A stretch of 58,653 nucleotides of DNA, the filler included, from Dimargaris cristalligena (taxonomy: Eukaryota), in NCBI GenBank assembly GCA_003614675.1. It is 5 parts of 5 records of this genome, joined end to end, with 100 filler letters (N's around TTAATTAATTAA, not from the genome) between each part and the next. Parts side by side here need not be neighbours in the genome. Positions count along the whole stretch, not along the records: positions 23,520 to 35,175 come from ML003095.1; 4 more parts are not named here. One strand, 5' to 3'. Of this stretch, positions 1-58,653 are shown piece after piece. How positions within the stretch are numbered: position 1 is the stretch's first letter; each line of letters opens with the position of its first letter. The notes under the pieces are model-generated. The model was not told the DNA's origin, ran no database searches, and saw only the letters and a program-made list of their open reading frames with translations. Made by a program: the position numbers and the translations under genes.

Positions 1-53
1 AGGGAGTCAGGTGACCACTCTAGTTCAGGGGGACCGATTCCCTCTGATGGTGG

Positions 54-54
<1 letters not shown>

Positions 55-90
<36 letters not shown>
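55..90 (+). repeat. (ACT)12 microsatellite
   Basis: Perfect ACT x12 read directly. Confidence 0.95.
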
Positions 91-91
<1 letters not shown>

Positions 92-2296
92 TGCACCATA
101 GTCATTTACCCCTATTCCCAATTCTAAAGGCTCCGTAGATCGTTCCGTTGATCCTCCACAATGGTTGGGCTGATAATTGATAATGAATGGGGGCGAAAGA
201 GCGGGGTCGCCCAATAAGTTTTTCACTTTTAACTAAAGAAAGGGGTCAGTTCACAAATCATTTTATAGAGTTGAGCGAGGGCAGGTGTACATTGTCACCA
301 TTCAAGCAGTATTGTATATCCAGGGCATAGGGGAGCTCGTCCGCCAAAACAGGGCCACTGTAAAATAAACAGGTAAGCGGGGTGCCTGTCAAACGGGCTA
401 CTGCTTTATTAATGGCCCCTTTTTAAAAATCTCCTTTTCATTATATACCACATATCCACCAATTCCAGCGAATGAGGCTATTAGTTAGCCCTCCGCTATT
501 TTTTCAATTTAAAGGCTGGCCGTTAAAAAGCAGGGATCCTGTAGTCACCACAGGCCCGTCCCATGGGTACTAATTCGCCGGCAGTTCTGTTTATGCTCCA
601 TAAGAATACGACGGCACTTAGTCAAGTGTTTTTTGGTGGCCGCACCATCAGCTATAAAGTCCGCCATTCATCCTGGGGATTGTCGTACCATTTTGCAAGC
701 AAATCCCCCAAATATAGCTTTCTATAAGTAGGGCTTCGTCGTGGAGTCGAAAGAAATAGGAGGTGTAATAGTAGTTGGAGAATGGCATGGCGTGGATAGC
801 ACTCTCCAGTCTGACGCAATTGTCATTTGAGATAAACTGTATTTCTCTACCCACGCCATCGAATCTGGCTAGTCATCTTAATTAAGTCGCACATTGCCTT
901 ACAGCCTGCCTAGTTTTTACCCCGCCCCCACTCAATTAGGAGCGGTGTAACGGTATAAGGGTTTAGAGAGAACCTCACTTCGTTCAACGTCAATGTTGGT
1001 GTTAAGACGAAGGTTAATTCGAGGTATAGGAAAATAATAGATGAAAATAAGGAAACAAGTAGAAAGACTAAAACGGTGATGTTGTGGAATGTTGGGGATG
1101 ATGATGGTTGTTATTTTCCAACCTCCACCGAGGACGTTCTTTTATAAGGAATTGGTACGGTTACTGAAAGCGAGACACGATTATGGCGTGTTGTGGTAGG
1201 GCTGGGGCACCCCGGAAGAATGCAAGGCAGCGATGACTCGAACTGCCGAATGATAATTAAGGAGACACGGAGGGACACGTCGATAATATTATGTGCGGTA
1301 GACAAGGGACATAAAACGTCACAAGTGTCCAAGAATAACTTGATGCCCTTAATGACGTAATGCCGACTGGATTGGCCACATGTCCATCGGAGCAATTGTT
1401 GGGTAGGGGAGCCATCCCAGCGGGTTGTTCTAGCATTGTCTTCGTCTTCACTCAGCTTGCCCGTTTTAAGGGCTGCTAAAAATATATTCAATAGGTCTCT
1501 TCCACCTACGTCACCTAACCGCTTAGTACCGCTACTTGGTCGAGTCAATAGCTCCTTAATTTAAAAAGGCAATTTAATCAAGCCGGGGCATTGGGGTTAG
1601 ACGAGTAAATTCACCGAAGCCTTAGGCTAGCTAAATATCCCCTAGTCTTAAATATTTTAAATACGAGACAATGGAAATATCGGCTTCCGAGAAATATAAA
1701 AATAGAGAAGGCAGAAGAGGCGGGGCAATAAAAAGGAGGGAAGACACTCCCAAATAAGCAAGAGCCTCGAGATTTACCCTCGATTATATTGCCCGGACAG
1801 TCACTTGCTTGTCGTAAGCCTTTTATACGGAATCACCTCTGAGTGATAACCAATTCGTTAGTTCTATATAAATTGCCGAATGAATAGTCCAGAATACAAC
1901 CGCCAAAACGGCCAATCTAATATACCGACCATTATATCCGACTCAAAATATCGCATTGCCTTTAAACCGCCCGCTAGTGAGCTCCCTAGTTTACTCGATT
2001 CGTCCGACGGGCCCAACAGACCCCAGCGACCTAGCGTCGAACATAAGAATGGACCGGTATAATTCGGGCCCACCAACTATAACCGGTACGATCGATAATT
2101 AGAATGGGTGGCAGGGTGAATAAATTCATGGACCCATGTAGACACCCATATACATTATCGCGTCTCGTCGTGACACATGGGCGGCTTTATTAGCTGATAT
2201 GGGTTATCCGTGTTTTGGTCCATATCGTACTTTCGAGTGGTGTAACGGCACTCTAGTCCACAACACATTGTGGATAAAGCTTACCCGGACTACGGT

Positions 2297-2962
2297 TTAC
2301 TTATCCTTCTTGGCAGCCGGTGTGTTACTGTCGAGTGAAGCAAAGCGGACAAGGGCCGACCAGGATTGACAAATTAAAATCGAGGGAACGACCACCCATG
2401 CGAGATTCATCCCCCAAAAGTAAAAGTAGTAGTAGTACGGAAGCGGCGTCATGTAACGCCAGGTATCGTACCACATACTGAACATATAGACCAGGCTGCC
2501 GTACAGCTGGCCCACGGAAATGATCAGTTGTAGGGGGTGGCGAAGGGGCGATCGGGTAGCCAAGGCATAGGCGGCGAAGAGTAGGCCAGGGCCCTCCATC
2601 ACCACGGTGATCAACTCGACGGCCAGAACAGCCGAATCAGCCGAGAGATAGCGTGAGTCAGCCAGAGCGTATTCCTTCCAGAGGTCAGCCAGAACCGAGG
2701 ATACACCGGCTAGTTGGACATGGTACACGACGTAGTACCCCTCCAGAACCAGGTGGACAACCGCACTTAGGCAGAGCCAAAGGAAAATGGTTCGGTCAGT
2801 GGCGGACAAGCGGGGTTGGACCCGACCAACGAGGATGCCGGCGACCCCGAGGACGATCACCACGGCTGCAAAGAAGATGGGCAGCAAATGGGAGACGGCC
2901 CATTGCGGCGGTACGTAATGGGGTAGGGCCAAGGTAACGGGGTAGAACGGATGGGACGACAT
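2297..2962 (-). CDS. EBP: Emopamil-binding protein family sterol delta8-delta7 isomerase (EXPERA domain), 221 aa, intronless
   Basis: Start MSSHPFYP at gccATG (2962) rather than the longer ORF-track start. Motifs HLVLEGYY, LWKEYALADSRY, VELIT, LRHPLQLIISVGQLYG and YFWGMNLAWVVVP; about 5 hydrophobic segments; C-terminal KKDK dilysine ER-retrieval signal. Confidence 0.9.
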   Translation of the reverse strand: MSSHPFYPVTLALPHYVPPQWAVSHLLPIFFAAVVIVLGVAGILVGRVQPRLSATDRTIFLWLCLSAVVHLVLEGYYVVYHVQLAGVSSVLADLWKEYALADSRYLSADSAVLAVELITVVMEGPGLLFAAYALATRSPLRHPLQLIISVGQLYGSLVYMFSMWYDTWRYMTPLPYYYYFYFWGMNLAWVVVPSILICQSWSALVRFASLDSNTPAAKKDK

Positions 2963-3255
2963 GGCGGAAGTAGGGTGGCAGCCGGTAGTAAAATGGGGGT
3001 GAACGGGAGGGAAAGCCCAGGCGGCTAACTCGGCGGGGCGTTCCCACCGTTTGTTGCAGGGCCAGGTCGACACCGTGGTAGTGCTGCGGGGTTGCCAACC
3101 CCGTGACTGAAGAGCATCCTTTCCCATAGGCTGTCCAAAATACGGGCACCGGCAGAGAACAATAGACAACTTTACTTATTGAGGTGCCAAATAACAAGGG
3201 GCTACTTGGCAGCTTGCTGCCCCCGCCCCTTCTAGAAAACGACCCTACCCGTCGT

Positions 3256-3459
3256 CCGACTCCCTCTCTTCTGTTCAGCGACTTTCACGACAGCCGCATT
3301 CGGCCTTCTAGTTAGTTTACCCCTTATTTGCCACACCCGTCCACCTGCGTCTCCCGCCGACTCCCTCTCTTCTGTTCAGCAACTTTCACGACAGCCGCAT
3401 TCGGCCTTCTAGTTAGTTTACCCCTCATTTGCCACGCCCGTCCACCTGCGTCTCCCGCC
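3256..3459 (+). repeat. Tandem duplication, 101-bp unit x2, upstream of the kinase ATG
   Basis: 3256-3356 repeats from 3357 with three differences seen (cagcg/cagca, ccttatt/cctcatt, cacac/cacgc). Confidence 0.95.
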
Positions 3460-3480
3460 TGTGTACTTTGTACTACCGCT

Positions 3481-4966
3481 ATGAAAAAGCACCGTCCATC
3501 CCTGACTATTTCCCGGGCCGTGGCACGTTTCCGCTCCCTTCGCAAACCCGACTCATTCGAAACCCGCTACACTATTACCCCACACGTTCTGGGCTCAGGC
3601 AACTATGGCGTTGTCAAACGGGCCATTCACAACTCCACCCAAAAGGAATACGCCATTAAAATAATTCCCCGCAAAGTATTGTCTTCTAACAGTAGGTTTC
3701 ACGGGGCTCTATTTCATCCCTGACAAGTTCTAACCCATCAATATGGCTTATGCTTAGGCATTCTTCCCGTGGCCCAGGTTATTTATCATCAAAACACCAT
3801 TGATAACCCCACTGGCTCTATCCGAGAAGATAGCTTAATTTGATTATCATTTATCACCATTTTTTTCCTCCGCCCTACCTAGAGCCTGGTTCGGAGCGAT
3901 ATTTGAAATCCGAAATCGAAATACTCCGACAAATCCACCACCCGAACATTGTTTCCCTCGCGGAAATCCACCAGACGGACGAATACATTTATTTAGTCAT
4001 GGGCCTGTAAGTACCAATTCAAGGTACATAATCCCGTACCGAATTTACCGCCCCGCCGATTTCTACGCCCCTCTATTGGCGAATACTCTACGGGTTCTGA
4101 GTCGCGGCATAGCCTTCCTTACCAGTACTACGTCAAGTCCGTTTCTCATCTCCCCTACTGATTTTAACGGGTAATATACCCCCACCTCTCAAACATGTAT
4201 TGGTCACAACAGCGCCCTGGGCGGGGAGCTTTACGAGCAGTTATTCGTACAGGGCCATTACACTGAGCGAGACGCCCGGCGAATCGTCCACCAAATTCTC
4301 AAAGGCGTGGCCTATCTCCACAGTCGCGATATCGTCCATCGCGACCTTAAGCCCGAAAATCTCCTCCTCAAGGACAACTCCCCGCAAGCCGACATTATGA
4401 TCACCGACTTCGGCCTATCCACCATACTACCCCATGAAAATGCCGTGCTCCTCACCGCATGCGGTACACCCGGGTATGTGGCCCCGGAGGTGCTCGTGCA
4501 GACGGGGTACGGCCGAGAAGTGGATCTCTGGAGTCTGGGGGTCATCGCCTTCTGCCTCCTGTGCGGCTATACCCCATTTTGGGGGGAAGACAATCCTTCC
4601 CTATTCGAGGCCATTAAGAGCGGGGCCTATGAGTTTGAGGAAGCTTATTGGTACTACATTTCACCCGAGGCCAAGCAATTTATAACCCGCTTGTTGCAAG
4701 TCGACCCCGACCGCCGTCCCACAGCCCTAGATGCCTTGTCGGACCCCTGGTTCCAACTCGAATTCCAGTCGACCCCCGTGGACCTGGCCGACATGGTCAA
4801 ACAGAATATGGAGTCCAAGAAAACTTTACGCAAGGCGTTCAATGTAGTCAGTGCGGCCAACGCCTTCCAGCAGGCCAGTTCGCGGAAAAGCATTAGTAAG
4901 CCCGGGTGGTACATGGCCATCACCAAGATGTTCACGCACGCCCAGCCCCACTCGACCAAAGTGTGA
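3481..4966 (+). CDS. Calcium/calmodulin-dependent protein kinase I family (Cmk1-like); exons 3481-3691, 3883-4006, 4213-4966; 362 aa
   Basis: GT-AG splicing gives an in-frame kinase: LGSGNYGVV, YAIK, EIEILRQIHHPNIV, ALGGELYE, HRDLKPEN, ITDFG, TACGTPGYVAPE, DLWSLG, plus a CaM-binding-like tail TLRKAFNVVSAANAF. Confidence 0.9.
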
Positions 4967-5591
4967 GCATATTCTTTCCTTTGCCGTAAAGCGTGGTGAG
5001 GATTGGCGCCTTATATAAGCCAAATCCGCCATGCCCTATTTGCAACTCAGCGGGCGGATTGGCCTCTGCGTGGATTATTCTAATTGCTCGCCAATTCCAA
5101 AGCCCGCTCGGCGGCCCTCATGGCAAGGCAAGATTATTTACGGATGATACTCGTGGGTTGTTAGTTGGTCAACCCATTCAGGTAATCATTTATCACACAC
5201 GCGCCTTCTTTCACCCGATAATCCACCATCGACATTCCCCATACTTACCATATATATATATATGATATATATTTGTCACTATCCCAATCGGTGTACTATT
5301 ACAAAATCATTACTTTAATTTACTTTACCAATATGGGCTTCGTCTCAGTAACACATTCTGTATTGCCTATATTGGGCCACATTATCCATCACCTTGCACT
5401 TGTTTAAAATATCCTTATATTTTTCATTAGCGAACGATAAATGTACGTCACCATGCTCCATACTGTTGTCGGGGAGTGAGGACCGGCATGTAAAGTTCGT
5501 CAGATTGGCAAAGTAGCTGTGCTCGTATCCGTGACAGACCTGTCGAGGTGGTCGTGGGACGGGTCATGCCATTTGCACTTCGGAGACAATT

Positions 5592-8500
5592 CTAGCGTCG
5601 TAGACGCAATAAAAAGGCGTTCTTGGACATTGCGCTATCGTCGGGCAGATACTTGTCGTAGAAATTGACAATAAACTGCTCCGGTTTGAATCCGTAGCCC
5701 TGGTACAAAATCTGCAGATTTGGGGAACCAATCAAGGGATGTACATATATTACGGGATGCGCACGCGTTAAATCATGATTACCTGATCAAGGGAAAATCA
5801 GGGGGGATCATGAAGGTGCTGCTTGTAAAGAAAATACGCAGATTGGTGATGGTAATGTGGGCCCAGCAAACTTACCATTGCGGGGTTATTTGCCGATACG
5901 TGTAGGCTGATATCTTTGCCCACTGATATTTGGTTAAGGTGGTAGAGCATAAAGCTAGAGAAGAGAAGAGACGGATGGGAAGGGTTGCCGAATACCAAAA
6001 ACAATAAATACATCGTACCGAATTAATAATCGATGTATAGATACGGGTAAGGTACTGTCTCAAATCATACAACTGGCACATCAATTATAAGGAACTATCA
6101 CTCAAGCGAATATCACATATATCTAGGAACTTACCTGCCAATTCCGGCGTTACTCCAGCCAGGGGCCACTGTGATATACGTTACGTAGGCGTCGGGGGTC
6201 ATAAAGGCACATCCAATCACCAGCCGCTTATATAAAGCAACGATACTACATTCCGGGTATTGGAGAGCTTCGGCCACTGGGGAATGGAAATTGCATGAAC
6301 AGTCAAATCAGTCAGTATATACGAAAAAATAACAGCGTTCAATAAATAATATCCACTAGGCTGCCAACAGCTAATATGGATTCTACAAGATAAATATATT
6401 GATGAGTCATAGACACACTGGGAAAGAATGGATAGGTCTGGTGAATCTACGATTTGAATAGTGGGGAAACATATTAACCGCTTGAGGGCAATTAACTTAC
6501 TGTCAATACCGGGCCAGAAGGCCTTCGAGAGTAAAGCGTTTACCTGAGGTAAATGACAGGCCTCAACATAGCGGTATTCAACCGGTAAGTTTAGAGATAT
6601 AGGTTCGGTTCTATATAAATGAATTAAGGTGCGGATATATACATTAAATCGTCAAAATCCATAGTTAGTGTTGTGTAATCAGCAGTTGGGTGGAATGGCT
6701 TATTCGTAGCTAATATACTTCCGAGTAGAACCAATATCCTCTGGCCGAGAAGTAGCTCGATTTTACAGACCACCAATCACTTGGAGGTTATCATAGCGGA
6801 TCATCAATAAGACTATATTTTAACAGTAATGAATAAACCTGAAAACAAGTCGCCACCAAATGGGGAGGGGGGGGTACACGATGGAAAATCAACAGTCGCA
6901 AATGTCTATAGCCACACTTACGTTGGGGTTCGTTCTTGAATCGCTTTGAGCATCCTCATTTTTATAGGCTGGGTATGAGTGTCCCGCCAGATAAATGGCT
7001 TGAGTGGGCGCCCACTGAATGGACTGGTTCGGAGTTTTAAACTACCTAAGGTAGTATTTGGATATGTTATGCCATAGAGGCGATGGGCGAAGGACCGGCG
7101 GAACGGTGTAGAGACAATTCGAGAGGCCGGCCGGGTCAGAAGGGGCTGGGTTCGTAGAATTGATATCACAATTGGAATTTAGGGCAGATATTTATGAGTA
7201 ACCTAATCCGTACTATAGACAGAAAGGTATAATTCACTCCCTAGTTTGGTCCTACTTGTACGTCAGTTACCGAGTGGCGTAAGGCTGCACGGATCCAAAA
7301 GGTTCCGCGTAGGAGGGTATTTGAGCCAGTACAGTGGCCATCAAGGAACTTACCTCATCATCCACCTCGGACGTTTCTTGAGCTTGGGGGTCGTTGGTAT
7401 CGGCTTCATTAAGGGGTTTATCGTCAAACCCGGTAAACGGTTCATCCTGGATAAGTGTTCGATAGACTTGTAGGTCTATATCAAAGAGGGGCAGGCCGCG
7501 GACTCGTTTCAAATGGCGCACCTGTAGTTTGCGTTTAAGTCGAGTATCTGCTACTGACAGCCCCTCCGCCCCCGCCAGGACAAGCTCCCGGAACAGAGCG
7601 TCCTCCTCGGCTGGCGTCATGGGTACAATATGTTGCGGTGCGGGTCCAGAGGATGGTGGTGCTAATATACTATTGTCCGAATCCTCTTCAACTTTGATTC
7701 GCTTGGCCGCTGGAGAGATGCCCGATAAAGACGATAGGGGTGATGCGGGATTCGGTGACGCCAAAAGGGGCTGATCCAGGGGGGATAACACTGTGCGCGA
7801 GGTCCTTCGCTTGGCCGCCTTGCCTCGCGAACGAGGGTTCAGCAATTCATCGTCATCCAGAGTCGACCAAGATTCAACGGAACTAAGGGGCGAATCGCTC
7901 GAACCGGAAAAGCGAATGTCCATATTGGCTTCAACCTCGGATATAGTACAAGATTGGAATGCCTCCTCCTTAATCATGGGGCCAGTGGACTCGTCGCTCA
8001 CCGATCCGGGCTTACGCATACCGGGACTAGGTGGGAGCCGGGGCGAATCGGTGGTCTAGTAAAGTTTGCAAAATATATTGTTCAGCGAGACGTGAGAATA
8101 CTAGAGGTTAGTGGGGCGGTTTGTTGAAAAAAAATAGATATCTAGTGAAGACGCAAGGCCATGTCAGCGGATTCGGGTAGGTAATAAGATTACCAGGCAT
8201 TAAGGAGGCAACTTTCCAGGGGGTTCTTTGGATCAGTTTCCACGAAATTAGTTAAGCTCGCACATTATGGCAGCTGAGTAGAGTCCTAGTGGTTCTGAAA
8301 AAAAAATCTCAATAGGAAGGATGGATACGTAATTTATAATAATACAAACCTTTCCGTCAAATTTCAAAGGGGTGCCTGTCAGGCTTGATCGTTTGGGCTT
8401 AGGGTCGGGACGACGGAAAACTTCGGTTTTGGCCTTACCCTCTGTGATACGTATAACAGAAATAGCGGTTGATATTGGAGTTGAAACCAATGGTCGATGT

Positions 8501-10408
8501 ACAAGGCGAACTAGGCCGAATGAATAATGTGATATAGTTGGGCATTGCTATCGGACGTCATGTATAGCAAAACACTTGAAAACAACTTACTTTTAAGTGG
8601 GATGCGGTCAGGGGGTGTCATAACTTTCAAGCCCCAATATCCTACACGAGTATCGGTAATATTACACAAATAAATAGGGTAGGATACAGGTTTTCAACAA
8701 TATCGGCAGAGTTAGGACATTTACCATATTATGCTCTGAGCTATTTACACAAACTCAAGATGGGTCGAGAAGAGTGGGAATTGGTTGTACAGATATGATG
8801 CACATATTACCAGGCCCTGATGGATGAATAGTGTTGTTTGATTACAAAAAGATGTCGGTAGGATGATTCATGAAGTGCTTCTGGTCATATCACACAAAAT
8901 CACTTACCAGGTTGGCCAAGATCGTCTAACCCCGAGATAAATGTAGTAGGATGTGTAGAAAGCACTGCAGATACCGTGTTTCGCCATGTAGCGGATCCTA
9001 AATCGGGGATATTATACAGACACATGCAAGTGAATTTGCTTTAACATAGTTTGCTCGGATGTACATACTTAGATATGGTCCCTGAGGCGATCAACCGGAA
9101 CAAAAGTACACGGCAAAAAGTTGTCAAGGAAATGGAACGGTGAAATTGGAGAAACGGGGACTTACGCTTTTTATCCGGCTGGAGGTCTTCCCAGTATTTA
9201 TCGATAAAGGGACAAATGGTACCCTTACACCTGAAGAACGGCGTGCCCTCGGCCAGGGTAAGATGATATACTACCATATGGACGATCGTTACCCTGTACC
9301 ATCAAATGGCATCCACAGAAAATACCAATAATTGTCCAACAGAATCAATCCAGAAAAATATAGATATATTAGTATCATGACAATGATGAGTGAATATGGC
9401 AGGGTATCTCTATTTTTGGATACGGGTCATCAAACCCATGCGAAATCGAGGCTAGAAGGGGGGTCCTTAGACCATCTAGAATGTACCTAATCAATTGGTT
9501 ATCGAATAGCAAGATTAAAGAAACAAGACCTACCAACTTATACTTTCACGCAAGTATTCCTCGGCGCCACCGGTGCAGACTGAGCAGCGAAAGGTGTAGA
9601 ATATATCACCGTGCAATGGGATACCGGTTTTCACGGTTAAACATTCTAAATGGGGACACCACGATTACAGTCCGACAGTAGGGCAGAGGTCAGATTAGGT
9701 GTTCAAGATAGCATAGGTAAATAGCCCGTGTCTCGGTCCAGCGACACACCATGCGCCAATTTGGCATGTACCATAGAGACATGCAACGAAAGATAATAGA
9801 CTTACTGGGATGAAATAATTGCTGACATGAAGAGCAGACTCGCATGATCTCATTTCTGAAGGATAAAGAGGTTAAAGTAGGTGTCAGTCAAAGGACTCAA
9901 AACGAACATTCATTAGCATTCCATTTAGCCAACAAGGGCCAGCGAGTAGCCTGAAGAAGCCACGCTATACAGCCATCTGGTCATGCATAGGGCTCACGGC
10001 TAAGACACAGTCCAAGGTCATACGCTAGCGATAATTAAAAACCTATTCGTCCCACACTATACTGCCTACGTGTAAAATCAGCTAGAAGATTGTGATAAAA
10101 ACGGGACCATCCACTTACTTGGCATAATCATTGCCGCAATAGCAATAGGTCTTCTCGGCGTTCCGCTCTGGCGTATCATCAAGCCAAGTTAGCTTGGCAG
10201 CCTGGTTTAAGGAGCCAATGGTAAATGGACAAATAGGCCAACGGATTAGTGGATAAGGGTCATGTAGGGAACAGCGCCTGGGCTTTGCATTTTCAGAAAG
10301 CATCGGCCCACATACCCGAACTGTTAGTCTGGGGCGTGTCAAACCAATACCAGCAAGGGTTCAGTAGTCTCCACTTACATTATAAGGGAATCGCTTATGA
10401 ACCCCCAT
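5592..10408 (-). CDS. KAT14: KAT14/CSRP2BP/Atac2-like histone acetyltransferase (PHD + winged-helix-like + GNAT), ~693 aa; exons 10379-10408, 10119-10201, 9806-9855, 9534-9645, 9166-9293, 8908-8997, 8591-8641, 8350-8510, 7354-8055, 6922-7145, 6501-6610, 6135-6276, 5876-5954, 5592-5711
   Basis: Manually spliced exons total 2082 nt with all phases compatible. N-terminus: YCYCG..CSSC..FHPKC..GDIFYTFRCSVC (PHD), then ICPFIDKYW..TWRNTVSAVLS. C-terminus: SPFSGRPLKPFIWRD, AFWPGID..LQYPECSIVALYKRLVIGCAFM, LHVSANNPAMILYQGYGFKPEQFIVNFYDKY..KNAFLLRLRR*, matching the CSRP2BP C-terminus as I recall it (LHVSASNPAMLLYQKFGFK..FYDKY..AFFLRLRR). First exon is least certain. Confidence 0.85.
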
Positions 10409-11662
10409 GCTATTTTGTTAAATGTATAGTTAAGGTAGAGAAAAAATATATAAAGGTGAAACCCAATGTGCAGCTTAATAAACGAAAAAGAAATAAGCGC
10501 AATGGGTAACACAAAATAATAGACCAGTCTCATGAGTGGGTTGTCTGAATACTTTTTAACCAGGCCTGGCTCAAGGATACCAAATTAAGCGTTATAGGTA
10601 CTGGGTACTGCAAAAGGGAAGGGGGAGGGGGTCAAAAGGAGAGAAAAGCGGATAGACGTTCAGCTCCCTCGCGGAGGATGAGAATAATGTAAACCACAGC
10701 GGCTATTGCTAGGCGGGCGGATGGCGCAACATGCTGCAAAGTCGAGGCAAAGGCCTCAGTGGCCTATGTAAATTGCGGGAGCCCCCTTTACAGGCCAGTG
10801 TGAAAGGCTAAAGGTTTAGTGAATAGTACTGCCCTTAGGATACTAGGGCTGGCTAGTTTAAAAGGCAACAAGAGCCGACAACAACGTCGGAGAGCGTGTG
10901 AATAACCACAAATTACAGGCATAATAGACCAACTTTATGTACTAACCAGATTATGCTGTTTTTATTGACGAGAGATACCACACCCCAGGATCAATGAAGT
11001 CGGGTGATAGTAAAACACAAGATAAACCAAGGCAACATTAGGAGGTAACAAACCACCACCACCAACACATTAGGTTGGGCCAAAAGGAGTCAAATAACGG
11101 CTGAAAAACGGGGTAGCAAAAGAAAAATGCTATAATTGCCAACGCTAACAGCGGCGGGTAATGAGTACAGTGCGACCGACAGAAAAGGCGCACTATTTAA
11201 TACTTGGGCTGGATCATTTGGGCATAGGCCAGCATCATACTACCCAAGATTGAGTGTAATGCTTGCCATGCAAAAATAATATAAAATGGTCCGGAAAAGT
11301 TAATGGATGGGAAGGGGCGGGATAGAAAAGGGCAGAAAGAGCGTAAACAAATAGGTATCGTACAACGATGGTGGGGGAGAGGGCGAAATAATGAGAAGGT
11401 GCTAGTGTAACGAAATAAAAAGAGTAAGAAAATTAGAGCGGAAATAAGATTTGGGTAGATATTGCTACTGGAAAAAGAAGTACCCAGGAGATTGAATAAA
11501 GGGGCTAGGTATGAGGAGCCATAGTGAAAATGACCGAAGCTCCTTCAGCCTATTTAATTACACACCCTTTGCCCTGTCGTAAAGATGGGTTTACTGTCAG
11601 TTTGGTGCTAGGCGAAGGTCCAAATTTAACCACAACGATCGCCTCTAATGATTCGTGAAGCC

Positions 11663-11762
11663 NNNNNNNNNNNNNNNNNNNNNNNNNNNNNNNNNNNNNN
11701 NNNNNNTTAATTAATTAANNNNNNNNNNNNNNNNNNNNNNNNNNNNNNNNNNNNNNNNNNNN
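11663..11762. other. Artificial contig-joining spacer (N44-TTAATTAATTAA-N44)
   Basis: 100-nt spacer with a six-frame stop linker, identical at four places. Confidence 0.97.
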
Positions 11763-12980
11763 TGGGTGTAAAATCAGCTATTTCTTTGTGGGGAATGAAC
11801 CGGGCGGGGGGGGGGGGGGTATGGGTGACTTTACCCAGCCGCGGATACCATAGCTAAATAGTGAATAAATGGGCTTATCGAGGTGGGAGGACTACCAACT
11901 TCGTTGCTCAGGAATACACCTGCACGCCAATGTATCACCCCACCTGCCTTTCATTTGTTTAAATCTTACGCATGGCGTGGCCATTTCTCTCGCCCCTACA
12001 CCGCCAAGCTTCGGTTAGGTAATATGGGAGGAGGGAAGGGACCGCCCCCTATACACACATATACAGACACACAGAGACTCATCAACGATTATCCGATTTT
12101 CCCCAGTGTTGGCGCCTCACGGGACCCAAGTAGATGTCGGTCGTATAGATGGTGGGTATTGTTGGGGGATAAACACCAAGCCATTAGTCAGTTGGGCCTC
12201 TCTAGGGAGCAATAATAGCGCATCATTTCCTGACTTCCTGAGGAGCCGGCTCTAATGAAACTGGGCCACGTAGGTGGATAAAATGGGGGAAGTGGGGCGG
12301 GGGATGGGATACAAGGGCGGCTCGTGACAATAGGTGTAACATCCGCCCAGCCAAGAAATTAAAAATGAAATATATTGGGTAATTAAATACACTGGCCGAG
12401 GAGGGTATGATCACCCAGCGCGCCAGTCCAGTCTAGTGCGATACGTAATCATGTACTTAAGATGTGAGAATATAGAAGGGAAATGGTAATTTATTGTAAT
12501 GACATGGCCAAGGATGGTTGGCCATCCAAGGATAAATATGAGGGAAGAGAGGAAAATGGTAAACAGGGGAAAGGGAGGCGGGCATTTTAGGGCATAGAGT
12601 TATACAAATACAGAATAAACAACAACCAGGTATTTAGGCGTAAAATGAGCGCGAGTGTATGGAAAGGGAGTGTCGACTCTGTCCCAAGCAAAAAAAATAA
12701 TTGGAAGAATGTGACGTGTGTGGGGTATAAGGGGGTGAATGGCGAGACTATGGTAAATAGTAGACAATGGACCGAGAAAATACAGGGTCGGTTCAGATGA
12801 AGTTAAACGGAAAATTGAATCAACGGGGAGAAGGGAAGAGAAAGGGGGATTGAAATGAAGGAACAAAGACCAGTGTGGGGAGGGGAGTGCCCCGACCACT
12901 ACTAGTGCTATTGCTATTACTACTGCTGCGATGACGACGACTAGACGGTCTAGACACCGCCCTGGTGGATAGAAGCATCT

Positions 12981-13445
12981 TTAAAGTAGCCAGGTGACCC
13001 AGTTCATGCCGGTGCGCGGGAAATGCACCTTAATGAAGTCGTTCTTGTGGGTAAAAGTGACCTTGGCGGTGTCGGCATCGGCCGGCAGGTCCAGGATCCG
13101 TTTGTAGATACCAAACTTGGTATCAGCCACCACCTGCAGTTTCAGTTTGTCAATGTGGTAGCCGAACTTCACCAGGTTCTTGGCGTCGGTCCACTTGAAG
13201 GTCGCGGCGAAGTGGGCGTCGGTGGTTTCGGTTTCGACGGCGGGATTGAAGCAGGCGTGCTTGGCTTTGGCCGCGGCGACGGCGGCAGCATCGGGGGCCG
13301 GAGCGGGGGGGGCCTTCTTAGCGGGTTCGGCGGCGACAGTGAAGAACGTATGGGCCGAGTTGTTGGGGAGGGGCTCCACGACGTTACCGCCGGCTTTTTC
13401 GGTGACGCGGTAGAAGCGGTCTTGGAAGGGCTGGAAAGGGGGCAT
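12981..13445 (-). CDS. 154-aa protein with a divergent HSP20/alpha-crystallin-like C-terminal domain
   Basis: gccATG start, strong C/G-ending codon bias, TATA-like TATATAAA about 150 nt upstream. ETTDAHFAATF..KLQVV..GIYKRILDLPADADTAKVTFTHKNDFIKVHFPR follows the alpha-crystallin beta7-beta9 pattern (FxRxxxLPxxxDxxxxxAxxxNGVLxVxxPK). Confidence 0.65.
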   Translation of the reverse strand: MPPFQPFQDRFYRVTEKAGGNVVEPLPNNSAHTFFTVAAEPAKKAPPAPAPDAAAVAAAKAKHACFNPAVETETTDAHFAATFKWTDAKNLVKFGYHIDKLKLQVVADTKFGIYKRILDLPADADTAKVTFTHKNDFIKVHFPRTGMNWVTWLL

Positions 13446-16400
13446 GGCGAAGGGCGAGTGGTAAGAAACGAAGGGAAGGGTGGAAGCGTAAGATTACAGA
13501 AGTAATGCGATGAATTAAAGATGCAGATCTGGGCGAGCAAAGAGCAGGCTGAGGTGGAAGGTGATGATGAAGATGAAGATTAGAGCGAGCGACGTCTTTA
13601 TATACGGCAGCTGTGGGCAGATTCTAGCCCGTGTGGGGGCGGACTTTCCTTCTTTCTTCTCCTCTCCCCACCCTTTCCTCCTCCCCCAACCCCTCCCCTA
13701 CCCGGTCCCCCATCGACCTGTCCCACCACTGCTGTACGTGCCCCACCCACTTCTGGCCCACGGTTTGCTTGAGCAGCTCCCTCCTCCCCCCATTCTTTCA
13801 TTCTGTCGATACTTCTGCACTGCCATGGTCCATAGTAGTGCACTCCATTGTTCAGCCCTTCTATTTGGGTTTATTATTCCAATCAGAAGCGGGATGGGTG
13901 GATTATCATCTAGTAAGGCTTGTTATTACATTTCATTGCCAATGTTTATTCTGTTGGTGAATCAGCTGCTGTGGCCGCAGCCCACTCCTTCTCACATTTT
14001 GGGGCTTTGCCATGCTTATTGTCGTCGTCCCCTTGGTCAGTTTGTCATTGGCAATACCCTGTGGTGCCACCCGCCGCGTCTTTATCACCGTGGTCGGAGT
14101 CGGGACCGGGGCCGCAGTAGGTGCTCCGATGACCCCTTGTCTAGATGTTATTTGGTCAGCCATTCCCTTGGTATTCGACTTCGACTTCGGCGGCCTTGCG
14201 GCTTCTATAGACCACTATTTTTTTGATCTTTCTATAGTTCAGGTCCACACTGGAATGAAGTAAGTGAGAGGAAGGAGGCCAAAGGGTGCCCCTCTATCCG
14301 TCCGTTGAACCTACGTACCAACTGGATTGAGCTATTAGACAATATTCCCAGCCGCGTGGGACTATATACCCAGCAGGACTGTGCAGCGGACCGTGAACCC
14401 TCTCCAGAAAGTGCCTGTCCCCCCTCTTTTTACACAGGAAAATCTCAGTATCAATAGTAGTATCAATCCGAGCAACAGTAGCCTCTCAGTGTTCATTCAA
14501 CAGCTCCCATTGGTGGTGCACGGTCTCTTCTAACTGACCAGTACTCAATGATTAGCCTTGTTTGCCGGTTCGTTTACTTTTCATCCCTTGATTGTTTCCA
14601 ACCTACCAGGCGGCCTCCCGTGCGTAACACTTTGATGTAATTAGATAAGCCCTAACTCATCTCCCCCTCTCCGCCTCGGTTCGACCAGGTTAGAGGTGCG
14701 GGGGTAGGAGGGGGAGCTGCTCGGGAAGACCGTACAGTAGGCTCGGGCGATGTCATGCAAGTAGGGAACGGAGGTAGTCGGCCATGCTGATTTGGTGGTT
14801 CCGAAGTGACAGGCCTGTGCATCGGAGAGGTGTCCCGTCGTTGCTTTATTCCACCCGCCTAGCCTGACAGGTGATTGTCGGATGCATCTGGCCTAGATGA
14901 TGGCGGTATTGCCACTCCCCAACCTTGCCCAACTTAGTTTTTCCTGGCCCGAGACCGGTTTGGTTTTTTGGGGTTGCTTTGGGTTTGGGTGGGTAGAGCA
15001 AGGGGTGAAATCCACGACAGTTTCTTTCTTTTCCCTTTGCCCGCCTCCCTCCCCAACCGCGCCATCATTTTTCCATCCCCCAACCACTATTTCAAACTCC
15101 GACTACCGCGATTGGTCAGTGTCTGGTCTCAAATGGTCACGAGTAACCCACCACGATAAGAAGGAGGGGTTGCCACAGGCCTTAATTGTAATAGGGTAAT
15201 TCCTTTGCTATTTATTTATTTATTTTCTTTCTCAATGACGAACTCGGCTTCCAAAGACAAGTAGTCCTTTTCATCGATTGTCCCAAAACAGAGCAAAGTT
15301 TCTATTCTAGTGAGAAAGAGAGGATGGTGTCAGTCTCGCACTCCCCCCCTCTCTCTACCCCATGAGCATCCCACCTGAGCCCGAAAATCTCCCCATTTAT
15401 GTCACTCGGACGGGTCGTTTCAAGATAGATATTCGGGATAAAATCAAAACAAACGCCATGGAAGTCACTTCGTCCAGCGGGGGAGTAGGGCGAGAGGCAG
15501 GCGGCGCTTAAAATACACATCTTCTTTAGGAATTTTCAAACTCGAATACCAATGCCGTCGGGGCGACCCTCTCCTTCCAAGCACAGGTCGGGTGACGAAA
15601 ACAATTTTTACATTCGGCCACCTTGTGGATGATGGGTCGTCTGACTGCCGTTAATCCAGCCAACCGCACCTCCCTTTTACAGCAGTTGTTATTTGTCTAC
15701 CTCATTTGTTTCAGAAAAAGGTAGAGAGAGAAAGCGTGAAAAATATACTTACGTATTCCGATAGGCCTGGCTAACTATCCCTGATTAGTAAGGCCTGCCC
15801 CATCCAGCATTAAATCTAATATTGCCGAACGGCTGCAGCTATAGTTCGGCTAGTCCCCCTGGGAAGTTTCCCCCCTTTTTTTATTTAAATATATATATAT
15901 AGAAACATCAAACTCAAACTCAAACTCAACCTACCATAAACAATTCACTTTCCGAATCACCGAACTAATAATTGAAAAAATAGCCAAGCCGCTTTTATGA
16001 CGCTTACGGTCTCGTCACTAATCCGTTAAAAGCATTTTCCTTACGCTATAGGGCTGTGTTGCATTGGTGTCCAATATTTGAAACACCCAGACTACCACCG
16101 ACCGACCCTCCTCCCAACAACACCGCCAAGAAAGATGGGGGGAATTGTAACTATATCTGGGAAGGGGTAACAAGCCCATTGTCAATACACTCCATTACTC
16201 TACACGTCACAACAAGGGCTCTGGGCGCCGCCTCCCCGCCGCCTTACATCATATTGAGCCGAACCGAATGGTATGGTAATTAATGCCATTTTAAGTTAAA
16301 ATGAGGCTAGTTTGGGTAGTGGGGGCCCCCTCGGTGCCTATTTTCCTGTACGCGTGCTGCTTAACCGCTGTTCATTCTTTCCCTCCTACTGCTGTAGACT

Positions 16401-18579
16401 ACTGGTTCTATTTTTCCATCCCCTCTTGCCTAATTATTTGGAAGATCTCGGTACAGTTAGGCTTTGGGGGAAAGCAAGATAGAGGTGGTGCGTAGGGGGG
16501 GGTGAAAAATTGTGAAACGCGGAGGGAAGAGGCAAGGAGGTGGTAGATGAGTGGGGGAGGGGGCAAAATATGCCAAAAATGCTCATAGCCACAGGTGGAG
16601 TAGGAAATAAAATATACCGAATATTTAGATTTGTTTTTGCCATGTTTACAGAGGCTTAAAAGTAAGCACCCGCAACCTATGAAGACTCTCCCCGAAATGG
16701 CCCATTGGACGAGAGAACCCGTATTCCCCACTTGGCTGGCTACAATCATAATCAAAATCACCCCTCTTTGAGTACCACATTAATATACTAAACCAGGGAG
16801 GTTTTCCTAATTTTTCTATAAAAAAATAATATAATAGTAAAGGGCAATTGTAATTTCTCACATTGATCTTTTACTCTCGCAAAATTTTCATAGAGTTGGG
16901 ATGTGAACCCCCCCATCATGACTTCAATAGGATTCCATTTTCTCATGGCAAACAATTGTCAGCTGCAAGCAAAACATGCTTATTCTCAGACACCACCGCC
17001 GGCGAATGTGGTCAGTCTGTACCATCGACCACTAGCTCAGGCCAACGTCATTTATCAGTCACAAAGCTCAAACACCAAAGCAATGGGGTTAAAGGGGGAT
17101 GATTCAGGGAATGAATCAGTCGGATTGAATCAACCAAACGGCCATTCCGCCTGACGATTGATACCACTTTTTTTCATTATGAGGGGCAAAAGTATATCGG
17201 TGCCTAATTATGGCAATACTTTTACAATATCCCGCTTATATATTATAGATGGTACTGGACACCCTGTTGGGGCCAAACCATCGAATCCAGCCATAGATGA
17301 ACAGGTGAGACAGACCTCTACGTCAAATGAAGACGTTCTCAAGTACAGCATAGGCGGGGGGAGGGAGGTCCTGCCTACTTGGCTATAAGGTTCTCTGTCA
17401 TTAGAGTACCGGGTAACGGATAGGGACTGGTCCAGTTGAAGCCCAAGGCATTTTCACACTCTCAGAATTAAGCAGGGGTAGGCGGCTCCTCGTTATTGTC
17501 CTATAGAGGCTCCGCCGGTTATTCAAGCCTATATAGCACACGCATCCCCCCTCCCATTATGGGCATTCCGACTTACTTCCGATCACCTAATTATCATTAA
17601 AAACCCGATGCCCCCACTAGAGTCGGTTGGCTTTTGCGTACAAAATGCTTCTCCCATCCCAGCCACCGCTTTTGTATAGATATATTCGCGAGGCTCTCCC
17701 AATACTCCACCTGTGTATACCACTATATTTAGTTGTATGTTTTATTAGACTGACCCCCCCCTCTTGATATACCCTAATAGCGCTGGTTATTCTAGGAAAC
17801 TATCCAAGCCTGCCTCCTTTTTAAGGTAAAGCGGTGATGCATGCTATCACTAAGTGGGGACCATGGTAACTAGAATTAGCCTAATGGATAGTTGACTTGA
17901 TTGGCTTTTAACAGCAGCAGAATCCTGAATGCGGACAAGGGATTATGGGTGCCTAGGGGCTGTAGTTCCAGCGGTATTTACCATACTTAGTAAATTCATT
18001 CCTGGTTTCAATGTAATACTATTTGCGGCAGTCTAATCATATGCACGTAAATTAATCCCCACACTCCATTAAATTTTATTGTATATTAGTAAATATGAAG
18101 TTGCACAGCAATATTGCACCGCCTTTGCAGATTTTTGTGTATACGATTATTACTGTCGTATGGCCGGTACACTAGTTTCCAAAGAGCACACACAATGAAC
18201 CTCCTTTATTGGGTCCGACTGTAACTTAATTAGCAATTCAACAGGGATGCCCAACTCGCTCGTGGATATTGCCAAGCAAGAAAAAAAAAGAACTTAGCCT
18301 AAATGTGGATCGAACCATTCATTTCGAATCAGAGGAGCCCCATCGGTAATTGGCTAATCGTAACGATTTATTACTTAATCCACAGTCATCAAGAGGCGGA
18401 TATAAAAAAGACATTAGCGTAGCCAAGACAGACTTGGACTATTTTTTTTTAAAAAAATGAGCAAATCGATAAAGAGAATGAACCATGGTTGGGGATTATT
18501 TCAATTAACCCACACCCAGGGTCAACCGCTGTGGTCACGTTATAGCTCAATTAGAATTATTTTTTTTAAAAATAACTTA

Positions 18580-19614
18580 TTAAAAGTCGCCGGCATAGGC
18601 CGCGAAGTTCTGCGTCCACATGTTGCCGACGCGGGCAATCGCGATGCGGTGGTTATCCGTGCTCATAATGTTAGCGTAGTGCCCGGGGGAGGCGATCCAG
18701 GAGTCCATGACTTCCTGTTCGGTGGTTTGTCCTCCGGCGACATTCTCCGCAATGGAGGTCCAGGTCTTACCCAGGGCATCCATCCGAACGCTCATGGAAC
18801 CACTGGGGTCATCGTGGGTCACTTTGCCGGACGTTTCCATGTATTTTGTGTGGGCCAGAGCCATCTTTTCCAAAGTGGCGTCGTAAATCAGGGCCGGCAA
18901 ACTCTTCTTGGCCCGCTCGGTATTCACCAACTTCAAAGCGAGCTGATTGTCGGCCGTGTTACCCGAGCTGGCCACGGGAGGGGAAACCGGAGTGGAGGTA
19001 GGAACCGCCACGGGAGTCGTCTTGGTTACCAAAGGAGTAACACTGGCGGCAGTGGTCTTGGTGACGGTGGGAGTAATGCTGGCGGGAGTTACCGAGACGA
19101 CGGGAGTCACTGAAACCGCGCTGGTGCTCGAGATGACTTCGGGGGTCTTGGTCTCATTAGTGGTTACTGGGACCACCGACGAGCTAGTTGCGATGGTCGT
19201 AGTTTGGGCAGCTTTGGTGGGAGTTACCGAAGCGGCCGAGGAAGACGTGGTCATCGAAATAGCGGTAGTCGAGTCGGACGTGGTAACAACTACACTGGTG
19301 CTAGATTCGGCAGCAATTGGAGTAGTAGAAGACGACTCATCGTCGATGGTGGCGGTAGTAGCCGCGGCACTGGACGACACGGTGTTGGAAATCACCTGGG
19401 GCCGAATGTAGCCAAGCAGCGCCGGGGACATCGAGGTGGGAATGGTGATAGATTCGCTGGTGGAAATATCGGTAGGGGTTTGCGTCTCCACAGTGGTGCT
19501 GTCCAGGGCGATGGACGTGGTGGCAGATAGGTGAGGGCGACATTTCAGCGGAACTGGGAGGGCGTTAATGGTGACAGCCAGTGTCAACATACCGATGATA
19601 TTAAGAACCTTCAT
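18580..19614 (-). CDS. Secreted CAP/SCP-domain protein with a long Ser/Thr-rich linker, 344 aa
   Basis: Signal peptide MKVLNIIGMLTLAVTINA; about 200 aa S/T/P/V-rich; C-terminal LVNTERAKKSLPAL..ALAHTKYM..VTH..IAENVAGG..VMDSWIASPGHYANIM..WTQNF. Confidence 0.9.
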   Translation of the reverse strand: MKVLNIIGMLTLAVTINALPVPLKCRPHLSATTSIALDSTTVETQTPTDISTSESITIPTSMSPALLGYIRPQVISNTVSSSAAATTATIDDESSSTTPIAAESSTSVVVTTSDSTTAISMTTSSSAASVTPTKAAQTTTIATSSSVVPVTTNETKTPEVISSTSAVSVTPVVSVTPASITPTVTKTTAASVTPLVTKTTPVAVPTSTPVSPPVASSGNTADNQLALKLVNTERAKKSLPALIYDATLEKMALAHTKYMETSGKVTHDDPSGSMSVRMDALGKTWTSIAENVAGGQTTEQEVMDSWIASPGHYANIMSTDNHRIAIARVGNMWTQNFAAYAGDF

Positions 19615-22600
19615 TATGAATGGTGATGTAGGAAGGGGAGGGAACTGGGGTAAAAAGAGTGAGGTATAGTCGACTAATAGTACTGAAGGCTTCGGGGTAA
19701 AACTGTAATGATAAATAAGCAATTTGCTTTAAAAGGCGTTCGTGCAGAAGATTACTTGAATTCAAAAGGTCAAATGCGAGAGGATGAGACTGAGTACCAG
19801 ACACAGAATCGAATGGGCGTGCGGAATGCTAAGAAAATGATATGGGTGTATAAATGTGTGTGCGTTGAAAAATAATTGCAATATCGAGAACTGAAAGTGA
19901 AACGAACCTAAAGGTAGGAATAGTTAATTAAAGATATGATCAGATATAATGTGAGTTGATCGAGTAAAAAGCGACGGAACTTGCTAGCCACCAGTGACTA
20001 AACCAAGATAATGTGTCGGTAAGGGGGGATAATTAGCGTAAGGGAGAAATGATAATTGTGGTATATTTGGTGAGGGCCAGACTTTGTCACTTTATATGAT
20101 TGGGGCCATCATTGATGGCGACTTGCCCGGCTAATTAAGCCGGGAAGCTGGTGTGGGCGTCGATGTTTGAGGGGCAATTGTTGCATAGCAACCTACCTAA
20201 AGTAAAAGGGAGCGGAAAGGATGGGAATGCGAAGAGGTGATCCCAGTGATAGTGCTGCCGGATAAACAGATGCCCCAGCCTCGTTCAGGATTGCTCTCCC
20301 CCCTTCCTAAGAAGGAGGATCGTATTAAATCCAATGACTGTAGGAGCAAATTGGCTGGAGGTGGTATGGCGGAAGCTTAGAATGATCAACAGAATAAGGT
20401 ACCATTCGAACACCCACCCTTCATCCCACTGAATTAATGGCGATTCAATACCAAGTCAAAGTGGGTTGAACGGTCCTTGTCCCCTTTATCCATTACACTC
20501 TCACCCACTTCCCTCTCCACTTCTATACACAAGGGCCATCCCTCTGTAGCTTTTTTTTTTAAAAATAAAGTCGAGAAAAGACACCATCTCAGCTCCCCAC
20601 TTCGAATATCTGACTAAAGTATCCGCTAGATGGGCTATGCCCCAAGGAACTGATAAAATGTTCCTAAACTCCTTTTAGCCAGACCAGCGACTGGTCTTGA
20701 AAGTCTTGATCGCCACCCTGCGTCGATTACAGTAGGTTTCCATATATGGTGGGATTGTATTGGAATATTCGGTATTCGTGGATGGTTCCCTCCTTGGTAT
20801 TTGCCTTTATCCTACCTACTTCTATCCTTATGTTTATAGTATCGCCCAACACTATTGGCCATAGCCACCCTAGTAAATAAAACCCACAAGACCCACTGAC
20901 CGTATCCTCCATTAAACCAAAATAAATAGTATGGGGGTGCTGCTTATACTTGGCGGGCTTACTCGTCATTGTCACTCGAGAACTGGCCCTAAACACTTTG
21001 CCTCTAAGTACGAATTCATTGGAGCCCAATGCGATATGGCCCAGCACGGGGAAATCCCGATGATCCCGTGCCCTAGTGTTTTGCCGAGGCATGGCTCCAG
21101 CTACTTTCGCCAACTCTCCAGAGTGATAATACCCACGCGACTGTAACCCAGGAACACTCTTATGACCAATCACTGTTCAAAGCGACGGCAAAGGGTGAAT
21201 GCTCACTGGACTTTAAAAAAGCGTTCGACTTCCCCGACATTCCCGTTCCGCCACCTATAGGGCAGCTTTATGATGGCTGGACTATTCGATTATGTAATGG
21301 GCATTTGATAGGAGTTTTTTTATATTGTCATACGAATTAAGTAGTTCGGGTATGAACGCGGTAACGGGAGCCAGTCATCACACTGAAGTCCGTCAACACT
21401 GGCTCCACTGCGCTGATGCATTAAAAGCCACCTTCGCTTATTCGTCAGTATCGCCACTTCTATTCTCACCATGTAATTGCGAGTGGGAAATAATGGGTGA
21501 TATTCACATTTGCTCAGTCGAGATCGCTGAAAATGAGGGTAACGAGGACCTACAGATTTAAAGAATAGGCAGGCTTCAATCTGGGGAAATGGTTCTTGGA
21601 CGTGCATAACAAGACTCAGCGAGTGACAGTAACATAGTTATATACGCCATCCTTCCATAGACTGTTCGGTAATCGAGTGAAAAAGCGAGACCTTCGCCCC
21701 GATTGATTCATTACCAAGTAGGGGTAGTCCTAGCATCTTTCGTCATTTTAGTTTTCGACTGCTGCCGAAAAAAATAATGTGGATTAAACCGGTTTCTCGG
21801 ACTTAATTCCGTTGGGGTGGCGGTGAAGGCCAGAAAGGTAGATCATCCATCATCAAGCCTGGCAAGCGATGAGGCTCCCAACGGACCGCTCATTGGCCTC
21901 AATAGCTCTCCGAGCGATCCAGAATGGTTTTGTGACTAACCGAATTAGGATAGAGTCGGTTGATACCATATCCATAATTGGAGGGTGGATACACTGAGTA
22001 AAGTATGGAATAGCAGGGCGGAGTCACCATTATGAAACAGCCGTGGAGGCACTCTGTATCCACACTGGCCAACTTCGTAACGGTATAACGACACTGTAGT
22101 GGGGGGCCCTTTTAAAAGTGTAAGCCCAGAAGCGGTGCTTAGGGCCAAAGTTGCCAATCCACAATCCAGCCGGTCCGCAATACCACTTAAGGAGAAGTGG
22201 TTCCCGTAGCCCCCCCCCCTTAACTGATAAGGGTGTGCTCATTGAAAAATCACAATTTACCAATGTTTTCTACTTCCAATGGTGAACAAAAATATATGAA
22301 CGAGTAAACATAAGTATAATTTCATTAATAATCCCATTCGGACTATAATGCAGCTTGGGTAAATGCATTGACCTCTTAAAGTCACTTTCAAATTCAACTA
22401 TAATTTAAATATAGGTGTATAATATAGCCGTTAGGCGAAGTGGGCCACACGGCTACAGAACGCCTACAGCAGTCCACCAATTTAATTACCCGGCTCGCTC
22501 CCCCGCCTACACCAGACAAGCGGTGAACTGTAGCCGCCCCAGCCAACATACAAATAGTCAAGAAGTATATGTCGAATAGACATGCCACGAAATCAACTAT

Positions 22601-23364
22601 CCAAGTTTCTATTAAATAATTATAAAATAAATGGTTTAGAATGCTTCACTTTAGAACTCTATCCCATCCAACTCGCCATTTGGTTGGTTTTCATATCCTC
22701 CCTACTCGGAAATCCAGCTTCTCCAAAGGCCCTTACTCGGCCTACCCGTTGCAATTAGTCACCCAGAGCCAGTAAGTTACCCGTGACCAATTAATCAGTT
22801 TAGTTAAGTAAAATGAATATCTGAGTAGTAGTGCAATAGTTGGTTATTGAGAACTACGGGGATATCTAAGGTTAACCTAGTCTCCCGGATGAGCAGACCT
22901 CGATAACCGAGCAATGGATGCCCCCCAATTGCGAGCCCCGTTTATAAAGCGGAAACTATACACACGTCATCCACGGTTTCTCGTATTTTAACCAATAATT
23001 TTAGTTTTCGAATTTATGTTCGGCCTTCCCCCTTTAGTTAATTCGGGCCCTACTTGGCCTACCGTTATAGTAGGGTAGCTACTGTCCAGTTGCTACAAAA
23101 TCGTATCTAGCTCCTCATAGATCTCCGCATCACTCCGTTTAAATTATAATATCTTATCATATTAATATAACTGGCATTGCTATTAGTTGTATCAGCAGAC
23201 TGAAAATATGGCATCTCAATTTTGGCGTATTTACACACCGTATTCACGACTCATCCGGGGACTGTTTTTTTTGTGATAGAGGCCCCTCACTGATGAGGCT
23301 GTTTAAAGGTATACATAATTTTTCTACTATTAGAGCCGCAAAAAAAAGCGCAATGTCCAAAATT

Positions 23365-23419
23365 TGATTTCTGCCGGATTCGAACCGGCGACCGTCTGTG
23401 TGTTAGACAGACGTGATAA
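23365..23419 (-). tRNA. tRNA-Val(AAC), 5' end cut by the contig end
   Basis: Minus strand reads TTATCACG-TCTGT-CTAACAC-ACAGA-CGGTC-GCCGG-TTCGAAT-CCGGC-AGAAATC-A: anticodon arm with AAC, T-arm and 3' acceptor strand. T-runs (Pol III terminator-like) follow downstream. Confidence 0.88.
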
Positions 23420-23519
23420 NNNNNNNNNNNNNNNNNNNNNNNNNNNNNNNNNNNNNNNNNNNNTTAATTAATTAANNNNNNNNNNNNNNNNNNNNNNNNN
23501 NNNNNNNNNNNNNNNNNNN
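23420..23519. other. Artificial contig-joining spacer
   Basis: N44-TTAATTAATTAA-N44. Confidence 0.97.
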
Positions 23520-24960
23520 ATAGTTATTTAGTTTGGTTGATTTCTTATATATACCTTAGCAGCATCCCCTCAGTTGAAGGGACAAGTTAAATTTGAGATA
23601 AGTGTTTTTGTGATATGTTATTTTTGATATAAGCCTCTATTACTCAGAATAAACATTTATATTAACTTCACTAGATAATGCCAACAATTGTCCTTTACTC
23701 AATTTTATTTAATTATCTTATTACCACCACTCCTATTTGTTTTACTTTCATTCACTTAGTTTGAAGTTGTGGTATCTCTGAGTACTGAATTGATTATACC
23801 ACTTGATTATACCATTTTTTCATAATATTTTTAGTTTATTTTATTTTTCTTATCAAATAACAATGTGAGATAACAATGTACAATGTGATATATGACCAAA
23901 ATGTCAGTGGTGACTTCTCCATGGCCACCTCAGTCTTGACCCCCTTAAACCCAGCAAAGTCCAACCCTCTGCACTATATAACAAAATATGGTGACCCATC
24001 CAGTGGAAAGAAACTGGAGGTACCCCCTCCTACAGACACTCCCAAAGACAAACCAGCAGAGCCCCTTAAATTATTGGTAATACATTAAAGAGGATAAGTA
24101 AAAACTAATTAATATTCAGGCTCTGGAACACAGTCCCCAGCTATGCCTAGTCCATAATACTCAGTTCTATATTAATAAGTCCTATACCTACCATCAACCT
24201 AAGGAACGGACCCTATTCATTACTAAGTGGGGCCATATGGTGTCAGAGGATACCCTGGATAACTGGATCAAATCCCTATTACAGGAGGCCTAGATTATTA
24301 CCAACATCTTCTCAGCCCATTCCATTTGGGCTGCTGCATCTAAAGTAGCCTACCAACTCAGGTTTAGCCAGGAAGAGATCATGAAATCAGCTAACTGGTG
24401 TGCCTGGACTATGTCTATGGACTATTATGACTGGCCAACCCCATATAAAAATATGGCCAAATTGGTCCTGATGAATTATTCCCATGATAGAAGGGGTAAT
24501 CATCCCATTAGATGGCCTGACATAGTATAATGCAATTAAAGGGAAATTCTGACCCTCATAATCAGGAGGATAGCTGGCCCCACAGTGCTCTCCTTCAGGA
24601 GGACAACCTGCTGATGTACATAGTATTAGAAAAACCACAAGTTCTCTCACAGATGTAATCCGGGATTGATAATAATAAAGCTTGTCAAAATAATTAGAAT
24701 TGAGGAAAGAGCCGTAAGGAGATGATGAAGCTCTCTGTGGTAGTTTTTATTAAGGAAAATCTGATCAATAGGGGGCCAGTAAGCATGTACCACATCAGGA
24801 AGTGTATTCCACACTCGGGATGAGGTGGTTTTCTAACACATAGGGGTCCAACCAACCCCCCTAATGGGAGAGGATGGCAATCCCGTACCAGCATAAGAAT
24901 TACATCTTGCCCCAGAGGAATAACACTACCTGCCCAGTGGAGAAGAATTCTGCGCCTTTA
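23520..24960 (+). mobile_element. Decayed, CpG-depleted transposon relic, probably a DIRS-type (tyrosine recombinase) element; boundaries approximate
   Basis: Almost no CG dinucleotides from 23520 to ~24650, AT-rich, and contains the recombinase fragment below. Confidence 0.6.
24123..24440 (+). pseudogene. Tyrosine recombinase C-terminal half (DIRS-like), inactivated
   Basis: Reads LEHSPQLCLV..RTLFITKWGHMVSEDTLDNWIKSLLQEA*IITNIFSAHSIWAAASKVAYQLRFSQEEIMKSANWCAWTMSMDYYDWPT. This matches the DIRS recombinase pattern LCPV..LF..VSxDTIxxWIKxxLxxAGIDTxxFSAHSxR.A..ILxxANW..YxRP. In-frame TAG at 24291; the catalytic Arg of HxxR is TGG at 24327. Confidence 0.8.
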
Positions 24961-25530
24961 AATAAAATACTTTTATTTTACTAATATACCAATAGTTATT
25001 TCACGCCTGTACCTGCTCTTCTTAGTACCTTTTCTTTTTACTTCATCCTGACCCACTCGGTACTAGGCTATATTATCATTAAATGCAATGTAAAGTCATG
25101 GTGAAGGGCCATGGTAAATACTGAGAGCCATCATGCGCTAAGCACACCAATGTGAAATTGCCTAAACTGCTCATCTAGAGAGGGAAAATGACACAGTCAA
25201 TTAAGACTTAGTTATATGCCCTGCACCATTTGGCGGGCCGTGGCCATGGGTATGATTTAGTGGGGCGGTGGGGGGGCATACGAAGGTTCGAGAGGCGGGT
25301 AGGCAGAAATCCTCCTCCCTCCCCATCAGGAAAATAATTCAAATAAGAGGCAATAGGGGCACTGTCGGACAGTTACACCGAAGTGCCGGTAGTAGATTCT
25401 TGGTTGGACGTATATTACTTTTGGCCGATTTTTAAGAGAAAAAACAGAGGGGGGCAGATGGCCGGTTGCTGAGCGCCACATCCGACTGGTAGATTGGCAA
25501 GCCGGCGTCCTTCGTCCCTCTCGTTTCCTT

Positions 25531-25550
25531 TGTGTGTGTGTGTGTGTGTG
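25531..25550 (+). repeat. (TG)10 microsatellite
   Basis: Read directly. Confidence 0.9.
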
Positions 25551-26221
25551 ACTCGGGCTCAATAATGAGGCGGGTGGCTTGAGGCCTTCGTACGATGGCT
25601 ATTCCTCGAAGGGGAGTTACATAGCCAGTCAGGATACAAAAGCACCAAGGGAGATAATTCGCAGTGCAGGGTCATACCGTTTATATCTATAGAGGTGTAG
25701 TTACACACCTTCGCCGGCTCAGAGTTAGGATTAATATATTTTATTGGTTAAGCACAGGGGAGTAGGCGACCCAATTCAATAGCATGGATTGGAAACGGTT
25801 TCCCCCATCCGATTTTTGTGGAATAGCCCTTTGTGTTCCCATTGTAAGGAATACCCAAGTTAAGCGATACATCTGTGGTCATATTTTATATTAATCGTTT
25901 AGCCCCAGTGTGGAATACCATCAACCTCTGCATGTTATTGCTGACATGGGCGAGCTGCCCAAGGGCCTCCCTTCTTCCTTCCTTTATGGCACATATGCTC
26001 CCTCTTTAGTCTCTAGTCACCAATATATAAACATACAGTTTCCCCCTCGTTCTCATACCAACACACCTACTACCAACCTACTCTACTCCAGTTCCCACCC
26101 AGCCTCTCCTTAGTTCCTTTGCTTTTTACTGTTGTATTCGGCCGCCAGTAATCGCTCAACACAAGCCACACTCATCTTTTTAACTCATCCTCCACTTCCC
26201 CCTTCGACCTCCGTGGTAGAT

Positions 26222-27709
26222 ATGAAGCCGTGCCTTGTCCCTGTCACTTTGCTAGGCCTAGCTTTGGCCTGCAGTGTTGCCAGTCGCCCCCAGCCCGCGG
26301 ATTCAGGCAAAGAAATCGGCGGTCAAGCCCGTCATGAGGCAACCGACACTTCTTCCCAAACCAAACCCACCGGAACGCTGGGACCGCTTTCCTCCGAGAT
26401 TTTCTATAGCATCTTGAAACATTTGCCCGCAAATGACCGCTTCCATATTTCCAAGGTCAATAATCGTTTTAACAATTTGGTTAATCAGGACCGAACCACT
26501 CAGGAAATTTTCCAAGTAAGTTTCCTAATATTATCCCAAATAATATTCTGGTCCATCTGTTGTTCAGTTAGTCATTATCCGAATCGGCTCCCCTATTTTT
26601 ATGTCTCGCTTTTGAATAATGCTCACGCCGTCAGGGGGTTCGTGTTTAAATTATATCCTCATGCCTATTGACTAATACCTATATTTATTCATGGTATACT
26701 GTTAATATGTATACATCGCCATTTTTCTATGACCGGAAAGATTCAAATAGTCATCAAGACTCTATTATCGAGTAATGCTCCTATAACTTTGGAAGGTTTG
26801 CAAGCCCTCTTTCCAATGCAGCCAATGGACGCACTCATGGTTGCCGCCTGGGAATTTAGTGGTGGCTTTAATGGGGAAATACATGAAGATCCTAGTCAGG
26901 GTATCTTCCAAAACAACGCCCTAAGCCAGGAAAAAATCAAGGAGGAATGGGCATATTTGGACTATACCGGGTTAAACGTCCACCAAAGGCACATCTTATT
27001 CCCTGGGTTAAATTATTTTTCGGAATTGTCCGTGGTGGACATTCTCAATGTATACCAGAAAGTGAAGGGATTTTCTCAGCTCGAAATAACCAACATCATT
27101 GAGGAGCAGTATCAGCATCAAGAGATATTCGAAATCTTCGGAGATCGATTGCGACATATAGGGGTGACAAGAATTATATTTGATTTTGCGAATCAAATGG
27201 TGGTTAGCGTTATTGCGGACCTTGCCACTACTGGTCAATTTGACAAGTTGAGAGAATTGGAGAGAGAAATCAACCGTAACCATGTGGATCCTTACACTGA
27301 CTTAGAACCCTACCTGACTTTGCTGCGTTGGGAATTTGATGAATCCTATACTGGCCAAGATGATACGATGGCCAGTCGATTTAACTACCACTGTGGCTAT
27401 GCCGGTGCACTGGGATTCAAAAAGGCACTGCAAAAGTGCAGAAATTATACTTCACATTCTATAATAGGGCCTGAGTATCTTAAAGAATGGACAGCCAGTG
27501 GGTTTGTGTACCCGTACCGCGATGATAATGACAAGCCCAGGTTAGCTATCCGCGTCCGCCGCTCGACTGCTGAAGAATTAATCCAAGCCCGTGGATTAGA
27601 GATAGATGAGTCTCTTTGGCTTCCTTCCAACAAAGTCGATGACCAGCTCCATTTGATGAAGTATCGTCTATATAGTGTACCTTCTCCGCGAGCTCCTCAC
27701 CAGGTGTAA
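26222..27709 (+). CDS. Secreted protein with an N-terminal F-box motif and an unknown helical C-terminal domain; exons 26222-26515, 26741-27709; 420 aa
   Basis: Signal peptide MKPCLVPVTLLGLALACSVAS; F-box-like LGPLSSEIFYSILKHLPANDRFHISKVNNRFNNLV; phase-0 intron CAA|gtaagt...ggaaag|ATT joins two ORF-track frames; TATA-like AATATATAAA near 26022. Confidence 0.75.
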
Positions 27710-27899
27710 TTATTTCGAACTTTTGCCACCTCTGGCATTTTAGCGAATGGTTTACTTATGCCGTGGTTGGTATCCTTACCTCTTTACCCCTCAGTCAAGC
27801 CCTATGGACGATGCGGTAACCTTGCCATATCCCGTTTTTATGTGGACATTTCCACGGTTTTTCTTCTTCCCACTGTTGTCTTCTATATATAAACACTTG

Positions 27900-30000
27900 A
27901 GTTAATAAGTTTCAGGTACTCCAGGTCATTATTCACAGGTTATGAACAATATGTATGATTTACTGATACAAATGTAAATATCAATAATATGTGAGGATGC
28001 TTCATTTTTTGTCTATTTCATCAACAGCTGAGAGCTATTGAGTCTGCTACAATATTGGTTTATGTTTTCAACAATAAAAGTAGTGCTTGACCTGCCATAT
28101 TGTCTACATTATTGGTATGATTTACCCTTCTTTAGGGTTTCTGTACACCTAGGTCTTCTGCAAAACAACGTATTACATTTATTTTAATTGCTACATTTGG
28201 CAAAAAAAAATGCATAGTAGTCAGAAGTATCACTAATTCAACCTGGAAAGACAACAAACTGGCCTGGTAGCCACTAGAAAAGGAATTTGGCCTAAATGAA
28301 CAAGCCATTAGCATGCCTAGGTGAGTACATCATATTCCCAATCATATTACTAGCAAATGTATGCAAGCATAGGTAGCTAAGGAGGGGTCTTTTATTGATA
28401 ATAGTAATAAGAAGGGCCCAAGATAATAATAAGTGATTGTATGATAATATGAGGTAAATAAGACTATAGTCATCTGAGAGACAATATTAGGGCATACCAA
28501 TAGCTTGTTTTTAAATTAGATTATTGACATCCCCAATAGTAACTTTTGTAGGGCAATAGCTATGGACAAAATGAAGTTAGTACATGTGTCTAATACAGTA
28601 GAATGGGGGGGAGGGGGTATATACCTAGTGTTCTGGTAGGTTTGAGTGCCACTTCCTGATAATGTGCTGGTGCTACTATAACATGGTTACTCCCAGTTAG
28701 TACCCTTGTAATATTGTTGGGGGGTCTGATGGCCATAGGTAGAGTAGGCGCCTGTGGTGGCCTAGTTGAACCCCTGGTGATGCAATATAAATATCCAAAC
28801 TGATTGTCCCCCTGGGGTCTCTAAATTTAAAATATATGAAATAATCCTGAATTAGATAGTTTCCTAGCTATTATTATCTAACTGCAGATATGAGTTCTAA
28901 TCAGTTTTTTTAAATAATTTATTGTAAGCTCTCTTAATATCTCTATACCAGAAAAAACTATCTAACTAAGGCTTAATATTATAGAAGGGGCACTACTAAG
29001 AGTGGTAGAGAGAAGGTGAGATTCTATACTATGAAATAGGGGAGTTTTAGTCTGTCCATACATCAAAAACCCCAGTTGATAAATCCAGTATATTAGGCTA
29101 TAAACTGACATTTAGCCTATTCTCCCTTTTTTCAATTAGTATAAGAAATTGTAGTTAGTTAGATTAGATTTTGCCCTTAGTTATTGTTACCTGGGTTAAC
29201 TACTCTTAGTCCATCAAGTGCCCTGAGGATAGGCTTCTAACAGTAGGTGGGGCTTAGGCTTGGCTAAGTGGGCTATTAGTATTAGGTATGGGGCACAGTA
29301 CTAACTAATAAAGGCTAATTGCAGGTATAGGTGAGGGATATGCAGTGGGCACACTTACTAGTTAGTATGAGGGGGGTGAGTATATATAGAGTTTATTAGG
29401 GGAAAACTAGGGGTAAGAATAAGCTAAGGAATCAACCAGTCCTAATGGGGCCTAGCTATATATATGCAGGGATAACTCCAGAGGGAGGCCTTAAGGGGAG
29501 GATACTACTAAGACTAGGGTATAGGTAACTAGGCTAACTAGATGGCTACTAGTATCTGGAAGACTCTGATAGTAACTAGAAGAGTCTTTAGATTAGCACT
29601 TGAATGATGAGTATAAAGAGGTAGAGTCCAGAAGGGGAAGGGTGATATAATATAGGATAATCCCATATTACCAGGGATGACTATGGGAAGGTTAATATGG
29701 TACTATAAGGCCTAATAGGGATAGACACTAAGGCATCAGGATTAAGGAGGATTAGATGGTCCAACAACCAGTTCCCTGATAAAGTAGTGGCTGTCCCGCA
29801 CAGCTGGGGACTAACCAATATTGCCTTACCCCTACCCCCTACTGTGCATAAGTAATAAAGTTGCTATAAGGGCATATAGGCATTATTAAACAATCTGGTA
29901 AATAATATGAATCCCTCACACAAGCAGTCTTAAATATAACTAGATATGCTGTAACCTCAAAGCAATAATAAATATCAAGTTGTAGGATAGAATCACAGTT
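27900..30000. mobile_element. CpG-depleted, AT/TA-rich degenerate repeat tract; boundaries approximate
   Basis: Only a handful of CG dinucleotides over ~2 kb, stop-rich in the frames I translated, and includes a segment repeated (inverted) at 34601-35013. Confidence 0.55.
29292..29705 (+). repeat. ~415-bp dispersed repeat, copy A
   Basis: Aligns end to end with the reverse complement of 34601-35013 (e.g. gtactaactaataaaggctaa, tatatatagagtttattaggg, cagtcctaatggggcc, gtaactagaagagtctt, tgactatgggaaggttaatat). Confidence 0.9.
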
Positions 30001-32003
30001 CATACAGTATGCTGGTTTCACGGAATTAGTTGTATGATATATATTGAAATTTTACTTGACACTGCATGTCAATTTAATATGCTGTCAGGAAAGTGTGGCT
30101 ATAAAGTGCGCCTGCCAGTCCATTGTGCAACTTAGTGGATAGGTTTATTATGAATTTTATACCACCAAGATTACTTAGGAGATATAAGAAAGTGGCTATA
30201 AACATGTTCGAGTGGGTAAAAGAAAGCCGGAACCTACATTATCTGCATCCTACACCACGCCACCTAACCTCTGATGCATGCTATTGACTGGGCTAAGGGT
30301 GCTTTCAACCGGGGAGGCAGTATCTACATGGGTGGTGGACCAAAACCTGGGAGGAACATAAAATGAGTTGTCAATGTGCTAATGGGCCAATCAGCAAAAA
30401 CCCTCTACCAGCCACCAAGGGTCGCCCACCCTTCCCGTAGGGAGCCCCTCTTTTTCAAGACAAAAGAACTATCCCTATTACATATAATTGATCGCTGCGA
30501 ACTTTCTTTACTAAAGGTTCATGAGTCTTTGTAGACAGATCTTTGATCGTACTTAGCACAATGCCGTCGCATATAGATTGGCAGTTAAAGGGCTGACCGG
30601 GCAATTAAGAGGACCCGGGAAATATAGAGCCGTTGAACAGCCCACGATTAAGCTATACCGCCCAACTCTCTGCCTAGCCAGTGAGCATTACAATAAATTT
30701 AACGACTGACATGTATCACAGCTAATATCGGCCGGATGAAGCTGAGGTATGCGGAATACTGAGGAAAAATTCCCACCTTCGGACACTATTAGCCTGGACT
30801 AAGGAAATGATAATTTGTTTAAAAAGCCATGTATTATGGAGGTTTTATGTATTTGGTTTACATTATGACGGGAAACCCAGAATATAGAAGTGATTGCTTT
30901 GCGACTGCTTATTTCGGTGAACCCTCGTCGCAACAGCTCTGACAGAAAGGACCGAATGAATCACATTTCAATAAAATAATGTAACGCTATTTACTAAATG
31001 TATTTAAAAACAAATGATATAGCAATGTACGAAGCACTATTGCCAATATCCACCCCACGGACCCTGTTTCTTTCAATAGAGCTATCAGCCATGCCATAGT
31101 TAGCCGAAGAATGCCACCACTAGCACCACAGCACTCTGCAATAGGAGCCCATGGGCACTACCCGTATACCTAATTTGCGCACAGCATAACTGGAACCCAG
31201 CGGTAATAAAAAAATAATGGGAGGGAGGGGGGATTGCCCATACGGCTACCATAGCCCCGCTCTCGAAAACTATTAATGATGGCCAAACAGGAGAAATGAT
31301 GGGTAATCCTTGTACTATTCACCATTTTCTATGGGGATCTACTTCAATTCTATTCGTTGTCTTAATGACCCACTTGCCTTTAACATATACTTGAACAATG
31401 GAGTACATACCAAAAAGCAAAGCGTTCGTATTGAATGAGAGAAAGTTGGACTTCTTTCTAACGAATAGGATAGGGCGACTCTTCAGCTTACACTTCAACA
31501 TGCGGCGAAACTCAACACATCTGCATATTCTTTTAAGTGAAATGCAGGTGTGATAATCGATCGGCAATCGATTTTCAACCTATAGAGACCTTTTTTAAAA
31601 TCGGCATTTCGTATTTCCGCAGAACTGAACCGATCCCCTAAATATTCTTTGTACTGGCGGAACAGCGGCAACGCACACAGAAGTAGTGAGATTGCCCACC
31701 ATTTACCCGGTGGACAGGGGTAAACTGGCCTGTGTAAATGGGGAAATAGTTTTGCTGAGTTCATAGCTGTAGCCGGAACTAGATGATGGGTATCCTATCT
31801 TATATATAAAGCATGTGGTGACCACCCTACTTCACACCATCATTTCACCGACCTGCATTCCATGAATTTCATATTTAATCATCGAAGCCCCTTACTCTTA
31901 TCTCCGTCAGCTTTATAACTTAGCATATTAGTCTATCAATCCTACTGTGACTAACTTCTCCAATTTTACCGTCCTTTTCCCATTCCTCCACTGCCCCTTG
32001 AAA

Positions 32004-32288
32004 ATGAAGCTCTCATCTATGTTTGCCGTTTTGCTCGTCGTAACCATCGCCATCCTTTCGGCAAGTGCAGTAAACAAGGAAGACGAAGCTATCCATAGCG
32101 CAAACTGGGCTAAGGATTACCCTAACTTGAATAGCATCGTAAACCCCCCCGCTCCCACTAAACCCCGAATCCCCAAAACCAGAAGCGAAAAGATTAAGGG
32201 TATTGTCTCGAGTCCTTTTAAAAAGATGGCCAGTGTGACCTCCAGTCTTACAAAAAAGGTTATGGGTGCGTTCCATAAAAAAAAATAG
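32004..32288 (+). CDS. Small secreted protein, 94 aa, with a cationic C-terminus
   Basis: aaaATG start; signal peptide MKLSSMFAVLLVVTIAILSASA; TATATATAAA at 31801-31810; Lys-rich tail ending FHKKK; no cysteines. Confidence 0.75.
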   Translation: MKLSSMFAVLLVVTIAILSASAVNKEDEAIHSANWAKDYPNLNSIVNPPAPTKPRIPKTRSEKIKGIVSSPFKKMASVTSSLTKKVMGAFHKKK

Positions 32289-34600
32289 CCCCTGGAGAAC
32301 TAATGTCTAACTTCACTTTTTATAAACAGCAATTCAACGAGTATGGTATACATGCCTGTTTTTCAATACCCCCTGTACTTTCTATTTCTGTACGCCACTA
32401 TTCCTTTACTGTTTTAGACAATAGTTTATTAATTCAACATCAATACTTTTCAATAAACCCTATTCTTGCCTCGACTAGCCTCGGGTATCCCTTAATTGTG
32501 GGTGTGCCGGCAACAGTGCTTGATTAAGTAGTAGAAAATACATTTTATATTTACATTCAAGCCATATTCCAAGCCTAATTCGGCCTGTGGAATACCAGGA
32601 AAAACCAGTACATTGTAGCTACGTATCCGTGAAATTCCCACCCTATTTGAACCGGCCACAGTCCTCGGCTGCAGTTGATACAAAACCCCGCAATTCTGGT
32701 GAAAAGTGAACTTATATGGCTCTATAGTTAGATGAACAATACGGACTGTTGTCGCCAGCTACTTCCGCCAATTATTTATTAGAATAAGTCCTACCCTATT
32801 TCTAATGCCTTGTCGCCGCCAGTGGGACTCGCTTTGCTATTACAGTGGGTACTGTAAACCAATTTCCTGGCTTCCCCTGAACTGAACTGCAAAAATATTC
32901 CTGCTATTACTACTTTATCTTGACGACTACTTCCTACAGTTGCCTATTATATTTTGTTCAAAACCTACACCCAGACAGACATCATAACCGTGCCGACTAT
33001 CCCCTAATTCCGATATGCCAATAGTCACTTGACTAGTATTTAAATATATAGGAGAGATTCAACCAAGCTGCATGACAAATTGTCCGCTGGATGAGGCAAA
33101 TGTAACAGGTTAAATAAAAATTTTGTATCTGTTGTCCCATACACATACTATGTAGAGCCTTATACAACTGGGCCGAATTTCATCCATATAGAACATTGCA
33201 AGTCAAATATATGTGAAGGAAGCGGGAGATGTGAATAATAGTCATATAGCAGGATTATCTAATTACCGGCCTTGCAGCTGGTGCAGAAAAAATTTTTAGC
33301 TACTATTGCACAGGTAAAGCCACTCGTATGCCCACTAGATTGATTACCCTATATCAATTCGTCACACACAATCCTCGCCCGAAAATATAGGGCTATTCAG
33401 ACAACGGCAGTCGCTGACTAATGTGGAGGAATTCCACCGTAGGTATAATTATTAGGGGGCTAAGGGAGCTTCCAATCGGCGGGGCAATTCATGTATAGGC
33501 GATGTATTAAACGCTGGGGGGATATAGCAGGCGCTGCTTAAGAGCCCATCCACTGAGCCTCAGCTCTAGCGTCCGAGGATTACGCACCCTTCCCGTGGGG
33601 CCCTCTCTATTACGAGGCAGAGTCGCCGTGTTAGTCATCTGGTATTTCTCTAAATGACTTTGCTTTATTGGAGGTTTTAAATTCTTTGTGGAACGGATTA
33701 TCAGTTCCATTTCAGTGAAAGTCACTGCCAATATATTGACAGTTGAGCTAGTCATCGGGCCAGCAAAAGCATAGCGAGAAGGTGAGGGAAAGTACCCACA
33801 TGCTGGCTATTATTCTCTCGAGGGGTATTGTGGTGATGGATAGGGGAGGATGGTGGTGCGTAGTCCCCCAGACATTTGGAATTTATCCTCATCTCATATT
33901 ACCCCCCGTTAAATAAATGGGAATCCTTTTTTTATGCTCTTCACAACAATGCCCCATTTTCCTGACGGATTGTTAAACAATAGAGGATGGGCCATTTAAA
34001 TGGCGCTCATATTAGTTTCCAGGATGCCGGTCTATTTTCCAGTGAATAGGGTAGAGTGGCTCGCCAACCTACTCTTGGATATGGACAAAACTATCCACAA
34101 CTATATACGACTTTGGGCAAAATATAAATGTGATAGTTGAGCAGAATTTGGTTTTTAACCACCGAGACTCTTTAGCAAATGGGGTTTTTGTATTTCCATA
34201 GAATTGACCTGATCCCCTATATGTGCTATATTAGCAGAACTGTGGTAAAATACCCAGAAGTAGCTGATATGCTTGCCCTTTACTATTGGGAATGAGATGA
34301 CCATTATATATTACTGGACTATCTAATCCACCTTAATCTGTCCAGCTTAGATGCCTGACTATATTAGGCCTTATAGCTATTGAAGAATATATTACAACAT
34401 ATTCATTATCCTACCCTGTTTTACCTAATTATATTAGTTTATTTTGCTATTATGAGATTATTTATATTAGCTACTTATATTTCACCCCATTAAAATTACA
34501 GTTCAATTAAACTAACCATCTAGAGACAACTACTGTCCTCTAGCTCCTTTCTTCCCTTACTTCCAATTTTATTTTCTTTATGTCCTTAGTATTCTAATAA

Positions 34601-35013
34601 TAGTACTATATTAACCTTCCCATAGTCACCTCCAGTACTATGGGATCACCCTATATTATATAACCCTTCCTCTTCTGGACCCTACCTCTTTGCACTAATA
34701 ACTCAAGTCCTAATCTGAAGACTCTTCTAGTTACCACCAGAATCTTCCAGATACCAGTGGCTATCTAGTTAGCTTATTTACTTATATTGTGGCTCTAATA
34801 GCATTCTTCCCTTAGGACCTCCCTCTTGAGTATCCCTGCATATACACAACTGGGCCCCATTAGGACTGATTGGATTCCTTAGTATATACTTACCCCTAGT
34901 TTACCCTAATAAACTCTATATATACCCACTCCCCTTATACTAGCTAGTAAGTATGCCTGCTGCATATCCCTTGCCTATACCTGTACTTAGCCTTTATTAG
35001 TTAGTACCATGCC
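34601..35013 (-). repeat. ~415-bp dispersed repeat, copy B (inverted relative to copy A), within a CpG-depleted tract ~34170-35175
   Basis: Reverse complement aligns with 29292-29705; differences are mostly transitions. Confidence 0.9.
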
Positions 35014-35175
35014 TGCTGTAAAGAACTGAACTCAAATCCTTAAAAACTGAACTTTATTCAAAAAGATAGATAATAAAAGGGAAAGGTGATAATAGACTTG
35101 CTGTTCCAAGAGGTGGAAGCAAGGGGGAGTATTTATACTTGAAAGAGGAAGCCTAAATAAAAAGATAGATGGATA

Positions 35176-35275
35176 NNNNNNNNNNNNNNNNNNNNNNNNN
35201 NNNNNNNNNNNNNNNNNNNTTAATTAATTAANNNNNNNNNNNNNNNNNNNNNNNNNNNNNNNNNNNNNNNNNNNN
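35176..35275. other. Artificial contig-joining spacer
   Basis: N44-TTAATTAATTAA-N44. Confidence 0.97.
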
Positions 35276-38200
35276 CAAGGGGGTCATTTCCTGGCGGAAG
35301 TCCAGGGCCCGTAGCATGAACAAGACCGCGGCGGGGTAAATATCGCGTTGTTCGTCCGAAGTCGCCACCTTGAAGTTAAAGGCCAAAGTATCCAGATAAG
35401 CCACCAGCACATGCAGGGGTTGGACCAGGACTTGGTCGTAGAGCGTAAACAGGTGGGGTAAGAACTCCGACCGGTTTAAGTGGGTGCTCATGGCCGTGAT
35501 GAGTTCCCGGGCGTGGTTCACCAGCTCGCGGTTTACATCGTCAATGTCAGTTTCGGCGGTGGTATCAGCGGGATTCTGGCCTGGCTGCTCCGCATCGCTC
35601 ATTTCGCTATCCGAATCATCCTGGCTCGAAGCACGGCACTCGGCGAGCGTCGCGTACTGGGTCAGGCTCTTAGAAACAGGCCAGAAACGGGGATGGAACA
35701 GGGCTGCCGCAACGGGAGCGGCGTAGGCCACGGCGAACTGGGGCAGACGTACCACTACTTCCTCGAGCAAGCGCAGAGCCGCAATAAGGACAGTCGCATC
35801 GGCCCGGCTCAGGGAACCGGTGTCAGTGTCGATACCAGAACCTTGGTTGGAACTCAGGGTACGACCCACGATAGCCACGGTTTGTTGCATGACGGAAGTG
35901 ACAATTGGCACGGCCCGGGTCTGCAGGTGGCGGAAGTAATGAATCAGACACACCAGACTGGACGCCACCACTTGCGAATGGCTATGGCCCAGGCAGCTGG
36001 GGCCCGCCAGGAGCGCCAGACCGGGGGTAAAGACGGTAGGGTGGGTGGAGGCCAGCAAAGTAGTCAAATGAGCCAAGTTAAGGAGGGCCATTTGGGTCAA
36101 CAGGCTACTGTCCACGAATTCATCCACGATGGTGGTGGAGGTGGCGGGTTGCAGCGCCGCGAACACCAGGGGAACAAGGGCCAGTACGGCTTCCTGATCG
36201 TCCGAACTCAAGTGGTACGCGGCCACACTCGCCAAGGGCTGCAACTTGTTGTGAACCATGACCAGACCCTGGTGCACAATACCCCGGGCGGGGTTATTGA
36301 GCAGGCGCTGGGCAATGTCACTGAAGGAACGCAGGTCCATGAACCGTTGCAGGCTGGCCAGACCGCCTTCTACAGCGTCCATGGTATCGCTCCAGCCCTT
36401 CACGCCCGCCGGGTTGGCGCGGTTGAATTGGTGTAACCGGTCGTGCGCGGCTAGAAGGCCTTCGGTCAGGGATAAAAAGCTGTCGAACAGCTTAGTGTTG
36501 TTCAGCCCTCCGTCGTGGCGGCTGGCCATCACCTTGCGCAGTAGGTCCTCGCTCAGGGTCATCTTGTGGATAAGCTGGAGCGTAACCGTGTGGTACTGTT
36601 TCAGGGACTTGGTAGTAGCGGTACGGATATCGAGCAGAAGTGCGTCGGAACCGCCGTTGGCTTCATTGGACGATACCGATGATTGTTCGCCACCAGGGGT
36701 GAGAGGTACCGCCTGGAGGTGATGAAGCAGAGCTTCGAGCGCGCCGAGTTGAATATCCACCGGGTAATTAGCGGCGAGGTCCACACTGAAGTCACTGAAC
36801 GTATCCGCCTGGGTCTCCACGCTAAACGACTTGAGCCAGCGGTCGCCCTGGCGTTCCACCAGCACGGCCCACAGTACGGCCAGGAAGGAGCGGGCCCCGA
36901 AGGAATCGATCACGGTGGCATAGAAGGCCACCCGACGGTGCTTGGGAATGTGACTCCAGGCATCCACCAGAATACCCAAAGGTTGGCGGAGCGTGACCGG
37001 GAGACTCACACCCGGCCGGGTAGTGGGGGCCCAGGTTTCTTCCTTGGCCGCCTCAGAAGAAGACGTCCGCAGTCCGTGGTTGGTGGCCAAAGCACTGAGG
37101 ATGTTCTGTAGGGCGCTCTGGATCGTGGTGAACGTGTACTCGTCATCGTGGTGGAGGATGTTCATGCCCATGAAGGTGAAGATGGGCATGGCATGGTGGA
37201 GGACCTCGTCGGGGTACAGAATAGCCATCTGGCCCAGCAGGGTCAGACAGGCCCGATGGGTCTGGGTGTTGGTAGTTCCTCGGATGCACTGAATGAGCAC
37301 GTCGGGGCGGACCGCGCCCGAGTTCTGGAGGGCCTGGATCGCCTCGGCACTAAGGTCGGCGAGGGACTTGAAGATATCGGTCAGCAATTGCAGGGCAATC
37401 TGCTTCACGTATTCCAAGGAGACGGGGGCAGCAGCGGTGGGAGAGGGACCCGCGGTAAGTCCCGCTAAGCAAGTGAACAGGGAAGGGGCGAGCACCACAC
37501 TGGGGTATTCGATGGCCTGAAGGAGCTCCAACAGGGCCAACAATTGCTGCAGGACCTGGTGGCGGGTTTCCGAGTGGTCGGGTACGTCTTCCACGCGGCC
37601 CTTCTTGGTTTTGCCAGGGGTAGTCGCCGCCGATTCGGGCTGCTGGCCCCGCTTCAGCGAACCAGGGGAGGCGGTGGTAGTGGCCGAGTTAACCGCGCTA
37701 TCTCGGAAGCATTTCGTCACCACCTGGGTCAGTTCCTGGTTCAGCAGTTCTGGGTTCAGTCGGACGTTCGGCAGGACGGCCAGCAGGGCCTTCCAGGTCT
37801 GGGGACCGGTGGTTTGGGCCACGTGCAAAGCAAAATGGAGGAACATGGCCTGGTGTTTGTGGCTCATTTGGGCGATCAGGTACGGCTTGATTGCCTTGAT
37901 CACCGTAAGCTGGATCCACTCGCGCTGCTCGTCCGTGAGCTGGCGAAGGCGGCCTTCGTAGGCGGGGGAGGTGGGATCGGCCAGGGTCAATAAGCACTGC
38001 CACAGCTGGGTATTAACGGACAGGCTCTGTAGGGAGCGGTGGACCGTGCGAGTCAACACTAGGTCCAAAATCGCCCGAGCCGATGCTTGGGAGACGCTCT
38101 CCGCCTTGGGCTTCCCTTCCTCACCGGGGGCGGCCCGGCTCAACTGCAGCACATTGTTGCGCAGGAGATTCGGCAGGTCCTGGGCCTTGGTGATGGTGGT

Positions 38201-48831: not shown

Positions 48832-51635
48832 ATGGCCGACGACCAACCGCTTATCTACGTCGAACACTTTTCACAGCTGCGTAAAATCTCGCTGTTCGCG
48901 GGGTTCCGGTCAACGTCTGGCATAACGCCCCCACATGCCCAGTTGGCCGTGCAGCGGAATGGAATCACCGTGGAGTCCATCCCAACGGTAACAACGATGT
49001 TCGATTCTAAACTAGCCGCCACCACCGCCCCGGTCGAGCCGATAACGGTGTCCTGCCTCCTCCAACCCTCCTCCGCTCGTTTTCAACTGGTCCCAGCGGC
49101 ACCCACCTCACTCGATTGTGCGGTATCCAACCCCTCCGACCGACCCCGGATACTACATTTAACGCTAGCTACCAGCCAGTCGGCTAATAACCACGGCTCG
49201 GGGCCGCCCCGCCAACTAACGGCAGGGTCGTCGTCCGCCGGGGTCTTCCTGACCGACATGGAACCCCCCTTGACTGCGGCCCAATTACACGAACGGGCCA
49301 CCGGCATCCAATGTCGGTGGTGCCTCCAACTGCTAGTGACCCCCGGTGCCCAAGAAGTCGGTGGGGATGATCACCCAGCTTCGGCTTCCGATCCTACTTT
49401 TACCGCTCTTAATCTTCCGTCCGAACACTGGTCCGAACTCCTGGACTGTTGGATGTGTCATCCCGACGAGGAATTCAAATACTTCATGAAGTACGACCGG
49501 GATACCAGCCTGCCCGGTTTCCGGGTTCACTCGTGGCATCCTAAGTTGGCCCAAGTGATGGTCGGAAACACCTACTTACTGGTCGGCAGTCGCGATGTAC
49601 CCGATGGGGCTTACTCGGTCCAGGGTCGTTCTAACCCCCTCGATAAGAACACCATGGTAGGTCATTGGATCACACATTCTGCTATACTATCTTCTTACGG
49701 CTGGGTCTGTATTTATAGACTTTGGACTTTTTCACAAGAAAGTGACGGCGGCCAAGTGTCCAGCAGCCGTTCACTGATACGAAAGTCCTAGATTAATACG
49801 GAGAGAGGATTAGGTATTGCTGCTGTAGTCTGCCAGGTGGTCGTAAAAGAATGGTGTTTTAACCACTCTTTTATTGAGGTGCTTTACTTTTCGTAAGGCA
49901 TCGGCCAATTTGGCATTCTACTCAGTTTCTATCACGGATCCCCTCTCCCGGCCTCTATTGAACGACTTTCCGGGCCCGTTGATCTGCTTCACTGCCCTAG
50001 GTAGTGAAGCGGGCTATAATGGGTCACGGCAAGCGGTTCCAACGGAAAGCTACCATAGTTGGGCTACATTTCATTTGTTTGTTTTTTACACTATATCTGG
50101 GATTTTTATTCTGGAGATTGATTTGGTAATCAATTGTAACCAATTCAATTTATTTGCCAATTAACCACCTTGGCGCTTTGCCTTTATTCATTTCTAACCC
50201 ACCTGTATGTCATTTGTGCCATTAGCTCTACGAGAACCACGAAGAGATATGCTGCAAGCGGTGTTTGGCGCCCATCGGTCAGCGCTGGAAACCCGCGGTG
50301 CCGGCCGCTAATTCGACCGATTATTCGCCACTTCAAGGTATGTTTTTATCATCATAGTTTCATGGCAAACCCCTTCGTACACCCAAATCCAGCAGTGTCT
50401 ATGGTTTATCTAACCCCATTTAATTTCCTAATATCTAATTCTCACACTCTATATTCTCTACGATCCATCTTCATTTACATAGACGAATACACCATCATGC
50501 TATTTAAATACGCCACTGAAATTGCTCTCAAGGAACGGAAAGAGTAGGGAACCTCGTTTATTTCTCCAGATGTATCGGAAATCCTTACATTCCAGCTTTG
50601 TTTTTTTTATATATACCAATTCTATCCACTATTGGTTTGCGGGACTTTGCCACTATATATTCAACCATTGAATGTCACTGGTTTGTTTACTCTACTATTG
50701 TCCCTTTAGAACTATTCGGCTCCCATTATCCTCTGCGCTGGTGGCCGACTTGGTAGAAATGGGCAAAGCCCATGCGAATTACCGATTTTGTCTCTTCTCA
50801 CATGGCCAACGCCAGCCTGTGGCTCTGGTAAGTTATGGACCGTGTCGATCGGGTATTCTTTTAATGCGTATATATACTTACTTTGCTAGACCACTTTAGT
50901 TTCCTTTTACTCATCCGAATATCTTATCCGACATGCATTCTTCATAACCTCTTATTTAGCTATGGCTCCTGCAGTGGAATTTGGCTGTAACCACCAATGC
51001 CTACCATGGAATGGTTCATACACTACCGTTTAGCGCCTTTGACCATACCTGGTCGCAACTCCAATCGTTCGGGGAGCAGCTCACCAATGGTACGTTCTCA
51101 TTCGACTAGCCGACCCCAATGTATACCAGCTACTTTTACCAACGGGTGCCCACTAAAAGGCGCCACACTAACATGCCTCATTGTTGATCCGCTAAACTAA
51201 CCGCACCCATTCCTTCGCTTCGTTCATATCAATCCTATTTATATCCGGTTTAATACGGCAATAGTCCTCAAAGTGTGTTACCTCGACCAATCGTCTGATC
51301 CCGAAACATTTAAGCGGTAAGTGACTTAGCCTAGTATCATTGTCCGACTCACCTGTCTGTCTTTTTATTTTTATTTTTTGAATTTATTCTTTGCCTAGCC
51401 ACTTTTCAACCCATATTAACCCTACTCTCTGTCCATGATGATCAAATTTATTATATTGCTGCCCACCCATAGTCACTGCAGTCAATGGGCCACCAGGAAC
51501 GATGTAGAATCGCTTTTTTACGCCGAGACGCAATGCCAAGAAGTTATGACACTACTTCGGTTAAGCACTCTGGCTATCCCACCCGAAAACCGACAGTTTA
51601 CCGAGTTTTCCGTTGGGATTATACCCGTCGGTTGA
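48832..51635 (+). CDS. HECT_2-domain protein (UBE3D / yeast Ipa1-like); exons 48832-49656, 50226-50337, 50483-50543, 50710-50827, 50960-51089, 51265-51316, 51473-51635; 486 aa
   Basis: Exons total 1461 nt with compatible phases. CRWC..ALNLPSEHWSELLDCWMCH, ICCKRCLAPIG, LFKY, AHANYRF, LWLLQWN, VLKVCY and LRLSTLAIPPENRQF..FSVG fit the UBE3D/Ipa1 family. Confidence 0.82.
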
Positions 51636-51847
51636 AGGGCGGGGTAAAATAATTAGCATTCACTACTAAAATTAAATTGGAATGTCCTAAATAAACACAA
51701 ACACCTTTTATTTTTTTAATATACGAAACATAAATGGCCCAAGTGTCGAAATCAATCGGCTGGCTTACATAAAGGTGGTTACTTATCCTATGACATACTA
51801 GATTCGTAATGAACCGATCAAATAAACGGTACAAGTCGATCTCGGTT

Positions 51848-53338
51848 TCAGTACATTTTGCCGGGAATGGTGGCTTGCACGGGAAGTAGAATGCCGCTGT
51901 AATCGATACCTAACGCCTTAAGATGTTCAGCTGACGTCCGCATAGCCAAGCGGCTGGGGTTAGACTGGAAATACAGCCAGTTGGGATTGTAGAGTAACTG
52001 GTGGCACTCGTAGCTGTCCAAGGTTTGGAGCTGCTGGGCCTTGTCGGCCGGGAACATTTTCTTTAGCCTCGCAGCCGCGGTGGTTAGGCCCAGTTTAGTG
52101 GTACACCGGACGTAAGCCTGTTGGTCGGTATTGGCAAAGGACGGTTGATTATGGGAAAACAGGGTCTGGGGATCCAGGCCCCTATCGAGGGCCAGAACCA
52201 GGGCCAGCAGGGGGATGCGCTGGTCTACCACCAGAAAGGCGGAGAGGGCCCGAAGTAGTTGATTTACCTTGGCCACCTCCTCCCGGTGTATTAGAACGGC
52301 TATGATTTCAGGCAGCCACAGGTCCCAGGTGATTTGGCTGAGAGTGGCGCTTAGGTGGGACACGCGGGCCGGGGGCGAGGGCGACGCTGAGCCCGACTGA
52401 CTAGACGGGGAGTTTTGGAGTATTTTCGCCACTACGGGCTGGGCCTGGGCCGCAAGGAGAGGTTCGGTTTCCCGTTGGACCTGTACGCGGTCTGACTTCC
52501 AGACGACACGCATCACAAGGTCAACATTATCCTCCAAAGCCGCATAAACCAACGGTAGCAACTTTTCCACGACCGCTGGTTTCGAGTCGATGGCCATGAA
52601 GTCTACGAAGACCAAATCCTTTTGGATCTGGGGCCATTCGGACAACAAATGTAGGGTCGAGGGGTCAGTGGGAGGGAGCGTCGGGCGGCTTCCTCCGCTG
52701 GTGGGGGAGGTTTGGCCATTCTGGCTGCGGAGGTAGGCCACCAAGGTGCGGTAGACTAAAGGTAGGTCAATTTGGTAGAAAAGGCGGTTGATATGAACCA
52801 AATGGGCCTCACGGCGCATAACGGCGGCGTAATAATGGCTTAGTTGGATATCGGGCAAACGTTGACCATCGAGGGCCGAGTCGCTAATTCGCTGGAGGAT
52901 TTGGAGGGGCTATAGGATTATAGAACATTATGGTGTAAAAAGCCAAAAAAATAAATATATAAAAAAAACATTAGCCAATGCTTATAGTTTCGTGCTAGGG
53001 ATATCGCTGAAATCCCACCACGTACACGGGGAGGAAGAGGAGGAGGAGGGTCGGAACTAGTGAGTCGAAATTATATGGGAAGCCAGTGGGGCCCCATAAT
53101 GACAGAAGGAAAATCATAGTAAACCCACCGATTGACTTTTGTAGCTCGAAACATCCTCGAACTGACGTTGATAGCCACGGCCGAACTTTGCACCCACGTC
53201 GGGCAATTTAATTCCACCCCGCTGTTGTACCTCCACCGGCGATGTCTCGATGCCACTGACTGACTGGTGCGACAGCAGAGATAAAAATAGCCAGAGGGCC
53301 GGGGATCCCCAACGGGAGATGGTCATTTTAGACAACAT
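51848..53338 (-). CDS. Secreted orphan protein with a degenerate F-box-like segment; exons 53129-53338, 51848-52909; ~423 aa; probable paralogue of 26222-27709
   Basis: Signal-peptide-like MLSKMTISRWGSPALWLFLSLLSHQSVSG (start may be 53326); phase-0 intron TCG|gtgggt...ctatag|CCC; TATAAAA on the minus strand near 53520; long open second exon. Confidence 0.7.
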
Positions 53339-56300
53339 AGTGGTCAATAAAACAGACCGAAACGATTCGATAGATTGGTTGGTCGTAGACTTGTCAATAA
53401 CTAAAAGGGTGGGATATAAACACCCAGAAGAATAGTCCACAGGTTAATAATGGAAGTAGGGACTGCTCTGGACAAATGGTGTTTGATAATTGGGAATGGA
53501 GACAGGGAATGGCCAGGCTTTTATACACCAGCACCAAAGTAATTTGGCAATCCTAGTACAGTGGTTTATCTGACTCCAAAAATTGCAGTCAAGAGGGGGG
53601 AAGGCTTAGCATTGCGGGTGGAGCGTAGCAGGTTATGTTGGGACACTCTGTGCCTTCACTATTTCCAATTAGCCCGAAATAAACCTAAAACCCGAGATTT
53701 ATATCGCATGATCTCCCCATTAGGGGGGTTCGGAATATGCCTCAATGGCTGGTCGTATCGGGCAACTTGCACATGGGTCATCTCTACTTTGGGGAGCTTG
53801 TGCTCCCTTTTCGCCGGACTTCTGGGCTAATTGGAATGCACCAGGCCCATTTCCCTCTCCCTCCCATTTTTAAAAGCCGAAGCTTCGAAGCGTTCCACTA
53901 GTTTCGTGGGTCAATAGTGGTGAGGTTGCACAGAGGTGCCGCATCTATTTAGATGAATAGAAGGGAAGTAAAAGCGACTGGCCTAATGCTCTCTTCACCA
54001 CTACCACCACTACAATCTCCGCTGACTTATTGTGCTGCATATTAATATAAATATATATTGGATAATTCTCAGCCGTCAGGGTGGCTGGTATTACGAATAA
54101 GCCATTATATCGGTGGAAGTGTCCCTTCTACTTGATATACCTTATCTCTCTTGCTGCGGTCCCAGTTCCCTGGAGGTCTTATCCTCCTTGCGGCTGCTAC
54201 CTGCTCTATAGTAAATTCGTAAGGCTTAGTGTCGTCTATCGATGGCCAACTTTCCCCACTCTTCCTAACACCCCTCCGGACTTGTTGAATGTCGCCCTTC
54301 CTTGATTAGAGACCCAATGTCTTCACCATGGCTATATTTCCGGACAAAATACCGTTACCATAGACTAGGGACCAACTACCTTCACTGGGATTAAAGGCTG
54401 TATGAGATTGCACTGGCATTCCAACGGACTTGTCGTGCGAACTACTTGGTGGAACCATCTTTGTATACATATATGGGAGGTTATATTTATGCTATTTGGT
54501 AGGTTAATTCAATTTGGAGGATATATACAATTGCAGACGATCCCTAGGGGGGGGGGCACAGTGGAGGTCGCCTATTGAAAGCTAGGGGATGGCCATAGTT
54601 CCAAAAAGAACAAACCGAAAGTCCAGACTGGTGTATGGGATTGGTGTGACACTTCTATGCTAATGTGTGAACTATGACTGGTAAATGGCTCATGGTGGGG
54701 CTAGAGCCAATGTTTGGCCTCGCAGCTCTCGGGATGGGGTATATCTCGGACCCATGGTCGGCTGAAAAGAAGTCGATGGCTAATTCACCACTATATCGGT
54801 AGATTCTGCCAGGGTTGAGGGCTTCACAAACTAATATGAAGGCACCTCTTTCTATCTTGAGAATAATATGGTTAAGAGGTTTATATAGTATCGTTTGATT
54901 ACACGGAGTTGAGCGTCGATTTCCAACCAACTCGAAGCCAGTCATGTCTATTTACCAACTAGGTAATAATATATGCTGTGTTGTCCAGCCTGCGATGTTT
55001 GACTGTTAGAAGTGAATACCACTTGGCACCCACGGCCAATTTAACTAATCATTGGTTAGCTCACTTTCATCCGGCCAACGCCAATTTTCGTTGCCAATAA
55101 TAGGATATATTATGGTATATCTCCATCGTTTATGTATTTTAAAGGGCTCTAGAATCCTACGATGGAAAGAAAGTAGTTGACTATTTGAAGGATACTATAA
55201 TATATATATAATAATATAGCGTTTCCAATGTCTCTTGTCTTTCAGAGGGAAACGGTACTTAGTATTTCCCACTTTCAGCAACCACGTACATCATCTACTA
55301 TATGCTCCAGCACCCTCGAATCCAAACTTTCTCCTCCTTCTAGCACATTTTTACATGTAAGCCGGGGGCCCTCCATATCGGTATCAACGCGTCTTGAGAA
55401 GAAGCCTGGGCCCATGTCCCACATTCCTAGGCTTATTAGATCCAAGGGGGAGCCGCCCAACCCTGCCCATATGTGGCTCACTCGCTGAGGTGTCTAATTA
55501 CAGTCCACCAAAACATGGCCTGAATTATTTTAGAGACGATGGTAACCAAACCGAGCCCATAGCATAACTTACAGGTAGTGTGATCCAGCCAACTTAATCC
55601 CAGGGTATGTATAACTTATAGGCAGGGTGCAACCAAAGTCGCCTGATGACTGTACAGGCGACGCCCCTTAAGTCAACACTATGTGGTCTAGTTGATTAAT
55701 ATGTGCTAGGCACGTATTGTGGTACATCCGGTATATAATATATCCCCCTTGCTGGGCTACTAATTTGCCCGCCATTCTTTTAGGCCAACCGGTTTAAAAT
55801 TTAGGCGTATGGCTATAAAATTATGAGTGGTAGGCAAATAAGACCAATAATCATGGGCGGTAGTCTCTATTTAACCTTACCAACGTGTTTCTGGCGGATA
55901 GTGCCTTCCACGTCATTTCCCATAACATTTTTGCATATTTACATTCAATTATGCACTACCTACATATTGCCGTATAGTCAGTAAACCTGAAATTCATGGC
56001 GCAAAGTGGCCTGCCCTGGTCGCCAGGGTTTCTAAACAAGAAAGACTCAGCATGTGGGTATGCATTCTTGAACCAAGTTGGTGTGATGAATGCAGTGAGA
56101 AGTTGGATTGATTCACCATTGCCTAGTTCGACAACCGGTTACCTCACTGAGGAACTGGGCTGAGCTGTTCGCATTCTATAGTTATAATCACATTTAATTG
56201 AAATATATACTTGCGGTACTATTCTAGTTTTAATAATTTCGTCACATTGACCTCATGAAAAGGCTGTGTTACTAATCAACGCAATCGCTTGCCCTGTTGC

Positions 56301-58418
56301 ATATCCAAGGGCTGATTCAAAAATATCCAAGTCGGAGAGTGAATTCACCCCTGTGAAACCTCCTCTTGGGGGCCTATATAGAGTTTGATTTTGGAGACTA
56401 TATGGAAAACGCAAGACCAAGTAAAGTGGTGACATGTCACTTGGTTCCTTTAGGGGATGCGTTCGGCACTAGCCTCACTATTGGCAGTTGGATCATGAAG
56501 TAACAACCAGAAAAATGCATTAATACCACTATTTTGCACCAACCGCTGAACCCCGGTAATTAAATGTTGATTCCCCAATGATTAGGGTTATTAAATAGAG
56601 TGCGTATCACCAACGTCGTTGAGTGCCTATCGAGAAACATTTCGACGTGTATTAGGGAAATCCCGAATATAGCCAATATTCGCTTGCATTACTGGTAGTC
56701 TAAAGGTAAAAGGTCCGTTATCAAGGTCAGTCTAGGTTATATCAATACATGCTAATTAGTGGAAAGGCTACTCCAACGAGCGATACCCAGTCTTTGAATA
56801 AATACAGATACCATTAGCACTGCGTCTATCGTATAACCGAATACTGACTTCAGATGGAATACCTTGGCCCAACCCCCTACATTACACTCCCCCTTTATTG
56901 CTCGCTTCGGACAACTCCCCGTCTTCCTTCCTATGATCTATTCCCTCCCATTGATATCATAAACGCATTTGGATATCTTATTAGACGAGCCGCCAGCTAC
57001 CCATGGTATCCTTTGAAGCCCATTGTTTTTCGACAAGTCCCCAGCCCCTTACACTACCAGAAAAATCCCATTATTATTACCAATGGAATTGGTATCTAAT
57101 GTTACACAATTGTGACTCGGCTGGGAACTACATCAGTGAACCACTATTTTCCTGATTAACCAGTATAATGTACATCTATGCGGACGGCGACTGTATTATG
57201 GGGTGCCAGTCGAGGTCACCTTTGCTATGGTGGAGAAGTGACTACTGGCCTGGTAACAATAGGAAACCCCTAGAGTCATATCTGTAATAAATTCCTGTCT
57301 TTGAAAAGATGGTCTTGTGAATTCGCTGCACGGTGTCGAATGAGAATATTAGAATGGTACCGATACGTTAAGAGGCATTGCGTGGTAAGATTATGCCTGC
57401 CGACTCAGCCGTCCAAGGGCGACAAAGTAATTAAATAATTTTCTAATAGAACAGCCTCGGACAGCTCTCAGTAGTGGTACAGTATTGACCAAACTATGCT
57501 AAACAAATTTCAATATTTTTCACTTATAATATTCAATATACCTGAGGTAATAGGCTGGCTGCGGGCAAGGAAAATCGCAAGGCGCTGTAAATCGGAAGGT
57601 ACTTATGATGCCTATTTTTGTTTTGACTCTCCTCGACACTGTACAGTATACGAGCCCTGAAAAGAGTGGTTCAACTTGAATTTGAAATTAGTGATGGATG
57701 CCGATTTCGAGTGGCCCTTCGGGGGACAGGTGAAATGGCAATAGGCAACAGCCACCACCAGGGCGCCTCGTTATGCTGGAAAAAAATATTATTACACTGG
57801 GGCCCGACCTTCCCTGCTAGAGGTGTCGCGATAAAATTATCACCAATAACATAATAAATATTCCCAGTCATTCGTCCGAACCTACCCTTCATGCGACGAG
57901 TATAGCCTAGGATAGTCGGCGGAACAGTGCTCCCCAAACAAATTAATGAAGACTTAATGACCATAGGACCCCGATAATAGTTGGGGACACTTTATCGACC
58001 AATCAGGACGAAGAATAGTAGAGGGTATCTATAGGGTATATTCGGACGGGTTAGTTGGTGAGCTGTCATGTCTGGTGCAGGGGGGAGTTACTTGATGACT
58101 ATTTAATCGGCAATACCATGCAAAACATAGTCAGTCAAGAGTCATCTCAAATCTTCAGAGGAAGAGCATTAAAAAAACTACACCAAACAATCCAGGGGAT
58201 CCGGTATCACAAATCAACTCGTTAAGCCCATGATTACAAAGGGAATATAAATACTCACGATGGATTTACCTAAAGCAGTACCCTCAACCACTCACTCTAC
58301 CCCAGTCCCTTCGCTAGACTGTTATCATTTTACATTATCTATAAAATACACTTTAGCCATTCACTGCACCCGTTCGGATAATTTATCGACCCACCACCCT
58401 ACTCTTACCATATCCGCA

Positions 58419-58653
58419 ATGCCTGGTTCCCCCTCAGCCGTTTCTTCCAAGGTCCCTCAGATTCCCGTAATTCCAAAGGATTATCAACCCACATTTCACC
58501 TGCCACTCGGCAAGCCGCGAGTCACTATTGCGGGATACTCGGCCTGGGCATCAAATCTGCATTCGCCGTATTTGCAAGAGGCCCGTGAGGATGTATTCGA
58601 ACAGACAGTTCAACTGGCTACTGCCATTCTTCTGGGACGATATTACCGCCAGC
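58419..58653 (+). CDS. 5' part of a gene running off the window, possibly NRPS/NRPS-like (condensation-domain fragment)
   Basis: Open frame to the end: MPGSPSAVSSKVPQIPVIPKDYQP..EQTVQLATAILLGRYYRQ. IPKDY and AILLGRYYRQ resemble C-domain motifs LPxDy and AWALLLSRYTGQ. TATAAATA at about 58246. Only 78 codons visible. Confidence 0.4.
   Translation, partial: MPGSPSAVSSKVPQIPVIPKDYQPTFHLPLGKPRVTIAGYSAWASNLHSPYLQEAREDVFEQTVQLATAILLGRYYRQ

Follow-up and report, generated by a model that had tools for sequence, protein, structure and literature searches.

The window, by which is meant the whole stretch of Dimargaris cristalligena DNA that was analysed (58,653 nucleotides, filler included), contains on its plus strand a predicted two-exon gene whose product joins a signal-peptide-like leader to an F-box and a long C-terminal domain. 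The features of the locus are the following.

26024..26030, plus strand: TATA-like element TATATAA, 198 nt before the start codon (pattern scan)
26222..26515, plus strand: exon 1, 98 codons, a single ORF holding leader, linker and F-box (translation, Pfam, match to a paralogue contig)
26222..26284, plus strand: signal-peptide-like leader, residues 1-21, with n-region MK, hydrophobic core and c-region SVAS (inspection, hydropathy, family conservation)
26285..26377, plus strand: polar linker, residues 22-52, starting with the conserved X-P-X-P (RPQP)
26378..26494, plus strand: F-box, residues 53-91 (Pfam match 56-91)
26516..26740, plus strand: predicted intron, 225 nt, GTAAGT...AG, phase 0 (splice signals and paralogue alignment)
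26741..27709, plus strand: exon 2, 322 codons plus the stop codon (27707-27709), family-specific C-terminal domain with a Pro-rich tail at its end
27500..27565, plus strand: most conserved motif of the C-terminal domain, GFVYPYRD...LAIRVRRS in this copy (family alignment)
28073..28078, plus strand: putative poly(A) signal-like hexamer of the AATAAA/ATTAAA type, 364 nt past the stop (pattern scan)

An earlier note on this DNA had described a leader, a polar linker, an F-box and about 320 residues of unassigned sequence, and all of these are present at the positions listed above (by translation; the leader by inspection). It had also pointed out that the ORF track hides this architecture by splitting the gene in two, and the mechanical ORF list indeed cuts it into ORFs of 149 aa and 326 aa. 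The start codon is the ATG at 26222, which has an A at -3. A pattern scan revealed no ATG between the TATATAA at 26024 and this position, and the start is the only Met in exon 1. Leader, linker and F-box thus share one ORF with a single Met, so that their coexistence is independent of the intron and of any alternative start. Without splicing the reading frame runs into a stop. The junction 26515/26741 is in frame and yields a spliced product of 420 aa, which is the intron and the product length that had been proposed before. GC content is 0.36 in the intron as compared to 0.51 in exon 1 and 0.44 in exon 2. A second in-frame acceptor would place the start of exon 2 at 26759, as an alternative to 26741. 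Alignment of the 420-aa product with P0004, an annotated paralogue of 449 aa, gave one HSP running end to end (1-420 and 1-449) and spanning the junction, with 216 bits and an E value of 1.8e-69. When the acceptor models were scored against P0004, 26741 gave 216 bits, 26759 gave 214 and 26822 gave 192. The predicted splice from 26515 to 26741 is supported by homology as well as by splice signals.

A DNA contig of run X1 spans 25900-27900 with 0 differences, and this contig may be the source of the present DNA. Identical gene sequence was found in contigs of runs from two studies, and the DNA analysed here may have come from these. No further copy of the family was found within the window by tblastn with six family proteins as queries. 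It was also observed that the 19.8-35.2 kb of the window around the gene contain no other ORF of at least 150 aa.

The N-terminus runs in the order MKP, hydrophobic core, SVAS, RPQP and then the polar linker. By inspection, the leader has a tripartite n/h/c structure, with K2 in the n-region and small residues at -3/-1. Candidate cleavage sites, chosen by inspection of the -3/-1 residues and not by a trained predictor, lie between SVA and S (after A20) and between VAS and R (before R22). Kyte-Doolittle maxima of the leader are 2.41 over 11 residues and 1.90 over 19 residues. As a control, the leader of a CAP-domain (cysteine-rich secretory family) protein, encoded 6.5 kb upstream by window position, gave 2.47 and 1.92, and it resembles the leader of the present protein; in a peptidase M3 control the 11-residue maximum was 1.53. 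The classical threshold for a transmembrane segment is a 19-residue hydropathy of 1.6. In all of the 15 leaders that were scored the 11-residue maximum stays at 1.8-2.9, while the N-terminal 19-residue maximum is below 1.6 in most of them, and by inspection this short hydrophobic core appears to be that of a signal peptide more than of a membrane-spanning anchor. No 19-residue window reaching 1.6 was found outside the leader in the protein studied here, which thus has no second hydrophobic segment. Sixteen N-terminal sequences were aligned, and every one of the 15 that have a leader carries small residues at -3/-1, followed immediately by [RH/L]P. As regards charge, a K or R stands at position 2-3 and the net charge is about zero over the 15 residues past the core.

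The F-box had been recognised earlier by its pattern, as a string corresponding to residues 53-87, and a check against Pfam profiles bears this out. PF00646 matched residues 56-91 with 28.7 bits, above its gathering cut-off of 20.5 (E 1.2e-6, profile positions 4-39 of 43), and PF12937 (F-box-like) gave 18.7 bits, under its cut-off of 24.3. The canonical F-box Pro is replaced by Ser in this copy (LGPLSSEI). When exon 1 was compared by sequence with the PDB, the best match was the F-box of FBXL3 (4i6j_B) at a non-significant E of 0.62, and among 271 candidates from the search against longer proteins none reached E<=0.01. The copy in the window has the highest F-box score of the 31 family sequences examined with Pfam, and P0004 (25.0 bits) is the only other one to pass the cut-off; the remaining 29 score below it, for example P0031 with 13.6 and P0033 with 17.8 (F-box-like). 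The UniRef name "F-box domain-containing protein" is attached to seven further clusters. An L-P-x-E pattern with its hydrophobic positions is kept across subfamilies that are only about 20% identical elsewhere, which suggests constraint on this segment.

The C-terminal domain is of a different nature. The 322 aa of exon 2 match no Pfam family even at E<=10, in line with the earlier statement that this part belongs to no assignable family. Neither LRR nor ankyrin repeats were found in exon 2 (Pfam E<=10) or in 30 relatives (E<=0.1), and by Pfam the domain is not LRR, WD40, Kelch or FBA. Its strongly conserved motifs are SVSAVLATTGQF, LLLEFD, CGYA..LGF, GFVYPHRD and LAIRVRRS, together with the Pro-rich C-terminal tail. 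Among 27 sequences R271 and V272 (exon 2 numbering) hardly vary, and all residues that are invariant in the close subfamily are kept in the window copy. PDB searches with the family profiles gave no significant match and no F-box protein among the matches. The non-significant ones were NEK2 (E 0.18-0.23), designed armadillo proteins (E 0.04-0.3) and uteroglobin fusions (E 0.035). A kinase relationship through NEK2 was considered and rejected, as the HRD motif of the family is not collinear with the NEK2 match. In the ESM Atlas, the model of paralogue P0005 (pLDDT 0.33) gave a best feature score of 0.86 with TM at most 0.32, and that of P0034 (pLDDT 0.41) a best score of 0.89 with unnamed Ascomycota clusters and 0.82 with F-box clusters, all below the lead thresholds. 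HEAT-repeat models superposed on the low-confidence Atlas model of P0034 with TM 0.40-0.47, again below these thresholds. The armadillo and HEAT matches could point to an alpha-helical repeat fold for the C-terminal domain, and this is only a lead.

A word-based search of a 5.8-billion-cluster collection with exon 2 returned four proteins with 36-46% identity (E 2e-66 to 3.7e-26), all of them from D. cristalligena. The profile built from these four relatives was run against 1.84 billion representative proteins with a listing threshold of E<=0.001, and 28 proteins were obtained, 25 of them at E<=1e-10. The C-terminal domain of the window protein is homologous to P0003-P0030. One of the 28, P0027, was rejected as a relative, being a 1218-aa tandem-repeat protein whose match consists of 13 short stretches and is spurious. 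The 27 real relatives are all named D. cristalligena and come from two assemblies. Among metagenome contigs there were 183 pattern matches, none of which was confirmed as a relative. The search of the 5.8-billion-cluster collection returned the M3 peptidase of the window and no protein identical or near-identical to exon 2 of this copy; this paralogue appears to be absent from the protein sets searched. The M3 peptidase falls into one 90% cluster with a metalloendopeptidase named D. cristalligena. Going by these searches, the family is seen so far solely in D. cristalligena, with at least 28 paralogue clusters, and its species restriction may in part be due to a lack of annotated proteomes from other Dimargaritales. 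Public entries for the family are "hypothetical" or "F-box domain-containing" proteins.

Architecture was counted over the window copy and the 27 clusters, 28 in all, with alternative gene models included. The same leader stands at the start of at least one model in 17 of the 28. In the remaining 11 the sequences start within the F-box or the C-terminal domain (short contigs or truncated models), and one alternative model, P0079, starts with a polar N-terminus of unrelated sequence. With a family HMM built from the F-box columns, a test that is circular for its 11 training rows, the F-box segment was found in 12 of the 28 clusters. Each of these 12 has a model with the leader as well, and in five clusters that bear the leader no F-box segment was detectable. 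Mean pairwise identity is 0.50 for the leader, 0.13 for the linker, 0.21 for the F-box and 0.19-0.30 for blocks of the C-terminal domain. By this measure conservation within the family is highest in the leader, and the mature parts have diverged to about 20% identity. Mature parts contain 0-5 Cys, with none in two members. There is no depletion of N-glycosylation sequons: 13 proteins contain 32 of them, and shuffled sequences led to an expectation of 28.1.

The paralogues could also be followed at the DNA level. One paralogue contig matches the leader and linker at 26234-26360 (23 differences in 127 nt) and again 27488-27587, and the spacing of the two matches is 1179 nt in that contig as compared to 1128 in the window, so that the paralogue has a similar gene layout. 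In another paralogue contig there is a match to a stretch of the intron, 26597-26682, with 10 differences in 86 nt, and one to the beginning of exon 2, 26766-26839, with 14-15 differences in 74 nt. Because the piece of intron is at least as similar as the adjoining exon, there is a hint of fast evolution of the mature protein, on small numbers and with a sample biased by an 80% cut-off.

The normal partner of an F-box protein is Skp1 in the cytosol or the nucleus. That such a protein should carry a secretory leader becomes understandable if its place of action is the cytoplasm of another cell, which is the logic of SSGP-71 and of RipG/GALA. The best reading of the present gene is that it encodes a secreted effector which recruits host Skp1/SCF, and we hold it tentatively, at a probability somewhat below one half. 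Such an effector would be directed into the ER by its leader, which would be cut off before the conserved [RH]P-x-P. A soluble, cysteine-poor mature protein of about 400 aa would then be secreted at the hyphal or haustorial interface and would enter the cytoplasm of a mucoralean host. There the F-box would dock on host Skp1, and the SCF ligase would be turned towards those host proteins that the variable C-terminal domain binds. We know of no route from the haustorium to the host cytoplasm in this fungus. Direct observations are the sequence architecture, the family, the pattern of its conservation and, within the databases that were searched, its restriction to one species. The label "candidate effector" is justified, and that the protein hijacks a host SCF is what we infer.

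Several features favour the effector reading. The F-box is above the Pfam cut-off, and leader, linker and F-box are encoded in one single-Met ORF with no upstream ATG. The leader is like that of a CAP-domain secreted protein, is the most conserved region of the family and accompanies the F-box in all 12 clusters that have one. Further support comes from the species restriction, the small number of Cys (0-5), the lack of a second hydrophobic segment, a fitting host biology and the precedents of SSGP-71 and RipG7/GALA. As regards the host, the earlier guess of a haustorial mycoparasite fits, since all named relatives belong to D. cristalligena and the Dimargaritales are described, in the excerpts available of PMC10386755, as mycoparasites with haustoria on Mucoromycota hosts. 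What weakens the reading is that only 2 of 31 sequences get past the F-box cut-off, that the family profile retrieves no F-box from the PDB, that the Pro has become Ser, that five leader-bearing clusters are without a detectable F-box and that sequons are not depleted. The effector interpretation of the earlier note therefore stands in part. The combination of leader, F-box and unassigned domain is real and common to a lineage-restricted family, and the F-box cut-off is reached by only 2 of 31 sequences, with none detectable in five leader clusters.

The usual partnership of F-box proteins with cytosolic or nuclear Skp1 would be preserved if the protein were an endogenous receptor of the parasite's own SCF. 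The hydrophobic segment would then be a membrane anchor that leaves the F-box in the cytosol, or would not be used as an ER signal at all, and the expansion of the family would serve lineage-specific regulation or defence. The 19-residue maximum of 1.90 in the window leader, where four windows reach the threshold of 1.6, could be taken in this sense, and the cysteine-poor sequences without sequon depletion resemble cytoplasmic proteins. However, in most paralogues the N-terminal 19-residue hydropathy is lower than 1.6, with the core broken by His, Thr, Ser, Gly or Pro, and the invariant small residues that precede [RH]P at -3/-1 resemble a cleavage site of signal peptidase. Orientation of membrane segments is governed by the positive-inside rule, and the charge pattern around the core argues for translocation of the C-terminal part. 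The likeness to the CAP-domain protein's leader also stands against an anchor, and we consider an endogenous receptor unlikely. If the leader does work as a signal peptide, the F-box-like helices may still not recruit Skp1, either because they lost this ability or because they never had it. The family would then be secreted, or lumenal in the ER or Golgi, and would act outside cells or in the host through its C-terminal domain. This would agree with a leader in 17 of 28 clusters against an F-box segment in 12 of 28, with an F-box that is weak by Pfam in most members and has 21% mean identity, and with the location of the most conserved motifs in the C-terminal domain. Yet the window copy and P0004 do exceed the F-box cut-off, seven more UniRef clusters are named after the F-box, and the persistence of L-P-x-E across divergent subfamilies suggests constraint. 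In addition, so few Cys in the mature proteins (0 in two members) would be unusual for extracellular proteins. A secreted family without Skp1 binding is in our estimate rather improbable.

A further explanation concerns this copy and is compatible with any of the others. It could be an unexpressed or decaying paralogue, whose intact frame would be a recent relic, and this would account for its absence from public gene sets. The search of 5.8 billion clusters gave no near-identical protein for exon 2 though it returned the M3 peptidase of the same window, and the gene sits in a stretch (19.8-35.2 kb) without other ORFs of 150 aa or more. But both exons are open, and a GTAAGT donor, an AG acceptor, a TATA-like element and the A at -3 are all in place. 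No residue invariant in the close subfamily has been lost, and the F-box score is the top of the family. The identical sequence in contigs of runs from two studies, which may be the source of this DNA, also speaks against decay. A silent copy seems to be quite improbable.

Mimicry of E3 ligases occurs in bacteria, in viruses and in a gall midge. To our knowledge, almost nothing is known about the molecular control of fungal hosts by biotrophic mycoparasites. If secreted effectors recruiting host Skp1 are indeed encoded here, E3-ligase mimicry would be extended to parasitism of fungus on fungus by a diversified family of secreted F-box proteins. Its roughly 28 members would form a delimited group of candidate effectors for which Skp1 binding offers a clear biochemical test, and the targets of their new substrate-binding domain would lead to pathways of defence or nutrition in the host. 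The finding would represent a variant of the E3-ligase-mimicking effectors that is directly testable. A bolder claim can be formulated, which we regard as possible and more doubtful than not. The family would be the first secreted fungal F-box effector family and the first case of a fungus hijacking the SCF of another fungus. About 28 diversified paralogues would share a conserved leader, [RH]P-x-P could serve as a processing or host-entry signal, and a new, possibly alpha-solenoid substrate-recognition domain in each copy would address different host proteins. Among the papers listed by literature searches no description of this Dimargaris family or of any secreted fungal F-box effector was found, and supplementary tables may include these proteins among predicted secretomes. 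The term "F-box" is absent from the main text of the D. cristalligena genome paper (PMC6784888) and of a zygomycete secretome paper (PMC9391592).

Like the canonical F-box proteins (PF00646, for example FBXL3), the window copy matches the profile above the curated cut-off. Canonical members, in contrast, have no secretory leader and keep the Pro of the L-P motif, where the window copy has Ser. Delivered F-box effectors include Agrobacterium VirF and Legionella AnkB. Together with RipG/GALA they share with the present protein an F-box N-terminal to a target-binding domain, which is putative in the present case, and mimicry of an SCF receptor in a eukaryotic host would be common to them. They differ in using type III/IV secretion without an ER signal peptide and in having LRR or ankyrin C-terminal domains. 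The combination of delivery signal and F-box in one polypeptide, which is typical of SSGP-71/GALA-type effectors, is present in exon 1 if the putative leader functions as such a signal; C-terminal LRR or ankyrin repeats of that type are not present. Binding of Arabidopsis SKP1-like proteins is described for Ralstonia RipG7 (RipG/GALA) in the excerpts available of PMC4617103. Within the fungi, the L-P-x-E-R motif proteins of pathogenic Ascomycota have remote F-box-like motifs at the N-terminus and no predicted secretion signal, according to the available part of PMC3914424. Compared by this description only, they are similar to the present family in being pathogen-associated fungal proteins and different in lacking the secretion signal.

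The SSGP-71 family of the Hessian fly (Mayetiola destructor) is the closest precedent for the architecture proposed here. In the accessible portions of PMC7330099 and PMC4617103, its members are described as a signal peptide followed by an F-box and LRRs, with some members lacking the F-box, and in one of them the F-box binds wheat Skp1-like proteins and is required for the effect. There are differences between the two families. The C-terminus of SSGP-71 consists of LRRs whereas that of the Dimargaris family has no Pfam match, and no sequence relationship is detectable. In the one case an insect makes the protein and a plant is the host, and in the other a fungus would meet a fungal host; Skp1 binding belongs to the description of SSGP-71 whereas it is a candidate property of the Dimargaris family. 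What both have in common is a eukaryotic parasite, a leader followed by an F-box, a large lineage-specific family and an F-box that is missing in some of its members.

It was observed that the F-box gene occupies a region with few long reading frames. Apart from its two exons, no ORF of at least 150 aa is found in the approximately 15 kb from 19800 to 35200, where the GC content is 0.38-0.46. Housekeeping genes lie on either side of this region (EBP, a protein kinase, UTP10/HEATR1, a peptidase M3, a DEAD helicase and a HECT_2 protein). The N runs, four pairs of 2 x 44 nt each spaced about 11.75 kb apart (11663-11762, 23420-23519, 35176-35275 and 46926-47025), are the filler between the parts, and none of the four touches the F-box gene. 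Downstream of the gene, the following features were found:

29292-29706 and 34600-35013: inverted repeats, three adjoining pairs of 114, 42 and 232 nt, 82-88% complementary
32004-32288, plus strand: small ORF (94 aa), whose start, MKLSSMFAVLLVVTIAILSASA, resembles a signal peptide and whose tail is rich in Lys

The inverted repeats enclose approximately 4.9 kb, which includes the small ORF, and the interval 29292-35013 may be either a transposon that has long terminal inverted repeats or a foldback. The 94-aa ORF lies inside the stretch lacking long ORFs and, judging from its sequence, its product is a candidate small secreted protein.

Among the paralogues, the family members P0014/P0033 and P0029 carry locus tags three apart on the same 28,276-nt contig, and thus some of the family paralogues are clustered. 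In cluster 20 (P0020), one assembly fuses an upstream gene for a small secreted protein (P0037) to a family member (P0036, 528 aa). This fusion shows the gene models of this D. cristalligena F-box family to be unstable.

The window copy was also compared with a paralogue contig from the DNA sequencing runs X1 and X5. Part of the intron (26597-26682) is about 88% identical to this contig, whereas the adjoining part of exon 2 (26766-26839) reaches only about 80%, which hints that the coding sequence of the F-box gene could be diverging faster than its intron. In the alignment of the family C-terminal domain (A2), members of the close subfamily share a conserved C-terminal tail rich in Pro, [FY]R..[FL]P.P[RQ]..[SP].Q[EQ], in place of which the divergent subfamily has ...IPDWL... 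at its C-termini. In the window copy this tail is located as follows:

27662-27706: Pro-rich C-terminal tail, final residues YRLYSVPSPRAPHQV

The family C-terminal tail could possibly be a short linear binding motif.

As an internal control for the leader of the F-box protein, the leader of a CAP-domain protein was used, which is a classical secreted protein. Its gene lies in the ML003094.1 part, 6.5 kb along the joined stretch from the F-box gene in the ML003095.1 part. The features compared are:

18580-19617, minus strand: CAP-domain protein gene, cysteine-rich secretory family (PF00188, 61.9 bits)
26285-26296: X-P-X-P at the presumed mature N-terminus of the window F-box protein, RPQP (columns 23-27 of A4, the alignment of family N-terminal sequences)

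Most family leaders in A4 carry X-P-X-P immediately past the presumed cleavage site (RPQP, HPHP, RPYP, RPRP, RPKP). The CAP-domain protein begins with the leader MKVLNIIGMLTLAVTINA, followed by LPVP, in the equivalent place to the family X-P-X-P, and then by a long Ser/Thr-rich region. Golgi dipeptidyl aminopeptidases accept X-Pro dipeptides as substrates, and the X-P-X-P could be a target of such an enzyme or, just as well, a signal for protection or targeting.
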